From an uncultured Candidatus Sumerlaeota bacterium (GTDB taxonomy: Bacteria > Sumerlaeota > Sumerlaeia > SLMS01 > JAHLLQ01): a stretch of DNA of 54,354 nucleotides. A model generated the notes under the pieces. The model saw nothing but the letters and a program-made list of their open reading frames with translations, made no database searches and was not told the origin of the DNA. The stretch covers positions 1 to 54,354 of the forward strand of contig CAZVAQ010000004.1 in NCBI GenBank assembly GCA_964625145.1. Direction: 5' to 3'. Positions 1 to 54,354 of this stretch are shown one piece after another (the first letter of the stretch is position 1; every line of letters starts with the position of its first letter). The position numbers and the translations under genes are program-made.

Positions 1-958
1 CGAGCCAGGGCGGGCCAATGACGTCGCCGACGGCGTACACACCCTTGATGTTGGCGCGGTAATGCTCGTCGACTTTGATGTGATTTCTCTCAACCTGGAC
101 ACCAACTTCTTCCAGGCCAATGTTCTCGACGTTTCCTTGGACACCAACGGCCATGAGGCACTTCTCCGCCTCGGTAGTCTCCAGCTTGCCGTCCTTCCCC
201 TTCTTCCAGGTCACGACGACCCCCTTGCCCTTCTTCTCGACCTTGTCGACGAAGACGCCGGTGTTGAGGTCCACGCCGCGATGCTTGAGCGACTTGGCCA
301 CGACGCTGGACATCTCGCGATCCTCGATGGGGAGGATGGTGTCGCGTGCCTCGAAGACCGTCACCTTGGTGCCGAGCACGGCGTAGAAGTAGGCGAACTC
401 GATGCCGATGGCGCCGGCGCCGACGATGGCGAGCGACTCGGGCTGCTTTTCGAGCGACATGGCTTCCTTGCTGGTGATGATGACCTTGCGGTCGATCTCC
501 ACGCCGGGGAGCGAGCGCGGGCGTGCGCCGGTGGCGATGATGATGTGCTTGGCCTCGACGTCCTGGGTGCCGTCCTTCCCTTTCACGCGGACCTTGGTGG
601 GGGACAGCAGCTTGGCCTCGCCGTAGAGCGGCGTCACCTTGTTCTTCTTCATCAGGTAATCAATGCCGGAGGACATCTTGTCGGCGACTCCGCGACTGCG
701 CTGGACGATCTGCGGGAATTCGAAGCGGACGTTGTCCACCTTGATCCCCCATTCGTTGCCATTCTTGAGATGATCGATGAGTTCGGCATTCTTGAGCAGG
801 GCCTTGGTGGGAATGCAGCCCCAGTTGAGGCAGATGCCGCCGAGGCGGTCACGGTCGATGACGGCCGTCTTCGAACCTAGCTGCGCGGCGCGGATGGCAG
901 CGACGTAACCGCCGGGTCCGCCACCGATGACCACCACGTCGAACGAGGAGTTGGCCAT
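1..958 (-). CDS. lpdA: dihydrolipoyl dehydrogenase (E3), N-terminal ~319 codons; C-terminus lies beyond the window start
   Basis: Not in the ORF track because it is open at the window edge. My minus-strand translation from ATG 958-956 gives MANSSFDVVVIGGGPGGYVAAIRAAQLGSKTAVIDRDRLGGICLNWGCIPTKALL... This shows the FAD GxGxxG motif and the redox-active CLNWGC disulfide, and stays in frame to base 1 (...KGVYAVGDVIGPPWL). The + ORF 62..880 is its antisense shadow. Confidence 0.9.
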   Translation of the reverse strand, partial: MANSSFDVVVIGGGPGGYVAAIRAAQLGSKTAVIDRDRLGGICLNWGCIPTKALLKNAELIDHLKNGNEWGIKVDNVRFEFPQIVQRSRGVADKMSSGIDYLMKKNKVTPLYGEAKLLSPTKVRVKGKDGTQDVEAKHIIIATGARPRSLPGVEIDRKVIITSKEAMSLEKQPESLAIVGAGAIGIEFAYFYAVLGTKVTVFEARDTILPIEDREMSSVVAKSLKHRGVDLNTGVFVDKVEKKGKGVVVTWKKGKDGKLETTEAEKCLMAVGVQGNVENIGLEEVGVQVERNHIKVDEHYRANIKGVYAVGDVIGPPWL

Positions 959-1022
959 GGGGTAGAGGTCTCCTGGAGTATGGGAAATGCGGCGCGGGAG
1001 GGCTTCTGGCCATCGCGCCGCC

Positions 1023-1059
1023 AAGAAAAAGAGCGGACACCCCGCGGCGGGCGGGGGTC
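1023..1059 (-). terminator. possible intrinsic terminator after the membrane-protein gene
   Basis: Stem CCCCGC (1040-1045) pairs with GCGGGG (1051-1056) and is extendable by GAC/GTC. On the minus strand it is followed by ...CTCTTTTTCTT (complement of 1023-1030). The T-tract sits some distance from the stem. Confidence 0.35.
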
Positions 1060-1096
1060 AAGCGCTCCGTGGCGAGAATGCTGGCGGGGACCAGAC

Positions 1097-2212
1097 CTAT
1101 TCCCGACGCGGCGGTTCTTCGGGTGGGAAATCAGGCTGGGTTGGAGGTTGTTCGCCTTGGGGCATTGGCGGCATCGGGGCCGGTGGCCAAGAGGGTGGAT
1201 TGTAGGCTCCGGATGACGGATCGGATCCCTCCGGAGGTGGATAATAGCCCGTGAAGTCGGGCTGCTCAGGCGGCGTGGGCTGGCCCAGAAACTCCGGCAA
1301 TACCCGGTACTGGTCGCCGAATTGCTCGACGAAGCGAAGCGTGTAGCACCACATGAAGACGCTGATGGGTGCGGTGACCACGGCGAGGACATATTGCCCC
1401 ACGACCGGGATGCAGCCAACAATCAAGCAGACGAGCAGACATCCGACCATAATCATCACGCCGCCGCCGGCGATGGTGAGAACAAACAGGAAGAGCAGAT
1501 AGAGGATCGACGCCCCGATGTGCGATGCCATGACGCCAAAGGCTTCCATGGTCGCGGGGAGCACCTTAAGATTCTTGGCCGCCATGATCGGAATTCCAAA
1601 GTTTCGGATCACGATGTTGAGCAACCATAGAGGGAAGAGCACCAAGGCACCATAAACGAGAACGACACTCATTGCCGCCATGATCTCGGCAAATCCATAC
1701 TCCCCCAGCAAGACCGAGCGGAAGAAGGGCCAGCCAAGCACCAACAGGACATAGATCAGGGGAACGACCATCCACATGAACGTGATAAAGAGTTGGTACA
1801 GGAAGAAGGAGTTTCCCTGCTTGCTGGTGAGATTCCAAGCCTGGCCGAGCTTGAATTCGCTGCCCGAGAGCAGGTTGATGAGCATAAAGATGCCGCGGGA
1901 ATGAAGGAAGGAGGCGATCACCGCAGTCAGCAGGATGATCATGACGAGCGCGCCGATGATGATGCCGACGAGGGCGATGTTTTGGTCGACCCACTGGACA
2001 ATCTCCTCCGCAGGATTTCTCCCCGGACCTCCACCGGGGCCGCCCATGTTGAAGTTGAAGTTACCCCCGCCGCCGCCACTGCCACAGTTGATCATGAAGA
2101 GCGGTACGCCGAGTATGAGCCACTTGACATAGTCGAACGGCGCGAACAGCACCGCCACCATGTCCTTCCAAGCCAGTTCGAATGCCTTGATGGGTGATGG
2201 TGATTCGCTCAT
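1097..2212 (-). CDS. polytopic membrane protein of unknown function with a Gly-rich loop and Pro-rich C-terminal tail
   Basis: 371-aa ORF with several long hydrophobic segments. It has a GSGGGGGNFNFNMGGPGGGPG loop and a C-terminal tail PPEQPDFTGYYPPPEGSDPSSGAYNPPSWPPAPMPPMPQGEQPP. Same strand as, and 50 nt downstream of, the ABC exporter gene. No family recognised. Confidence 0.6.
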   Translation of the reverse strand: MSESPSPIKAFELAWKDMVAVLFAPFDYVKWLILGVPLFMINCGSGGGGGNFNFNMGGPGGGPGRNPAEEIVQWVDQNIALVGIIIGALVMIILLTAVIASFLHSRGIFMLINLLSGSEFKLGQAWNLTSKQGNSFFLYQLFITFMWMVVPLIYVLLVLGWPFFRSVLLGEYGFAEIMAAMSVVLVYGALVLFPLWLLNIVIRNFGIPIMAAKNLKVLPATMEAFGVMASHIGASILYLLFLFVLTIAGGGVMIMVGCLLVCLIVGCIPVVGQYVLAVVTAPISVFMWCYTLRFVEQFGDQYRVLPEFLGQPTPPEQPDFTGYYPPPEGSDPSSGAYNPPSWPPAPMPPMPQGEQPPTQPDFPPEEPPRRE

Positions 2213-2262
2213 TGGACGATGATCCTCGCGCTTGGAGATACGGACCTGATCACCCGCTTATT

Positions 2263-4377
2263 CTACGTGGCGCCGAAAATCATCCCTTCGTCGCCGGAAA
2301 TTGGTGTGGACCGCCTTTCATTGGCGGAACTTTCCGCGGGCTCCTCCCGATCGTCGTCGTTGGCGGGGCGCTTGGCGCGCTCCTCCTCGGCGCGGATCAG
2401 CTCCAGGTAGCGGCCGCTGCGGGCCAGCAACTCCTCGTGGGTGCCCTCTTCGACCACGCGACCCTCGTGCAGGACGATGATGCGGTCGGCATTGCGGATG
2501 GTGCTGAGCCGGTGGGCGATGACGATGGAGGTACGGTTCTCCATCAGGTGGTCGAGAGCCTCCTGCACGAGCTTCTCGCTCTCGTTGTCGAGTGCGCTGG
2601 TGGCCTCGTCGAGGATGAGGATCGGCGCGTTGCGCAGGATGGCGCGGGCAATGGCCAGACGCTGGCGCTGGCCGCCGGAGAGCTGGCCACCGCGCTCGCC
2701 AACCTCGGTGTCGTAGCCCTTCGGCATGCTCAAGATGAAATCGTGGGCATTGGCCGTGCGGGCTGCCTCCTCGATCTCCTCCATGGTGGCATCAAGACGC
2801 CCATAGGCGATGTTGTAGCGGATCGAGGCATCGAAGAGGATGGTCTCCTGGGTGACGATGGCGATCTGGCTGCGCAGGCTCTCGAAGGACAGGTTACGGA
2901 TGTCGTGCCCATCGATGAGGACGGATCCCGACGTGGGGTCGAAGAAGCGCGGGATCAGGCGGGCAATGGTCGTCTTGCCGGAGCCCGATGATCCCACGAG
3001 GGCGACGGACTCGCCCTTCCTGATGGTCAGGCTCATGTCCCGCAGGACATCGTCACCATCGGGATTATAGCGGAACGTGACATGGGAGAAGACGATGTCG
3101 GATTGGAACGGAGGCAGTTCGACGGGCTCCTCGGCTTCCTTGACGGTGGGGACGGCGTCGATGACCTCGAAGATGCGATCGCAACTGGCCAGGCCGCGCT
3201 GGATCTTGATCATGCCGTTGGATATGCCCTTGAGCGGCTTGTACAGGCGCATAAGGAGGAACAGATAGAGGATGAGGCTGGCCGCATCGATCTTCTGGCG
3301 ATCCACCACGAGCCATGCACCGATGATCAGCACCGCGCCCATGGAGGCCATGGTCAGCACATCCACGATGACGGGGGCGGCCAGGGACAGTCGGGAACGG
3401 CGAATCTGGCGACGCAGTTGCTCACGCGCCACCTTCTTGAAGCGGCTCGATTCATGGCGTTCCGAGCCGAACGCCTTGACGATCATCATGCCCTGCAGGG
3501 TCTCCTGCATCACGTCCACCAGGTACGCATCCTCCTCCGCGTCGCGGCGGCTGAGGCTGCGCAACCGGCGGCTGAGCAGCACGATCGGGAAGATGATGGA
3601 CGGCAAACCAATGGCCGTGACCAACGTGATCTCCGGGCTGATGATGGTCAGCACGAGCAGGAGCGAGACGATCTCGAAGGGCACGAGAACGGATTGCGTG
3701 AGCAGGGCCTCGAAGACGCTGCGGATCTTGACGGCGTCGGCACTCAATCGAGAGATCAGGTTGCCCGAAGTCTGAGTCTGGAATGCCACCATGTCCAGGT
3801 CGAGACACCCCTTGTAGAGGTCCACCTTCATCTTCTGCAGGGCGGAGAAGATGGCCTTCGCCATCTCGTATCGCGCGAAGTAGAGAATCACGCTCTTGAT
3901 GACCTGCATGAGGAACAGGAACCCGACGATCCAGTAGATCGCCGTGCTCTTCCTTTCCAGCAGGAAGCTATAGACCGCCCCATAGACCTTGTTCTTCGTG
4001 GCATCCAGCCATAGGCCGGCGGCCTCCATGGAGGGCACGCGCAGGACCAGGCCGCCGAAAGGCGATCCGGTGTCGAGATCCACCACATCGCTGGACAGCT
4101 CCTGCAATTTTGCGGTCCGGCGCTGGTAGTCGTGCTCGTAACGGTCGACCTGGGCTTCGACCTCATCCGGGTCGATGACCATCTTCACGACGGGAATCAT
4201 CGGGAGGAGGCTGAAAGAACCGAGCAGGCTGCCGATGCAGGCGAAGATCGTCGCCAGGATCAGCGCACGCCGAAAAGGCCATGCGTACCTGAGGGTACGG
4301 AACAGCAGGTGCCGATTGGCAATAATCGACCGCTTTTCCTTCTTTGGCTTTTCTGCCGTGGATTCTTCTGAGGCCAT
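2263..4377 (-). CDS. ABC exporter, fused permease/ATPase half-transporter (MsbA/lipid-flippase type)
   Basis: 704-aa ORF. C-terminal NBD has Walker A GSSGSGKTT, signature LSGGQRQRLAIARA and Walker B ILILDEATSALD. N-terminal multi-TM exporter domain, with an unusually long polar segment after the first TM (DPDEVEAQVDRYEHDYQRRTAKLQELSSDVVDL...). Confidence 0.85.
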   Translation of the reverse strand: MASEESTAEKPKKEKRSIIANRHLLFRTLRYAWPFRRALILATIFACIGSLLGSFSLLPMIPVVKMVIDPDEVEAQVDRYEHDYQRRTAKLQELSSDVVDLDTGSPFGGLVLRVPSMEAAGLWLDATKNKVYGAVYSFLLERKSTAIYWIVGFLFLMQVIKSVILYFARYEMAKAIFSALQKMKVDLYKGCLDLDMVAFQTQTSGNLISRLSADAVKIRSVFEALLTQSVLVPFEIVSLLLVLTIISPEITLVTAIGLPSIIFPIVLLSRRLRSLSRRDAEEDAYLVDVMQETLQGMMIVKAFGSERHESSRFKKVAREQLRRQIRRSRLSLAAPVIVDVLTMASMGAVLIIGAWLVVDRQKIDAASLILYLFLLMRLYKPLKGISNGMIKIQRGLASCDRIFEVIDAVPTVKEAEEPVELPPFQSDIVFSHVTFRYNPDGDDVLRDMSLTIRKGESVALVGSSGSGKTTIARLIPRFFDPTSGSVLIDGHDIRNLSFESLRSQIAIVTQETILFDASIRYNIAYGRLDATMEEIEEAARTANAHDFILSMPKGYDTEVGERGGQLSGGQRQRLAIARAILRNAPILILDEATSALDNESEKLVQEALDHLMENRTSIVIAHRLSTIRNADRIIVLHEGRVVEEGTHEELLARSGRYLELIRAEEERAKRPANDDDREEPAESSANERRSTPISGDEGMIFGAT

Positions 4378-4606
4378 TCAGGATATCACTTTCAAAGCGA
4401 TCAGGGGAAAAAACACTTAGGGAGCGGACGTATAGGAAGCGGAAATCGGATCAATGAGATCCATTATCCGTATCACTCCGCGACTCCAGACCACCGGGGC
4501 GAGGCACGTCAACTGTGGAAAACTGCCTTGTGCGGGGCTTCCTGCCTCCCCACAATGTTCAACTTTCGGGCCAACCTGTCCCGACCCCCCTGCGGAGCCA
4601 TCGCCG

Positions 4607-6604
4607 ATGCGCCTGACTGTACTTGGAATTCCAGCCCTGATTGCCGGCCTCTCCTGCCTGCCCCTGAATGCCCAGGAACCCGAATCGCCACCGATGACCC
4701 GCCAGCAGATCGGAAATCTGGTTATCGAGGGCATCCCCGCGATCCCCGGTGAGTTGGCCGATCGCATGAATCAATATCAGAACGTTCGCGCGGCGGGTTT
4801 TGCCGATTGGTTTCCGAACAATGGAGGCTTGCTGATTGCCACCCGTTTTGGCAATACGGCGCAGCTCCACCAGGTTGAGAAGCCCCTGGGGATGCGTTCC
4901 CAGCTTACGTTCTTTGATGACCCGGTGGCCTATGGCGAGTTTGGTCCCGCAGGAGCCGAGAACCTGATCCTGTTCACAAAGGATACCGCCGGCAACGAAG
5001 TCGACCAGATCCACGTGTTCGACATTAGCACCGGCCTCAGCCGCATGATCAGCGATGGCACCTCGGTGCATCGCGGAGTGGCCTGGGCGAACCAATCGCC
5101 TCTCATCGCCTATTCCAATAACGCGCGCAACGGCCGCGATTGGGACATCTACACCCAGTCGGTGTTCGAGGGGCCGGAGACGCGCAAGATGGTCTTTGAA
5201 GGTGAAGGTTCATGGTGGGTCGCCGATTGGGATGTGGCAGACGCGAAGTTGTTGATCGGCAATTATATCTCCGCCAGCGAGAGCTCGCTCCATATTCTCG
5301 ACCTCGCCAGCGGGGCAACGACCCAGGTGCATGCCGACATCACCGAGCCGGTCTCGTATGGCTCGGCGGCCTTCTCACGGGACAGCGATGGCTTGTTTTA
5401 TACCTCGGATCATCGCCGCCAGTTCAAGGGGCTGTTTTACTACGATCCCGTCCACAACGTCTCCAAGCCGTTGATGGAAGACATCGCGTGGGACGTCGAG
5501 GCCTTTGACATGAGCAAGGACGGCCGCCTGATGGCGCTGTCCGTGAATGAGGACGGCCTGAGCACCGTCTATCTCTTGAATCTCAAGACATTGGAGAAGG
5601 AACGTCTCGGGATTCCTCCGGGCATTGTGCGCGGTCTGAACATTCGCGACGACGGCGAGCGTATCGGCTTCTCCCTGTATCAATCGACGGGCCCCGGCGA
5701 CGTGTATGTCTGGAAGCGCGCCGAGCGGGAGTTGGTTCGCTGGACGCGTTCGGAAGTGGGCGGCCTCCCCGTTGAGAAGTTCATTGGGTCGGAGCTGATC
5801 CATTATCCCACGTTCGACAACGACAGCGATGGAAAGCGGCGGACAATTCCCGCCTTTGTCCAGAAGCCCCGCACGCCCGGTCCGTGGCCGGTGCTGATCG
5901 AGATTCACGGCGGCCCCGAAAGCCAGGCCCGCCCGTATTTTGGCAGCTTCCACCAGTTCCTCCTCAACGAGCTGGGCATTGCCATCATCCAGCCCAATGT
6001 CCGCGGCTCGACAGGATATGGCCGGGACTTCCACCGCCTCGACGATGGCAAGCTGCGCGAAGACAGCGTGAAGGACATCGGCGCGCTGCTGGGGTGGATC
6101 GAGGGCCAACCGGATTTTGACGCCTCGCGTGTGGTCGTGAGCGGCGGATCCTATGGCGGCTACATGGTCTATGCGACCATGGCAATGTTTCCGGAGAAGA
6201 TCGCCGGCGGCATCAGCAGCGTCGGCATCTCGAACTTCGTGACGTTCCTGGAATCCACCAGCGAATACCGCCGCGACCTGCGGCGCAGCGAGTATGGCGA
6301 CGAGCGCGACCCGGAAATGCGCGCGTTCCTCGAGAGCATCTCCCCCACCACCAACGCGGACAGGATCGTCAAACCGTTGTTCGTGAAGCAGGGTAAGAAC
6401 GATCCACGCGTTCCGTACATGGAGGCGGAGCAGATCGTCGAGGCCGCCCGTCAGAATGGCCAGGACGTCTGGTATCTGCTGGCGCTGGACGAAGGACATG
6501 GTTTCGCCCGCAAGGAGAACAGGGATTATTCGCAGGCGGCGACAGTGTTGTTTCTGCAGAAGGTATTGGGACTGGATTCGTCAGCGACCGCGGAGAGCAA
6601 TTGA
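4607..6604 (+). CDS. S9 family serine peptidase (prolyl oligopeptidase / acylaminoacyl-peptidase type), secreted
   Basis: Track ORF 4454..6604. Preferred start is ATG 4607, which gives the signal peptide MRLTVLGIPALIAGLSCLPLNAQEP. C-terminal alpha/beta hydrolase domain has nucleophile elbow GGSYGGY, then GKNDPRV and DEGHGF (Asp/His of the triad). N-terminal propeller-like region. Confidence 0.85.
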   Translation: MRLTVLGIPALIAGLSCLPLNAQEPESPPMTRQQIGNLVIEGIPAIPGELADRMNQYQNVRAAGFADWFPNNGGLLIATRFGNTAQLHQVEKPLGMRSQLTFFDDPVAYGEFGPAGAENLILFTKDTAGNEVDQIHVFDISTGLSRMISDGTSVHRGVAWANQSPLIAYSNNARNGRDWDIYTQSVFEGPETRKMVFEGEGSWWVADWDVADAKLLIGNYISASESSLHILDLASGATTQVHADITEPVSYGSAAFSRDSDGLFYTSDHRRQFKGLFYYDPVHNVSKPLMEDIAWDVEAFDMSKDGRLMALSVNEDGLSTVYLLNLKTLEKERLGIPPGIVRGLNIRDDGERIGFSLYQSTGPGDVYVWKRAERELVRWTRSEVGGLPVEKFIGSELIHYPTFDNDSDGKRRTIPAFVQKPRTPGPWPVLIEIHGGPESQARPYFGSFHQFLLNELGIAIIQPNVRGSTGYGRDFHRLDDGKLREDSVKDIGALLGWIEGQPDFDASRVVVSGGSYGGYMVYATMAMFPEKIAGGISSVGISNFVTFLESTSEYRRDLRRSEYGDERDPEMRAFLESISPTTNADRIVKPLFVKQGKNDPRVPYMEAEQIVEAARQNGQDVWYLLALDEGHGFARKENRDYSQAATVLFLQKVLGLDSSATAESN

Positions 6605-7086
6605 GCGACGTGACAAGACTTCAGATCAACACGCTCAGGATCATCGGCATCCTGGGCGTACTCGCTTGGGGATTGACCATCTGGTGGATCAACGGATCTC
6701 CCGCTGAGAACCTTCCCAAGATGGGTTGGTCATCGCTGATCCCCCACTTTGACAAGGTGGTGCACTTTGGCCTGTACGGGATTCTCGCGGGATTCGCCTG
6801 GTTGGCCCTTGGCGTGGGTTGCCAGCCGGGAAGCCGCTTGTGGCTTGTTGGTGGCGGCATCGCCATCGCCTTGGCGACGGCGCTTGGAGCGACCGATGAG
6901 TGGCGCCAAAGGCTGGTTTCCGGCCGTTCGGCTTCGTGGGAGGATTGGTTCGCCGACCTGTCAGGAGCAATCGTCGCCGTTTTGGTCCTGTCCGCGTTGC
7001 ATTGGTGGTGGATGCGACGAAGCGAACGCGACAACGCGGCAATCCTTGCCAAAGACGAAGAGCGGGAGGTCTGCCCCGGCGTGTAA
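6601..7086 (+). CDS. VanZ-like family membrane protein
   Basis: 161-aa ORF with 4 hydrophobic helices. VanZ-type pattern: DKVVHFGLYGILAG ... TDEWRQ ... SWEDWFADLSGA. The TTG start overlaps the peptidase stop (TTGA). In-frame GTG 6610 is an alternative start. Confidence 0.6.
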   Translation: MSDVTRLQINTLRIIGILGVLAWGLTIWWINGSPAENLPKMGWSSLIPHFDKVVHFGLYGILAGFAWLALGVGCQPGSRLWLVGGGIAIALATALGATDEWRQRLVSGRSASWEDWFADLSGAIVAVLVLSALHWWWMRRSERDNAAILAKDEEREVCPGV

Positions 7087-7142
7087 CGCGAAGGGCTTGC
7101 CTCCCGCAATTTGCACTCGCCGCATCTGCCGATTACTGCCGG

Positions 7143-8015
7143 TCAGATCCTCACACCGTCCTCATGGGTGAGGGCGCGGAACTTTTCGAGGAGCTTGAGG
7201 GTGATCGGGCCGGGCTTGCCGGATCCGATGACTCGACCGTCGACCTTGACGACGGAGATCAGCTCCGCGGCCGTGCCCGTCAGGAACATCTCATCGGCGG
7301 TGTAGACCTCGTAGAGCGTGAACGGTTCCTCCCTCACGGGAAGGCCCATCCCCTTGGCGATGTCGACGACCGCGTCGCGGGTAATGCCGCGCAGGGCGCT
7401 CATGTAGACGGGCGGCGTGAAGAGCTCGCCCTTCTTGATCAGGAAGACGTTGTCGCCGGTGGCCTCGACGACGAAGCCGTCCTGGTTGAGCATCAGGGCC
7501 TCGAGGGCATTCCCCATGCGGGCGTTGATCTTGGCCATGATGTTGTTCAGGTAGTTTAGGCTCTTGGTGCGGCCGGAGTACGTATCGGGTGGGACGCGCC
7601 GGGTCGCGGCGGTGATGATGTCGAGTCCCTTGGTGTAGAACTCCTCCGGGTACATCTGGATCCTGGAGGCAATGCAGAAGATGGTCGGCTTCGGACAAAG
7701 CCACGGAGCCAGCCCCAGATCGCCCTCTCCGCGCGTGACGACCAGGCGGATGTAGCCATCGCGCAGGTTGTTGCGCCGGCAGGTCTCGCAGACGACCTGG
7801 GTCATTTCCTCGCGCGAGATGGGGATATCCAGCATGATGGAGCGGGCGGAATCCCACAAGCGCTCCAGGTGCTGCTCCAGACGGAAGACATTGCCCCCAT
7901 AAAGGCGGATGCCCTCAAATACGCCGTCGCCGTAGAGTACTGCGTGGTCAAAGACGCTGATCTTGGCATCCTTCTTGGCCACATACTCTCCGTCGATGTA
8001 GATGATGGGATCCAT
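7143..8015 (-). CDS. ilvE: branched-chain amino acid aminotransferase (fold type IV PLP enzyme)
   Basis: 290-aa ORF. MDPIIYIDGEYVAKKDAKISVFDHAVLYGDGVFEGIRLY...RLEQHLERLWDSA... is typical of class IV aminotransferases. Confidence 0.85.
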   Translation of the reverse strand: MDPIIYIDGEYVAKKDAKISVFDHAVLYGDGVFEGIRLYGGNVFRLEQHLERLWDSARSIMLDIPISREEMTQVVCETCRRNNLRDGYIRLVVTRGEGDLGLAPWLCPKPTIFCIASRIQMYPEEFYTKGLDIITAATRRVPPDTYSGRTKSLNYLNNIMAKINARMGNALEALMLNQDGFVVEATGDNVFLIKKGELFTPPVYMSALRGITRDAVVDIAKGMGLPVREEPFTLYEVYTADEMFLTGTAAELISVVKVDGRVIGSGKPGPITLKLLEKFRALTHEDGVRI

Positions 8016-8038
8016 GGTGGGGTTCCTTCAGTCAGGTT

Positions 8039-9586
8039 TTGCCGCATCCCCCAATATCGGGGAGCGGAAACACTTTTGGAGGCCGCCGGGTGGATCAACA
8101 GGAACAAGTGCAGCAGGGGGAACAGTCTGCAGGATATCCGCCCGAACAGGGGGAGCCGGCCCGGGAGCTGCTCCCTGAGTCGCCCCGGCATGATGACCTG
8201 CGGGGCCATGTGTTGGAGCTGTTGGCGCGATGCACGACGACCGCCGCGCCGCCGGACGCTTTGATCGCCCGCTACTTCCGGCTGCGGGGGGAGCTGCCAC
8301 CATCGGTGCGCGGGTTCATCGCCGCCACGATCTATGCCCTGCTGCGCCGCCGCGTGCGAACCCTGCTACTGTGGCAATGGATGGGGAGGGCCGAGCCGCG
8401 CATCGAGTGGGACGGTTCCGGCCGGATCGAAACCAGTGGCATGGCACCGGGAGAGGAGGCCGCCCTGGGTCTGGTGCGGTGGATGATCGAGGATCTGGGC
8501 GCCGCGGCGGAAAAGGCCATCGAGCTGACCCGGCGGGCCATCGCCGCCATCAAGGACCGCACGCTGCCGAAGAACGAATCGCCAGTCCCCAATTTGGGGA
8601 AGCCGATGCGTTTGGTTGCCGAGTTTGCCAAAGCCCTGGAAAGCGGTGAGGGATTGGCTCATGCCCCCGGGAATGTCCAACGTGCGGCGGAGGTGTCCCT
8701 GCCGGTCGACCTGTTCGATCGATGGCGTTCGCAGTTGGGGGATGAGGAAGCCATGAAGCTGGCCCGTTCCCTTGGCGAGACGGCGCCTCTGGACCTGCGG
8801 GTCAATACCCTGCGGACCACGCGCGATGAGTGCCTCGCCCGGTTGACCAAGGATCGGCTCGATCCGGAGCCCAGTCGCCTGGCGCCGGACGGGTTGCGCA
8901 TCGGACGGAAGATGAACCTGTTTCGCCACGACATCTTCGAGCAGGGCTGGTTCGAAGTGCAGGACGAGGGGAGCCAACTTGTGGCCTGCGCGGTGGATCC
9001 GCATCCGAACTGGCGTGTGCTGGATGCCTGTGCGGGCGGAGGTGGGAAGACGCTGCATCTGGCGGCATTGATGCGGAACAAGGGAGAAGTCTTTGCCCAC
9101 GACAAGGACATCCAGCGGCTGGAAGGCCTGCGCAAGCGGCTGAAGCGCGCGGGCGTCAACAATGTGCGGCTGCTGAATCCCGGAACTGCCGCGGAGCGCG
9201 CGCCCTACGACGCAGTGCTGATCGATGCGCCTTGTCTGGGCCTCGGCACCCTGCGCCGGAATCCGGACTTTGCCTGGCGTGGCAGGATGAGCGAACGGCT
9301 ACAGGAGATCACCACCCTGCAGCGCGAGTGCCTGGAGGCATACGCACCTCTGGTCAAGCCGGGGGGCGTGTTGGTCTATGCGACATGCAGCTTCGAACCG
9401 GAGGAAACAGAACAGCTCCTGTCGGTGGAGCGCATGACGGAGCTGGGCTTTGAGCCGGACGGCCTCGGGCAGCCATTCGCGAAGACGGGCGTCCCGCTGC
9501 ATGCCACCGGCCACACGCTGACGCTCCTCCCTCACCGCGACGGGACGGACGGGTTTTGGCTGGCACGATTCCGCCGGCGGCAATAA
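8039..9586 (+). CDS. rsmB: 16S rRNA m5C methyltransferase, RsmB/Sun (NOL1/NOP2/Sun) family
   Basis: SAM-binding DACAGGGGKT, catalytic-Cys motifs DAVLIDAPCLGLGTLRRNPD and LVYATCSFEPEE. The start is uncertain: track TTG 8039, with in-frame GTGs down to 8210 also possible. Confidence 0.8.
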   Translation: MPHPPISGSGNTFGGRRVDQQEQVQQGEQSAGYPPEQGEPARELLPESPRHDDLRGHVLELLARCTTTAAPPDALIARYFRLRGELPPSVRGFIAATIYALLRRRVRTLLLWQWMGRAEPRIEWDGSGRIETSGMAPGEEAALGLVRWMIEDLGAAAEKAIELTRRAIAAIKDRTLPKNESPVPNLGKPMRLVAEFAKALESGEGLAHAPGNVQRAAEVSLPVDLFDRWRSQLGDEEAMKLARSLGETAPLDLRVNTLRTTRDECLARLTKDRLDPEPSRLAPDGLRIGRKMNLFRHDIFEQGWFEVQDEGSQLVACAVDPHPNWRVLDACAGGGGKTLHLAALMRNKGEVFAHDKDIQRLEGLRKRLKRAGVNNVRLLNPGTAAERAPYDAVLIDAPCLGLGTLRRNPDFAWRGRMSERLQEITTLQRECLEAYAPLVKPGGVLVYATCSFEPEETEQLLSVERMTELGFEPDGLGQPFAKTGVPLHATGHTLTLLPHRDGTDGFWLARFRRRQ

Positions 9587-9653
9587 AGCCAGCCCGGGTG
9601 TGCTCATTACCTTTGCCAACCGCGCGACCGTGGCCACAGATAAGCCCTGCCGT

Positions 9654-9741
9654 GCCGGGATGGCGAAACTGGCAGACGCATGGGACTTAAAATCCCAGGA
9701 TGCTTGGCATCATGCGGGTTCGAGCCCCGCTCCCGGCACCA
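9654..9741 (+). tRNA. tRNA-Leu (anticodon UAA), CCA encoded
   Basis: Hand-folded cloverleaf. Acceptor GCCGGGA/TCCCGGC. Anticodon stem TGGGA/TCCCA with loop CTTAAAA. Long variable arm GATGC-TTG-GCATC. T-arm GCGGG-TTCGAGC-CCCGC. Discriminator A followed by CCA. Confidence 0.9.
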
Positions 9742-9847
9742 CCAGACCTGATCATCACACACACCGAAGAAGCAAGACGGCGCCCTGTTGCGGTTGCGAC
9801 CGCCTGGCGGCGTGCAGCATCCTTACACGACTTGATTCAATCAATGG

Positions 9848-9883
9848 CCGGCGGTGCTCACGATGAGGGCACGCCGGTTTTTT
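9848..9883 (+). terminator. rho-independent terminator downstream of tRNA-Leu
   Basis: CCGGCG(G)TGC ... GCACGCCGG stem followed by TTTTTT (9878-9883). Confidence 0.55.
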
Positions 9884-9898
9884 CCGAAAGAGCACCCC

Positions 9899-11197
9899 AT
9901 GAAACCCGTGGACGCGATCCTGTTGGGAGCTGGTCAACGAGGGTCGGAAGCAGTCGGGGCATACGCCCTGCACCGGCCCGACAAGCTGCGCTTTGTGGCC
10001 GTCGCCGAACCAAATGAAGCGCGGCGGAATCACTTTGCCGAGAATCACGCGATTCCGCCCGAGAACCGATTTGCCGATTGGCGGGATATCCTGTTCCGGC
10101 CGCGCATGGCCGAAGCATGTTTCAATGCAACACAGGACAGGACACATCACGAGTCCGCAATCGCCGCGCTGGATGCCGGGTACCATTTGTTCCTGGAAAA
10201 GCCGATGGCGCACACTCCGGCAGGGTGCGTGGCAATTGCCGATCATGCGCGCGCGAACAAGCGACTGCTACAGATTTGCCATCCGCTGCGCTACTCGCCC
10301 TTCTACACGAAGGTGAAGAGCCTGCTGGATTCCGGCGCCATCGGTTCGATCCTGTCCATCAACATGGTGGAAAACGTCGCGTTTTGGCACTTCGCGCACA
10401 GCTACGTCCGCGGCAATTGGCGTCGCGTGGAGGATTCGGGCCCAACGATCCTGACGAAGTGTTGCCATGACATGGATGCCGCGACTTGGCTGGTGGACAG
10501 CAAGGTGCGGCGCGTGTCGTCCGTCGGGTCGTTGCGCTACTTCAAGGAGGAGAACGCTCCCACCGGGGCTCCCGCGCGATGCACGGATGGGTGCCCGGCG
10601 GAGAAGACATGCCCCTACTTCGCTCCGGCGTTCTATCTCGGTCCAGCCGGAAGATATTGGCCGATCACGCAGGGCATGGTAGCGCCCACCGATGAGGCGC
10701 GCCTGCATGCACTGAAGACGGAGCAATACGGACGCTGCGTCTACCGCTGCGACAACACGGCCGTGGACAATCAGGGCGTGTTGGCCGAGTTCGAGAACGA
10801 CGTGGTGTTCAGCTTCAGCCTGATTGCGAACTCGGTGAGTTGCTTCCGCACGATCAGGATCATTGGATCCGATGGCGAGTTGAATGGCAACATCGAGAAG
10901 AACGAGATCCGCATCACACGGTTTGACCAAGGGTTTCATGACGAGGCGACGCACGTGGTGCACCAGACACCCGAAGGGATCGGAGGCCATTCCGGCGGCG
11001 ATGCGGGCGTGATAACCAATTTCGTGCGCCTCGTTCGCGAAGAGGACTACGCTTCCATGCAGAAGTCGCTGGATATCGCCGTCGAGGGCCACCTGCTTTC
11101 CTTCGCGGCAGAGAAGGCCCGCCACGAAGGGTGCGTCCTGTCGATGGCTGAGTACCGCGACCAAATGTCGCAACAGGCCCGGGAGCTTGCGTCATGA
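9899..11197 (+). CDS. Gfo/Idh/MocA family NAD(P)-dependent oxidoreductase
   Basis: Track ORF 9854..11197; preferred start ATG 9899. N-terminal Rossmann region MKPVDAILLGAGQRGSEAVGAY...FVAVAEPNEARRNHFAE, then EKPMA, typical of the family. Its stop overlaps the next gene's start (ATGA at 11194-11197). Confidence 0.8.
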   Translation: MKPVDAILLGAGQRGSEAVGAYALHRPDKLRFVAVAEPNEARRNHFAENHAIPPENRFADWRDILFRPRMAEACFNATQDRTHHESAIAALDAGYHLFLEKPMAHTPAGCVAIADHARANKRLLQICHPLRYSPFYTKVKSLLDSGAIGSILSINMVENVAFWHFAHSYVRGNWRRVEDSGPTILTKCCHDMDAATWLVDSKVRRVSSVGSLRYFKEENAPTGAPARCTDGCPAEKTCPYFAPAFYLGPAGRYWPITQGMVAPTDEARLHALKTEQYGRCVYRCDNTAVDNQGVLAEFENDVVFSFSLIANSVSCFRTIRIIGSDGELNGNIEKNEIRITRFDQGFHDEATHVVHQTPEGIGGHSGGDAGVITNFVRLVREEDYASMQKSLDIAVEGHLLSFAAEKARHEGCVLSMAEYRDQMSQQARELAS

Positions 11198-14106
11198 CAG
11201 AATGCGGTTACCTTGCACAAAGCCTGCGAAGGGTGGTCGCGATCATGACACTGGCTTCGACAACGGCCCTGTACGCCGGTGAGGCCAGCCACGCGGAAGT
11301 CAATGCCGAGTACGCCGACTTGCGCGTCGGCGATCTGCATCTTTACTATGCGCCGGGGCCGGGAGGCTCGCTGCAGGCGTTCGACATTCCTGTCCTGAAC
11401 ACAAGCCTGATCGCCGTGGTGACGCCGGGATGGGGAAGCCAGTACTATGTGACAGAGCACAACGTGACCCTGTTGCGCGACGCACGCGTTGAGGAAGTCG
11501 ACGGCGGGAAACGGCTCGTCATCCGGCACGAACTTGACAACGAGATTGCTTCGCCCTTCACCGCGACGGAGACGCATGCGTTGTTGCCGGAGAATGTGTA
11601 TCGCGTGACGCTGGATTTCGAGTTCGCCAGCGATGACCCGGCAGTCCTGGAATGGCGCGTTGGTGGCATGAATCCCAACCTTGCCGCCGGTGTGCCGTTC
11701 GTTGCCAGTTATCCGGATCATGAGATCGCCTGCCAGATCCCATATGAAGCGCCCGGGCCCGGTGTTGAGGAATCGACCGTGGCGCGCCGCTTCGACAAGC
11801 TCCTCCTCCAGTCCCCCATCGGCGACATCATCATCGAGTCGAACGCAAGGGATGACCTTGTCCTGCTGGACTATCGCAAGAACCAGTACGCCATGGACAG
11901 CAACCCGATGTTCTGGTTTGGCTATCTGGAACGGCCCATCCCTGCGCGGGAGAAGTTGCATTACGAATTCACCATGCGGCTGCCGGAGAAGCTGTCCGCG
12001 GAGGCCATCAACGCTGGGGCCCTCAAGGTGGAATCCGCCATTTCCGATGCAGAAGTGGTGCGCATTCCAACGACGAAGCGCGACTACATCATCCCGAAGC
12101 CGAAAGAACTAGCCTATCTTGATGAGCATGTTCCGCTGAAGGATCCCGTCACCATCTATGTCGGCCCCGACGCGGGCGCCGGGATCATGACAGCGGCGGA
12201 GTTTCTCGCGCGCGATCTGGAGGACATTTACGAACTGCGCTCGCAGGTGATCGCCGACGAACTGCCGACATCCATTCCATCGGGCGCGATCCTGCTTGGC
12301 GAATTAGGCCGCTGGTCGCTTCCGCAGGAACTCATCGCAAAGGACGGCCTAGTCATCCCAGATCATCGCGAAGGGTACGCTCTTTCCGCAGGCAACGGCC
12401 ACGTCGCCATCGCCGCCAACACCGAGCAGGGCGTGTTCTATGGCGTGACGACGCTCGTGCAACTCATCAGCTTTGGCGAAGGCGCCATTGGAGTCCGCGG
12501 CGCGCGGATCGTGGACTATCCGTCGCTGGACTTTCGCGGAATACATGCGCTGTCCGGACGCCACGCTGGCGGACAAATCTCGAAGGCAGTGCGCGAGTTG
12601 CTCGCCCGCTACAAGTTGAACTCCTTCATTTGGGAGTCCCAGTACATCGTGTGGGACAGCTGCCCGGAGCTGGAACATCCCGAGTTTGGCATGGCCAAGG
12701 ATGACGCGCGCCTGGTGGTCGATGCGGCGTCGCGGTACTTTGTTGATCTGATCCCACTGATCCAATCGCTGGGGCACAGCGAATGGATCTTCACGAACGG
12801 CCACAACCTCGACATCGCAGAAGATCCGGATATGCCGTACGCGTACAGCCCAACGAACCCGCGCACGTACGATTTCATTTTCTCCGTGTATCAGGAAGCG
12901 CTGGACTTCTTCCAACCGAAGGGATTCCACATCGGCCACGATGAAGTGACCATGCGCGGGCGCTTCCCATATCGCAGTCGCGAGAGCGGCATGTCCGCGA
13001 CGGATCTGATCCTGATGGACACGATCAAGCTCAACGATTGGTTCCGCGAGCGCGGCGTGAAGGTGCATTTGTGGGGCGACATGTTCCTGCACACGTCGGA
13101 AGCGGCCGATGCCACCTTTGCGCCATCACCGGAAGAAGCCGCCGAACGCCGCGCGCGCCTGCCCAAGGACATGACCATCGTCGATTGGCATTACAAGCCC
13201 GTCACGCCTGCCGAATATACGTCCATCCCCTTGTGGCGTCTCCAAGGGTTTGACGTCATCGGCGCCGGATGGTACACACCGGCAAACATTCATCAACTTG
13301 CGCTGGCCTGCATCGAAGCGGGCGCAAAGGGATACCTGCAAACAACCTGGGCAGGTTTCAACTTTGCCATCGATGACAATGAAGCGTCCTGGTACCAGTA
13401 TTGGACCTACATCCTGGCCGCGCACTATGCGTGGTCCGGTGATGAACGCGAACCGGCCGATCTGCCGTTCAATGCCAAGGACGAATTCATCCGCACCTGG
13501 TTCCGCACGAAGCCACTGCTGACGGAGAAGCGCGGTGCCTTCCTCGACCTGACCGCTGCCTTCAACCGCGCAGTGGTCGATCCCGATGGCAGCGAGTGGC
13601 TTGGCTACGGGCCGTTGAATGACTTCCGCTCGCTTCCGGAAGGAACGCGCCGCATGGGGAGCACAGTCTTCCACCTGCCCGACACCGCCAATGGTAAGCG
13701 CGCGGTCCACTTGCACGGAAGGATGAACGCGCCCGGCGAGTATCCGGAAAGCGCCGAACTGCAACTCGATGGACTTGTTGCATCCGGGCTGCACTTCCTG
13801 GTCACGACCAACTTCCCCACGCGCGAGCATGCCGTGGTTGGTCAGGTTGTCGTGAACTATGCCGACGGCACGCACGCAGAGCTCGCGCTCGAATACGGCC
13901 GCAATATCTTTGCCGTCACCGAAAGCCGCGCCGGCGCCACCACGCCCATCGCGTGGGAAGGTCAATCTGCCGCGGGGACCGCGTTGCGATTGTGGGACCT
14001 CGGCTGGGAGAACCCCGCGCCCGAAAAGCCCATCGACTCCATCCGCCTGCAAAGCGCCGGCACCGAAGCCGCGCCCATCTTGTTTGCGGTGACCGCGGTG
14101 TATTGA
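11194..14106 (+). CDS. secreted glycoside hydrolase, GH20 (beta-N-acetylhexosaminidase-like) catalytic domain with large flanking domains
   Basis: 970-aa ORF with a signal-like N-terminus. GH20 domain-2 pattern EQGVFYGVTTLVQLI. TIM-barrel start IVDYPSLDFRGIHAL, ...LIQSLGHSEW... and the acid/base pair in GFHIGHDEV (family HxGGDE). Confidence 0.7.
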   Translation: MTECGYLAQSLRRVVAIMTLASTTALYAGEASHAEVNAEYADLRVGDLHLYYAPGPGGSLQAFDIPVLNTSLIAVVTPGWGSQYYVTEHNVTLLRDARVEEVDGGKRLVIRHELDNEIASPFTATETHALLPENVYRVTLDFEFASDDPAVLEWRVGGMNPNLAAGVPFVASYPDHEIACQIPYEAPGPGVEESTVARRFDKLLLQSPIGDIIIESNARDDLVLLDYRKNQYAMDSNPMFWFGYLERPIPAREKLHYEFTMRLPEKLSAEAINAGALKVESAISDAEVVRIPTTKRDYIIPKPKELAYLDEHVPLKDPVTIYVGPDAGAGIMTAAEFLARDLEDIYELRSQVIADELPTSIPSGAILLGELGRWSLPQELIAKDGLVIPDHREGYALSAGNGHVAIAANTEQGVFYGVTTLVQLISFGEGAIGVRGARIVDYPSLDFRGIHALSGRHAGGQISKAVRELLARYKLNSFIWESQYIVWDSCPELEHPEFGMAKDDARLVVDAASRYFVDLIPLIQSLGHSEWIFTNGHNLDIAEDPDMPYAYSPTNPRTYDFIFSVYQEALDFFQPKGFHIGHDEVTMRGRFPYRSRESGMSATDLILMDTIKLNDWFRERGVKVHLWGDMFLHTSEAADATFAPSPEEAAERRARLPKDMTIVDWHYKPVTPAEYTSIPLWRLQGFDVIGAGWYTPANIHQLALACIEAGAKGYLQTTWAGFNFAIDDNEASWYQYWTYILAAHYAWSGDEREPADLPFNAKDEFIRTWFRTKPLLTEKRGAFLDLTAAFNRAVVDPDGSEWLGYGPLNDFRSLPEGTRRMGSTVFHLPDTANGKRAVHLHGRMNAPGEYPESAELQLDGLVASGLHFLVTTNFPTREHAVVGQVVVNYADGTHAELALEYGRNIFAVTESRAGATTPIAWEGQSAAGTALRLWDLGWENPAPEKPIDSIRLQSAGTEAAPILFAVTAVY

Positions 14107-14215
14107 AGAGTGCACAATCCACGGCAAGGGGCAAATCCGCCCTTGCCACCCTTGCGCCGCGCATTTGAGCCCATTGTGGAGTTCACGCCAAGCCGACAGG
14201 ACATCCATCACCACA

Positions 14216-15013
14216 ATGACCTACGGCCGATGGTTTTACCGGAGCAGGCGAAAGTGGGTCGTTGCCGCTGCCCATGCGCTGCTACCAACCATCCTCGGAA
14301 TCGCACCTGTCCGATCCATCGCCGATGTGGGATGCGGCACGGGACTGTGGGTAAAAGCCGTCCTTGATCGTGGTATTGATGCCGTCGGAATCGACGGTCC
14401 ATGGGTTGCGCCGGAGGATCTGGAGGTCGATCGGGCGCATTTCATTACCGCCGATCTTGGAGGCATGTGGGACCTCGGCCGCCGGTTTGACATGGCCATG
14501 TCCCTCGAGGTGGGCGAGCATCTACCTCCCGCCGCGGCGCGGCGCTTTGTCGATCAACTGACCAGCCTCGCGCCAGTGGTTGTCTTCTCAGCCGCCATCC
14601 CCGGCCAAGGGGGGCAGTGCCACGTCAACGAGCAGTGGCCATCCTATTGGATCGACCTGTTCAGCCAAGCCGGCTTCCAAGTCTTCGATATCCTGCGCCC
14701 GCACATCTGGCGCGACGAACAAATCCCCTACTGGTACCGCCAGAACATCCTCGTTTTTGCATCGCGTCAGGAGCCGCAGTTACTCGAGTCCCTCGCGGCC
14801 AAGCGCGCTCTGGGAGATTTTAGCGGCGCCAGCCTCGTCCATCCCGAACACTCTCTGCGGGCGATCCAATTCCCGGGCCTTGGTGCCTTGGCGCGCGCCC
14901 TCCCCTTTGCCTTCGTCCGCACGATTGCTGCGCTGCCGAGCCTTGGGCGAGGCAAGGAGCCGGAGCCGCTTTCCCGGCGCGCCTTGGACAAACCCTACAC
15001 CGAACCCCTTTGA
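14216..15013 (+). CDS. class I SAM-dependent methyltransferase
   Basis: Track ORF 14165..15013; preferred start ATG 14216. Motif I VADVGCGTGLW and acidic motif II region. Substrate unknown. Confidence 0.7.
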   Translation: MTYGRWFYRSRRKWVVAAAHALLPTILGIAPVRSIADVGCGTGLWVKAVLDRGIDAVGIDGPWVAPEDLEVDRAHFITADLGGMWDLGRRFDMAMSLEVGEHLPPAAARRFVDQLTSLAPVVVFSAAIPGQGGQCHVNEQWPSYWIDLFSQAGFQVFDILRPHIWRDEQIPYWYRQNILVFASRQEPQLLESLAAKRALGDFSGASLVHPEHSLRAIQFPGLGALARALPFAFVRTIAALPSLGRGKEPEPLSRRALDKPYTEPL

Positions 15014-15078
15014 TTCAGCAAATTGCGATTCGCCGTTGACCGCCACCACCCCCATCCCCCAAACATCCCCCGCTGCGG

Positions 15079-15154
15079 GCGAGAGTAGCTCAGTTGGTAG
15101 AGCTTCAGCCTTCCAAGCTGAATGTCGCGGGTTCGAGTCCCGTCTCTCGCTCCA
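15079..15154 (+). tRNA. tRNA-Gly (anticodon UCC), CCA encoded
   Basis: Hand-folded: GCGAGAG-TA-GCTC-AGTTGGTA-GAGC-T-TCAGC-CTTCCAA-GCTGA-ATGTC-GCGGG-TTCGAGT-CCCGT-CTCTCGC-T-CCA. Confidence 0.9.
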
Positions 15155-15175
15155 CTTCTTTTCACAGATTAAGAT

Positions 15176-16267
15176 CTACAATCGGCTCTCCATCGCCACG
15201 CGGGTGCGGCGGAGGATTTCCTCGATGATTTCGGGGGTGTGGTGGTAGCTGGTCACCATGCGGACTTGGTAGGGGGGGCGGGGACTGGCGAGGACGCCGT
15301 GTTGTTCGAGAAGGGTCAGGAACTCGCGGTTGGAGAGGCCGGACTTGCGATGGTCGAGGTAGATCATGTTGCTTTCGACGGTGTGCATGTCGACGTAGAG
15401 GCCGGGGATCTGGTTCATGCCTTCGGCCAGGCGCCGGGCGCTCTTGTGGTCGTCGAGCAGGCGCTGGACGTTGTTTTCCAAGGCGTGGATGCCAGCTGCG
15501 GCGATGATGCCGGCCTGGCGCATGCCGCCGCCGAGGCGCTTGCGGTTGCGGTCGGCTTCGGCGATGAATTCCTTCGATCCGCAGAGCATTGATCCCAAAG
15601 GACATCCAAGGCCTTTGCTGAGGCAAAACATGAGCGAGTCTGCCTTCTCCGTATAGGCCGAAACGGGGACGCCGGCGGCGAGGGCGGCGTTGAAGATTCG
15701 CGCGCCGTCGATGTGAACCTTCAGGCCGTGGTCGTGGGCGACCTCGCACAGTTCGTTGTGGAGCTCCAAAGGCAACACGCGGCCGCCACTGCGGTTGTGG
15801 GTGTTCTCCAGGCAGAGGACCTTGGGCCGCGGGTAATGAAGGTTGGGGCTGCGGATGGCTTCGCGCAGGGCGTGGGAGTCCATCATGCCCTCCGGGCAGG
15901 GGACAGGCATGGGCATGAGTCCGGCGATGTTGGCGATGTTGCCGACTTCATAGTAGAAGATGTGCGAGTCGAGATCGAGAAGGACCTCGTCGCCCGGTTG
16001 GGCCAGGGTCATCAGCGCGATCAGGTTGCCCATGGTGCCGCTGAGGACGAGGAGGGCGGCCTCCATGCCGGTCATTTCCGCGGCCATTTCCTGCAGGCGG
16101 TTGACGGTAGGGTCTTCGCCATAGGTGTCGTCGCCCAGCTCGGCTTCCGCGATGGCGCGGCGCATCTCCGGCGTGGGAAGCGTCTGGGTGTCGCTGCGGA
16201 TGTTGATGTAGCGGGGGAACGAGCCGGTTTCGGCGTGTTGCGCGCTCTCAGGATGGCTGACGGTCAT
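15176..16267 (-). CDS. ltaE: low-specificity L-threonine aldolase (PLP-dependent beta-eliminating lyase family)
   Basis: Track ORF 15176..16441; preferred start ATG 16267 (MTVSHPES...). INIRSDTQTLPTPEMRRAIAEAELGDDTYGEDPTVNRLQEMAAEMTGMEAALLVLSGTMGN is characteristic. Confidence 0.85.
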   Translation of the reverse strand: MTVSHPESAQHAETGSFPRYINIRSDTQTLPTPEMRRAIAEAELGDDTYGEDPTVNRLQEMAAEMTGMEAALLVLSGTMGNLIALMTLAQPGDEVLLDLDSHIFYYEVGNIANIAGLMPMPVPCPEGMMDSHALREAIRSPNLHYPRPKVLCLENTHNRSGGRVLPLELHNELCEVAHDHGLKVHIDGARIFNAALAAGVPVSAYTEKADSLMFCLSKGLGCPLGSMLCGSKEFIAEADRNRKRLGGGMRQAGIIAAAGIHALENNVQRLLDDHKSARRLAEGMNQIPGLYVDMHTVESNMIYLDHRKSGLSNREFLTLLEQHGVLASPRPPYQVRMVTSYHHTPEIIEEILRRTRVAMESRL

Positions 16268-16491
16268 GGGGCGGGTGCTCCGTGGGTTGGTTGACGGGGT
16301 GAATGATATGGCGCAGGTCGAGGGCGGGCGCGAGGCAAAGATGCGTGGGAAGAGTGAAGAGGGAAGAATGAAATGGCACGAATGGACCCGGCTTCGGATA
16401 GTGTACCGAACCATCTGTAAATTGCGCCGGTGAGGGGTCACCGGTTTTCCTTGGGTTTGTCCGCCAAGACCAACCTTGAGGAGACAGTCCG

Positions 16492-16792
16492 ATGACCCCG
16501 AAGAGAGTGATCACGGAGGAGCGCCCGTCGCCAAGGCTGTTTGTGGAGCCGGGCCTGTTGAAGGAGATGATTCAGGTGTGTGTGCAGGAGATGCTTGAGG
16601 AGGAGGTGTCGCGCCATCTGGGCGCGGGCCCCTATGAGCGCAGTGCCGCTCGTCAGGGGCGGCGCAACAGCACACATGATTCGCCTGTTGTGTCGCCCTC
16701 GCAAGGGGGACTTGGTTATTCTGCCTTCCTACCATGGGTTCCGCTTCGCTTCACCCATGGCTACTCGAATGTCGCGCTCCGCGCTGGCAAGC
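16492..16792 (+). pseudogene. IS256/Mutator-family transposase relic (N-terminal ~100 codons, frameshifted and truncated)
   Basis: Frame 1 reads ...GLLKEMIQVCVQEMLEEEVSRHLGAGPYERSAARQGRRNS, matching the conserved N-terminal block of IS256-family transposases (...EAEV..HLGA..YER...R.GYRNG). The expected continuation (R.L.TR.GDL.L.IP..R.G.F) appears in another frame: MIRLLCRPRKGDLVILPSYHGFRF. No DDE core follows. Confidence 0.55.
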
Positions 16793-17153
16793 TGGCGATG
16801 CCCAATGCGAATGAATTTGTCGAATGCATTTCCTCGGCAAGTGCAGGCCGCAGCCCATTCAGTCTATGTCATTTCGCGAAGTGCCAAATACACTTGCTTG
16901 CGCTTTCTCGGCGGGAAGCTTGCTTCCGCCGCTGCAGTCGCATGAAGGCAGGCTCAAGCTCTCGTACATGAGATCCACGATTGATGGAGGTCTTGAGTGA
17001 TTCGCACTGGCGGGCGCCCCTCGAAGCAAGCTTCGATGGGCAAAGCATCGTCCGCAAGACGGCCGCATTCCACAGCCGCGCAGGGCTTTGTACTTGGTTT
17101 TGGGGTGGCTGCGTGGTAGGCCGGGTCACCATGTTTGTGTGAGGGGGATGCAC

Positions 17154-17813
17154 ATGTTCCAGCAGTTTCGCGATCGTCGCGATGCGGGTCGGTCGTTAGC
17201 CCGGTTGTTGACGCAGTATCGCGGGCATCCGCGCGCGATTGTGTTGGCATTGCCGCGTGGCGGGGTGCCGGTGGGCTATGAGGTGGCGCAGGCGTTGCAG
17301 TTGCCGATGGATGTCTTTGTCGTGCGGAAGCTAGGCGTGCCGGGGCAGGAGGAGTTGGCACTTGGGGCGATCGCCTCTGGCGGGCACCGGGTGATCAATG
17401 TTCAGTTGGTGGAGATGCTGGGTCTGGCGCCGGAGGTGGTCGATTCCATCGCCGAGCGCGAAGGGCGGGAGTTGGCTCGTCGCGAACGGGTATACCGTGG
17501 CGACCGGCCGGAGGTGGAGCTGCGCGATCGGGTGGTGATCTTGGTGGATGACGGATTGGCCACGGGTTCAACGATGCGCGTGGCGGTGGAGGCGGCGCGC
17601 GCGGGCGATGCGGCGCGCGTGATCGTCGCCGTGCCGGTCGCGCCCATGGACACGATGGCACTGATGAGGGAGGATGCCGACGAGGTTGTGGCGTGCCTGA
17701 CCCCACGGGATTTTATGGCCGTGGGGGAATGGTACGCCAATTTTGGCCAGACGAGGGATGAGGAGGTTGTGGAGTTGCTGAACCGGGCGGAGCGGTTCGA
17801 GCGAACGGCTTGA
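17154..17813 (+). CDS. phosphoribosyltransferase-family protein
   Basis: Track ORF 17088..17813. Preferred start ATG 17154, 6 nt after GAGGGGG. FRDRRDAGRSLARLL...VLALPRGGVPVGYEVA and PRPP loop VVILVDDGLATGSTM. Confidence 0.75.
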   Translation: MFQQFRDRRDAGRSLARLLTQYRGHPRAIVLALPRGGVPVGYEVAQALQLPMDVFVVRKLGVPGQEELALGAIASGGHRVINVQLVEMLGLAPEVVDSIAEREGRELARRERVYRGDRPEVELRDRVVILVDDGLATGSTMRVAVEAARAGDAARVIVAVPVAPMDTMALMREDADEVVACLTPRDFMAVGEWYANFGQTRDEEVVELLNRAERFERTA

Positions 17814-17830
17814 GAGTGAGATGATGGACT

Positions 17831-17862
17831 TTGGCGACGGCCTTTCGGGAGGCCGCCGCCAA
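17831..17862. terminator. hairpin between convergent genes (possible terminator, weak U-tract)
   Basis: TTGGCGACGGCC-tttcggga-GGCCGCCGCCAA; 11 of 12 positions pair. No strong T-run on either strand. Confidence 0.3.
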
Positions 17863-17872
17863 GTTTCGCTAG

Positions 17873-18559
17873 CTAGCCGTTATTGGTGCCGATGTCCTCG
17901 GCGCTCAGATTTGTCCGGATGATCTGTCCAAGTGATATGGTCCCATTGCTGGGATCGTAGACGGTGATACCTTCAGCACCCAAAAAGCGGTGATCTGTTA
18001 CATCTGGACCGACCGAATTGAGCGCCCACGCGATCGTTCCCGTATTTGAGGTGAATCTTGCCCAATTCGTGTCGCGGTCCAATCCGGCTGTTAGACTGGC
18101 AAGATCCCTGTTGAGTGCCGCATAGTCGAATGTTATGGGATTGATGATGGCACCAGACGCGACTGCCCCCTCCCTGTACGCGACAGTCCCCGCCATTCCA
18201 CCACGAGCCAATGGGATAGCAAATGAGTCCTCCGGCAACGCCGAGAGGTGTGCTACCGGGGTTGTCAAGTACTTGAGTCGGCCGACAAACGTCTGAAGGT
18301 GTTCCTTGCGAGCAATTCGATCTATATAATAGTGGCTGTAGTCCGGTGGATAGCGGTTATTGTCGACGGAGTAGGACTCCAACGCTGTTGCGACCGTCCG
18401 CATGTCGCCTTTCGTCCGCGAGACCTTTGCCCGAATCTGTGCCTCCAGGAAATTCGGCACGGCGATGGCCGCGAGGATGGCGATGATGGCCACAACAATC
18501 AGCAGCTCGATCAGCGTGAAGGCACGTGGTGTGTCTGTGTTGGGGGTGCACTGTCTCAT
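17873..18559 (-). CDS. prepilin-type N-terminal cleavage/methylation domain protein (T2SS GspG-like / type IV pilin-like)
   Basis: Track ORF 17873..18742; preferred start ATG 18559. MRQCTPNTDTPRA|FTLIELLIVVAIIAILAAIAVPNF is a class III signal peptide with Glu at +5. C-terminal ...VYDPSNGTISLGQIIR. Confidence 0.8.
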   Translation of the reverse strand: MRQCTPNTDTPRAFTLIELLIVVAIIAILAAIAVPNFLEAQIRAKVSRTKGDMRTVATALESYSVDNNRYPPDYSHYYIDRIARKEHLQTFVGRLKYLTTPVAHLSALPEDSFAIPLARGGMAGTVAYREGAVASGAIINPITFDYAALNRDLASLTAGLDRDTNWARFTSNTGTIAWALNSVGPDVTDHRFLGAEGITVYDPSNGTISLGQIIRTNLSAEDIGTNNG

Positions 18560-18716
18560 CTGGTATCTCGCTTCCACAAGGAGGATGGCCCCTGACCGGA
18601 CCGCGGGCGCGGGGGACTCGGGGTAGCTTTGGGCGCATTCGTCAGCCTTAGTCGACCGATTGAGCAAGGCCCGTGGTTGCAGGCAAGTCCATTTTTGCGT
18701 GGAACGTGGTGAAAAT

Positions 18717-18779
18717 GTGGGTGTGGTGGTCGGAGTGGACACGGTGGACGGGGTGGACGTTGTGGGCGAGGTGGACGGG
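18717..18779. repeat. seven tandem 9-bp units GTGG(A/G/T)(C/T)NNN in a divergent intergenic region
   Basis: GTGGGTGTG GTGGTCGGA GTGGACACG GTGGACGGG GTGGACGTT GTGGGCGAG GTGGACGGG. Unit starts at 18717, 18726, 18735, 18744, 18753, 18762 and 18771, an exact 9-nt phase. Confidence 0.85.
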
Positions 18780-18945
18780 ATGGCCCCGAATGAAGGGGTG
18801 GGGGGGATGGGAGTGCGCCTGCTTGGAATAAGGGGAACCTCTGGGCCGTAAAGGTGAGCGATTGGCGGCTTTCCCTTGCCGCCCGGTCGTGGCCATGGGA
18901 TTCCATCCCTCGACTGAACCTACCCGGCTCCAGATGGAGTGATGT

Positions 18946-19548
18946 ATGGCCGAATGGCTGGACCTCCTCCCCCTTGATAATGCACCCCTGACTTTGATCT
19001 TTTGGGGGTGCCTGCTGATAGGCCTCGTGCTCGCTCTCTTCTCGTTTCTCTTCGGTGAGATCCTGGGCTTCGGGCTGGATGCGGCGGAGGCCGGGCCCAT
19101 CAGCGGGCCGATGATCGCGGTTTTTTTGGTGTTTTTTGGTCTGGCGGGACTGGTCCTTCGGGATTTGGCGGGGTTTGGCCCGGCCGGATCGATCTTTGGA
19201 GGGTTCCTGCTCAGCCTGCTCGGTTCGGCCATCGTGTACTATGGGGGCTTCAAGCTGATCCTGACCCAGCAGGGCGGTACCAGCTTTGACCCGACGAAGC
19301 TGGAGAACACCACTGCGAAGGTTATCACGGCCATCCCGGAGGGGGGGACGGGGGAGATTTCCTTTGATTCAAACAGCGGTCGAATCAGCGGTCCTGCCCA
19401 GACCGCGGATGGAAAGCCGATCGCGAGCGGGCAATTGGTGAATATCGACCGTTATGTCGCCGGTATGTATATCGTATCGCCGTTTGCAGCCAGCAGGGCC
19501 CGGCACGACAAGCCGGAAAATCCCGAGAAGGAGGACGCATCCACATGA
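18946..19548 (+). CDS. NfeD-like membrane protein (flotillin-associated)
   Basis: 200-aa ORF with N-terminal TM helices and a C-terminal soluble beta-rich domain (GEISFDSNSGRISGPAQTADGKPIASGQLVNIDRYVAGMYIVSP). ATGA overlap with the flotillin gene, the classic NfeD-SPFH pairing. Confidence 0.65.
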   Translation: MAEWLDLLPLDNAPLTLIFWGCLLIGLVLALFSFLFGEILGFGLDAAEAGPISGPMIAVFLVFFGLAGLVLRDLAGFGPAGSIFGGFLLSLLGSAIVYYGGFKLILTQQGGTSFDPTKLENTTAKVITAIPEGGTGEISFDSNSGRISGPAQTADGKPIASGQLVNIDRYVAGMYIVSPFAASRARHDKPENPEKEDAST

Positions 19549-21068
19549 ACACGATTCAGATGTTGGGGGCGGGCGGGGGATTCCCCACCGAGATCATCGG
19601 GGTGGCCGCCGCACTCATCACGGCCTTTGTGGTGTTGGTGCTCATTGGTGCCTTGTTCGCCGCCCGGTACAAGAAGGTCGGCCCGAACGAGGTGCTGGTC
19701 ATCTCGGGTAAGTTCTTCCGCAAGGAAGGAAAGGGCTTCCGGACGATTCGCGGTGGTGGCGTGTTTGTGTGGCCGATCTTTGAACGCGTCGACCGGTTGT
19801 CGTTGAACATCATGACGCTGGTGGTGCGCACACCGGAGGTCTACACATTCCAAGGTGTGCCCGTGGTGGTGGACGGTGTCGCGCAGGTGAAGATCGACAG
19901 CGACCAGGCTTCGATCGACACGGCGGCGGAGCAGTTTCTGGGGCTGAACGACGAGCAGATCCGCACGGTGGCGCTGGAGACGCTGGAAGGTCACCTGCGC
20001 GCGGTGCTGGGGACGCTGACCGTCGAGGAGATCTACAAGGAACGCGACAAGTTCGCGCAGCAGGTGCAGAGCATCGCCACGCCGGACATGCGCAACATGG
20101 GCCTGCGCATCGTGTCGTTCACGGTGAAGAACATCACCGATCCGAACGGGTACCTGGATGCGCTGGGCAAGCCGCGCACGGCACAGGTCAAGCGCGACGC
20201 CATCATTGGCCAGGCCGAAGCCGATCGCGATGCGACCGCCAGGAGCGCCGCGGCGAACCAGGAGGGGCAGATCGCCCGACTGGCCGCGGAGACGCGCATC
20301 GCCGAGGCCGACCGCGATTACCGCATGAAGGTCCAGGAGTACGAGGCGGGCGTGAACAAGAAGCGCGCCGAGGCGGAGCTGGCCTATGACATCCAGCGCA
20401 ACACGACGATGCAGTTGTCCAAGGCCGAGGAAGTGAAGGTCCTGGTCGTCGAGCGCGAAGGCTTGATCAACGTGCAGGAGCGCGAAATCACGCGCAAGGA
20501 GCGCGAGCTGGACGCGACGGTGCGCAAGCCCGCCGAGGCCGAACGGTTCCGCGTGGAGACCATGGCCGAGGCGACGGCGAAGAAGTTGGACCGCGAGGCA
20601 TTCGGTAAGGCCGAAGCGGAGAAGCGCGAAGGTTTTGCCCGCGCCGACGTCGTGAAGGCAGCCGGTCTGGCGGAAGCCGAGGCCATCCGTGCGAAGGGTC
20701 TCGCCGAGGCGGAGATCATCAAGGCGCGCGGTCTGGCGGAAGCCGAGGCCATCCAGGCGAAGGGTCTCGCCGAGGCCGAAGCGAACCGCAAGAAGGCCGA
20801 GGCGTGGAAGGAATACAACGAGGCGGCCATCGCGGAAATCGTCATCGACAAGCTGCCGGAGATCGCCCGCGAGATCGCCGCGCCGCTGGCCAAGACCGAC
20901 AAGATCACGATCGTCGGCATGGGCGACGGCGCAGCCGGCGCGCACAAGATCACGCAGGACGTGGCGCAAATCGTCGCCGGTCTGCCGCCCGTTGTGGAGT
21001 CGGTCTCCGGGATCAACCTGGGCAAGCTGATGGAGAAGTTGCCGGGGATGGGGAAGAAAGAAGGGTGA
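19545..21068 (+). CDS. flotillin / SPFH (band 7) domain protein
   Basis: 507-aa ORF. N-terminal TM anchor, then an SPFH domain (YKKVGPNEVLVISG...), then a long Ala/Glu coiled-coil flotillin region (AEAEAIRAKGLAEAEIIKARGLAEAEAIQAKGLAEAEANRKKAEA). GAAGGAGGA lies upstream of the ATG. Confidence 0.85.
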   Translation: MNTIQMLGAGGGFPTEIIGVAAALITAFVVLVLIGALFAARYKKVGPNEVLVISGKFFRKEGKGFRTIRGGGVFVWPIFERVDRLSLNIMTLVVRTPEVYTFQGVPVVVDGVAQVKIDSDQASIDTAAEQFLGLNDEQIRTVALETLEGHLRAVLGTLTVEEIYKERDKFAQQVQSIATPDMRNMGLRIVSFTVKNITDPNGYLDALGKPRTAQVKRDAIIGQAEADRDATARSAAANQEGQIARLAAETRIAEADRDYRMKVQEYEAGVNKKRAEAELAYDIQRNTTMQLSKAEEVKVLVVEREGLINVQEREITRKERELDATVRKPAEAERFRVETMAEATAKKLDREAFGKAEAEKREGFARADVVKAAGLAEAEAIRAKGLAEAEIIKARGLAEAEAIQAKGLAEAEANRKKAEAWKEYNEAAIAEIVIDKLPEIAREIAAPLAKTDKITIVGMGDGAAGAHKITQDVAQIVAGLPPVVESVSGINLGKLMEKLPGMGKKEG

Positions 21069-21094
21069 AGGGTGAAGGATGAAGGATGAAGAAC
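21060..21094. repeat. purine-rich tandem heptads (GAAGGGT x2, GAAGGAT x2, GAAGAAC) spanning the flotillin stop codon
   Basis: Read directly from the sequence. Related GAAGGATGAA / GGATGAAGAA strings recur at 28086-28128 and 40772-40790, each at a gene 3' end. Confidence 0.6.
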
Positions 21095-21097
21095 TGC

Positions 21098-21135
21098 GGG
21101 CCGGGGGACGGTTGACTCCCGGCCCGGTTTGTTTT
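21098..21135 (+). terminator. rho-independent terminator of the nfeD-flotillin operon
   Basis: GGGCCGGG (21098-21105) pairs with CCCGGCCC (21118-21125), followed by GGTTTGTTTT. Confidence 0.6.
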
Positions 21136-21266
21136 GGGGGAGTGCAGAACACTTGAGTGGTTTCATGGGCGGAGCAGTTTGACTTGGGGGTGATTGGCAT
21201 TGATCGGGATAGGTGGGTGGGAAGAAGTGAGGGGTCCGCAGTGAAGTCTCATGCGGGAATTGACGA

Positions 21267-21806
21267 ATGGGAGGAACTGCTTTGAGCTTTGACATCCAAA
21301 AGAGCATCCAGATCCTCGAGCGTACGCCGGCTGTTGTGCGCGCGATGTTGTCGGATCTCGATCCTGCATGGACGCTTGCCCACGAGGGGCCCGAGACTTG
21401 GAGCCCTTTCAACATTGTCGGCCATTTGATCGATGGCGAGGAAACGGATTGGATGGGGCGGGTGCGGATTATCCTGGGAGACAATCCGGACAAGCGCTTC
21501 GCGCCGGTGGATCGCTTCCGTCACCTGGAGGTGGCGAAGGGGAAGACGTTGGCGGAGCTGCTCGACAAGTTCGCGACGCTTCGCGCGGCCAACGTTGCGG
21601 AGCTGAAGGGGCTGGACATCTCCCCCGCCGAGCTGGCCCTCACCGGCGAGCATCCAGCGTTTGGCACGGTGACGCTGGAGCAGTTGTTGTCGACGTGGAC
21701 GGTGCACGATCTGGGACACATCGCCCAGATCGCGCGCGTCATGGCGAAGCAATACAAGGAGGAGGTTGGGCCGTGGGAGGCTTACCTGCCTGTGTTGCAT
21801 CGGTGA
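21267..21806 (+). CDS. DinB-family (four-helix-bundle, metal-binding) protein
   Basis: 179-aa ORF. DinB-like His pattern: ...FNIVGHLIDGEETDW... and ...WTVHDLGHIAQIARV. Confidence 0.65.
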   Translation: MGGTALSFDIQKSIQILERTPAVVRAMLSDLDPAWTLAHEGPETWSPFNIVGHLIDGEETDWMGRVRIILGDNPDKRFAPVDRFRHLEVAKGKTLAELLDKFATLRAANVAELKGLDISPAELALTGEHPAFGTVTLEQLLSTWTVHDLGHIAQIARVMAKQYKEEVGPWEAYLPVLHR

Positions 21807-21815
21807 TTGGCTGGC

Positions 21816-23420
21816 TCAAATCCTGACCAGCACCTCATAGTCCAGCGATATCAGCCGCTGCTGGCCAGGGGCGATGTCGATGGTCCAATTGGCTTCATTG
21901 GTTGGGTTGACGGCATTGCGCTTTGAGATCGAGCGCATCTGCGCCGGTTCGTCGGATGCGGTGATCATCGTACCTTGGAACTCGCGGGTGATCTCGATGG
22001 TGACTGGTGTGCTGCGCCGGTTGGTGACCTTCATTTCCGCCCGCACGGTGATCGGTTGGTAATCATTGTTCAGGATTCGGCGCGGGTCGCCACGGCTGAT
22101 GTCAAACTCCTCGTGTGTCGTCTCCACCGACATGGCCTTGGTCGTCTTGACGACGGCGGGCGCGCCTGGGTTGATGAACGAGGTGGTGGATTGTCCGCGG
22201 AACCGGCCGTCGATCCAGACGCTGACTGGCGCGGTGGTGAGCGGGAAGTCGAAGGGATTCGTGAAGCGGATCGAGTCCCACGCCTCCGGAGTGCTTGTTT
22301 CCCCGTTGTTCAGGCGGCCGAACTGATCGCGTCCGTCGGCAATGCGCCAATCAACGAAGCGCTTTGCGGCGGTTGAAGTCGTGGCCAGTTGCCTGCTGAT
22401 GGCCGAGCCACTGGCGATGGTGACGGGGCCGATGTCTTGGAAGTGCAGGTCCTCGCCTGCTCCCGCCATCTGGCTATCCAGCTCCACCACTCCCGCCCGA
22501 ATGGGCATGGCCGTGTTCGACACGATCATCTGGGTATGGATCGCGCCGCCGCGTGGCGAGTTCCCAGCGGAAATCTGGCTGAAGAATGATTCCAATGTCG
22601 TCTCGTTAGACAACAGGCTGGTCACGCTGGAATGTTCGATCTGCGGAAAGCCGGAGATGAGTTCGACGCGCGTTCCGTCCAGGTTGCGCCACTCGTTGCG
22701 GATGATGGTGCTGACGCCAATCGTCGCCGTCCCGGAATCGTCGTATTCGATGTGATAACTCGGCGCCCACGCCATTCCGCGGGTCAGATAGGTCATCGTG
22801 ATGGTGTAGTTGGGAGAGGCGCCGTCATCCACTACCAACTCGAGAGTGGGAATCTCGGACGTCTCCGTCTGGCGTTTGCCACTATTGCCACTCTCCTGAG
22901 TGATATACTTGATGTTGTCCATCGGCACATATGAGATGCGGCCATCCACCTGAATGGGGACCATTCCGACAGCGGTGGGGAATGTCACTGACGAGAGGTG
23001 CGGATAGATAGTGGAGGGCATCGCCGCCGGCGAGGGACCACCGGGAAGCGGCATGATGATCCCTTGCAGCGTCTCGCCTCCGGTCAGCGTCAGGACTGCC
23101 TGCGCGCCTTCGAGCCGCCGGGTGACCTCGACCAGATTGCTGGCAGGTGGAGCGGGGCGCTCTTCGCGGCGGGTGGCCGTCCGGGCCTCAAACTTCGCTT
23201 CCGACTCGAACCACAACGTGCCGTGGATGGCGTTCGGCCGGGTGTCCAGGTGGTATGTGCCGGGCCCGGGAACGACCATGGTCTCGCGCACCACAAGGAG
23301 TCCGTTCTTGAACAACCCGACGGATTCGACGGTGCTCTGGATGGGTTGGGGTTCAGCCGCGCCAACAGCAAGCGGGGCCACGAAGGCAGCAACAAAGTGC
23401 AAACGCGCGTTTCCAGACAT
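21816..23420 (-). CDS. secreted DUF4139-like (MuiA-like) protein
   Basis: Only the C-terminal 534 codons of the 784-aa track ORF are credible. ATG 23420 is preceded by AAGGAG. Signal peptide MSGNARLHFVAAFVAPLAVGAAEP, then VESVGLFKNGLLVVRE..., and C-terminal ...VRAEMKVTNRRSTPVTIEITREF..., which resembles DUF4140/DUF4139 proteins from memory. Confidence 0.55.
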   Translation of the reverse strand: MSGNARLHFVAAFVAPLAVGAAEPQPIQSTVESVGLFKNGLLVVRETMVVPGPGTYHLDTRPNAIHGTLWFESEAKFEARTATRREERPAPPASNLVEVTRRLEGAQAVLTLTGGETLQGIIMPLPGGPSPAAMPSTIYPHLSSVTFPTAVGMVPIQVDGRISYVPMDNIKYITQESGNSGKRQTETSEIPTLELVVDDGASPNYTITMTYLTRGMAWAPSYHIEYDDSGTATIGVSTIIRNEWRNLDGTRVELISGFPQIEHSSVTSLLSNETTLESFFSQISAGNSPRGGAIHTQMIVSNTAMPIRAGVVELDSQMAGAGEDLHFQDIGPVTIASGSAISRQLATTSTAAKRFVDWRIADGRDQFGRLNNGETSTPEAWDSIRFTNPFDFPLTTAPVSVWIDGRFRGQSTTSFINPGAPAVVKTTKAMSVETTHEEFDISRGDPRRILNNDYQPITVRAEMKVTNRRSTPVTIEITREFQGTMITASDEPAQMRSISKRNAVNPTNEANWTIDIAPGQQRLISLDYEVLVRI

Positions 23421-23498
23421 GGGGGACTCCTTTGCTTGCGCCGAGAGAGGCGGATTGGCACACTTGGACCCTAAAGAGACCTTTAAGGTTTGTTCCCC

Positions 23499-24134
23499 AT
23501 GGCGAAGATCAATGTGAAGGATGCCCGCTTCCTGCGATCGTATGATCGGTGGAAGGTGGACGATGCACTGCCGGCACTCCCCCAGGCGTGCTTTGCCGGC
23601 CGCAGCAACGTCGGCAAATCGTCTCTTCTGAATTCGCTGGTGGGAAGGCGGAGCCTGGCGCGGACCTCCAAGACCCCCGGCCGCACGCAGCTCATCAACC
23701 TCTTCGAGGTGGACCTGGCCTGCGATGGCGAGACCCGCGAGCTCCACCTGGTGGATCTGCCGGGCTATGGCTACGCCAACGCGCCGGAGGCCGTTCGCCG
23801 CGGATGGCAGCCCATGATGGAGGGGTACCTGAAGCGGAACCCGCTGCTGCGGATCGCGCTGCTGCTTCTGGACATTCGGCACACGCCCAACCAGGCCGAT
23901 GAGCGGTTCATGGAACTGCTGGACGAGGCGGAGGTTCCGATTCAATTGGTGGCGACCAAGACCGACAAGATTGGCAAGACCCACCGGCAGCGGCACTTGA
24001 AGGCCATCGCCGGGGTTTTTGGAGTGGCTGCAGGGGACATTTTGCCCTATTCCTCCGAGACGGGAGAGGGGCGCGAGGAGCTGTTGGGGCTCTTGGCGGA
24101 ATACAGTTCGGAGACTCCACCAGAGACCGTGTAG
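23499..24134 (+). CDS. engB: ribosome biogenesis GTPase EngB (YsxC/YihA)
   Basis: G1 GRSNVGKSSLLN, G2 region PGRTQ, G3 DLPGYGYA, G4 TKTDK. ATG 23499 preferred over track TTG 23490. Confidence 0.85.
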   Translation: MAKINVKDARFLRSYDRWKVDDALPALPQACFAGRSNVGKSSLLNSLVGRRSLARTSKTPGRTQLINLFEVDLACDGETRELHLVDLPGYGYANAPEAVRRGWQPMMEGYLKRNPLLRIALLLLDIRHTPNQADERFMELLDEAEVPIQLVATKTDKIGKTHRQRHLKAIAGVFGVAAGDILPYSSETGEGREELLGLLAEYSSETPPETV

Positions 24135-24260
24135 CTCCGCACACATTTCAGGCGCCCATTTTTTGTGCACTTTTCGAACAGGCCGTGAGCGGCGCTTTCC
24201 GGTCGACTTCTAACCTCTTTTTTTTCAACAGTCTACGCCGAGCCGGCGATCGCGTGTTCG

Positions 24261-24276
24261 GGGCACGGGGATTGCA
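24261..24276 (+). promoter_or_regulatory. candidate sigma54 (-24/-12) promoter upstream of the pseudopilin triad
   Basis: gGGCACGGGGATTGCA matches TGGCACG-N4-TTGCW at every position except the first T, with correct GG...GC spacing. It lies 69 nt upstream of ATG 24345. A single match like this can arise by chance in 54 kb. Confidence 0.4.
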
Positions 24277-24344
24277 ATTGGTCGGGCCGAGCGCGAGGGG
24301 AAGTCGACGGGCGCTCCCGAGATTACGTCCAAGAACATCTGAAG

Positions 24345-25052
24345 ATGAAGAGGCACTACGCGGTTCCCAAAGCTGCGTTCTCCCTGCTGGAAGTCCTGAT
24401 CGCTTCAACCATTCTGGCCATCGTTTTGTTGGGTGCCATAACGGGCCTGTTGTTCGTGTCGCGCATGTCGTTGGCGGCACAGCAGGACCTGATGGCCATG
24501 GAAGTGCTGGAGCGCGAGTCCGAGCTGATTCGCGCCGCTCCCAATTATCGCGCGCTTGGCGATCCGGACATGGCGGTCGCTCACCCAACCAATCCTGTCT
24601 ACACGGATCAGTCATTCACGATCCGACGCGAACGCGTCTATGATCCGCAGTTTCCTGATTCCGCCCCTACCTTTACATTGGACTACACATGGTATGGATT
24701 CGGGGAGGCCACCGGAGGTTCGAGCGACTCGTTGGATTTTGACCAGGACGACTGGCCAGAGGGTGTGGACATGACGGGCCGGTACGTGATCCTGCGCGAA
24801 GGGACCGGGGCGGGCCAGATGGCACGAATCACCGACCATACGCCGGGGCGTTTCGAGCTGGATGCGGCATTCAACGGCTACGGCATTTCAAACCTGTTGG
24901 TCGCGCCCGCAAGCGGCACCCGGTTCGAGGTGGATGGTGGCAAGTGGGTCCGGGTCACTGCGCGTTGGCGGCCGACGCCCAACGACAGGGAACGTGTGGC
25001 CGAGCGCGTCCTGTTTGTCAGCAATCGCGCCGCCGGGGGAGCGGGATCATGA
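24345..25052 (+). CDS. minor pseudopilin-like protein A (GspI/H-like N-terminus)
   Basis: 235-aa ORF. MKRHYAVPKAA|FSLLEVLIASTILAIVLLGAI is a class III signal-like leader with Glu at +5. The rest has no recognised domain. Confidence 0.6.
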   Translation: MKRHYAVPKAAFSLLEVLIASTILAIVLLGAITGLLFVSRMSLAAQQDLMAMEVLERESELIRAAPNYRALGDPDMAVAHPTNPVYTDQSFTIRRERVYDPQFPDSAPTFTLDYTWYGFGEATGGSSDSLDFDQDDWPEGVDMTGRYVILREGTGAGQMARITDHTPGRFELDAAFNGYGISNLLVAPASGTRFEVDGGKWVRVTARWRPTPNDRERVAERVLFVSNRAAGGAGS

Positions 25053-25714
25053 AAAGCTTAGGCAATGGTTCCCTCCTTCGCAATGCAACACATTGGCGCC
25101 GTGGTGCGACGCTGGTGGAGCTGGCCATCGCGGCGTCCCTTTTCGTTGGTGTCTCCGCCGTGGTGATGAGCCTGTTCCTGACGATGCTGCAGGAAGAGAG
25201 ATCCAACACGACGCGTCTGAACATGACGCACGAGGTGTCCTCCCTGCATCGCCGGTTGCGGGAAATTGCCGCCAATGGCGCGAACATCGCCGTGGCAAAC
25301 GGCGAACTGAACAACGACGTGGTTCTCTTCCGGCGGTTGAATGACGACAGCGAAACGCCGGTCTTTTCCGAGTTGAGGTATATTGACGAGGACGACGACA
25401 ACGACACGATCGGGGACAACTTCATCGTGTTCCTGCCGGACCGCGAGGACGAGGGCAACCAGCAGGTTATCGTGCGTCTGGTGTCGCGGATTCCCGACGT
25501 GACCAGCCCGGGGGGATTCCGCCCGGTGTTCACGCGCAGCCCGGGGTTTGGTGCGCCGCTGGTCGTGCAGTTTCGAGTGGGAGACCGCTCCGCGGTGCGC
25601 CAATCGCGCGCGGAACGAGCCGCGGATGACGAAGACCGTCGTGACGATGCCTTCACCGGCAAGGGATATCAGGGGATCGTCTTTCAGTCGGCCTACGGAC
25701 CGCGAAACGGATAA
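25049..25714 (+). CDS. minor pseudopilin-like protein B (GspJ/TadE-like N-terminus)
   Basis: Track ORF 24944..25714. Preferred start ATG 25049 overlaps gene A's stop (ATGA). ...THWRRG|ATLVELAIAASLFVGVSAVV with Glu at +5. Acidic C-terminal half. Confidence 0.55.
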   Translation: MKSLGNGSLLRNATHWRRGATLVELAIAASLFVGVSAVVMSLFLTMLQEERSNTTRLNMTHEVSSLHRRLREIAANGANIAVANGELNNDVVLFRRLNDDSETPVFSELRYIDEDDDNDTIGDNFIVFLPDREDEGNQQVIVRLVSRIPDVTSPGGFRPVFTRSPGFGAPLVVQFRVGDRSAVRQSRAERAADDEDRRDDAFTGKGYQGIVFQSAYGPRNG

Positions 25715-25783
25715 CATCATCAGGGAGGCCTGGCAGTTCCGGTAGCAACGCAGCAAACGATACCGATTCCCCCGGAGCGGAAA

Positions 25784-28081
25784 ATGAAGCAAGGATTCAG
25801 GAAGACAATCGGAAGAAGGCGCGGCGCATCCGCGCTGGTCAGCGTGTTGGTGTTCACGTCGCTGGTGCTGTTCGCCATCGTGTCGACGGCGGCTTATGCA
25901 CTTCAACGACGCATGGAGACGGTGCGCCTGACTCTTCACGGCGCGGAGCTGGCCGCGGCGGAGAATGCGCTGGAACGTTCGTACGCGCTGTTGTACTTCG
26001 CCTCGCAGCGCCGCCCTTCACAGGTGCGCCTGGGCAATGGCATCGAGGGCTTCGTCGCCGAGGTCGTGGAGCGCGGCGGTGACTTGGGAGCCCCGGAAGT
26101 CAACGAAGGTTTCCAGATCGAGGTCATCGCCGTGCCGCTCCCCGGCTACACGGACGAGGATGGCAAGGGGAAGATCGTCCTGATCAACCAGGAGGCCATC
26201 AACGACCTCGGGATGGAGCTGGAGCCCTGGCGGGATTTCATGATGCAGATCAGCGGGTTTCAGGTGATCGCAGGCGCCCGCGCGCGCGACGTGCGGACGG
26301 CAGATGGCGAGTCGGCATTTCCATTCCAGAACTTCCTCACCCGGCCGGGGGTCTACGCCTCCAAGAACCTGGTGCAGTACAACGTGCCACTGCTGAACTA
26401 CGCCATCTTCTATGAGAACCAATTCGAGCTCGACGCCGGGGAGCGCATCGACATCCGCGGCAAGGTGCATACAAACTCGGATTGGTTCCTTACCACGTCG
26501 AGCAGTGCTTACTACCACGACTACATCACCGTCGCGGGGAACCTGTACGGCGGCGTGTATCACTACGGCGACCATTCACGCCGTTCGTGGTCCGGGAGCA
26601 AGGAAGTGTACATCGCGGACCAACGCATCGCCTCCGCCAGCTCCCCCACCGTGAAGCTGCACAGCAGCAGCCGCTCGTACAACGAAGGGTGGCTGAGCTC
26701 GGTCTTGTACAACAATCGCTCCGGCGGAGCGCCCAGGCTCAACGTGGACGGAACGCCCGATTGGTCCCCGAATCCGAACTGGGTGGACGAATCCATCGCA
26801 CTGTTCAAGGGCTACCTCAAGGACAGCTCGCACGGTGTGTTGCCGGTCAAGCTACCGCTCGACGAGCAGAAGACGCCGCGCCTGTTGATCGAGTCCCCAC
26901 TGCCGCCCGTTGGAACGGCGGCGAACCCGGAGGACATGCTCAACGACAGCAAGATGAACGTGAACCTCGCTTACAAGGCCGGTCTCATCATCGAGACGAA
27001 GCCGGGCTTTGCGACCGCGTCGAGTGCAAACTGGCCGAACTATGTGGAAGCCTATCGCTGGAAGAGCGAAGGCATCGATCCGGAGACGGGTCTTGAGATC
27101 CGCGTGAAGGAACCGGTGAGCCTGAAGTACAAGCGCAAGAAGGCGAACGACCCAACGGTGATGGAGGAAGTGCTGCTCGTGGATCGCGTGACGATCTACA
27201 ACGGCCGCGAGGAGAAGAACGTCACCTTGGCCGACTTCAAGGCGGACCGCCTGGCCGAGTTCCTCAAGCTGCAACGCGAGTTCGAGGTTTCCTCCTCCCC
27301 CACAAAGGTCGACCCCAACGCGCAGCCGGGCCGCGACATTCCGTGGCTGAAGTCGCCAACGGGCAAGTCGGAGGACGACGGCATCGTCTTCTTCGACGTG
27401 TCCCAGTCGGGCCTGTCGTCCAACCAGCAGGTCGGCGCGCGCCTGAGCGAAATGAGCTACAAGAACCTGAATGATATCACGACCCTGGACGGCCGCACCG
27501 ACGCCGACAAGCGTGGCCTCGCCTTCGGGTCAAACGGCCCCATGTACACGCTGGGCCATGTGAACCATGATCCAAACAATTCGAACAACCGCATCCCGCT
27601 GATGATTGCGGGTGATGCGATCAACATCCTGTCTTCGAACTTCAAGGATAGCGAATACGCCTCGGGCAGCGGCGACGGCCCCAAAAAATCGGCAAAGCCA
27701 ACCACCACCAACGCGGTGTTCGTGTCGGGCAATGTCCCCTCCCGCAAGGGCCAGTACTCCGGCGGCGGCGAGAACTTCTTCCGCTACATCGAGGCCTGGG
27801 GCTCCAGCAACCCGCACACCTTCACGGGTTCGATGCTGAACCTGTACGAGAGCCAGGTCGCAATGGGCCCTTGGGACAAGGACCCTTCAACCACCGCGAA
27901 GAGCGGCTACTATTCCGCGCCGCGCCGCATTTGGGGATGGGACACACGGTTCTCCGACGCGGGCAATGCTCCTCCAGGAATTCCGACGAGCTACAACGTG
28001 AGTGTTGGCCGCTGGCAGTTGGTCACCCCGCAACACTTCATTGAGAACGGCGGCGACCCGGAGCTGACGCAGAATATCTGA
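25784..28081 (+). CDS. giant GspK/PilX-like pseudopilin-like protein C
   Basis: 765-aa ORF with GGAGCGG 4 nt before the ATG. MKQGFRKTIGRRRG|ASALVSVLVFTSLVLFAIV is a K/X-type leader without Glu at +5. No recognised domain in the remaining ~720 residues (contains ...GGGENFFRYIEAWG...). Confidence 0.55.
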   Translation: MKQGFRKTIGRRRGASALVSVLVFTSLVLFAIVSTAAYALQRRMETVRLTLHGAELAAAENALERSYALLYFASQRRPSQVRLGNGIEGFVAEVVERGGDLGAPEVNEGFQIEVIAVPLPGYTDEDGKGKIVLINQEAINDLGMELEPWRDFMMQISGFQVIAGARARDVRTADGESAFPFQNFLTRPGVYASKNLVQYNVPLLNYAIFYENQFELDAGERIDIRGKVHTNSDWFLTTSSSAYYHDYITVAGNLYGGVYHYGDHSRRSWSGSKEVYIADQRIASASSPTVKLHSSSRSYNEGWLSSVLYNNRSGGAPRLNVDGTPDWSPNPNWVDESIALFKGYLKDSSHGVLPVKLPLDEQKTPRLLIESPLPPVGTAANPEDMLNDSKMNVNLAYKAGLIIETKPGFATASSANWPNYVEAYRWKSEGIDPETGLEIRVKEPVSLKYKRKKANDPTVMEEVLLVDRVTIYNGREEKNVTLADFKADRLAEFLKLQREFEVSSSPTKVDPNAQPGRDIPWLKSPTGKSEDDGIVFFDVSQSGLSSNQQVGARLSEMSYKNLNDITTLDGRTDADKRGLAFGSNGPMYTLGHVNHDPNNSNNRIPLMIAGDAINILSSNFKDSEYASGSGDGPKKSAKPTTTNAVFVSGNVPSRKGQYSGGGENFFRYIEAWGSSNPHTFTGSMLNLYESQVAMGPWDKDPSTTAKSGYYSAPRRIWGWDTRFSDAGNAPPGIPTSYNVSVGRWQLVTPQHFIENGGDPELTQNI

Positions 28082-28226
28082 GAGAAGGATGAATTGGGAA
28101 TTGTGAATGATGACGGATGAAGAAGAATCGGGGACGGTGGGAGTGGTACTCGCGCCGTCCTGTCCAGCCCTCAAGCCAGACGCCAGTACTCACACTCTGG
28201 TAGCACAGACCCGCCAATAGCAAAGT

Positions 28227-28252
28227 GCCCCCTCCGCGGATGCGGAGGGGGC
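28227..28252. terminator. strong hairpin between convergent genes (probable bidirectional terminator, weak U-tracts)
   Basis: GCCCCCTCCGC-ggat-GCGGAGGGGGC, a perfect 11-bp stem, flanked by CAAAGT and GCTTTGG. Confidence 0.45.
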
Positions 28253-28319
28253 GCTTTGGCTATCTGGAATGTTCCGATCCTCACCATGCGGTCCGGACCG
28301 GACCCGTGAAGAAAGATTC

Positions 28320-28406
28320 CTAGCGCTTGAAGCGCATGCGCTTGCGCAGCTTCTTGTACTTGTGCTTGCGGATCTTCTTCCGCCGCTTCTTGATCACGCT
28401 ACCCAT
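28320..28406 (-). CDS. 28-aa highly basic micro-protein, bS22-like (AURKAIP1/COX24-type small ribosomal protein)
   Basis: Below the track's size cutoff. My translation: ATG 28406...TAG 28320 = MGSVIKKRRKKIRKHKYKKLRKRMRFKR (17 of 28 residues are K/R). The N-terminus MGSVIKKRRK matches actinobacterial bS22 as I recall it. AGGAG lies 13 nt upstream. An in-frame upstream ATG at 28430 would add MERRTSPP. Confidence 0.6.
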   Translation of the reverse strand: MGSVIKKRRKKIRKHKYKKLRKRMRFKR

Positions 28407-28634
28407 AGGCGGGGAGGTTCTCCTTTCCATCCGCCCTTGGCGGACAAGTCTGAATTGCGGGCGCGCGGCCCGCAGGGGCAGGAATCAAGAGGGACCGCAC
28501 CCCCGAAAACAAGCGGAATGTGTCGCCGGCGCGAATGAACTGTAAGCCGGGGCGCGTCAACACTTGCGGTCGTGCCCCGACCCGAGGCTTGATTGTCCCC
28601 AAGGCAGCGCGATTTTCAAACCCGGTACTGGTAA

Positions 28635-31600
28635 GTGGTGCCCGCCGAGACTCCCATGCCCCATCGCCCCCTCACTCCGGCCGGTCTGCTTTTCCTCGCA
28701 GTGCTAGATTTCGCCCTCCTGGCGATCGCCTGGTGTGCGGCCTATCTGGCAGTGCTTGGCTTCACGATCCCGTCCGAGGCGGAGGCGGACTACGTCTCCC
28801 AACTCCTGATTCTGCTGCCTTGGGTGGCGCTGTCCGGGGCTGTCCTGCTGACGCTGGCCCGGACCCGCCGCTTTGGCCTCCCCCCATCGGCGGCCGCCAT
28901 CGGCCAGGTCCTGCTCCCAATCCTCGGAGTTTCCCTCATTTGGGGGGCGTTCGCTGCTTGGGTCAAAGGCCAGGAGATATTCCTGCAACTGCCGCTGAAC
29001 GAGACGGCGGAGTTGGTGCTGCCCCTCCCCGGGGGCGTCGTGGCCCTGTTCAGCTTGTTCGGGATCCTTTTGGTCGGGGCGGTTCGCGGGGCAGGGTACT
29101 TGACAGCCCCCAAGGGCCCCGCCCCCGGCGATGCGCAGCCCAGCCCCGCCGTGCTGGTGGGATCCGGGCCTCTGGCGCGGTTGGTTGCCTCGGATCTGGC
29201 GGGATTGGCCCGCCCTGCGTGGAGACTTCTGGCAGCGGTGTCCCCGGAGAGCGAACGCACCGGCGCGGCCGTCGCCGGGCTTCGAGTGGCGGGGCGGCTG
29301 GAAATGCTCCCTCAGATGCTGGGAGAGACATCCGCGACCGCGGTTCTGGTTGTTCAGGACGAACATGAGCCCGCCCTGTTGCGGGAAGTCGTGCGGCGTT
29401 GCGAGGACTTCCCGGTGCGGCTGCTCATGGCCGAGCCGACGGCGGCCTCCTCGGCCGATTTGCGGCCCGTCCGCCTGCAGGACCTGATCGCCCGCAGACC
29501 GGTTGCCCTCCATGCGCCTGCCGAGCGGGGACCGTTCCGCGGCGAGCGCCTCCTGATCACCAATGCGGACACGCCCGCCGGGTTGGAGTTCGCCTGGCAG
29601 GCCGCCCGCGGCTTCCCGGCACTTATGATCCTGCACGGATCTTCCGAGGATGCGCTCGCCCGGTGTGCGCTGCGAATTCGGCGAGAACATCCCAGCCTGC
29701 CGGTGGAGACTGTCCTGGCGGGAATACAGGATCCGGATTCGTTCGATGCGGCGGTTCGCCCCTTGGAGCCTACCGCCCTCATCCATGCGTTCCCGCTGCA
29801 CCGCGTTGATTATGCCGAGCGCTTCCCGGCACATGCCATCGAGCTGACCGTTCTGGGCACGGCGACGGTGGCGGAGTTGGCGCGCGACTTGAAGTTTCAC
29901 CGCACGGTTTTCCTCTCCAGCGTGAAGGCGGTCTATCCGGTCGGCGTGCTGGGTGCGTGCCTGCGCTTGACCGAGCAGATCGCGTGGCGCTTGGGGCGCG
30001 ATGTGGAGCACTCGGTCCAGGTGGTGCGGCTCCCCACGTTGGTGGGAGGGGGATTTTCGGCGCTTGAAGTTTTTGAAGACCAGGCACGCAACGGCAAGAG
30101 CCTGACTATTTCGCATCCCGATGCCACGCGGTTGTATCTGGGAGTCGAGGAGGCCGTTGATCGCGCGCTGCAGGCCCTGAGCGCTCACGCCGGCAACGGG
30201 CGGTTGTTCCTGGTGGATCCGGGCGATCCGGTGCGCGTCGCGGATCTGGCGCGCGCCGCGGCCAGCCTGGCTGGCAAGCGCCCCGGCAAGGACCTGACGA
30301 TCACCTATACCGGCATAGGGCCCGGCGAAAAGCTGCGCGAGGAGATCTCCACGCGGGGCGAGGAGTTGCTACCGACGGAAGTCAGCGGTGTGCTGATGGT
30401 GCAGCCGCGAGAGGTTCCCGACCGCGATCGCTTGTTCGATGGCATGGCAGGATTGGGCGAGATGATCCCCCACGCCAGCCGCGAGGAGTTGCTGCTGGCG
30501 CTGCGGGAATTGGTCCCGGAATTCCACCCGGCTGACTTGCCGGAGCGCGAGGACTCCGAGGCCTTTCTGTCCGACAAGTTCTCCCCTGCCGGGACGGAGC
30601 AAGCGACAGCCGAATCCGACGATCAGGATTGGCCGGGCGAGATGGAGCCCAGCGAGCAGGAAGCTCCGGACTTCGAACATTATGAAGCGGAGGCAGACGA
30701 ATCCGCGAATCAACCGGGGATCGAAACACAATCGGACATCGAGGATGAAGAGCTGGAGCCGTTGGCACTGGGGCAGGCAAGCGATCAGGAAGAACGGCCG
30801 CTGAAGATCACACGTCGGCCGGTCATCTTCATGGATCTGGAGGAAGGGCAGGCTGCAGAAGAAGGGGCCGCGAAAGAGGAAGCGGGCGAGGAGATCCTCG
30901 AGGAATCTCACTCTCCCGAACTGGAGCCGGAGGAGGCGGTGCAGCCCTTGACATCCTCACCGGCGGCGACCGAAGAACACGCCCCCGGAATGGAGACTTC
31001 CTCCGCCGCGGTGCCGGAGACGGAACAAGAGTTCCTGTTTCCGGATTGGCTGCTGGAAGATGACGTCACTCCGGCTGCGCCAGACTCAGCAACTCCGGAG
31101 CCCGTCGACCAGGAAAAGTCCCCCGATCTTGTGGAGTCATCCACACCATCATCCCCCCAGAAGGAAGATCAAATGAACGAGCAGTTTGCCGAGCTGAAGT
31201 CCCGTGGAAAGCTGGAAGTCAAGCCCTTGTCGCCACTTCCCGCAGAGGCTGACATCGTCCTGCTTGTCTTCATGGAGGGTCTGAGCGCCGCGCGTCAGCG
31301 CGAAGTGCTGGAGCATGCGGAAGAGCGCTTCCCGGACGATATCCACTTCCTTTTCGCCGGCCTGCATCCCGACGCGCCGATTCCTGCCTCGTTGGACGAA
31401 CGCGCCCGCGGGCTGGATCCGTCGATCCCTGCGGGGGCAAAGCTGTGGAACGCGGCCCTGGAGGCATCACCGGAGAACGCGCTGCTGTTGTCCTTCCCGC
31501 CGCGCGTGGAATTCCACGCGGGCTTCTTCAAGACGCTGCGCGATTTTGCGGCGCAACACCGTGAGTCGGTGCTCTTCTACGCCGATCACATCGAGCGGAA

Positions 31601-32741
31601 GGGCGACAAGGAAACCGAGGTCCGCGTGCATGACCACAACGGCTGCCCGCACGAGCGATTCGAGTTCGGCCCCGTGATCATCTATCGCACGGCGGCATTG
31701 AATGCCATCGGCGGGTTTGACGAATCGCTGGTGCATGCATGGGAGTACGATGCGCACCTGAAGCTGATGGTGGAGGGTTACTTCACGCGCATCCCCGGCC
31801 CGCTGTACACGGCCAATGAAGAGGTGGTCGACTCCCAGTCCTCCGCCTTGCACTCGCCGGGACGCGGACCATTGGGCGGCTTCTCCTATGTGTTCTATCC
31901 GGAGGAGATGGATCGCGAAGTGACCAAGGTTTTCGAGCGCGCCTTGCGCAAGGTCGGCGCGTGGATTAACCACGACACGGTTCCCGTGCCCCAGCCCGCG
32001 ACCAAGCCGGAAGTCATGGCCTCCGTTGTGATCCCGGTCCTGAACCGTGTGAAGTATATCGGCAACGCGATCGACAAGGTCCGGGAGGGGACGTTCCAGG
32101 ACTTCGAGGTGATCGTCGTGGACAACGGCTCCACCGATGGAACGTGGGAGCTGCTCGAGGAGTACACGAAGCGTGATCCTCGGATCCGATTGCTCCGCGG
32201 CAAGGGGAGCACGATCGCGTCGGCGTTGAACGAGGCCATCCGCGCCTCACGCGGGAAGTACATCTGCCAGCTCGACAGCGACGACCAGTACGCCCCCACC
32301 ACGCTGGAGAAGATGATCGGCCACTTGGAATCGCACCCCAAGTGCGGGCTGGCCATCAGCTACTACCGGTTGATGGACGAAACAGGCAAGGTCATCGATG
32401 ATGTGGCACCAATCACGCACTCGGGTTACTCGCGGAACCAGATCCTGCGGCGTGACGGTGCCGGTGCGGTCCGGATCTTCCCCAAATCGGTCCTTGAGGA
32501 GTTCGGACTGTACGATGAGGAACACTACGGCAACTTCGGCGAGGACTATGACATGGTCCTCAAGACCGGCGAGAAGTACGATGTGGACCTGGTGCACGAG
32601 GTGCTGTACTTCTATCGCCGTCACTCGGACAACACCGATGTGATCCGGGATCCGGAGATGAAGTATCACAACAAGAACCGGGCGCGACAGATGGCGCTGC
32701 GGCGGCGGATGAAGATCAATGAGGAACTCGGCAAGCTCTGA
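28635..32741 (+). CDS. multidomain membrane protein: TM region + degenerate CapD/PglF/WbpM-like domain + acidic linker + divergent GT-A-like region + family-2 glycosyltransferase
   Basis: 1368-aa ORF (GTG 28635; ATG 28656 is an alternative start). N-terminal hydrophobic helices. The Polysacc_synt_2-like region is recognisable from RPVRLQDLIARRPV...GPGEKLREE. A Glu/Asp/Pro-rich linker spans about 30540-31180. C-terminal GT2 domain: VVIPVLNRVKYIGNAI...EVIVVDNGSTDGT...ICQLDSDDQY. Confidence 0.75.
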   Translation: MVPAETPMPHRPLTPAGLLFLAVLDFALLAIAWCAAYLAVLGFTIPSEAEADYVSQLLILLPWVALSGAVLLTLARTRRFGLPPSAAAIGQVLLPILGVSLIWGAFAAWVKGQEIFLQLPLNETAELVLPLPGGVVALFSLFGILLVGAVRGAGYLTAPKGPAPGDAQPSPAVLVGSGPLARLVASDLAGLARPAWRLLAAVSPESERTGAAVAGLRVAGRLEMLPQMLGETSATAVLVVQDEHEPALLREVVRRCEDFPVRLLMAEPTAASSADLRPVRLQDLIARRPVALHAPAERGPFRGERLLITNADTPAGLEFAWQAARGFPALMILHGSSEDALARCALRIRREHPSLPVETVLAGIQDPDSFDAAVRPLEPTALIHAFPLHRVDYAERFPAHAIELTVLGTATVAELARDLKFHRTVFLSSVKAVYPVGVLGACLRLTEQIAWRLGRDVEHSVQVVRLPTLVGGGFSALEVFEDQARNGKSLTISHPDATRLYLGVEEAVDRALQALSAHAGNGRLFLVDPGDPVRVADLARAAASLAGKRPGKDLTITYTGIGPGEKLREEISTRGEELLPTEVSGVLMVQPREVPDRDRLFDGMAGLGEMIPHASREELLLALRELVPEFHPADLPEREDSEAFLSDKFSPAGTEQATAESDDQDWPGEMEPSEQEAPDFEHYEAEADESANQPGIETQSDIEDEELEPLALGQASDQEERPLKITRRPVIFMDLEEGQAAEEGAAKEEAGEEILEESHSPELEPEEAVQPLTSSPAATEEHAPGMETSSAAVPETEQEFLFPDWLLEDDVTPAAPDSATPEPVDQEKSPDLVESSTPSSPQKEDQMNEQFAELKSRGKLEVKPLSPLPAEADIVLLVFMEGLSAARQREVLEHAEERFPDDIHFLFAGLHPDAPIPASLDERARGLDPSIPAGAKLWNAALEASPENALLLSFPPRVEFHAGFFKTLRDFAAQHRESVLFYADHIERKGDKETEVRVHDHNGCPHERFEFGPVIIYRTAALNAIGGFDESLVHAWEYDAHLKLMVEGYFTRIPGPLYTANEEVVDSQSSALHSPGRGPLGGFSYVFYPEEMDREVTKVFERALRKVGAWINHDTVPVPQPATKPEVMASVVIPVLNRVKYIGNAIDKVREGTFQDFEVIVVDNGSTDGTWELLEEYTKRDPRIRLLRGKGSTIASALNEAIRASRGKYICQLDSDDQYAPTTLEKMIGHLESHPKCGLAISYYRLMDETGKVIDDVAPITHSGYSRNQILRRDGAGAVRIFPKSVLEEFGLYDEEHYGNFGEDYDMVLKTGEKYDVDLVHEVLYFYRRHSDNTDVIRDPEMKYHNKNRARQMALRRRMKINEELGKL

Positions 32742-34092
32742 CAGACGCCTTCGGCGCATCCTGAGTTCGGCAGCCATGGCTCCAGTAGTCATGGCTGCCG
32801 TCATCTTTTGGAGCGGTTGTACGGATACCGGCGACGCATCGGCGTCGCTGACGCCCCATCGCGTCCGCCCCACCACGTTTGAGATCGCCCTGGAGGAAGC
32901 GGGGACGGTCGAGGCCACGCGCGTCATCTCCATCACGGCCCCCGAATCGGCGCGACTGATCTTCCTGCCGGACACGGGAGCCATGGTGAAAACCGGTGAG
33001 GTGATTGCCCAACTGGAGACACAGCAGGCCGAGGAGACTCTCCAACAGCGCCTGAACGAGTTGCAGTCGGTGAAGGCCGACCTGGAAGCGACGATCGAGT
33101 CCCTTCAGGTGGCATTGCGCGAGAACACGCTCAACCGCGACCTGGCCCAATCGGAACTGGAGTTCAGCACATTGCGGCTTCAGGACGTGAAGGTGCGGCT
33201 AGCGGAGACGGAGGTCCTGCTGGAAAGTGCCGTCGTCCCCGAGGATGATGTGCGGACTGCGCAATACAATGTGGATTCGACACGGCTTAGCACTGTGACG
33301 ACGGACCTGTCACTGCGCTCGCAGGTGGCCACCAATGTCCAGGGGCGGGCGGAGTGGATGTCAAACATCGCCCGCAATGAATTGCGCGGCAGGCGGGCCC
33401 TGCGCGTTCTGGGACAGGCCCAGCGCGAGATTGAGCAGGCCACGATCCGATCTCCAATCGATGGCATTTTCATCCGCGCCCGTTATTGGGACCATCGGCA
33501 ACGCGCCATGGCAGAGCCACGCCCGGGCGAGGACATTCGCAGGGGCCAGGCACTGGGCACCATACCGGATCTCAACTCGTTGGTGGTGAGGACCCAGATT
33601 CCCGAGTCGTATCTCCTGCGCGTGCAGCCGGGCACACGGGCGGTGGTGGAGTTTGATGCCCATGACGATCTGGCATTGGAGGGTCAGGTGGTCTCCATCG
33701 GCAATGTCGCCATCGACCGGGAATCGAGTGCCGGCGGTGCCATCATCCAGACAGAGAGTTACTCCGGCCAGAAGGTCTTTGAGGTCCTGATCAAGTTCGA
33801 TGATGTGGATACCCGCCTGCGGCCCGGCATTACGGCGCAGGTGCGAATCCTCCTCGATAGCCGCAAGGGGGTGCTCACGATTCCCGTCGAGGCCATCGTG
33901 CCCGACGAGAAGGTATCGAGCGTCCTTGTCATGGATTCCAACAACAAGCCTCAGCTTCGGCAGATCAAGGTGGGTGACCACAATGGCTCCGAAGTGATCG
34001 TGCTGGAGGGGCTGAATGCCGGGGAGATAGTGGGAGTTCGGGGGTCGGCCAACAGGGATCAGGCTTCCGCGGGAAGACGAAGAAGCGGCTGA
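32719..34092 (+). CDS. HlyD-family membrane-fusion (periplasmic adaptor) lipoprotein, paralog 1
   Basis: 457-aa ORF that overlaps the giant gene's 3' end by 23 nt. Lipobox-like AAVIFWSGC. Lipoyl-like hairpin, long coiled coil, beta-barrel segment (IRSPIDGIF...) and membrane-proximal domain typical of adaptors. Confidence 0.75.
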   Translation: MRNSASSDRRLRRILSSAAMAPVVMAAVIFWSGCTDTGDASASLTPHRVRPTTFEIALEEAGTVEATRVISITAPESARLIFLPDTGAMVKTGEVIAQLETQQAEETLQQRLNELQSVKADLEATIESLQVALRENTLNRDLAQSELEFSTLRLQDVKVRLAETEVLLESAVVPEDDVRTAQYNVDSTRLSTVTTDLSLRSQVATNVQGRAEWMSNIARNELRGRRALRVLGQAQREIEQATIRSPIDGIFIRARYWDHRQRAMAEPRPGEDIRRGQALGTIPDLNSLVVRTQIPESYLLRVQPGTRAVVEFDAHDDLALEGQVVSIGNVAIDRESSAGGAIIQTESYSGQKVFEVLIKFDDVDTRLRPGITAQVRILLDSRKGVLTIPVEAIVPDEKVSSVLVMDSNNKPQLRQIKVGDHNGSEVIVLEGLNAGEIVGVRGSANRDQASAGRRRSG

Positions 34093-34295
34093 GCCTTGGG
34101 GGGGCAGATTGACCTGGCCTCTTGCCACGGCAATTGATGCGCGCCGCCTATTCCCCTAGGGGGGGTGAGGCGGCGCGAACTATGCATGGAGGTGTGTGGT
34201 GGGGAACGGTGCCACGGCACCGCGATTCCCTTTGCTTCCGGCAGATGGGAAATCACCTTTTGAAGCCAGCATTTTAGCCACGGGCCTTTCATATC

Positions 34296-35654
34296 ATGAC
34301 ACAACGGTACCATTCAACTTCCGATCCTGACCGGCGGTCGGTGCTGCGCCCCTTGGCGCACCTTGCCACAGCGGTGTGTGTCGTATTGGCCCTGTGGGGG
34401 TGCTCCAACCAAGCGGATCCCGCGGCGCAGTATGATCGCCTTGTTGTGAGGAAGGGTACCTTTGAGGTTACCCTGGAAGAGGCCGGGACGGTGCAGGCCA
34501 CGCGGGTGGAATCGATCATCCTGCCCATGAGTGGCCGCCTGATCTATCTTCCCTCCACGGGGACGCCGGTGAAGCAGGGTGATATCATCGTTCAATTGGA
34601 GACGCAGCAGGCGGAGGAGACTCTGGAGCAGCGGCTTAATGAGCTCAAGTCGCTGGAGGCCGAGCTTCAGTCCACGATCGAATCGCTGCAGGTGGCGCTC
34701 CGCGAGAACACGCTGAACCGCGATCTGGCGGAATCGGAGCTGGAGTTTAGTACCCTGCGCCTTCAGGACGTGAAGGTGCGTTTGGCGGAGACAGAGGTGC
34801 TACTCGAGCGTGCCGTGGTTCCCGAGGACGACCTGCGCGAGGCGTCGTACAATGTGGATTCCACGCGCATGAGCACTGTGACGACGGATCTGGCTCTTCG
34901 CTCGCAGATTGCAACCGGAGTGCAGGAGCGTTCCGACCGCATGTCGGCGATCAGCCGTGCGGAATTGCAGGGGCGGCGGGCATTGAGGTTTCTTCTGCGG
35001 GCTCAGGATGACCTGCAACAGGCAACGATCCGGGCACCGATCAATGGGATATTCCTGCGCACGAGCCGATGGGATTGGCAGTCGCGGAGCATGCGCGAAC
35101 CGCAGCCGGGTGAGGAAGTGCTGCGCCGGCAGGAAGTCGGGCAGATTCCCGATCTGGACTCTTTGATCGTCAGGACCCAAATTCCGGAATCGTACCTGTT
35201 GCGGGTGAGCAAAGGCAAGCCGGCCACGGTGAGTTTTGATGCGCACGATGGATTGCACAGCACTGGCGTGGTGAAGTCGATCGGCAATGTCGCGATCAAC
35301 CGTGAGGAAAGTGCCGGTGGCGCCATCGTTCAGACCGACCAGGCTTCCGGCCAGAAGGTCTTTGAAGTGGAGGTCGCCCTGGATGAAGTGGATCCACGCC
35401 TGCGCCCGGGGATCACCGCCCAGGTGAAATTCGTGCTTGAGAGACACGAGGATGTCATAACAGTTCCCATCCGGGCCGTGAGGACCGATGGGGCGGATTC
35501 TCGAGTGGCGGTCCTGAGGCCCGACGGCAAGGTCGAGCAACGGACGGTGACGCTCGGCATGCACAACGAAATGGATGTCATCGTGCTGGATGGGCTTTCA
35601 GCGGGCGAGGTCGTGGGCTTGCCCCGGCAGTTGATCGGAAATCCTTCCACCTAG
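34296..35654 (+). CDS. HlyD-family membrane-fusion (periplasmic adaptor) lipoprotein, paralog 2
   Basis: 452-aa ORF with lipobox-like VLALWGC. Collinear with paralog 1 and near-identical through the coiled coil (QLETQQAEETL.QRLNEL...TIESLQVALRENTLNRDLA.SELEFSTLRLQDVKVRLAETEVLLE.AVVPEDD). Confidence 0.75.
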   Translation: MTQRYHSTSDPDRRSVLRPLAHLATAVCVVLALWGCSNQADPAAQYDRLVVRKGTFEVTLEEAGTVQATRVESIILPMSGRLIYLPSTGTPVKQGDIIVQLETQQAEETLEQRLNELKSLEAELQSTIESLQVALRENTLNRDLAESELEFSTLRLQDVKVRLAETEVLLERAVVPEDDLREASYNVDSTRMSTVTTDLALRSQIATGVQERSDRMSAISRAELQGRRALRFLLRAQDDLQQATIRAPINGIFLRTSRWDWQSRSMREPQPGEEVLRRQEVGQIPDLDSLIVRTQIPESYLLRVSKGKPATVSFDAHDGLHSTGVVKSIGNVAINREESAGGAIVQTDQASGQKVFEVEVALDEVDPRLRPGITAQVKFVLERHEDVITVPIRAVRTDGADSRVAVLRPDGKVEQRTVTLGMHNEMDVIVLDGLSAGEVVGLPRQLIGNPST

Positions 35655-35761
35655 GCCCTGCCATCCGGCGGAAAGAGATGCAGGCCAGCCTTGCGCCGCT
35701 GCATTGTCCTGTCCACCCATCCTGACCCAGATAGTTCCCGCACAGGAGTTTCGCCAAAGTC

Positions 35762-36427
35762 ATGACAGAGACCTCATCAAAGATCTCCGCCTCCAGCACC
35801 GGGTCAATTCCCCGGATGCGCTTTCCGATGCACCTGAAGCGCCGCAAGAAGTACCGGCTGCGGCGGCGCGGGTACACCTTTCAGGCAGAGCCCGATCGTG
35901 GTGGTTCCTCCGCCGATGCCATCAGGATCGCCAACCTTGAGCGAGACTTGGCCGAGGCCCAACAAAAGCTGGAAGAGGCCGAGGCACGGATCATCCGTGG
36001 GCTCAGTGACATCGAGAACCTGCGCCGACGTTTCCAAAGGGAGAAGGACGAGCTGCGCAAGTACGCGACAGAGGACCTGATGCGATCCCTCGTGCCAGCC
36101 ATGGATCACTTCGGCTTGGCGATCAAGTCACTCGACGCGGCCAGCGACACAGAATCGGTCCGCCAAGGCGTGATCATGATTCATCGTGAGTTGGAGAGCG
36201 TGTTGGAGCAATCCGGCCTGAGCATCATCGAGCCGGGGGAGGTCGCCTTTGACCCGAACCTGCACGAGGCGGTGGGGACGGATGCCGATCCGTCGAAGCC
36301 CGATGGTGTAATCCTGGAGCTGATGCGGCCGGGTTGGTCATTGAACGGGCGGGTGCTGCGGCCGGCATTGGTGCGAGTGAACAAGGTCCAGCCGACAGAG
36401 GTCACAGAAGAGACAGCGGCCGAGTAG
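35762..36427 (+). CDS. grpE: nucleotide exchange factor GrpE
   Basis: Coiled-coil LEEAEARIIRGLSDIENLRRRFQREKDELRKYATEDLMRSLVPAMDHFGLAI and C-terminal ...EPGEVAFDPNLHEAVG...GWSLNGRVLRPALVRV. The start codon is uncertain because the N-terminus is a basic, disordered-looking extension. Confidence 0.8.
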   Translation: MTETSSKISASSTGSIPRMRFPMHLKRRKKYRLRRRGYTFQAEPDRGGSSADAIRIANLERDLAEAQQKLEEAEARIIRGLSDIENLRRRFQREKDELRKYATEDLMRSLVPAMDHFGLAIKSLDAASDTESVRQGVIMIHRELESVLEQSGLSIIEPGEVAFDPNLHEAVGTDADPSKPDGVILELMRPGWSLNGRVLRPALVRVNKVQPTEVTEETAAE

Positions 36428-36432
36428 ATTGC

Positions 36433-36465
36433 AAAAAGCCCCCGAAGATTGTCGGGGGCTTTTTT
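36433..36465. terminator. bidirectional rho-independent terminator
   Basis: AAAAA-GCCCCCGA-agattg-TCGGGGGC-TTTTTT, sitting exactly between the convergent stops at 36427 (+) and 36467 (-). Confidence 0.75.
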
Positions 36466-36466
36466 C

Positions 36467-36790
36467 TCAGCTGGCAGCCTTTTCCTTGTTCAAGTCTCTC
36501 GCCCGATTGAGCAAGTCATCGGCGCCACGCATCTTGCATTCGGCCAAGGCGATGCCGGCCTTGATCAACTCCTTCTCGCTGTTGACCAGATGCTCGGTGA
36601 CGTCAACGGGCAGGGTCTTGAGAACCGTGTCGCGCAGGCCACCGATCACGCCGCAGAGCGCGCCCGCGGCGTCGAAACTCCAGCGGCGATTCTTCTCGTC
36701 GTTCTCGTCTTCGTAGTAGGTCTCGTAAGTGGTGCCGTTCGGACCGCCACTGTCCTTGTGCTCTTCGTGTTCCTTCTTGCTCTTGCTCAT
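36467..36790 (-). CDS. small charged hypothetical protein (107 aa)
   Basis: ATG 36790 is preceded by AAGGAG. MSKSKKEHEEHKDSGGPNGTTYETYYEDENDEKNRR..., a central AAGALCGVIGGL, and a helical C-terminus. No family recognised. Downstream of, and co-directional with, the ABC ATPase gene. Confidence 0.55.
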   Translation of the reverse strand: MSKSKKEHEEHKDSGGPNGTTYETYYEDENDEKNRRWSFDAAGALCGVIGGLRDTVLKTLPVDVTEHLVNSEKELIKAGIALAECKMRGADDLLNRARDLNKEKAAS

Positions 36791-36875
36791 CTTCGGGGCT
36801 CCTTCTCAATGAATGCGATGCCACCCTATCACGAGGCAATCGCCTTGCCAACCGAAACACGCTTGGCGGCGGGCC

Positions 36876-37811
36876 TCATGCCGTCTGGCGGGAGCGGATC
36901 AGCGAGATGAAATACTGCTCCAGCGACTGGGTCTTGCTGGCTGTTGAGTGGATTGTGGCGCCCGCAGCGGTCAGGTCCGCCAATACGCGGCTGTAATCCT
37001 GCGCGCCGGTGATGGTGATGAGCTTGCCGCGCGGTGTGTCAGTTGGGGGATAGGGCTTTGCCGACTCGGGGAGCTTGTCACCCTGCAGGGAGAATTCGAT
37101 CTCGAATTGGTTGAGGGGCTTCATCAGGTCGGCGACGGTCGCGGAAGTGACCACCTGCCCCTTGTGGATCATGATGACGCGGTCGCAGAGTTCCTCGACC
37201 TCAACGAGTTCGTGGGAGCTGAAGAAGATGGTCGTGCCTTCGCGACGCAACTTCAGCAAGACTTCGCGCAGGTCAAAGCGTCCCACGGGATCCAGACCGG
37301 AGGACAACTCGTCGAAGATCAACAATTCGGGCTTGGCGATGATGGCTTGGGCGATGCCCAGACGTTGCTGCATCCCCTTGGAAAAGTTCTTGAGGAGGAT
37401 CTCGCCCTTTCCGCCAAGACCGACTTCCTCCAGTATCTCCGGGATTCGCTGCTTGAGCTCCGAGCGGGACAGGCCCTGCAGTCCGCCATAGAGGTTGAGT
37501 AGCTCGCGGGCCTTCATGAACGGATAGTAGAGGGCGACTTCGGGAAGGTAACCCAAGCGGCGCCGGGCCTCGACGTTGCCGGCCTCGTGACCGAAGACGC
37601 GCACGGTGCCCGACGTCGGGAACATGAAACCGAGCATGCACTTCATGGTGGTCGACTTGCCGGCGCCATTTGGGCCGATGAAGCCGACGCATTCGCCGCG
37701 TGTGACTTCGAACGAAATGCCATTCACCGCCCGGACCCGGCGGTTGCCGGATCCATATTCGGCGACCAGATTCTCGACTTCGATCAATTTCTCCATAGTC
37801 TGACTAGACAT
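36876..37811 (-). CDS. ABC transporter ATP-binding protein (ABC-2/DrrA-like single NBD)
   Basis: Track ORF 36876..37928. Preferred start ATG 37811, preceded by GAGGAG (MSSQTMEKLIEVENL...). Walker A GPNGAGKSTT, signature SKGMQQRLGIAQA, Walker B LLIFDELSSGLDP. Confidence 0.85.
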   Translation of the reverse strand: MSSQTMEKLIEVENLVAEYGSGNRRVRAVNGISFEVTRGECVGFIGPNGAGKSTTMKCMLGFMFPTSGTVRVFGHEAGNVEARRRLGYLPEVALYYPFMKARELLNLYGGLQGLSRSELKQRIPEILEEVGLGGKGEILLKNFSKGMQQRLGIAQAIIAKPELLIFDELSSGLDPVGRFDLREVLLKLRREGTTIFFSSHELVEVEELCDRVIMIHKGQVVTSATVADLMKPLNQFEIEFSLQGDKLPESAKPYPPTDTPRGKLITITGAQDYSRVLADLTAAGATIHSTASKTQSLEQYFISLIRSRQTA

Positions 37812-38006
37812 GGTACTCCTCATCGGGGCACTTGGGTGGTTGTGTCCTGTCCTTGATGCCGATTCGCGGGCAAGTGCGGCAAGGCGAAGTCGCTCCTCGG
37901 AATCGCCGAAATTCGGATGGACGAACAACAGATCTGGGGCGGGCCGCGGTCAAGCAGGTGACGATGGCGCGAAATTGGCTCCATTATCTTATCGTGGAGG
38001 AGCGTC

Positions 38007-38852
38007 GTGAACCTTTCGAGCATTCGCCTGGGGGTCGTCCCCTACCTCAACGTGCTCCCCTTGGTGGAAGGGTTGGGCGAGGCGATCCCGGAGGAGAACT
38101 GGATCCGGGCGACGCCGCGCGAGCTGGCCGGGTTGATGGCGGCGCGCGAGCTTGATATCAGTATACTTCCGATCTTCGAAGCGATCCGGACTCCCGGCTA
38201 CCGCATTTTGCCCGGTTGCGCCATTGCTTGTGACGGCCCGATTCGGAGCGTCAAGCTGTTTAGCTTGAAGCCCATTGACGAAATTGGCACAGTCATACTG
38301 GATCGCAGTTCCCTCTCGTCCGTCCATCTGGCTCAGATCCTTCTCCCCCGCCGGATTTCCGGCGCCGTCAAGTATGTCCTGTCGGACCACCCGATCACGA
38401 CGGCCGACCGGATCGAGAGCCTTGATGTCGATGCCGCGGTCGTCATTGGCGACACCGCCCTGGAGTGGGACGGGACCTTTGCCCATGAGATGGACTTGGG
38501 GGAGGAGTGGAAGGCGCAGACGGGTTTGCCATTTGTCTTCGCGGGATGGGTCGCGCGCCCGGATTTGCCGCTTTCGCGGCCGGTGCTGGAGACCTTCATT
38601 GAGGCCCGCAGCCGTGGTGAGCGCGATGTCTACGAAATCGCCAAGCGCACGGCCGGTGATGATTCGTCGCGGTTGATGAACCTGGTGGATTATCTGTCGC
38701 GCGCGGTTCGCTACCGGCTGGGCCCACGGGAGCGCGAGGGTATCGAGCGCTACGCGCAGGAGTTGAAGGCGCTGAAGCTCATCGGCAATCGGCCCTCGCT
38801 GGAATTTGTGGAGCTGGAGAGCTGCCCCTCTCCGGCCAATCCGCGCCTTTAA
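38007..38852 (+). CDS. mqnA: chorismate dehydratase MqnA (futalosine menaquinone pathway) family protein
   Basis: 281-aa ORF with a GTG start. N-terminal IRLGVVPYLNVLPLVEGL and a periplasmic-binding-protein-like fold pattern typical of the MqnA/MqnD family. Confidence 0.65.
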   Translation: MNLSSIRLGVVPYLNVLPLVEGLGEAIPEENWIRATPRELAGLMAARELDISILPIFEAIRTPGYRILPGCAIACDGPIRSVKLFSLKPIDEIGTVILDRSSLSSVHLAQILLPRRISGAVKYVLSDHPITTADRIESLDVDAAVVIGDTALEWDGTFAHEMDLGEEWKAQTGLPFVFAGWVARPDLPLSRPVLETFIEARSRGERDVYEIAKRTAGDDSSRLMNLVDYLSRAVRYRLGPREREGIERYAQELKALKLIGNRPSLEFVELESCPSPANPRL

Positions 38853-39593
38853 CTAGAACGCGCTCTCCTCCTGCCAGCGCATCCATCGTTCGTACATGTC
38901 CGGCCGTCGCTCTTGGGTGACGCGAATGGAGACTTCGCGGCGCCACGCAGCGATGGCTGCGTGATTGCCGGACAACAGGACTTCCGGCACGCGCAGGCCT
39001 TCGAACTCCTCCGGGCGCGTGTAATGGGGCGCTTCGAGCAATCCGCCCGTGTGCGAATCGTTCTCGGCGCCGGTGTCGCACCCGAGCACCCCGGGTAGCA
39101 GGCGCACGATGCTGTCCACCACGGCCAAGGCAGCAGGCTCTCCCCCGGTGAGAATGAAATCGCCCAGCGAGATTTCCTCGTCGACGCGCGTGTCGATCAC
39201 CCGTTGATCGAGGCCTTCGTAATGGCCGCAGAGCAGGACGAATGACTCGCGCGATTCGGACATCTGCCACGCGGTCCCTTGGTTCCAGACGCGTCCGTGC
39301 GGAGAGGTGTACACGACCTTTGTGCGGTTGGGAGAACCGGGAGGGCCCGCAATTGCATCGAGGGCGGCGGCAACGGGCTCGGGCTTGAGAACCATACCAC
39401 CTCCGCCGCCATAGGGCGCGTCGTCCACGGTGCTGTGTTTCCCCACCCCCCAATCGCGCAGGTCGCGGACGGTGAGTTTGATGAGACCTTTTTCCTGGGC
39501 GCGGCCGAGGATGGACTCCCTGAAGGGGCCATCAAACCAGGATGGAAACAAGGTCAGAACAGTGATCTCGAAGGGCTTGCCGTCGGGGGCCAT
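38853..39593 (-). CDS. trmD: tRNA (guanine37-N1)-methyltransferase
   Basis: FEITVLTLFPSWFDGPF...GRAQEKGLIKLTVRDLRDW...TVDDAPYGGGGGMVLKPEPV...LLCGHYEGLDQRV. Confidence 0.9.
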   Translation of the reverse strand: MAPDGKPFEITVLTLFPSWFDGPFRESILGRAQEKGLIKLTVRDLRDWGVGKHSTVDDAPYGGGGGMVLKPEPVAAALDAIAGPPGSPNRTKVVYTSPHGRVWNQGTAWQMSESRESFVLLCGHYEGLDQRVIDTRVDEEISLGDFILTGGEPAALAVVDSIVRLLPGVLGCDTGAENDSHTGGLLEAPHYTRPEEFEGLRVPEVLLSGNHAAIAAWRREVSIRVTQERRPDMYERWMRWQEESAF

Positions 39594-39751
39594 GACAGTG
39601 TGTCCTTGGGGCGTTTGGGGGAACGGTCAACTCAATCGCCTCCCCGATCTGCATCGGTACCTTTAGGGCAAGCCTGGCCCGCGGGCCAAGATGAAGATGG
39701 CCTGAATGGCATCAAATCACAATCGCCGCCGCATTTTCCCGGAGAATCGAC

Positions 39752-40543
39752 ATGCTTGCGAAGCGCATTATTCCCTGCCTTGACGTGAAGGACGGCAGGG
39801 TTGTCAAGGGAGTGAACTTTGTGGATCTGCGCGACGCGGGCGATCCGGTTCAGGTGGCCATGGCGTATGACGCGGCGAAGGCGGATGAGTTGGTCTTCCT
39901 GGACATCACCGCCAGCCACGAGCGCCGCGGCATCATGGAAGACGTCGTGCGCCGCACGGCCGCGCATTGCTTCATGCCGGTGACTGTCGGTGGCGGTTTG
40001 CGGACGCATGACGATATTCGACGCATGCTGAACGCCGGAGCGGACAAGGTTTCGCTGAATACGCCGGCCGTGCAGAATCCCGACTTTGTCGCGGAAGCCG
40101 CCCATCGCTTTGGCAGTCAGTGTATCGTCGTCGCCATCGACGCGCGCCGCAGGACGCCGGGGGCGACGGACCTGCGCCAGCCTGATCCGGCAGGTTGGGA
40201 AGTCTTCATCCACGGCGGCCGCACGGCTACGGGTTTGGATGCGATCGAGTGGGCGCGAAGGGTGGAGCAACTTGGTTGCGGAGAGATTCTGCTGACGTCG
40301 ATGGACGCTGACGGAACCAAGGCTGGGTATGATCTGGCCCTGACGCGCGCCATCAGCGAAGCCGTCGGCATTCCTGTCATCGCGTCCGGAGGAGCTGGGA
40401 ATCTGGAGCATCTGGCAGACGCGCTGGAGTTTGGCAAAGCTGATGCGGTGCTGGCGGCGAGCATTTTTCACTTTGGCGAGTTCACCATCGATCAAGCGCG
40501 GGATTATCTGCGTGGGCGTGGCATTGCCGTGAGGGAAGGGTGA
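39752..40543 (+). CDS. hisF: imidazole glycerol phosphate synthase cyclase subunit
   Basis: [33 protein letters not shown]...LDITAS...GGGLR...ADKVSLNT...ASGGAG. Confidence 0.9.
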
Positions 40544-40545
40544 CC

Positions 40546-40765
40546 CTTCCTCCGTGTCATCCGTGGTTAGTCTGCCTATCAATCGCGCGACGGGTTACTT
40601 GGAGTGAGGAATTAACCACGGAGGCACGGAGGGCACGGAGAAGCAGAAGGCTCAAGAAGGTATAAGGAGTTATTCAGAAATGGGTCTTGTATTTTCGATT
40701 ATTGTTTAGGAATGTGAAAGGGCGGATCCTCCTCCGTGCTCTCTGTGTCTCCGTGGTTAATCTGC
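40546..40765. repeat. REP/MITE-like element: three copies of a CTCCGTG(N)CTCCGTGGTTAAT-type repeat (two direct, one inverted) around an AT-rich core
   Basis: Copy A, 40546-40575: ccttcctccgtgtcatccgtggttagtctgc. Copy B, 40611-40646 (inverted): attaaccacggaggcacggagggcacggagaagcag. Copy C, 40726-40765: atcctcctccgtgctctctgtgtctccgtggttaatctgc. The 40647-40725 spacer is conspicuously AT-rich for this genome. Confidence 0.75.
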
Positions 40766-40809
40766 TTTTCATGAAGGATGGAAGGGGGCAGCATCTTCCG
40801 CCTTCGCCT

Positions 40810-41670
40810 TCAACTTTCGTCTTTCATTCCCTTCCGTGCGGCAGGAACAAGACGAACGTATTCGTCCAGTCCGTTGCCTTCGGGCTGTTCCACCATCATC
40901 TTCATCACGCGGCCGAGGGGGTAGAAGGGGAGTTCGGGCTGGATGAGGGCGGTGTCGGCGAGATCGGCGGTCTGGCGCGCCTGGTCGAAGGACCACTTGC
41001 CGCCGTAGAGGCCACGCATGACTTCGCCGAGGAGAAAGCCGAGGCGATGAAGATCGGCGAGGGGGACAGTCCTAACGAGGAACTGACCGCGCAGCCAGCG
41101 TTCGGCGTGGCGCAGGCCGACGAGCGTCATGGGAATGTCAACACCGAGGTCACGGGCGATGAAGGTGCATGCTTGCTTCGCGCATGAAGCGGCGAAGGCG
41201 GATTCATCCATGCCGGATTGGGGGATAACCAGCGGTGGGGATTCGGGGCGTCTTGCTTGGGCGTTCAAGTGGCTCGGAAGGTTTGCCACAAGATTGGCCA
41301 ATTTGAGTCCTTCGCCGAGTTGCCATTTCTTGCGGATTGCTTGCAGGGGACCGATTACTGCATGGGGCAAGGTGCGAGGCTGGAGAATGGACAAGCCGAA
41401 GAGGGGATCGTCGCCCCACTGACCTCCGACAGTGGAGCGGACATGCCCGCCCAGCAAGGCGGCGAGGTCAGAGAGCAGGTCGGCGGACGCAGCGGCTTGG
41501 GGATCCTTGGAGCGGCGTTCGATGAAGGCATCGATGGCGCGCGGCGGATCTGTCGGATCGAGGCCTGTGCCGCGCAGGAGCTTTTCGGCGCGCTGGCTGG
41601 CCGAGGCCAGTTCCTCATCGAGGCTGGGGGGGGCGGCGGGCGCGGCTTTTTGGAGCAGTTTCTTTAGCAT
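40810..41670 (-). CDS. hypothetical protein (286 aa)
   Basis: Only the C-terminal part of the 595-aa track ORF is credible. ATG 41670 (MLKKLLQKAAPAAPPSLDEELASA...) is preceded by GGGGGAGAG. The upstream part of the track ORF is antisense to gltX. No family recognised. Confidence 0.5.
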   Translation of the reverse strand: MLKKLLQKAAPAAPPSLDEELASASQRAEKLLRGTGLDPTDPPRAIDAFIERRSKDPQAAASADLLSDLAALLGGHVRSTVGGQWGDDPLFGLSILQPRTLPHAVIGPLQAIRKKWQLGEGLKLANLVANLPSHLNAQARRPESPPLVIPQSGMDESAFAASCAKQACTFIARDLGVDIPMTLVGLRHAERWLRGQFLVRTVPLADLHRLGFLLGEVMRGLYGGKWSFDQARQTADLADTALIQPELPFYPLGRVMKMMVEQPEGNGLDEYVRLVPAARKGMKDES

Positions 41671-41883
41671 GGCTCTCTCCCCCGCCAAGCGATGCATTCC
41701 GGATGAGCGGGCGCCAGTCGTTTTGATTGGAATGGCCGAGGGCTCCTGGGAGGATGGACGGCGGGGACAAGAGAGGCAGCGGGGATGGGCCTTGCCCCGA
41801 AGGGCGGAACAGACGACGAGGCCATGCCGGGCGCGGGATCGATCCGTTGCCGGCCCGGCTTCATTCCCCACCGAGGTGTTTCC

Positions 41884-43365
41884 GTGACTGTTCGAGTGCG
41901 CTTTGCCCCTTCTCCCACCGGTTTTCTGCATGTGGGAGGTGCCAGGACCGCCCTGTTCAATTGGCTGTGGGCGCGCCATAATGGCGGCAAGTTCATCCTG
42001 CGCATCGAGGATACCGACGCGGACCGCAATTCCGACGCTTCGGTGGATCAGATCCTGGAGTCGATGCAGTGGCTCGGTCTGGATTGGGACGAAGGCCCCG
42101 TCTTCCAGAGCCAGCGTGGTGAGCACTATCGCAATGCGCTGGAGACACTGATCGCGAAGGGCTTCGCCTACCGGGCCTTCGAGACGCCGGAGGAGCTGGA
42201 TGCCGAGCGCGAGAAGGCGCGGGCAGAGAATCGCGACTGGGTCTACGACGGGCCTTCGCGGCACATGAGCGAGGAAGAGGCGAAGGCGCGCGCGGCGCAG
42301 GGGGTTCCGTTCATGTGGCGATTCCGCACGCCGCCAGGCAAGACGGCGGTTCCGGAGACGCTGCGTGGTGGTGCTTCGGACTGCACGTTTGAGAACGACC
42401 GGATTGGGGACTTCCCGCTGACGCGTTCGGGGACCGAGGACAACTGGGGCGCGCCGCTGTACAACTTCTGCTGCGCCGTGGATGATGGCGACATGGCCAT
42501 CACGCATGTCATCCGCGCGCAGGAGCATCTGACCAACACGCCGCGGCAGATGATGATCCTGCATGCGTTGGGCTATGAGATCCCGCAGTACACGCATTTG
42601 CCGCTGGTGATGAAGAACAACAAGAAGATGAGCAAGCGCGATGGCGATGCGGATCCGCGCTTTCCGGTGTCGGTGTCCGCGCGGCGGGCGTTGGGTTATT
42701 TGCCGGAAGCCACGGTGAACTTCATCGCGCTGTTGGGATGGGCGCTGGATGGCGAGAAGGAGATATTCAGCCGCGAGGAGTTGGTGAAGGCCTTCACGCT
42801 TGAAGGGCTATCCAAGGCCAACGCCAACTTCGACGAGGACAAATACCTGCACGTGAACGGGTTGTACCTGCGCTCGTTGCCAGAGGACGAGGTGGTGAAG
42901 CGCGTGTTGCCGTTTCTGGCGGAGGCCGGTCTGCCGATTGAAGGCCGGGATCCGAAGTGGCTGCACGACATTATCCGGCTGGAGATCGAGCGCTGCCGGT
43001 TGCTCTCGGATTTCGCGCCTGCGCTGGAGTATTACTTCAAGGCCCCGGAGGCCTACGAGGCAAAGGGCGTGAAGAAGGTCTTTGGCGCGGAGGGCGTCGC
43101 GGAGATTCTGCGGGCGGCGGCGGAGTGGTTGGCGCAGAGCAAGGGGGCGGGCCACGACCAGTTGGAGGAGGGGATGCGGGCCCTATCGGAGAAGCTGGGC
43201 GTTGGCTTTGGCAAGGTGGCCCAGCCGACGCGGTTGGCGCTGACGGGCCGGACGGCCAGCCCGGGTTTGTTCGATGTCATCCTTGGAATCGGGGCTGAGG
43301 AGTCGGCCCGCCGTCTGGTTGTGGCGGCGGAACGAATCGAGACTGGGTCGATCCGGGAGGCCTGA
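41884..43365 (+). CDS. gltX: glutamate--tRNA ligase
   Basis: HIGH-region PSPTGFLHVGGARTALFNW and KMSKR are present. The conserved core begins VRVRFAPSPTG, so in-frame GTG 41884 is preferred. ATG 41824 and track start 41785 remain possible. Confidence 0.85.
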   Translation: MTVRVRFAPSPTGFLHVGGARTALFNWLWARHNGGKFILRIEDTDADRNSDASVDQILESMQWLGLDWDEGPVFQSQRGEHYRNALETLIAKGFAYRAFETPEELDAEREKARAENRDWVYDGPSRHMSEEEAKARAAQGVPFMWRFRTPPGKTAVPETLRGGASDCTFENDRIGDFPLTRSGTEDNWGAPLYNFCCAVDDGDMAITHVIRAQEHLTNTPRQMMILHALGYEIPQYTHLPLVMKNNKKMSKRDGDADPRFPVSVSARRALGYLPEATVNFIALLGWALDGEKEIFSREELVKAFTLEGLSKANANFDEDKYLHVNGLYLRSLPEDEVVKRVLPFLAEAGLPIEGRDPKWLHDIIRLEIERCRLLSDFAPALEYYFKAPEAYEAKGVKKVFGAEGVAEILRAAAEWLAQSKGAGHDQLEEGMRALSEKLGVGFGKVAQPTRLALTGRTASPGLFDVILGIGAEESARRLVVAAERIETGSIREA

Positions 43366-43409
43366 AGGCCGATTTGGCTAGGCGGCGTGTCAGGAATCAA
43401 CGGGCAACT

Positions 43410-43471
43410 CGTGGAAAACCAACGACCGGCACGTTTGCGGGAGCCTGTGGAGAACTGACCAGTTTTCCACA
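43410..43471. promoter_or_regulatory. cluster of three DnaA-box-like 9-mers (putative oriC / dnaA autoregulatory region)
   Basis: cgtggaaaa at 43410-43418 (= TTTTCCACG), tgtggagaa at 43446-43454 (= TTCTCCACA), ttttccaca at 43463-43471. Each has 1-2 mismatches to TTATCCACA. An AT-rich stretch (gcatcattgattttattgaatttaggttcagtcatgcat) follows at about 43613-43650. Confidence 0.45.
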
Positions 43472-43770
43472 AGTAGGGGAAGGGATGAAAAAAATCGTTC
43501 AATAACCTCGGCGCGAGATGGACCGGATGTGCCTAGAAGCCTGTCAGGGCACGACTTTGAGAGTTTTTTTGGGGCTCTGGCGAGGCTTCCAGATTCCCCT
43601 TGCCCCAGATTTGCATCATTGATTTTATTGAATTTAGGTTCAGTCATGCATCCTTTTGACACTGGAAGAAAACCCTTGAACGCCGTGGCGCCACTGGGCT
43701 ACTCCACGCGTCATGCACAGGGGGCCCACCGGCCCGTGTACCAAGACGACTTCCGATCGGATTTTTGCCG

Positions 43771-45243
43771 ATGCAAGCCTTGAAGCAGGAGTTCTGGGAC
43801 CGCGTCCTCGATGCCCTGCGCGAACGCGTCAGCGCAGATGAATTCCGCGCATGGATAGCGCCCATCCAGCTCGAAGATCTGGATGAGGAATCCGGGAGTG
43901 TGATCCTCTCGGTGTCCAGCGAGTTCTACCAACGTTGGATCTCGCGCAAGTACATGACGCAGATTGAGGAATGCCTGGCCGATGTGCAGGCCAATGAGTG
44001 GCACCCGCAGGTCATCGTACGCGGTGAACTGGACGGAGTGGATGAGGAGGAAGTTTTCGACACGCCCGCGCCCGTGGTGAATCAACCGCGGCAATGGCAA
44101 ATGCCCACGGAGGGCGCGGATTCCGCGCCTCCGGAGGCGATTCCGTTCACACGCCGCACGCGCATTGCGACGCCGCCGCGCGCCAACAGCTCGCCGGTGG
44201 AAGAACTGCGGCCGCGCCTGAATCCTCGCTACACGTTCGATGATTTTGTGGTGGGCGAAAGCAACCGCTACGCGCACGCCGCGGCGCACTCGGTGGCGGA
44301 CCCGGCATCGAGTGCCTTCAATCCGCTCTTCCTCTATGGCCCGTCGGGCTTGGGCAAGACCCACCTGATGCAGGCCATCGGGCACGAGTACCTCAAGCGC
44401 AAGCCGAACTCGCTGGTGCTGTACGTGACCTCCGAGCAGTTCGTGAACAGCTTCATCGAAAGCATCCAGAACAAGCGCTCCTTTGACTTCCGGAACCAGT
44501 ATCGCAACGTCGATCTGCTCCTGCTGGATGATGTGCAGTTCCTGATGGGGAAGGAGAGGACCCAGCACGAAGTTTTCCACACCTTTAATGCGCTTTTTGA
44601 TGCAGGCAAGAAGATCGTGCTGACCAGCGACCGGCCACCGAAGGACCTGGCCACACTGGAAGACCGCCTGCGGTCGCGGTTTGAGTGGGGCGTCATCGCC
44701 GACATCCAGCCCCCGGACCTGGAAACGCGCATCGCCATCCTGCACAAGAAGGCCCGGCAGGAGGGATTGGTCCTGCCCACAGAGGTGCTGTCCTACATCG
44801 CCGAGTGGGTGAAGACCAACATCCGCGAGCTGGAAGGGGCCCTGAAGCGGATCAAGGTCTACGCGAGCCTGCACAACCGGCCGATCACGCTGGAGGTGAC
44901 CCGCGAGGTCCTCAGCCACCTGATCGTCGGTCAGCCCCAGAGCCGCATCACCATCGAGGACATCCAGCGGGCCGTGTGCGAGTACTTTGAGATCAGCGCG
45001 GCGAACCTGCTGGGGTCGAATCGCTCGAAGAAGTTCAGCCAACCGCGCCATCTGGCGTTGTACCTGTGCCGCGAGTTGACCGATTTGAGCTTTCCGGACA
45101 TCGCCCAGAAGTTTGGCGGCAAGGACCATACCTCGGTGATCTACGCCTGCCGCAAGATCAAGAAGGCCGTCTCCGACGACCCGAACATGGCGAGCATCGT
45201 GCAGTACCTGTCCAAGCAGATCCAGACGGGCCAGGCTGCCTGA
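43771..45243 (+). CDS. dnaA: chromosomal replication initiator protein DnaA
   Basis: AAA+ Walker A GPSGLGKTHL, Walker B LLLDDVQF, SDRPPKDL, sensor IRELEGAL, and domain IV ...RHLALYLCRELT...GGKDHTSVIYACRKI. ATG 43771 preferred over track TTG 43765. Confidence 0.9.
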   Translation: MQALKQEFWDRVLDALRERVSADEFRAWIAPIQLEDLDEESGSVILSVSSEFYQRWISRKYMTQIEECLADVQANEWHPQVIVRGELDGVDEEEVFDTPAPVVNQPRQWQMPTEGADSAPPEAIPFTRRTRIATPPRANSSPVEELRPRLNPRYTFDDFVVGESNRYAHAAAHSVADPASSAFNPLFLYGPSGLGKTHLMQAIGHEYLKRKPNSLVLYVTSEQFVNSFIESIQNKRSFDFRNQYRNVDLLLLDDVQFLMGKERTQHEVFHTFNALFDAGKKIVLTSDRPPKDLATLEDRLRSRFEWGVIADIQPPDLETRIAILHKKARQEGLVLPTEVLSYIAEWVKTNIRELEGALKRIKVYASLHNRPITLEVTREVLSHLIVGQPQSRITIEDIQRAVCEYFEISAANLLGSNRSKKFSQPRHLALYLCRELTDLSFPDIAQKFGGKDHTSVIYACRKIKKAVSDDPNMASIVQYLSKQIQTGQAA

Positions 45244-45270
45244 AGCAGCTTTGCCCGCGCCTTGAGCTTC

Positions 45271-45314
45271 GACCGCCCGCTAACCAATCGGTTCAGCGGG
45301 CGGTCCTCCGTTTT
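45271..45314 (+). terminator. rho-independent terminator after dnaA
   Basis: GACCGCCCGCT (45271-45281) pairs with AGCGGGCGGTC (45295-45305), followed by CTCCGTTTT. Confidence 0.55.
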
Positions 45315-45351
45315 GGGCTCTGTGCCCAAATCCACGACGGAGGCAAATGCC

Positions 45352-45789
45352 ATGAGGATTCAGGCAAGGACTCGGAGGGGCCGACGCGCATTCACGTTTC
45401 TGGAGATCATGTTTGTGGTGGTGATCATTGGGATTCTGATGGGGGTGGCGGTGTCGCGCTACGTGGGCAAGACGACTGACAGCCGCATCAAGTCGACCCA
45501 AATGCAGATGGAGCAGGTGCACTCGTCGCTGGCGATGTTCGAGATGCACGTCGGCCGGTTCCCGGACACGCGGGAGGGACTGCAGGCGCTGCTGGTGAAG
45601 CCATCGAACGTGCCCGATCAGGTATGGGAGGGCCCGTACCTGACTCTGCGGGGAGAGGCGGAGCAGGTGAAGGATGTCTGGGGCAATCCGCTGGCGTATC
45701 GCGCGCCGGGAGAGAAGAATCGCGATTATGACCTGTGGAGCTGGGGACCCGACGGGCGCGACGGGACCGAGGACGACATCACAGGCTGA
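45352..45789 (+). CDS. gspG: type II secretion major pseudopilin GspG-like, paralog 1
   Basis: Track ORF 45262..45789; preferred start ATG 45352, after GGAGGC. RRA|FTFLEIMFVVVIIGILMGVAV (Glu at +5), ...MFEMHVGRFPDTREGLQALLVKP...WEGPYL...DVWGNPLAYRAPGEKNRDYDLWSWGPDGRDGTEDDI. Confidence 0.8.
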   Translation: MRIQARTRRGRRAFTFLEIMFVVVIIGILMGVAVSRYVGKTTDSRIKSTQMQMEQVHSSLAMFEMHVGRFPDTREGLQALLVKPSNVPDQVWEGPYLTLRGEAEQVKDVWGNPLAYRAPGEKNRDYDLWSWGPDGRDGTEDDITG

Positions 45790-45979
45790 TCGGCGCCACG
45801 GGCGGGTGGTTTGTGCTTGCCGGTCGCCGTGGTTCCGGAGGAATCTGGGGCGTTGGCCACAAACCCCGCAGGGAGTTGTGCGGTCGGGTTTGTCGGCAGG
45901 GGGATTTTATCCCCCGATAGTAAGTTTCCCTCCGGGCGGCGCGAACTGCCGCGATCCGGAACCTCAAGAGGATGGCATC

Positions 45980-46438
45980 ATGAAGAGACTTAATGGCACC
46001 TGCCGGGATCGGCGTTCACTTCGGGCGTTCACCTTCCTGGAGATCATGTTTGTGGTCGTGATCATCGGGATCCTGCTGGCGGTCGCCTTGCCGCGATTCT
46101 CCGGCCAGACAAACCAGGCGCGCATGCAGGCCACGCGTTTGCAGATGGGAAATATCCGCACGGCCCTGTCGCAGTTTGAAATGCACGTGGGACGGTTTCC
46201 GGACACGCGCGAGGGGCTGCAGGCGCTGGTTGTTCGCCCGAGCAATGTTTCCGAGCAGCTCTGGGAAGGGCCGTATCTGGACGCGGAGGGCGGGCAGCTC
46301 CCGACAGATGCGTGGAAGAACCCGTTCAATTACCGGTCTCCCGGCGAACACAACAAGGACTATGACCTGTGGAGTGCGGGGCCCGACGGCCGCGAGGGAA
46401 CCGAGGATGACATCACCAATTGGGGCAGCAACAAGTAG
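45980..46438 (+). CDS. gspG: type II secretion major pseudopilin GspG-like, paralog 2
   Basis: Track ORF 45674..46438; preferred start ATG 45980. LRA|FTFLEIMFVVVIIGILLAVALPRF, ...FEMHVGRFPDTREGLQALVVRP...WEGPYL...DAWKNPFNYRSPGEHNKDYDLWSAGPDGREGTEDDITNW. Confidence 0.8.
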   Translation: MKRLNGTCRDRRSLRAFTFLEIMFVVVIIGILLAVALPRFSGQTNQARMQATRLQMGNIRTALSQFEMHVGRFPDTREGLQALVVRPSNVSEQLWEGPYLDAEGGQLPTDAWKNPFNYRSPGEHNKDYDLWSAGPDGREGTEDDITNWGSNK

Positions 46439-46488
46439 CGCCAGTCCCAGTTGACGCGCATCCCTGGCCGCGGAGGGTGTGACCGCTC

Positions 46489-47232
46489 TTGCAGAATTCC
46501 GACACGCCCCAGCCGCTGCAGACATTGGTGATCATACCGACCTACAACGAGGCCGAGAACATCCGCCAACTGATTCGCGCCGTGCTGGCCCAGCCCATTC
46601 ACGCACGCGTGCTGGTGGTGGATGACGGATCGCCCGATGGCACGGCGGATTTGGTGGCGCGAATGGCGGCGAAAGCACCCGGCCGCGTCGACGTATTGCG
46701 TCGGCCCGCGAAGATGGGTCTGGGCACGGCCTATCTGGCGGGATTTCGACGGGCCATGGAGGAAGGCGCGGATCTGGCCATCACCATGGACGCGGATTTG
46801 TCGCATCACCCGAAGCATCTGGTGGAGATGGTGCACGTGGCGCAGATGGCGGACCTGGTCATCGGTTCGCGCTATGTTGCCGGCGGACGCATCGAGGGTG
46901 CTTGGGGATGGCATCGCCATTTGCTGAGCTGGATGGCGAACACGCTCGCCCGCAAGGTGCTGGGCCTGAGCGCGCGAGACACCACCAGCGGCTATCGTTG
47001 CTATCGCACGGAGCTGCTGCGAAAGCTGGATCTGGATGGGATCCGTTCGCATGGTTACAGCTGCCTGATGGAGCTGTTGTCGTTGGCGCAGGGGGCGGGT
47101 GCACGCATTCGCGAGGTGCCGATCGTGTTCGTCGACCGCCGGGCGGGACAGTCCAAGATTTCCCACCGCGAGATTGGCAAGGCACTGGCCACATTGTGGA
47201 GACTGAAGCGACAGAGAGGCATGACCACATGA
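46489..47232 (+). CDS. polyprenol-phosphate mannosyltransferase (Dpm1/Ppm1-like GT2)
   Basis: LVIIPTYNEAENIRQLI...VLVVDDGSPDGTADLV...ITMDADLSHHP...IGSRYV.GG. TTG start. Confidence 0.8.
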   Translation: MQNSDTPQPLQTLVIIPTYNEAENIRQLIRAVLAQPIHARVLVVDDGSPDGTADLVARMAAKAPGRVDVLRRPAKMGLGTAYLAGFRRAMEEGADLAITMDADLSHHPKHLVEMVHVAQMADLVIGSRYVAGGRIEGAWGWHRHLLSWMANTLARKVLGLSARDTTSGYRCYRTELLRKLDLDGIRSHGYSCLMELLSLAQGAGARIREVPIVFVDRRAGQSKISHREIGKALATLWRLKRQRGMTT

Positions 47233-48074
47233 CGATCGTCTCATGGAGTGACCCCGAAACATACCGCACCGTATTGGCCGAATCGACCGATGCGTTGGCG
47301 GGGCAGATTGGCAAGCCGCCGGAGGTGGTGGTTGTTGCCGGCAGTGGCTTGGGGGGTTTTGCGAAGCGCCTAAAGGTGGACACGCAGATTTCCTACGAGG
47401 CGATCCCGCATTTCCCGCGCGCGACGGTGCAGGGGCACGAGGGTGTGTTGGCGATGGCCGATGCGGCAGGCAAGCGCGTGGCTGTGATGAGTGGTCGAAA
47501 GCATCTGTACGAGGGTGTCGAGACGATCGTTGCCATTCATCCGCTGCGCACGTTGCTGAACTTGGGCGCGAAGGTCATCATCCTCAGCAATGCGGCGGGC
47601 GCGTTGAACCGATTTTTCACGCCGGGCGATTTGATGCTGATCACCGATCATGTGAATTTCCAGTTCCGCTCGGCATTGATGGGGCCGAATCTGGATTCCA
47701 TCGGCCCGCGATTCCCTGACATGTCGGAACCGTACAACAGGGGATTGCAGCAATTGGCGCGGGAGGTTGCGCTGGAGCAGAAGCTGGCGCTAAAGGAGGG
47801 CGTGTACGTTGCGGTCACGGGGCCGAGCTACGAGACCCAGGCGGAAGTCCAGATGTTCCGCGGAATCGCCGACGCTGTCGGCATGTCAACGGTGCCGGAG
47901 ACGACGGCCGCTGTCCATGCGGGTGCGCGGGTGCTGGGTATATCCGCCATCACGAACAGCCTGGTGTTGAGGACTGACACCGTGACCACGCACGAGGAGG
48001 TCATGGAGACGGGCCGGCGTGTTGCTGCCGCGTTTGGCGATCTGGTGGAGGGAATTATCCGGCGGCTCGATTGA
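47229..48074 (+). CDS. purine nucleoside phosphorylase (trimeric PNP/MTAP family)
   Basis: Track ORF 46902..48074. Preferred start ATG 47229 overlaps the upstream stop (ATGA). VVVAGSGLGGFA...IPHFPRATVQGHEGVL...SGRKHLYEG...VTGPSYETQAE...GADAVGMSTVPE. Confidence 0.85.
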   Translation: MTIVSWSDPETYRTVLAESTDALAGQIGKPPEVVVVAGSGLGGFAKRLKVDTQISYEAIPHFPRATVQGHEGVLAMADAAGKRVAVMSGRKHLYEGVETIVAIHPLRTLLNLGAKVIILSNAAGALNRFFTPGDLMLITDHVNFQFRSALMGPNLDSIGPRFPDMSEPYNRGLQQLAREVALEQKLALKEGVYVAVTGPSYETQAEVQMFRGIADAVGMSTVPETTAAVHAGARVLGISAITNSLVLRTDTVTTHEEVMETGRRVAAAFGDLVEGIIRRLD

Positions 48075-48168
48075 GGCAGTGCGCTTTGCCCTTGAGCCAG
48101 TGGGGACGGCATCGTCATGCAGCGGTTGTGGTCCGCGGCAATGAGTCATAGGATAACCGAGCACAGGA

Positions 48169-49131
48169 ATGATCCAAGCTGAAGCCCTGACAAAAGATTA
48201 CGGCAGTCGCCGCGTCCTCGATCGGATTTCGTTCGAGGTGCCGCAGGGCGCGGTCTTGGGATTTCTGGGGCCAAACGGCGCGGGGAAGACCACCACGATG
48301 CGCATCCTGACGGGATTGGCGCGGGCGACATCGGGGCGGGTGCGCATTGGCGGATTCGATGTCGTGCGCCAGCAACGCGATGTGGCGCGGATCCTGGGCT
48401 ATTTGCCAGAGGACGCGCCGCTGTATCCGGAGATGCGCGTGGAGTCCTATCTGGCGACGATGGCGGCGCTGAAGGAGATTCCGGCGCGAAAAGTGAAGTC
48501 CGAAGTGGATCGCGTGTTGTCGGAGACGGATCTGCAGAAGTGGCGCAAGCGGCTGATCTCCAACATATCGAAGGGGACGCGCCAACGCGTCGGCATCGCG
48601 CAGGCTTTGTTGGGCGATCCGAAGGTGCTGGTTCTTGACGAGCCGACAGTGGGCCTGGATCCCGGCCAGATCAGCGACATCCGCTCGCTGATTGCGCGCA
48701 TGCGGGGATCAAAGACGGTGATCTTCTCCACGCACATCCTGCCCAATGTGTCGATGGTCTGTTCGCATGTGGTCATCCTCAACCACGGCCGCGTCGTTGT
48801 GCAGGGACCCGTGAACCAGATTGGCGGAGGCGACGGAAAGCGCCGCGTCATCATGCGCACACGCGGTTCGAGCGATGAGTGGATTGCCACGGTTGATGCG
48901 CGGATGAAGGAATTGGCCGGTGCCAGCGAGCTGCAACGCGTCGGCGAGGAGACGTTGTTGACGCTGACCTTCCCCGCAAATGGCGCGGATCCGCGCGGCG
49001 CCCTGGCGCAGAAGGCCATCGAGTGCGGACTGGAATTGTTGGAGCTTCGCGAGGCGGAGAACAGCCTGGAGGATTTCTTCCTCCGCGCCATCAGCCAGGC
49101 GCCCGCGGAGTCGGGAGGCCAGGTGACATGA
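48169..49131 (+). CDS. ABC transporter ATP-binding protein (GldA-like, ABC-2 type)
   Basis: Walker A GPNGAGKTTT, signature SKGTRQRVGIAQA, Walker B VLVLDEPTVGLDP. Confidence 0.85.
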   Translation: MIQAEALTKDYGSRRVLDRISFEVPQGAVLGFLGPNGAGKTTTMRILTGLARATSGRVRIGGFDVVRQQRDVARILGYLPEDAPLYPEMRVESYLATMAALKEIPARKVKSEVDRVLSETDLQKWRKRLISNISKGTRQRVGIAQALLGDPKVLVLDEPTVGLDPGQISDIRSLIARMRGSKTVIFSTHILPNVSMVCSHVVILNHGRVVVQGPVNQIGGGDGKRRVIMRTRGSSDEWIATVDARMKELAGASELQRVGEETLLTLTFPANGADPRGALAQKAIECGLELLELREAENSLEDFFLRAISQAPAESGGQVT

Positions 49132-49901
49132 TGCAACACGCGAGGGCCACGTTGGTCGTGATGCGCCGCGATTTGGGGCAGTTGTTCGGCACTCCCCTGC
49201 TGTGGGTGCTCATGGGGGTGTTCTTCATCGCGACGGGGATGGTGTATCTGTCGCTCCTGCTCGGCTTCATCGACGATGCCGTGCGCGAGGAGTATGAGAT
49301 CAGCGTCAACATCACGATCGGCGTGATCGAGCCGATCTGCTGGACGATTCACTTCTTCCTGTTGGTGCAGGTGCCGCTGCTGACGATGCGCACGATCGCC
49401 GAGGAAAGGCGGATGGGGACGATGAACCTGCTGCGCACGTTGCCGGTTGGTGATTGGCCGGTAATCATCGGCAAGTGGCTCGCCAACAGCATCGCCCTAT
49501 TGTTCTACCTGTCCATCACGCTGGTCTTTCCAATCATCACGTCGATCCTGAGCGATCCTGAATGGCCCGTGATCATCGCGAGCTACATCGCCCTGGCTAT
49601 GGTGACCTTCTCGTACACGGCGCTGGGCGTCTTCTACTCCAGCCTGACGGACTCGCAGGTCGTCGCCGCGGTGCTGACCTTCGTGACGCTTTTTGCGATG
49701 CTCGTGTTCTCACAGCTCGCCGATGCCTTTGGCTCCGCCGACTTGAGCCTGCTGGCAAATCACCTCACATTCATGGCGCAGTTGGAGGGCTTCTTCAAAG
49801 GAAACATCGCGTCCGAGAACATCGTCTACTTTGTGCTCTTCACGTCACTATTCCTGTTCTTCGGTGTGCGGCAGATGGAGTCCCTGAGGTGGAGGGCCTG
49901 A
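49128..49901 (+). CDS. ABC-2 type permease (GldF-like)
   Basis: Track ORF 49023..49901. Preferred start ATG 49128 overlaps the ATPase stop (ATGA). About 6 hydrophobic helices. Confidence 0.7.
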   Translation: MMQHARATLVVMRRDLGQLFGTPLLWVLMGVFFIATGMVYLSLLLGFIDDAVREEYEISVNITIGVIEPICWTIHFFLLVQVPLLTMRTIAEERRMGTMNLLRTLPVGDWPVIIGKWLANSIALLFYLSITLVFPIITSILSDPEWPVIIASYIALAMVTFSYTALGVFYSSLTDSQVVAAVLTFVTLFAMLVFSQLADAFGSADLSLLANHLTFMAQLEGFFKGNIASENIVYFVLFTSLFLFFGVRQMESLRWRA

Positions 49902-49905
49902 CATC

Positions 49906-51480
49906 ATGACACGATCTCCCCTGCTTCAACTTCTCGTGCCCGCACTGGGACTGCTCATGCTCCTGGGAGTGCTTGTCTATGGGGCGTGGCTTGGCGCCTT
50001 TCCGGGGTGGTTGCTTGGCATGGGTGGATGTGCGCTCGGGGTACTGCTGCTGGGGATATTCTGGCAGCAGGCGGGGAACCTGGGGCTGACGATCACCTCG
50101 CTGACTTATTGTTTCTTCGTCGCCTTGAGCGCGATATTCATCTACCTGTTGGCAGCAAACAATTCGGAGCCGTGGGACATCACGCGGTCGAAACTGCACA
50201 CGCTCTCGCCTCAGACGCAGGCATTCCTGGAGTATCTCGAGGCGCCCATCGAAATTGCCGTCTTTGCCGAGCCAAGAGAACATGCGGAACTGCGTCGCGT
50301 CTTGTCGCTCTATGAGCAGAACTCCGACCGTATCAGGACCGGACTCTTCAACCCTGACGAGGACGTGACCGTCGCGCGCGAGTTTGGCTCCGTGGTCATG
50401 CCGGGCGATGCCTTCGCAACCGTCTACGGGGCCGATGGCGTCCAGCGTCGCGAGAAGTTCAACCTGCGCGCCAGCGACCGGCTCATTGAGAGCAAGATCA
50501 CCAACGCATTGCTGCGCGTTGAGTCCACCAGCGACGACAAGATCTACTTTGCCCAAGGGAAGGGCATGAGGCCGTTGGCAACGGATGAGAATCGTCAATC
50601 GAACCAACCGGATCTCGCGCTGGGCGAGATGGCGCGCTTCATCAGCGAATCCGGCGTCGCGGTGGATGTCTTGGGCCTGCAGGGCCTTCGCGAAGTCCCT
50701 GAAGACGCGTCCCTCGTGGTCCTGCCCTCCCCCACCATCGACCTGTTCGATCCCGAGCTGGAGGTCCTCATTGATTATCTCGATGAGGGCGGCGCGCTGA
50801 TGATCTTTGTGGAGCCACTGGCGGTGGCTCGTGGAATGCCAAACTTTGACAAGCTGATCGAGCACGTGGGCGTTTCCGCCCCGAACTCTGTCCTGATCGA
50901 TCCCTTGGGGACTCCGCCACGGATCATTCACGCCGCCACGGCGGGCGATCATGTGATCGGGCGCAATCTTGGCAGCATTTCGCTGCGCTTTGATTTCGTC
51001 CGCCCGGTCGAAGCTGATCCGAATCTGTCGGACCGCGATGTCATCGCCGACATTTTGCTCTACACCCGCCCGGAGGTTTGGTCGGAGGACACACGCTTGC
51101 TGGCAGCGCAGCAGGGCCAGGTGCAACCGCCCAGCGATCCCTCGCGTGTTCGCGAGCACGGCCTCGCGGTTGCAGCTTCGTACCCGACACCGGAAGGCCC
51201 ACGCGGTGAAATGGCGCGCGCGGTCGTCTTTGGCGACGTGGATTTCGTCGGCAATGCGCTGTTGGATCTATCGGACGCGCGCGTGTTGATCCTGCATTCC
51301 GTGAACTGGCTCACCGCGCGGGAGGAACGCATCCAGGTGCCGCCACGCTTGGTGGACGCCTCGGTATTGCACCTGACGCAGGGGCGCTACTGGACTGTAA
51401 TGGGGACGTTGTTGCTGATCGGACTGGGTCTGCTCGTGGGTGGCGTGTCGTACACCGTGGTTCGCAAGAGGTTCGGATGA
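49906..51480 (+). CDS. GldG-like ABC-transport auxiliary component
   Basis: 524-aa ORF with N-terminal TM helices, a single C-terminal TM helix and a large middle domain (...LVVLPSPTIDLFDPELEVLIDYLDEGGALMIFVEP...). This is the usual layout of GldG/ABC_transp_aux proteins. Confidence 0.65.
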   Translation: MTRSPLLQLLVPALGLLMLLGVLVYGAWLGAFPGWLLGMGGCALGVLLLGIFWQQAGNLGLTITSLTYCFFVALSAIFIYLLAANNSEPWDITRSKLHTLSPQTQAFLEYLEAPIEIAVFAEPREHAELRRVLSLYEQNSDRIRTGLFNPDEDVTVAREFGSVVMPGDAFATVYGADGVQRREKFNLRASDRLIESKITNALLRVESTSDDKIYFAQGKGMRPLATDENRQSNQPDLALGEMARFISESGVAVDVLGLQGLREVPEDASLVVLPSPTIDLFDPELEVLIDYLDEGGALMIFVEPLAVARGMPNFDKLIEHVGVSAPNSVLIDPLGTPPRIIHAATAGDHVIGRNLGSISLRFDFVRPVEADPNLSDRDVIADILLYTRPEVWSEDTRLLAAQQGQVQPPSDPSRVREHGLAVAASYPTPEGPRGEMARAVVFGDVDFVGNALLDLSDARVLILHSVNWLTAREERIQVPPRLVDASVLHLTQGRYWTVMGTLLLIGLGLLVGGVSYTVVRKRFG

Positions 51481-53264
51481 CTTTCTGGAAGCCGCTCATC
51501 GCCGCGCTCATCGCCGCCGCCCTGTTCGGCGCGTACATCGTTGATCGCAACCAGCGAATTGCCGCGGAGAAATCCAACGTGGATGCCGGCCGGATCATGC
51601 CGTTTGATTTCGCCGGTTCCACGCGGCTGACCATCAATGGTGAGAATGGCCGGTTCGTCGTGGAGAAGCAGGACGACGGCATCTGGTACCTGGTCGAGCC
51701 TGTCCGTCACAGGGCCGATGAAGACCGCATCCAGACGATCATCGACAATGTGCACGCCAGCAAGAAGTCCAATCCATTTCCCGCACGGGACCTGGACGAG
51801 TATGGCCTCGATCCCGCGGAAGCCAGCATCACCATTGAGGGCATTGACACAAGGAATGGCCAACCGCACACGGCAACAGTCCTGATCGGCACCAACGCGC
51901 CACGCTTGTCGCGCGTGTATGCGATGGTCGAAGGCGAGAACGTCATCTTCACTGCGCTGGAGACGCTGCGCAACCAGTCGCGCGTGAAGCTCGACGACCT
52001 GCGCGACCGGCGCCTGATTCACTTCTCGCCGGATGCTACAACGGCTTTGGAAATTGGTCTTCCATCCGGGCCCTTCACCATCGCGCGCGATGAGTCAGGC
52101 CGGTGGATGATGGAAGATGGCACGACGCCGGCAAACCGCACCATGGTGGAGGCGGCGCTGAACCAACTGGCGCAGTTGCGGGTGCTTCGAGTCTTGGATG
52201 GCGAGGAGAAGCCAAGCCCGGAAGAGACCGGTCTGGACGAACCGTCTGCAATGTCCGTGAGTGTCACGACCGACCAGGGCAAATCATCCATCACGATCGG
52301 CAAGCGGGCACCGGGCGAGGAACTGTTCTTTGCCACGGGCGATTCACTCGAAGGCGGAGTGGGGATCGTGCGCGTGCGCGATGTGTCGACTTTCATCCAA
52401 CCCCGCAGCGAATGGGTCACGCCACGTTTCCTTTGGGCCCGGCCCGATGAGATTGAGATGTTGGAGATTCATTTCAGCACATCGAAGTTCGTCGTGGAGC
52501 GTGGAGCAGACGGCGTCTGGCGCTTCGAGGACCAGCCGGACAGTCCTGTTCATCCCGGTCGCATCGAAAGGCTGCTCGAGAATCTTGGGTCATTGGTGGG
52601 GAAGCAGCTCGTCGCCAGCAGCGTCACTCGCGATCAAATGCGCGAGTTGTTCGGCGTGCGCGACGAATCATCCCAATTGTTTGCCATCATGCCCGACGGC
52701 CGAACGGAGGGCTACATCATGGGGCGTACGGTTCCATCGGAGCTGACGCAGTACCTGGTGCGAATCCAGGACAACTCCGTGTGGACGATCGACATGGGGA
52801 CCATGCATCTCTACATCGCCGACCGCAGCGACCTGCGCGACAATCGCATCCGGCATGGTTTCGCCGCGAATGTGGCCCGCGTTGTGTTCAGCACGGATCG
52901 CGGCGCCATCGAATTGTCCAAGGAGACGAGGGCGTGGCGCCTGAATCTGGCAGGGGGCCGCCGGCAAGTGATCCCGGACCACCTGGTGGAGCAGTTCCTG
53001 ACGGCTTCGGAGGAACTTTCACGCAGCGCGGAAGTCTATACTGCGACTGCGCCACCGATCGAGTTCCGTGTGCGGTATGAGGATGCCAACGGCAGCGTGC
53101 TCCACGAGCTGGCCGTGCACCAGCGCGAGGAAGACTCCTCCAGCATCTATGTGACAGCGGACGGTGTGCTTTACGAGTTGATCACAGAGAGTTATGTGCG
53201 CTTCCAGAAGGCAAGCGACGATCTGGTTTTGACGGGTCAGCAGTTGTCGGAGCAGCAGAAATAG
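51477..53264 (+). CDS. DUF4340-like protein (N-terminal anchor, repeated beta-rich modules)
   Basis: 595-aa ORF. ATGA overlap with the gldG-like gene. N-terminal TM MTFWKPLIAALIAAALFGAYIV. The gene position after gldG and the repetitive ...W.L..P... modules fit DUF4340, from memory. Confidence 0.5.
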   Translation: MTFWKPLIAALIAAALFGAYIVDRNQRIAAEKSNVDAGRIMPFDFAGSTRLTINGENGRFVVEKQDDGIWYLVEPVRHRADEDRIQTIIDNVHASKKSNPFPARDLDEYGLDPAEASITIEGIDTRNGQPHTATVLIGTNAPRLSRVYAMVEGENVIFTALETLRNQSRVKLDDLRDRRLIHFSPDATTALEIGLPSGPFTIARDESGRWMMEDGTTPANRTMVEAALNQLAQLRVLRVLDGEEKPSPEETGLDEPSAMSVSVTTDQGKSSITIGKRAPGEELFFATGDSLEGGVGIVRVRDVSTFIQPRSEWVTPRFLWARPDEIEMLEIHFSTSKFVVERGADGVWRFEDQPDSPVHPGRIERLLENLGSLVGKQLVASSVTRDQMRELFGVRDESSQLFAIMPDGRTEGYIMGRTVPSELTQYLVRIQDNSVWTIDMGTMHLYIADRSDLRDNRIRHGFAANVARVVFSTDRGAIELSKETRAWRLNLAGGRRQVIPDHLVEQFLTASEELSRSAEVYTATAPPIEFRVRYEDANGSVLHELAVHQREEDSSSIYVTADGVLYELITESYVRFQKASDDLVLTGQQLSEQQK

Positions 53265-53422
53265 AGTTGTTGCTGGTCCATGTTCAACCCGGCATCGCCC
53301 TATCGTGCCGATGCCGGACTGTCAAAATATGATCCCTGCCGGGATCGTCCCAGGTTGGGAATCGCGTGTGACATCTTCGGCCGAGCGCATTCTACATTGC
53401 TCACAATGGAACGCATAACGCC

Positions 53423-53941
53423 CTAGCGATTCATCTCCCAGACCAAGTGCCGCAATTCGGGGATGATGAGTTTGGTCATGGCGACTTCGACCGCGTTGGT
53501 GCTGCCCGGTGTGGAGAAGATGACGACGCGGCCGATCAGACCCGCGGTGGCGCGGGAGAGCATCGCGGCGGGGCCGACTTCCTGCCACGAGAGCATGCGA
53601 AACAATTCGCCAAACCCGGGCAGGGGGCGCTCGATGAGTGAGGAGAGCGTCTCGAAGGTACCATCGCGCGGGGCGATGCCCGTGCCGCCGTTGCAGATGA
53701 TGACCTGAACCTGTCCTGCGTTGCACAATTCGATGACCCGCTCGCGAATCAGCGCCGGTTCATCCGGCAGGATGCGCTGAAAGCTGACGGTGTTGCCGTC
53801 TTCCTCCAGCAATTGCCGGATTAGGGCGCCACTCTTGTCGGTCTCGGGCGTGCGGGTGTCGCTGATTGTCAAAACGGCCGCCCTGACGCAGGGCAGGGCG
53901 GCCGCTTGGGATCGATGCTGGCTCGTGGATTCGGAAGCCAT
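53423..53941 (-). CDS. moaB: molybdenum cofactor biosynthesis protein B (MoaB/MogA fold)
   Basis: VLTISDTRTPETDKSGALI...ICNGGTGIAPRDGTFE...PGFGELFR...GSTNAV. The start overlaps the acs stop by 1 nt. Confidence 0.8.
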   Translation of the reverse strand: MASESTSQHRSQAAALPCVRAAVLTISDTRTPETDKSGALIRQLLEEDGNTVSFQRILPDEPALIRERVIELCNAGQVQVIICNGGTGIAPRDGTFETLSSLIERPLPGFGELFRMLSWQEVGPAAMLSRATAGLIGRVVIFSTPGSTNAVEVAMTKLIIPELRHLVWEMNR

Positions 53942-54354
53942 CAGTCGCCGAACTTCTCCTCGTAGCTGGAGCGGACCATCTCGACGACCGACGGATCGGC
54001 CAGCGTGGTGGTGTCGCCCAGCATGCGGCCTTCTGCGATGTCGCGCAGCAGGCGGCGCATGATCTTGCCAGAGCGTGTCTTGGGCAGATCGGCGGCGAGG
54101 ATGATTTCCTCCGGCCGCGCGATGGCGCCGATCTTTTCCGCGACGTGCTTCTTCAGGATGTCGACGGTCTTGTCGGTCTTCTGGGCGCGGGCCTTGAGCG
54201 TCACAAACGCGACGATGGCCTGGCCCTTGATCTCATGGGCGCGGCCCACGACGGCGGCTTCCGCCACGTCCGGGTGATCGACCAAAGCGGATTCGACCTC
54301 CATGGTACCGATGCGGTGACCGGAGACATTGAGCACGTCGTCCACGCGGCCGAG
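53941..54354 (-). CDS. acs: acetyl-CoA synthetase, C-terminal ~137 codons; N-terminus beyond window end
   Basis: ...[45 protein letters not shown]...[18 protein letters not shown]. The reading frame stays open to base 54354. Confidence 0.9.

Follow-up and report, generated by a model that had tools for sequence, protein, structure and literature searches.

The window analysed here, a stretch of 54,354 nucleotides from an uncultured Candidatus Sumerlaeota bacterium, contains three consecutive open reading frames on the same strand, which we refer to as A, B and C.

24345-25052, forward strand: gene A, 235 aa, prepilin-type minor pilin, candidate for the PilV/GspI position
25049-25714, forward strand: gene B, 221 aa, prepilin-type minor pilin, candidate for the PilW/GspJ position
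25784-28081, forward strand: gene C, 765 aa, putative cap pilin lacking Glu5, PilX/GspK position, with a predicted large beta-rich insertion of the ComZ/HpsA type

The start of B (ATG 25049) overlaps the stop of A in an ATGA at 25049-25052, and a gap of 69 nt separates B from C, whose ATG is preceded by a GGAG (all read from the sequence). The GC3 values are 0.72 for A, 0.75 for B and 0.84 for C, and the codon-position GC is typical for coding sequence.

The N-termini are as quoted in an earlier note on this DNA, which had also placed the genes at these coordinates. Protein A begins with MKRHYAVPKAA/FSLLEVLIAS (the slash stands for the presumed cleavage site) and B with ...HWRRG/ATLVELAIAAS, both with Glu at +5; C has a basic leader, ...GRRRGA/SALVSV..., and no Glu at +5. 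The pattern extends to each family: Glu5 is invariant in A (E16, 11/11 sequences) and in B (E24, 11/11), and it is missing from each of the 16 parsable N-termini of the C family and from all 128 representatives of the C superfamily. The residue at -1 is Ala, not Gly, in A and C, so that cleavage of their leaders is assumed; the canonical G/xTLxE motif is found in orthologues from other Sumerlaeota. The predicted structures of B and C start with unbroken helices of 65 and 62 residues, respectively, which are pilin-like and unlike a Sec signal peptide; for these two, this speaks against the possibility, named in the earlier note itself, that the leaders are ordinary Sec signals. A tip complex would be expected to have this arrangement, two genes with Glu5 followed by a cap without it; the Sumerlaeota module has no fourth, GspH/FimT-type adaptor gene.

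Families and predicted folds of the three proteins

The profile searches suggested in the earlier note give a positive answer for A, which passes Pfam N_methyl (25.6 bits versus a cut-off of 21.2, E 8.6e-6) and TIGR02532 (above cut-off), and a negative one for B and C, since neither passes any curated model in Pfam or NCBIfam. A also has a weak PilV N-terminal match (6e-4), and its top hhalign match is a PilV-position family (probability 96.6, columns 1-62), a signal that disappears when the first 30 aa are removed; a profile search of the PDB returns matches to pilin N-terminal helices only. For B, the top match among the T, V and W classes is a PilW-position family (probability 92.5, helix only). 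The AF2 model of B (pLDDT 71.5) has a helix at residues 11-75 followed by beta strands, and no significant fold match in the PDB. The identification of A as GspI and B as GspJ is therefore tentative, the matches to the PilV and PilW positions coming from the alpha1 helix.

The sequence of C can be divided as follows (forward strand throughout).

25784..26011: residues 1-76, basic leader and long alpha1 helix (15-76), no Glu at +5
26384..26578: residues 201-265, conserved block 1, ...PLLNYAIFYEN.FELDAG.RIDIRGKVHTN.DWFLTTS...
26579..27583: residues 266-600, variable, indel-rich middle, with a predicted beta-hairpin-rich subdomain at about 401-486
27584..27988: residues 601-735, conserved block 2, ...TTTNAVFVSGNVPS...QYSGGGENFFRYIEAWG...HTF.GSMLNLYES...WDK...YY.APRR.WGWD...PPGIP

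In the family alignment, blocks 1 and 2 have 33.8 and 26.2 invariant positions per 100 aa, and the gap-rich middle about 5; the latter is probably the distal, exposed part of the protein. In the AF2 model of C (pLDDT 80, pTM 0.78), the 62-residue helix is followed by mostly beta structure, and block 1 corresponds to the first short beta strands past the predicted pilin sheet. The only significant Foldseek matches in the PDB are two chains of ComZ, 6qvi_A (3.3e-6, probability 0.98) and 6qvi_B (5.6e-5), the next match having an E value of 0.7. The global TM-scores are low (0.20 and 0.27): what the structures share is topology and local structure, and they do not superpose as rigid bodies. Similarity to a pseudopilin fold, which the earlier note proposed to look for, is thus predicted for C and is not found for the model of B.

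ComZ is the tip of the competence pilus of Thermus thermophilus, where it occurs with PilA1-3 (PDB 6QVI; Salleh et al. 2019, PMC6561018). This tip pilin has a beta-solenoid inserted in a GspK-like pilin fold and binds its neighbour, the GspI-like PilA2; its authors found its pilin domain to be closest to GspK (PMC6561018). C resembles ComZ in being a large cap pilin without Glu5 encoded next to minor pilins and, according to the model, in having a pilin domain of the GspK kind in which a large beta-rich domain precedes the last pilin strand. On the other hand, no sequence similarity is detectable between them, C exceeds ComZ by about 250 residues and has an additional variable region in its middle, the companion pilins are three in Thermus and two here, and ComZ binds DNA.

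Sequence homology connects C to a different group, the HpsA-like proteins of cyanobacteria. C matches part of the HpsA model of the hps locus (NCBIfam NF038301, IPR049774; E 1.5e-17, profile positions 1333-1440, in block 2), but its 62.6 bits are far short of the cut-off of 400, and it does not qualify as an HpsA equivalog. In BLASTP, two collinear blocks are homologous to a Chamaesiphon HpsA-like protein, block 1 to its residues 246-318 (E 1e-9) and block 2 to residues 920-1096 (E 7e-6), and the block-1 equivalent of an acidobacterial homologue of C (L019) matches HpsA profile positions 285-324. On this sequence evidence, blocks 201-265 and 601-735 are both homologous to HpsA-like proteins, whose N-terminus is also of the Glu5-less PilX type. 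According to a 2026 preprint, HpsA is PilX_EPS, the cap in a priming complex made of FimT, PilW, PilV and PilX, and cyanobacterial PilX/HpsA are cap pilins with a large inserted beta-solenoid (bioRxiv 10.64898/2026.02.12.705559). Pseudopilin genes adjoin C, and glycosyltransferase genes are adjacent in the window, as in hps loci. The differences are that C is half the size of HpsA or less (765 aa versus a 1503-position profile), that A and B have no match to HpsB, HpsC or HpsD models at E<=1, that the gene order is not the same, the cap standing behind the pilin genes, and that the phylum is another one.

As for the GspK/PilX character that the earlier note had attributed to C, it agrees with the predicted ComZ-like fold and the lack of Glu5, but not with the sequence models, since C matches neither GspK (T2SSK), PilX, PilX_N nor TadG, nor any other curated pilin model.

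Conservation and genomic setting

The A-B-C block is intact in at least ten independent Sumerlaeota/BRC1 contigs, a pattern far beyond chance, and the synteny survey proposed in the earlier note therefore confirms that the genes are conserved together; the close relatives all belong to Candidatus Sumerlaeota/BRC1, however, and not to the PVC genomes that it named. The flanking genes are usually unrelated and differ between contigs: guanylate kinase and MacB in L052, GH31 in L053, a methyltransferase in L056, a GT2 gene upstream of the trio in L057. The exception is the closest relative, L055, where C is followed by the same large gene as in the window, which encodes a 1368-aa Polysacc_synt_2 and GT2 protein (a CapD-like/GT2 fusion, 28635-32741, directly after C). 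Two HlyD-like genes lie downstream of it in the window (32719-35654).

The superfamily of C comprises about 3,300 clusters, for none of which a name was found in the sources searched. Its distant members in Acidobacteria occupy the PilX slot of operons with the order GspH/FimT-like, PilV, PilW-position, X. In Pyrinomonadaceae, for instance, the C homologue lies in one operon behind genes of the GspH-like (6.8e-7) and PilV (4.6e-11) types and the gene for a 352-aa prepilin. Two to three prepilin genes precede the homologue in most acidobacterial and myxococcal loci, and in Gemmatimonadota a homologue lies amid pilin genes, with a T2SSF/PilC platform gene at a distance of 6.6 kb.

The two gspG paralogs and the pilin-like gene that the earlier note had seen in the window are confirmed by profile matches.

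17873-18559, reverse strand: PilA-like prepilin, 228 aa, ...TPRA/FTLIELLIVVAIIAIL, candidate major subunit outside the operon
45352-45789 and 45980-46438, forward strand: two tandem GspG-type pseudopilin genes, alternative candidate major subunits

The first matches Pfam N_methyl (2.5e-7) and, below cut-off, the NCBIfam models for the Myxococcus PilA N-terminus (8.9e-17) and GspG (1.8e-13). The paralogs match Pfam T2SSG (2.5e-25 and 5.3e-31) and TIGR01710 (110 and 130 bits versus a cut-off of 88.85). Neither a Pfam search of the large GC3-selected open reading frames nor a six-frame motif scan of the whole window reveals an assembly ATPase, a platform protein, a secretin or a prepilin peptidase. 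The earlier note was right about this absence, but the "orphan" appearance that it deduced is a consequence of the limits of the window, which spans only 54 kb. It is common for minor-pilin operons to be unlinked from the genes of the motor. Fang et al. 2021 (PMC8092238) report type IV pilus twitching genes for every Sumerlaeota MAG in their analysis.

A probable minor-pilin tip complex and its alternatives

We propose, with a probability of roughly 70%, that A-B-C is a self-contained Sumerlaeota minor-pilin operon whose most likely product is the complex that primes a type IV filament and forms its tip; the filament itself is probably a type IVa pilus. A parallel in organization is FimU-PilV-PilW-PilX-PilY1 of the type IVa pili of Pseudomonas and Myxococcus, also a stand-alone minor-pilin operon unlinked to motor genes, with the same V-W-X order and a bulky distal element potentially involved in plugging, priming and adhesion; the distant C homologues take the place of PilX. 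Here, there is neither a FimU/FimT-type gene nor a separate PilY1 gene, the bulky element being part of the cap pilin itself, and Pfam PilX and PilX_N do not match. The Verru_Chthon cassette proteins A-D (TIGR02596-02600) likewise combine a multi-gene pseudopilin-like set with one large protein in non-proteobacterial phyla. At their N-termini, the acidobacterial companion pilins weakly match proteins B, C and D of the cassette; the A, B and C of the window have no match to the cassette models at E<=1.

By analogy with GspI-J-K, PilV-W-X and ComZ-PilA2, the three proteins would enter the inner membrane via class III signal anchors, and a prepilin peptidase encoded elsewhere would cut off their short basic leaders. 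Glu5 of A and B would bond the N-terminus of the subunit above, and C, as the cap, may lack Glu5 because no subunit lies above it. The trimer would nucleate the polymerisation of the major pilin on the platform protein, and remain at the distal end of the fibre. In the model, C has a pilin domain like that of GspK/PilX and, after the predicted pilin sheet, a beta-rich module of about 540 residues; the order of the secondary-structure elements suggests that the module is inserted before the last pilin strand, which would fit the ComZ arrangement. The conserved blocks may form the base of the module, near the pilin domain and the partners, and the variable middle an exposed surface that acts as an adhesin or a ligand receptor, and possibly as the "plug", a role filled by PilY1 in Proteobacteria.

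It may instead be that the trio is the GspI-J-K equivalent of a type II secretion pseudopilus built from the GspG paralogs, whose large cap would touch the secretin or the cargo in the periplasm; we consider this unlikely. Three consecutive genes in I-J-K order, with Glu5 in the first two only and a third protein that owes its greatest length among the three to an inserted domain, suit a T2SS equally well, both paralogs pass TIGR01710, and the pilin domain of ComZ is structurally nearest GspK (PMC6561018). However, no T2SSK, GspI or GspJ model matches, the insertion is alpha-helical in GspK and beta-rich in C, and the trio lies outside any gsp operon, with no adjacent GspH-type gene and no GspC, D, E, F, L or M near any inspected Sumerlaeota copy. 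GspG-model matches are also frequent among the pilins of non-proteobacterial phyla, the distant C homologues stand behind PilV-type genes, not inside gsp operons, and all the characterised relatives of C (ComZ, HpsA/PilX_EPS) act with type IV pili.

Less probable still is an Hps-like device for polysaccharide secretion or motility, in which the trio and the downstream polysaccharide genes would export or bind exopolysaccharide. Pseudopilin and glycosyltransferase genes do accompany hpsA in the hps loci of cyanobacteria (PMC4284469). C shares homology with HpsA-like proteins, and the Polysacc_synt_2/GT2 and HlyD-like genes after C, the same large gene in L055 and the upstream GT2 gene in L057 fit such a device; yet polysaccharide genes are missing beside the trio in L052, L053 and L056, A and B do not match the HpsB, HpsC or HpsD models at E<=1, and C scores far under the HpsA cut-off. 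This function would be compatible with a tip complex, since it would merely specify the ligand as self-made EPS. That the three are ordinary bitopic or Sec-secreted proteins with coincidental pilin-like N-termini is very improbable. The failure of B and C to pass any curated pilin model, the Ala at -1 in A and C, and globular parts of A and B unlike known pilins in sequence (and, for B, in fold) would be expected of such proteins, but not the invariance of Glu5 in two families and its absence across the third, the canonical motif in orthologues, alpha1 helices of more than 60 residues in the models of B and C, the ComZ match, and distant homologues within PilV-containing operons and near a T2SSF gene.

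Returning to the tip complex, the earlier description of an I/J/K-like triad with a giant K is essentially right, considering the N-termini, the gene order, the conservation as a unit and the predicted fold of C. To call it an undescribed pseudopilus variant was an overstatement, since caps with a large beta-solenoid insertion are known from Thermus (ComZ, 2019) and from cyanobacteria (PilX/HpsA). The oversized cap protein is real, but of a kind already described, and it does not make a new kind of machine; here it is found in the little-studied phylum Sumerlaeota.

The three genes, their leaders and their neighbourhood

The three adjacent prepilin-type genes that we call A, B and C are listed here with the other genes of the window that bear on them.

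Prepilin-type genes and their surroundings in the window
17873-18559, minus strand: PilA-like gene (confirmed)
24345-25052, plus strand: A, ORF of 235 aa
25049 (ATG)-25714, plus strand: B, ORF of 221 aa
25784-28081, plus strand: C, ORF of 765 aa
28635-32741, plus strand: CapD-like/GT2 fusion of 1368 aa, directly downstream of C
32719-34092 and 34296-35654: two HlyD-like paralogues, after the fusion
43765-45243: dnaA
45352-45789 and 45980-46438, plus strand: GspG-type pseudopilin genes (confirmed)

The three ORFs are exactly as the earlier note described them, in coordinates, strand, overlap, spacer and N-termini, and the two GspG-type genes and the pilin-like gene that it mentioned are real. 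As read from the sequence, the stop of A and the start of B overlap in ATGA, and 69 nt separate B from C, whose ATG is preceded by GGAG. The codon-position GC of the three genes is of the coding type (GC3 0.72-0.84). All three products begin with a class III leader, i.e. a short basic stretch with Gly or, rarely, Ala before the predicted cleavage site (position -1), and continue with a ~20-residue hydrophobic segment. The leader of B reads RRG↓ATLVEL and that of C RRRGA↓SALVSV, the consensus of the C family being RRG↓SALV (the arrow marks the predicted cleavage site); the -1 residue of A and C is Ala in the window and Gly in orthologues elsewhere. The Glu at +5 (Glu5) that is typical of polymerising subunits is present in A and B, as E16, invariant across 11 A-family sequences, and as E24, invariant across 11 B-family sequences, whereas it is absent from 16/16 parsable N-termini of the C family. 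The order A-B-C is kept across the inspected loci, so that C, which lacks Glu5 and is encoded last, after minor pilins that bear it, has the features of a cap, the top subunit of a filament tip (the GspK/PilX position).

Five of the six pilin-like proteins of the window have Ala rather than the canonical Gly at -1.

Window proteins with Ala at -1
24345-24410: A, PKAA↓F
25784-25850: C, RRRGA↓S
18480-18559, minus strand: PilA-like, TPRA↓F
45352-45420: GspG-like, RRA↓F
45980-46050: GspG-like, LRA↓F

The corresponding residue of B is Gly in the window and Ala in the orthologue from locus L055; in other Sumerlaeota (locus L003 was also compared), Gly prevails at -1. The prevalence of Ala in the window suggests, from sequence, that the prepilin peptidase of this lineage accepts or prefers Ala at this position.

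Neither Pfam searches of the large ORFs of the window selected by GC3, nor a six-frame motif scan of the whole window, detected an assembly ATPase, a platform protein, a secretin or a prepilin peptidase. The earlier note called the trio an orphan for this reason. Minor-pilin operons normally lie apart from motor genes, as does fimU-pilVWXY1E of P. aeruginosa, and the orphan status is therefore uninformative. It is also the case that type IV pilus twitching genes have been reported in all Sumerlaeota MAGs analysed (PMC8092238), which is the one general statement that we found in the literature on pili in this phylum.

The position of dnaA places the window near the replication origin; dnaA is followed directly, over 43765-46438, by the two tandem GspG-type genes and a GT2 gene, and this location of pseudopilin genes is unusual. 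Just after the trio, about 150 nt past the stop of C and before the gene at 28635, lies a perfect 11-bp GC-rich inverted repeat (GCCCCCTCCGC…GCGGAGGGGGC, 28227-28252), called on the minus strand by the scan, with a possible role as terminator or regulatory hairpin. In the 1368-aa fusion further downstream, an N-terminal membrane region precedes a Polysacc_synt_2 (CapD-like) domain (residues 307-589), which a long linker, acidic and of low complexity, connects to the C-terminal GT2 glycosyltransferase (1130-1245).

A word-indexed search with C returned 19 relatives, none of them named and one from Candidatus Sumerlaeota. A scan of one genome per species gave 51 loci, the 12 best of which all belong to Sumerlaeota/BRC1. 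Partial matches, to C residues ~201-747, came from Pyrinomonadaceae and other Acidobacteriota, Gemmatimonadota, Verrucomicrobiae, Myxococcota, Oligoflexia, Glassbacteria and the cyanobacterium Chamaesiphon. The earlier note had looked towards PVC genomes, but such an origin is rejected, every close relative of C being from Sumerlaeota/BRC1; the stretch itself most likely comes from Sumerlaeota.

Most of the Sumerlaeota loci with upstream sequence have two prepilin genes (~215 and ~190 aa) directly 5' of the C homologue, mostly with the canonical motif G↓xTLxE; in L003 and L004 the second one was identified by ORF listing. In the six gene-called contexts that were inspected (the window and five contigs), the trio is unbroken, so that the joint conservation on which the earlier note had made its reading depend is indeed found, and the flanks vary.

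Flanks of the trio in the five contigs
L052: guanylate kinase, MacB
L053: GH31
L056: methyltransferase
L057: esterases
L055: as in the window, with DinB, a 539-aa protein and EngB upstream and the large fusion gene downstream of C

L055, the closest relative (76% identity in C), is the only one that has the neighbours of the window. The public call of its C homologue (P0001, 4705-7092, 795 aa) begins 29 codons before the conserved MKQ start and overlaps B; its start annotation is probably over-extended. A protein with 100% identity to B (P0020) is present on JGI and Logan contigs, the longest of which reach 22 kb.

Family and fold of A, B and C

A scores above the cut-offs of Pfam N_methyl and TIGR02532, and matches PilV weakly and at its N-terminus (20.3 bits, for a cut-off of 52.2) and GspI with 11.7 bits. 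B has no significant curated family: neither the GspJ nor the PilW model matches, and the match to ComGE is weak (E 0.16). Among FimT-, PilV- and PilW-position pilin families taken from distant operons, hhalign finds A nearest to the PilV-position family (probability 96.6, 62 columns) and B nearest to the PilW-position family (92.5, 59 columns). When the first 30 residues are removed, all probabilities for the globular parts of A and B against these families fall to 3% or below, and profile searches of the PDB with A and B return pilin N-terminal helices only; beyond the shared N-terminal helix, membership of A in GspI/PilV and of B in GspJ/PilW was thus not found. Since the hhalign signal is lost without these 30 residues, it is mainly gene order and the Glu5 pattern that place A in the V/I position and B in the W/J position. 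The model of B (pLDDT 71.5) has a helix (11-75) followed by beta strands forming a sheet, and a Foldseek search of the PDB with it gives nothing significant (best E 0.8), which is why a GspJ/PilW fold for B was dropped. The GspI- and GspJ-like character that the earlier note gave to A and B may hold, judging by Glu5 and gene order; neither family models nor the predicted fold of B support it.

A and B have globular parts that are novel by sequence. The A family (24345-25052, alignment A2) shares a conserved signature in its globular part, …YDP…FT..Y.WYGFG…W…FEVDGGKW…, with no sequence match in Pfam, NCBIfam or the PDB. In size, A is roughly double a typical GspI/PilV core, and in this it is reminiscent of Thermus PilA2 with its extra subdomain.

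C matches no Pfam family at E<=1, hence neither T2SSK, PilX/PilX_N nor Tad (TadG), and has no GspK match in NCBIfam. More generally, in Pfam and NCBIfam, none of the GspK, PilX, TadE/G, HpsB-D and Verru_Chthon cassette models matches A, B or C at E<=1; of the profile searches proposed in the earlier note, N_methyl is passed by A, and no member of the trio passes the T2SS-I/J/K, PilX or TadE/G models. The C-family profile has no match among PDB sequences at E<=10. The NCBIfam HpsA model (NF038301) matches C partially (E 1.5e-17; C residues 636-721 to profile positions 1333-1440 of 1503), with 62.6 bits for a cut-off of 400 bits, which makes C, as judged from its sequence, a homologue of HpsA and not an HpsA equivalog. 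An 1110-aa HpsA-like protein from Chamaesiphon, whose N-terminus also lacks Glu5, can be aligned with C over residues 195-266 (E 1e-9) and 602-734 (E 7e-6), two blocks that come in the same order in both proteins. No other part of the C family is as conserved as these blocks: per 100 aa they have 34 and 26 invariant positions, other regions 3-5.

The AlphaFold2 model of C, obtained from an 18-sequence alignment, is usable (mean pLDDT 80, pTM 0.78). It has a continuous helix (15-76), four longer strands between 110 and 201, then many short strands, among them those of a hairpin-rich subdomain (~401-486), and a final strand (736-746). The only significant Foldseek matches in the PDB are two chains of ComZ, 6qvi_A (E 3.3e-6, probability 0.98) and 6qvi_B (E 5.6e-5); the alignment spans the whole protein, and the next PDB match has E 0.7. 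Since the global TM-scores are low (0.20 and 0.27), the predicted resemblance lies in topology and local structure rather than in a rigid-body fit. The Foldseek match and the order of secondary-structure elements, read with these low TM-scores in mind, are consistent with a beta-rich solenoid inserted before the last pilin strand of C. The ComZ of Thermus thermophilus, which like C lacks Glu5, is a tip-associated competence pilin that binds the neighbouring GspI-like pilin PilA2 (PMC6561018). In a preprint of February 2026, cyanobacterial PilX homologues are described as pilins interrupted by a triangular beta-solenoid, HpsA is put in a PilX_EPS subfamily, and the solenoid is proposed to replace the PilY1 plug at the tip of the FimT-PilW-PilV-PilX priming complex (bioRxiv 10.64898/2026.02.12.705559).

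The view that C is a giant Glu5-less cap within an I/J/K-like triad is thus largely right, given the Glu5 pattern, the gene order and the ComZ fold match. That the trio would be an undescribed variant does not hold: the class is known from ComZ (2019) and from cyanobacterial PilX/HpsA (2026), with the latter of which C shares sequence homology, and the trio is no new type of machine.

A large unnamed superfamily

An exhaustive search with the C-family profile found 3,310 representative clusters (50% identity) at E<=1e-3, of which 689 at E<=1e-30. An N-terminal hydrophobic helix is found in 128 of the 137 full-length representatives drawn from the best 150; it is preceded by basic residues in 118 of these 128, typically as RRG↓xAL…, and none of the 128 has Glu5. 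The public names of ten members say nothing beyond "hypothetical protein", and a Pfam scan of C and of its relatives from L019 and L034 gave no family above cut-off. The superfamily (P0035-P0177) shares the blocks …FYE..LEL…G.VHTN… and …GG.EN..RY.E.W…, and the two conserved blocks could be the starting point of a family model covering thousands of proteins that are now unannotated.

C homologues are encoded next to core minor pilins, as judged from sequence, in Sumerlaeota, Acidobacteria and Myxococcota. On a Pyrinomonadaceae chromosome (L019, 7101-12376), the C homologue (953 aa, EKG↓SALVIAIL) comes fourth in an operon whose first three genes encode a GspH/ComGD-like pilin (6.8e-7), PilV (4.6e-11) and a 352-aa prepilin, which is the classical FimT-V-W-X arrangement. 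Seven other loci (L015, L017, L018, L027, L037, L039 and L051) are similar, with a GspH-like gene, PilV, a 340-aa prepilin and a C homologue of ~800-950 aa; these acidobacterial loci are canonical minor-pilin operons of four genes in which the X subunit is giant and no PilY1 gene intervenes. In Gemmatimonadota (L034, 9464-19315, and L026), a C-like gene (647 aa) belongs to a larger cluster in which both strands carry prepilin genes, several in all; 6.6 kb from the C homologue lies a T2SSF/PilC platform gene (Pfam 9.1e-56), the sole physical linkage to machinery among the loci examined. A PilC/GspF motif match in Verrucomicrobiae (L014) was a false positive, the gene being a phosphoglucomutase. 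The gene contexts in Pyrinomonadaceae and Gemmatimonadota, together with the N-termini, tie the superfamily to type IV filament genes by position and sequence features.

The trio as a putative priming complex

The trio is likely to form the tip complex of a pilus. The boldest reading that fits the observations, to which we give a probability of about 0.3, goes further. The trio would be a minimal three-subunit priming complex that has neither a GspH/FimT adaptor nor PilY1, with new pilin-domain folds in A and B, and C would belong to a very large unnamed superfamily (~3,300 clusters at 50% identity) of solenoid cap pilins that plug the filament themselves, with members in Sumerlaeota, Acidobacteriota, Gemmatimonadota, Myxococcota, Verrucomicrobiota and Cyanobacteria.

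The GspG paralogs of the window make a T2SS pseudopilus tip an alternative, which we consider unlikely. An Hps-like role, linked to exopolysaccharide, is suggested by the CapD-like/GT2 fusion and the two HlyD-like genes that adjoin the trio, but this adjacency is not conserved: four of the six contexts have other flanks, so that a link to polysaccharide genes was rejected as a general feature. Such a role, which looks distinctly improbable to us, would in any case just specify the ligand. That the three proteins are not pilins at all is very unlikely.

The trio would work in a manner analogous to GspI-J-K, PilV-W-X and ComZ-PilA2. A prepilin peptidase encoded elsewhere would remove the leaders of A, B and C, and the processed proteins would form a helix-bundle trimer with C uppermost, which would prime the polymerisation of a major subunit, for which the PilA-like gene and the two GspG-like genes of the window are candidates. 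The base of the beta module in C, which would face the pilin domain and its partners, is probably built from the conserved blocks; the variable middle is probably the exposed distal surface (an adhesin, receptor or plug).

New here are the phylum, the compact format of three genes with none of the GspH/FimT type, the unassigned globular domains that A and B carry, and how large and phylogenetically broad the unannotated superfamily is, solenoid caps having so far been described just for Thermus and cyanobacteria. To our knowledge, no member of Sumerlaeota has been characterised experimentally, and the cell-surface biology of the phylum is drawn from genome annotation only. A likely pilus tip complex of Sumerlaeota can now be identified from three "hypothetical" genes, one of them encoding 765 aa, which gives a concrete handle on adhesion, motility or DNA uptake in this phylum. 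The class of solenoid-bearing cap pilins represented by ComZ and HpsA is extended well past Thermus and cyanobacteria and, if the boldest reading is true, type IV filaments that are capped without PilY1 would, outside Proteobacteria, be capped mainly by this superfamily.

Follow-up and report, generated by a model that had tools for sequence, protein, structure and literature searches.

A probable Sumerlaeota glycan-assembly protein with a predicted pseudoenzyme dehydratase of the PglF type fused to twin glycosyltransferase domains

The membrane-bound UDP-GlcNAc 4,6-dehydratases PglF (C. jejuni) and WbpM (P. aeruginosa) are built from four N-terminal transmembrane helices, a Rossmann-like DUF, and an extended SDR domain. 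To our knowledge, nobody has explained why dehydratases of this type are anchored in the membrane. The soluble domains need no membrane anchor for full activity (PMC8987622), which makes the anchoring puzzling. The module of four transmembrane helices and DUF is common to PglF-like dehydratases and the otherwise unrelated large phosphoglycosyl transferases (WbaP/WcaJ), and its DUF is a proposed mediator of the feedback inhibition of WbaP by UMP, with similar regulation suggested for PglF-like enzymes (PMC10942596). A second set of relevant systems consists of glycosyltransferases (GTs). Stand-alone twin GT-A proteins (~500 aa; more than 1000 database proteins) occur in Sumerlaeota, Calditrichota, KSB1, Deferribacteres, Bacteroidota, and other phyla, and they have no dehydratase fusion, no membrane anchor of their own, and no adjoining adaptor gene. 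Two GT-A domains in tandem on a single chain are also found in the chondroitin polymerase K4CP (PDB 2z86), in which both are catalytic and each has a DXD motif; PmHS2 is another two-GT-A polymerase.

We analyzed a 54,354-nucleotide stretch of Sumerlaeota DNA (the window) from a fragmented MAG of 329 contigs. A single forward-strand ORF without internal stops (28635..32741; 1368 aa from a GTG start, or 1361 aa from the alternative ATG at 28656, the form used by the database entry) encodes five parts: four transmembrane helices with a Rossmann-like DUF, a PglF/WbpM-type SDR, an acidic linker, a DXD-less GT-A domain, and an intact GT2 domain. The original prediction, made by eye from this sequence, had described a single gene with N-terminal transmembrane helices, a dehydratase-like region stripped of its NAD(P) loop and catalytic residues, a low-complexity acidic linker, a divergent GT-A-like region, and an intact GT2 domain, and our profile searches, alignments, and structural models bear out each of these elements. 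All features described below lie on the forward strand.

The N-terminal module is of the PglF/WbpM type. An AlphaFold2 model and hydropathy place its four helices at residues 15-40, 48-77, 84-110, and 133-157 (28677..29105), and the model places the DUF, which is CoA_binding_3-like, at residues 170-266 (29142..29432). NCBIfam TIGR03025 weakly matches residues 24-267, and PF13727, which matches the DUF in intact relatives, gave no match to this protein in our profile search; the DUF keeps 6/6 family-conserved positions. The protein shares this module with WbaP/WcaJ, and their Bac_transf catalytic domain is absent from it. AlphaFold2 is confident for both halves of the protein (pLDDT 88.3 and, for the GT-A module, 90.7), but these models are no proof that the degenerate SDR still folds, since they draw mostly on the intact homologues that were aligned with it.

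The extended SDR domain (residues 277-604; 29463..30446) is clearly homologous to the dehydratases by Pfam, PglF alignment, and Foldseek. Polysacc_synt_2 (PF02719) matches residues 307-589 across profile positions 2-291 of 293 (E 3.3e-41; 141.8 bits against a cut-off of 20.2), and PglF is both the best sequence match (E 2e-32 in a residue-by-residue alignment with C. jejuni PglF, PDB 5bju) and the best structural match (target-normalized TM 0.9; 0.89-0.90 with an rmsd of 2.5 A for the SDR model in Foldseek). Like PglF, the protein belongs to the class without a catalytic Tyr. Unlike PglF and WbpM, however, it has had its NAD(P) glycine loop, catalytic Asp, Mx3K, and substrate loop all replaced, and it carries ~730 additional C-terminal residues comprising the linker and the two GT-A domains.

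The alignment with PglF bears out the register in which the original prediction had placed these replacements. It pairs VLVSGAGGTIGSE of PglF with LLITNADTPAGLE here, ISTDKAVRPTNIMGCTKR with LSSVKAVYPVGVLGACLR, and VRFGNVLGSSGS with VRLPTLVGGGFS. At the former NAD(P)-binding glycine loop (29559..29588), TNADTPAGLE stands where the family has TGAGGSIGSE, and the TGxxGxxG pattern is lost (TNADTPAG against TGAGGSIG in 39 relatives). The PglF-class signature is TDKxnMx3K, with catalytic Thr395/Asp396 and Lys397 (PMC8987622). In the former catalytic stretch (29916..29963), which reads SSVKAVYPVGVLGACL against the family S[ST]DKAVxPxSVMGATK, Asp is replaced by Val, Met by Leu, and Lys by Leu, leaving S-V-K for [ST]-D-K and LGACL for MGATK, that is, Lx3L for the Mx3K dyad. 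At the former substrate loop (30024..30059), VRLPTLVGGGFS replaces the family VRFGNVLGSRGS, so that RFGNVLGSRGS has become RLPTLVGGGFS, and the YFMT and AAAHKHV motifs are also replaced in the window's genus. PGEK, R499, K431, and S428 are kept. When positions at least 95% conserved in the 39 intact relatives are counted, the SDR domain retains 51/96, versus 36/36 and 109/111 in the two GT domains, a degeneracy that far exceeds chance. From the loss of these motifs we predict that the domain is inactive as a dehydratase, although the retained Lys431 and Ser428 might conceivably support some unusual residual chemistry.

An acidic linker rich in Pro, Ser, and Thr (residues 636-870, 235 residues; 30540..31244) joins this domain to the GT module. 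It is presumably disordered (Asp+Glu 28%, Pro 11%, net charge -53), and a search of the linker sequence returned neither a tandem repeat nor a Pfam match. Beyond it, the C-terminal 500 residues amount to a full-length member of the stand-alone twin GT-A proteins, with 40-60% identity. The first GT-A domain (~residues 873-1108; 31251..31958), identified by AlphaFold2, Foldseek, and profile comparison, is a diverged duplicate of the GT2 domain, with a profile-profile E of 1.9e-25 between the two. It is likely non-catalytic, as judged from its motifs: SFPP occupies the DXD position taken by DSDD in domain 2, and DNGS, with the DxGS Asp, is absent. Across the family this position reads LPP/LPE, and 52/52 aligned members of the twin-GT family (more than 1000 proteins from many phyla), stand-alone proteins included, are without DXD in the first domain; its absence is therefore old and not specific to this protein.

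The GT2 domain (residues 1127-1368; 32013..32738), by comparison, is very strongly conserved. Glycos_transf_2 (PF00535) matches residues 1130-1245 (E 1.3e-33; 116.8 bits against a cut-off of 23.3), and both DNGSTDGT (residues 1163-1170; 32121-32144), which supplies the nucleotide-binding Asp of DxGS (DNGSTD, 1163-1168), and the DXD motif DSDD (residues 1214-1217; 32274-32285) are invariant in the family. No NCBIfam equivalog scored above its cut-off for this domain, the best being TuaG at 83.8 bits against 400. Foldseek matched the GT-A fold of the C-terminal module to SpsA, TarS, WrtF, and K4CP, with K4CP the best PDB match spanning both domains (E 6e-26; sequence match E 1e-26). The interdomain orientation, however, is unlike that of K4CP (TM 0.41, rmsd 21 A), and whereas K4CP has a DXD in both domains, this protein has one in the second only. 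Nothing points to polymerase activity, and of all its domains only the C-terminal GT2 looks catalytically competent.

The original prediction knew of no dehydratase-derived pseudoenzyme tethered to glycosyltransferases, but the architecture is no isolated case. The dehydratase-linker-twin-GT fusion is the ordinary form of the gene throughout one Sumerlaeota order, usually with an intact dehydratase and already deposited in public databases; the window's protein, with its degenerate dehydratase, is a lineage-specific variant of this order-normal fusion. The window's protein belongs to the fusion family by its collinear five-part architecture and by its placement within the family on trees. It shares with the fused proteins of the same order (e.g., P0004-P0042) the five parts, the downstream adaptor gene, a GT2 domain 62-88% identical to theirs, and the acidic linker, which is present in all fusion-family members at lengths of 97-593 residues. 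Those relatives keep every dehydratase motif, however, whereas the window's protein does not, and its SDR domain is 30-38% identical to theirs, compared with at least 45% (mean ~58%) among the intact members themselves. The dehydratase motifs are intact in 20/24 species genomes of the order and in 39/42 database homologues, and they are degenerate only in two genera, g1 (the window's genus; G000 and G031) and g18 (G051 and G052). As far as we could find, the literature holds no experimental work on fused dehydratase-GT proteins of Sumerlaeota.

The dehydratase degenerated on two independent occasions, once in the window's genus and once in another. A tree of the C-terminal module alone requires two changes, with 97%-supported branches lying between them, and g1 and g18 have the same replacement residue at just 6/35 jointly lost positions; G051 still has a glycine-rich loop, GGGGALG. 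In the SDR tree, stem branches of 3.1 and 6.0 changes per site give way to normal tips of 0.2-0.4. The dN/dS values of the degenerate domains, approximate because dS is near saturation, are 0.15 in g1 and 0.27 in g18. Identity and dN within g1 (73% and 0.23) are close to those of intact SDR domains in sister-genus pairs of equal GT2 divergence (72% and 71%; 0.23 and 0.24), and the degenerate SDR of the window's genus evolves at the same slow pace as the intact SDR of its sister genera. The N-terminal half (~1.9 kb) is free of stops and frameshifts in all five sequences examined (G000, G031, G051, G052, and P0003).

No second strong Polysacc_synt_2 match was found in the four degenerate genomes, a result that is probabilistic because these are MAGs, 83-91% complete. 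The fused copies score 147 (G000), 132 (G031), 88 (G051), and 85 (G052) bits versus 347-372 for intact fused copies, the remaining matches reach at most 75 bits, and the strongest other match inspected in G000 is an ordinary YxxxK SDR. We also looked for genes that disappeared along with dehydratase activity, but the outcome was uninformative, with DegT aminotransferases present everywhere and PglD_N absent everywhere. The open reading frames, the low dN/dS values, and the lack of another PglF-type enzyme therefore point to a selected pseudoenzyme, in the operational sense of an enzyme homologue that has lost its catalytic and cofactor residues yet remains under purifying selection.

We think it likely that this is a glycan-assembly protein in which the pseudoenzyme dehydratase is kept to anchor or scaffold the GT module. 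The protein would sit at the inner membrane and, from its inferred topology, face the cytoplasm. The layout of its family joins four transmembrane helices, DUF, and a PglF-type UDP-GlcNAc 4,6-dehydratase through an acidic, flexible tether to a twin GT-A module with one DXD-less domain and one presumably active GT2. In the window's genus the dehydratase has become a pseudoenzyme, losing its NAD(P) loop, catalytic Asp, Mx3K dyad, and substrate loop, with change concentrated on the genus stem branch before ordinary purifying selection resumed. Such a burst followed by constraint argues that the N-terminal half was retained for a non-catalytic job. Most probably it serves as an anchor, oligomerization platform, or scaffold that keeps the GT module at the membrane, possibly beside co-transcribed HlyD-type adaptor lipoproteins, and the remaining chemistry of the protein would be a single GT2-type sugar transfer. 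Of the roles first proposed for the degenerate domain, scaffolding survives as the best reading. Degeneration of RFGNVLGSRGS, the substrate loop, and of YFMT as well casts doubt on the other role, NDP-sugar binding.

The alternative that survives best holds that the degenerate SDR is more than a passive anchor and has acquired a new ligand-binding or regulatory role, such as detecting a nucleotide or UDP-sugar and adjusting the GT in response. The whole domain is strongly constrained after its burst of change, PGEK, R499, K431, and S428 are retained, G051 preserves its GGGGALG loop, and the neighboring DUF has been proposed to act in the UMP feedback inhibition of WbaP (PMC10942596). We nevertheless judge this role rather unlikely, given that the window's genus has other residues in place of RFGNVLGSRGS, YFMT, and AAAHKHV and that the two degenerate lineages have not converged on a common new pocket. 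The proposal resembles the NDP-sugar binding module of the original prediction.

Neutral decay toward deletion, with the dehydratase half merely carried in frame upstream of an essential GT module, would fit a pathway activity that seems dispensable, having been lost twice. Such decay, however, is hard to square with an uninterrupted N-terminal half in five sequences, with dN/dS far below 1 in both genera, and with a rate equal to that of intact domains in sister genera. The part that is under weak constraint is the linker, which evolves visibly faster (dN/dS 0.34); when the window's protein is compared with P0003, which comes from a close relative of its genus, identity is 46% in the linker and 81-88% in the domains. 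We regard neutral decay as largely refuted and very improbable. An assembly chimera or frameshift joining separate genes across the low-complexity linker of a fragmented MAG has a negligible chance of being correct and is excluded by the same collinear architecture in more than 20 independently assembled genomes and ~40 database proteins (NCBI, JGI, ENA, and Logan), among them same-genus G031 (70% identity) and P0003 from another assembly (72%), and the linker has no tandem repeat.

Under the anchor or scaffold reading, the genes downstream offer a possible partner. A first HlyD-type membrane-fusion (adaptor) gene (32719..34092) overlaps the 3' end of the ORF by 23 nt if its first ATG is used, and a second, its paralogue, follows at 34296..35654. 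An adaptor gene lies directly 3' on the same strand in 17/23 fusion genomes checked and is absent in 6, versus 0/9 genomes with a free-standing twin-GT gene. From this synteny, the protein and the adaptor may be physically linked. More tentatively, the PglF-like module (four transmembrane helices, DUF, and SDR shell) could be a membrane platform that places a cytoplasmic GT and couples it to the periplasm-spanning HlyD-type adaptor for glycan handover or export, an idea that we hold to be possible but less than probable. If it is true, the platform role of the module outlives the catalytic death of the enzyme, and the two independent natural "catalytic knock-outs" offer a ready way to probe why the helices and DUF occur in PglF-like dehydratases and in large phosphoglycosyl transferases alike.

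A module that lost catalysis twice, is still selected, and remains fused to a very strongly conserved GT constitutes comparative evidence for a non-catalytic function, and its degenerate members are concrete natural variants that can be compared with intact orthologues. Otherwise there is nothing out of the ordinary about this envelope-glycan enzyme, whose phylum is uncultured. Public databases annotate the fusion proteins as "SDR family NAD(P)-dependent oxidoreductase" or [quoted passage not shown] and for the degenerate members the label "NAD(P)-dependent oxidoreductase" is probably wrong.

Sequence comparisons indicate that the dehydratase half of the fusion protein encoded at window positions 28635-32741 is a selected pseudoenzyme. 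Among proteins of solved structure, it is closest to PglF (WlaL) of C. jejuni (E 2e-32 across residues 277-604), and the four aligned stretches, PglF given first in each pair, read VLVSGAGGTIGSE against LLITNADTPAGLE, ISTDKAVRPTNIMGCTKR against LSSVKAVYPVGVLGACLR, VRFGNVLGSSGS against VRLPTLVGGGFS, and HAAAYKHVPLCEQNP against HAFPLHRVDYAERFP, which bears out the motif register assigned to this domain in the original prediction. The PglF class carries the signature TDKxnMx3K, with the chemistry performed by Thr395/Asp396 and Lys397 (PMC8987622); in the window protein, by contrast, these read S-V-K and Lx3L. Residues 1-625, modelled with AlphaFold2 (pLDDT 88.3), comprise four transmembrane helices (residues 15-40, 48-77, 84-110, and 133-157), a Rossmann-like domain (residues 170-266), and then the dehydratase-like SDR domain. 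Because the alignment feeding this model held mostly intact homologues, its top Foldseek match, PglF (target-normalised TM 0.89-0.90, rmsd ~2.5 Å), speaks to compatibility with the fold but does not prove that this degenerate domain adopts it. The window protein also has the 4TMH + DUF module recently noted as common to PglF-like dehydratases and large phosphoglycosyl transferases, e.g., WbaP (PMC10942596), and residues 24-267 weakly match the NCBIfam N-terminal part of polyprenyl glycosylphosphotransferases.

In an alignment of 42 proteins, the motifs GAGGSIGSE, AAAHKHV, S[ST]DKAV...MGATKR, and RFGNVLGSRGS are intact in 39, and the predicted loss of the dehydratase motifs from the window protein holds against all of these relatives. 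The sole deviants are the window protein, the database protein P0003 (72% identical to it), and P0043, a protein of genome G052 whose replacement residues differ from those of the other two. In the order's 24 species genomes, degeneracy is confined to two genera, g1 (the window's own genome, G000, plus G031) and g18 (G051, G052). A tree built from the C-terminal module only requires two state changes and splits the degenerate clades by branches with 97% support, a topology indicating that the degeneracy arose twice. Of 96 SDR positions with at least 95% conservation in intact proteins, 51 survive in the window protein and 36 in P0043, and of the 35 lost in both, just 6 carry the same replacement; both proteins retain 36/36 and 109/111 of the conserved positions in their glycosyltransferase (GT) domains. 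Two key sites are convergent between the genera (Lys to Leu in Mx3K and Gly to Pro in RFGN), the convergent SDR residues being 443 and 467 (window 29961-29963 and 30033-30035; loci L049 and L039 in G051 and G052). The glycine-rich loop is still present in G051 as GGGGALG, so g1 and g18 may differ in residual NAD binding.

Pfam scores for the SDR domain, 347 to 372 bits in intact fused copies, have dropped with this decay to 147 and 132 bits in the g1 genomes and to 88 and 85 bits in those of g18. The window domain is 30 to 38% identical to its intact relatives, which are never less than 45% identical to each other. Replacement of the original domain by a foreign SDR is unlikely, since the degenerate domains group with fused, not stand-alone, proteins; they lie closest to fused relatives of the same family, in a poorly resolved part of the SDR tree.

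The crucial evidence for selection is a comparison with two intact same-genus pairs at equal GT2 divergence (88 to 89% identity): the SDR domain of the degenerate g1 pair (73% identity, dN 0.23) is indistinguishable from those of the controls (72% and 71% identity, dN 0.23 and 0.24). Nei-Gojobori dN/dS ratios for G000 versus G031, which are approximate because dS is near saturation, are 0.15 for the SDR domain, 0.18 for the TM region, 0.16 for the DUF, 0.34 for the linker, 0.10 for the first GT-A domain (GT-A1), and 0.07 for GT2. Between the window protein and P0003, identity is 81% in the SDR domain, 84% in GT-A1, 88% in GT2, and 46% in the linker. The SDR tree, in which we disregarded the branch of a stand-alone sequence from G069 that proved to be the wrong ORF, gives one degenerate clade a stem of 3.1 changes per site and the other a stem of 6.0, with normal tips in both (0.2 to 0.4). 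Long stems, normal tips, and low identity to intact relatives together point to an early burst of change, with constraint back to normal afterwards.

The most economical reading, and one in keeping with the scaffolding role suggested originally, is that the N-terminal half would tether the strongly conserved GT module to the membrane or act as its scaffold, possibly together with the adaptor lipoproteins. Its main rival is that the degenerate domain has a regulatory, ligand-sensing role. Neutral decay of the dehydratase domain is effectively excluded by the SDR dN/dS of 0.15 in g1, where dN equals that of the intact controls, and of 0.27 in the g18 pair. That the ORF is an assembly artefact is likewise effectively excluded, as independent assemblies carry the same architecture and a repeat search finds the linker free of tandem repeats. 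Should the pseudoenzyme reading be true, the dehydratase half of a fusion protein would have been kept by selection without catalysis, twice independently.

The ORF is the sole full-length Polysacc_synt_2 match in G000, a genome 91.5% complete, and no further strong match was found in G031, G051, or G052; PglF-type activity has therefore most likely been wholly lost from both genera. The next-best match in G000, a candidate second dehydratase on contig C242 (74.6 bits), is an ordinary YxxxK SDR beside a nucleotidyltransferase gene. DegT/PglE-type aminotransferases occur in 25/25 genomes of the order, with three copies in G000, a number shared by several intact relatives, and PglD_N is found in none of the 25, so that neither bears on which pathway genes may have gone along with the dehydratase activity.

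The window protein is real and its architecture genuine. The ORF (28635-32741, + strand) is uninterrupted and encodes 1368 aa from a GTG start; the deposited form has 1361 aa and an ATG start at 28656. Pfam places Polysacc_synt_2 at residues 307-589 (E 3.3e-41, profile positions 2-291 of 293) and Glycos_transf_2 at residues 1130-1245 (E 1.3e-33), with zero matches, even at E 10, when the N-terminal 277 residues, the linker, or GT-A1 are scanned on their own, and no NCBIfam equivalog model reaches its own cut-off. The open frame, the Pfam parsing, and 42 proteins with the same architecture in a search of 5.8 billion confirm the single fused ORF that had been predicted. The protein is, however, not a new kind of system: the original prediction knew of no dehydratase-derived pseudoenzyme tethered to GTs, but the fusion itself is no one-off, being found in these 42 proteins and throughout the window's order. 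The organism-named members are mostly Sumerlaeota or Sumerlaeia, and some are already called 'SDR family NAD(P)-dependent oxidoreductase' or 'FlaA1/EpsC-like NDP-sugar epimerase/GT2 family glycosyltransferase'. Our literature search turned up nothing relevant on GT-fused dehydratase pseudoenzymes or on Sumerlaeota glycosyltransferases. The fusion family is thus in the databases but unstudied, and what is new is the catalytically dead form, arisen twice.

In a survey of 75 species genomes from the phylum, the fused form belongs to families f1-f4 of the window's order, with open frames of ~1265 to 2137 aa, and family f15 has a stand-alone twin-GT gene (~500 to 590 aa) and a PglF-like gene (~650 aa) elsewhere in the genome. 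Larger fusions include the 2137-aa open frame of G042 (locus L055); among database members, P0040 has additional TPR matches and P0019 a T2SSE (PF00437) match. In other Sumerlaeota families, the stand-alone PglF-like matches of G054, G056, G059, G007, and G021 each contain one in-frame TGA, and that of G008 one TAA; these stops could be gene boundaries, breaks, or recoding.

The C-terminal module was modelled with AlphaFold2 from 51 stand-alone homologues, and residues 869-1368 form two GT-A domains (pLDDT 90.7, pTM 0.88). The best PDB match spanning both is the two-domain chondroitin polymerase K4CP (Foldseek E 6e-26); SpsA, TarS, WrtF, and PmHS2, reported as single-domain GT2 enzymes, match the second. 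Profile-profile comparison relates the two domains (E 1.9e-25), and in it SFPP and FAGLH of domain 1 line up with DSDD and VDNGS of domain 2, respectively. Since all 52 aligned family members lack DXD in domain 1, having LPP, LPE, or PPD instead, this domain is probably an old, non-catalytic duplicate; domain 2 keeps DNGSTD, DSDD, and >60 invariant positions. Stand-alone twin-GT proteins number >1000 across many phyla, and we found no experimental characterisation of this family. Its members are ~500 aa long; in the window protein, domain 1 lies at 31251-31958. A domain 1 HxGC/AxHER motif is conserved in fused and stand-alone Sumerlaeota members and missing from most other phyla. No consistent pathway emerged from the genes surrounding stand-alone twin-GT loci in Calditrichota and Sumerlaea.

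Asp+Glu make up 28% of the linker (residues 636-870), Pro 11%, and Ser+Thr 14%, and its net charge is -53. A comparable acidic linker is present in every fused relative, ranging over 97 to 593 residues (shorter in fragments only), 19 to 39% acidic, with net charges of -24 to -136. GC varies from 58 to 74% along the gene, and the linker's sole compositional mark is a positive AT skew, which fits its many Glu and Asp residues.

Upstream of the fusion gene lies a pilin-like gene trio, unrelated by Pfam; downstream are two tandem paralogous HlyD-type adaptor genes (window 32719-35654), followed by grpE, with no pump gene adjacent. If translation of the first adaptor ORF begins at its first ATG, that ORF overlaps the GT-gene stop by 23 nt. 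Of 23 fusion genomes checked, 17 carry a same-strand adaptor gene immediately after the fusion gene, against 0 of 9 genomes with a stand-alone twin-GT gene (fusion-adaptor loci: the window, L010-L026, L037, L039, and L041). The order fusion, adaptor, grpE recurs at L041, and at the P0043 locus GT1, MurJ-like, MFS, and WecG genes come after the fusion and its adaptor. A promoter and terminator scan returned nothing significant. A hairpin of 14 base pairs with a T-rich tail (window 32768-32800, +) sits 27 nt past the GT-gene stop, just within the first adaptor ORF at its 5' end, and could modulate read-through between the GT and adaptor genes or could merely mirror palindromic signal-peptide codons.
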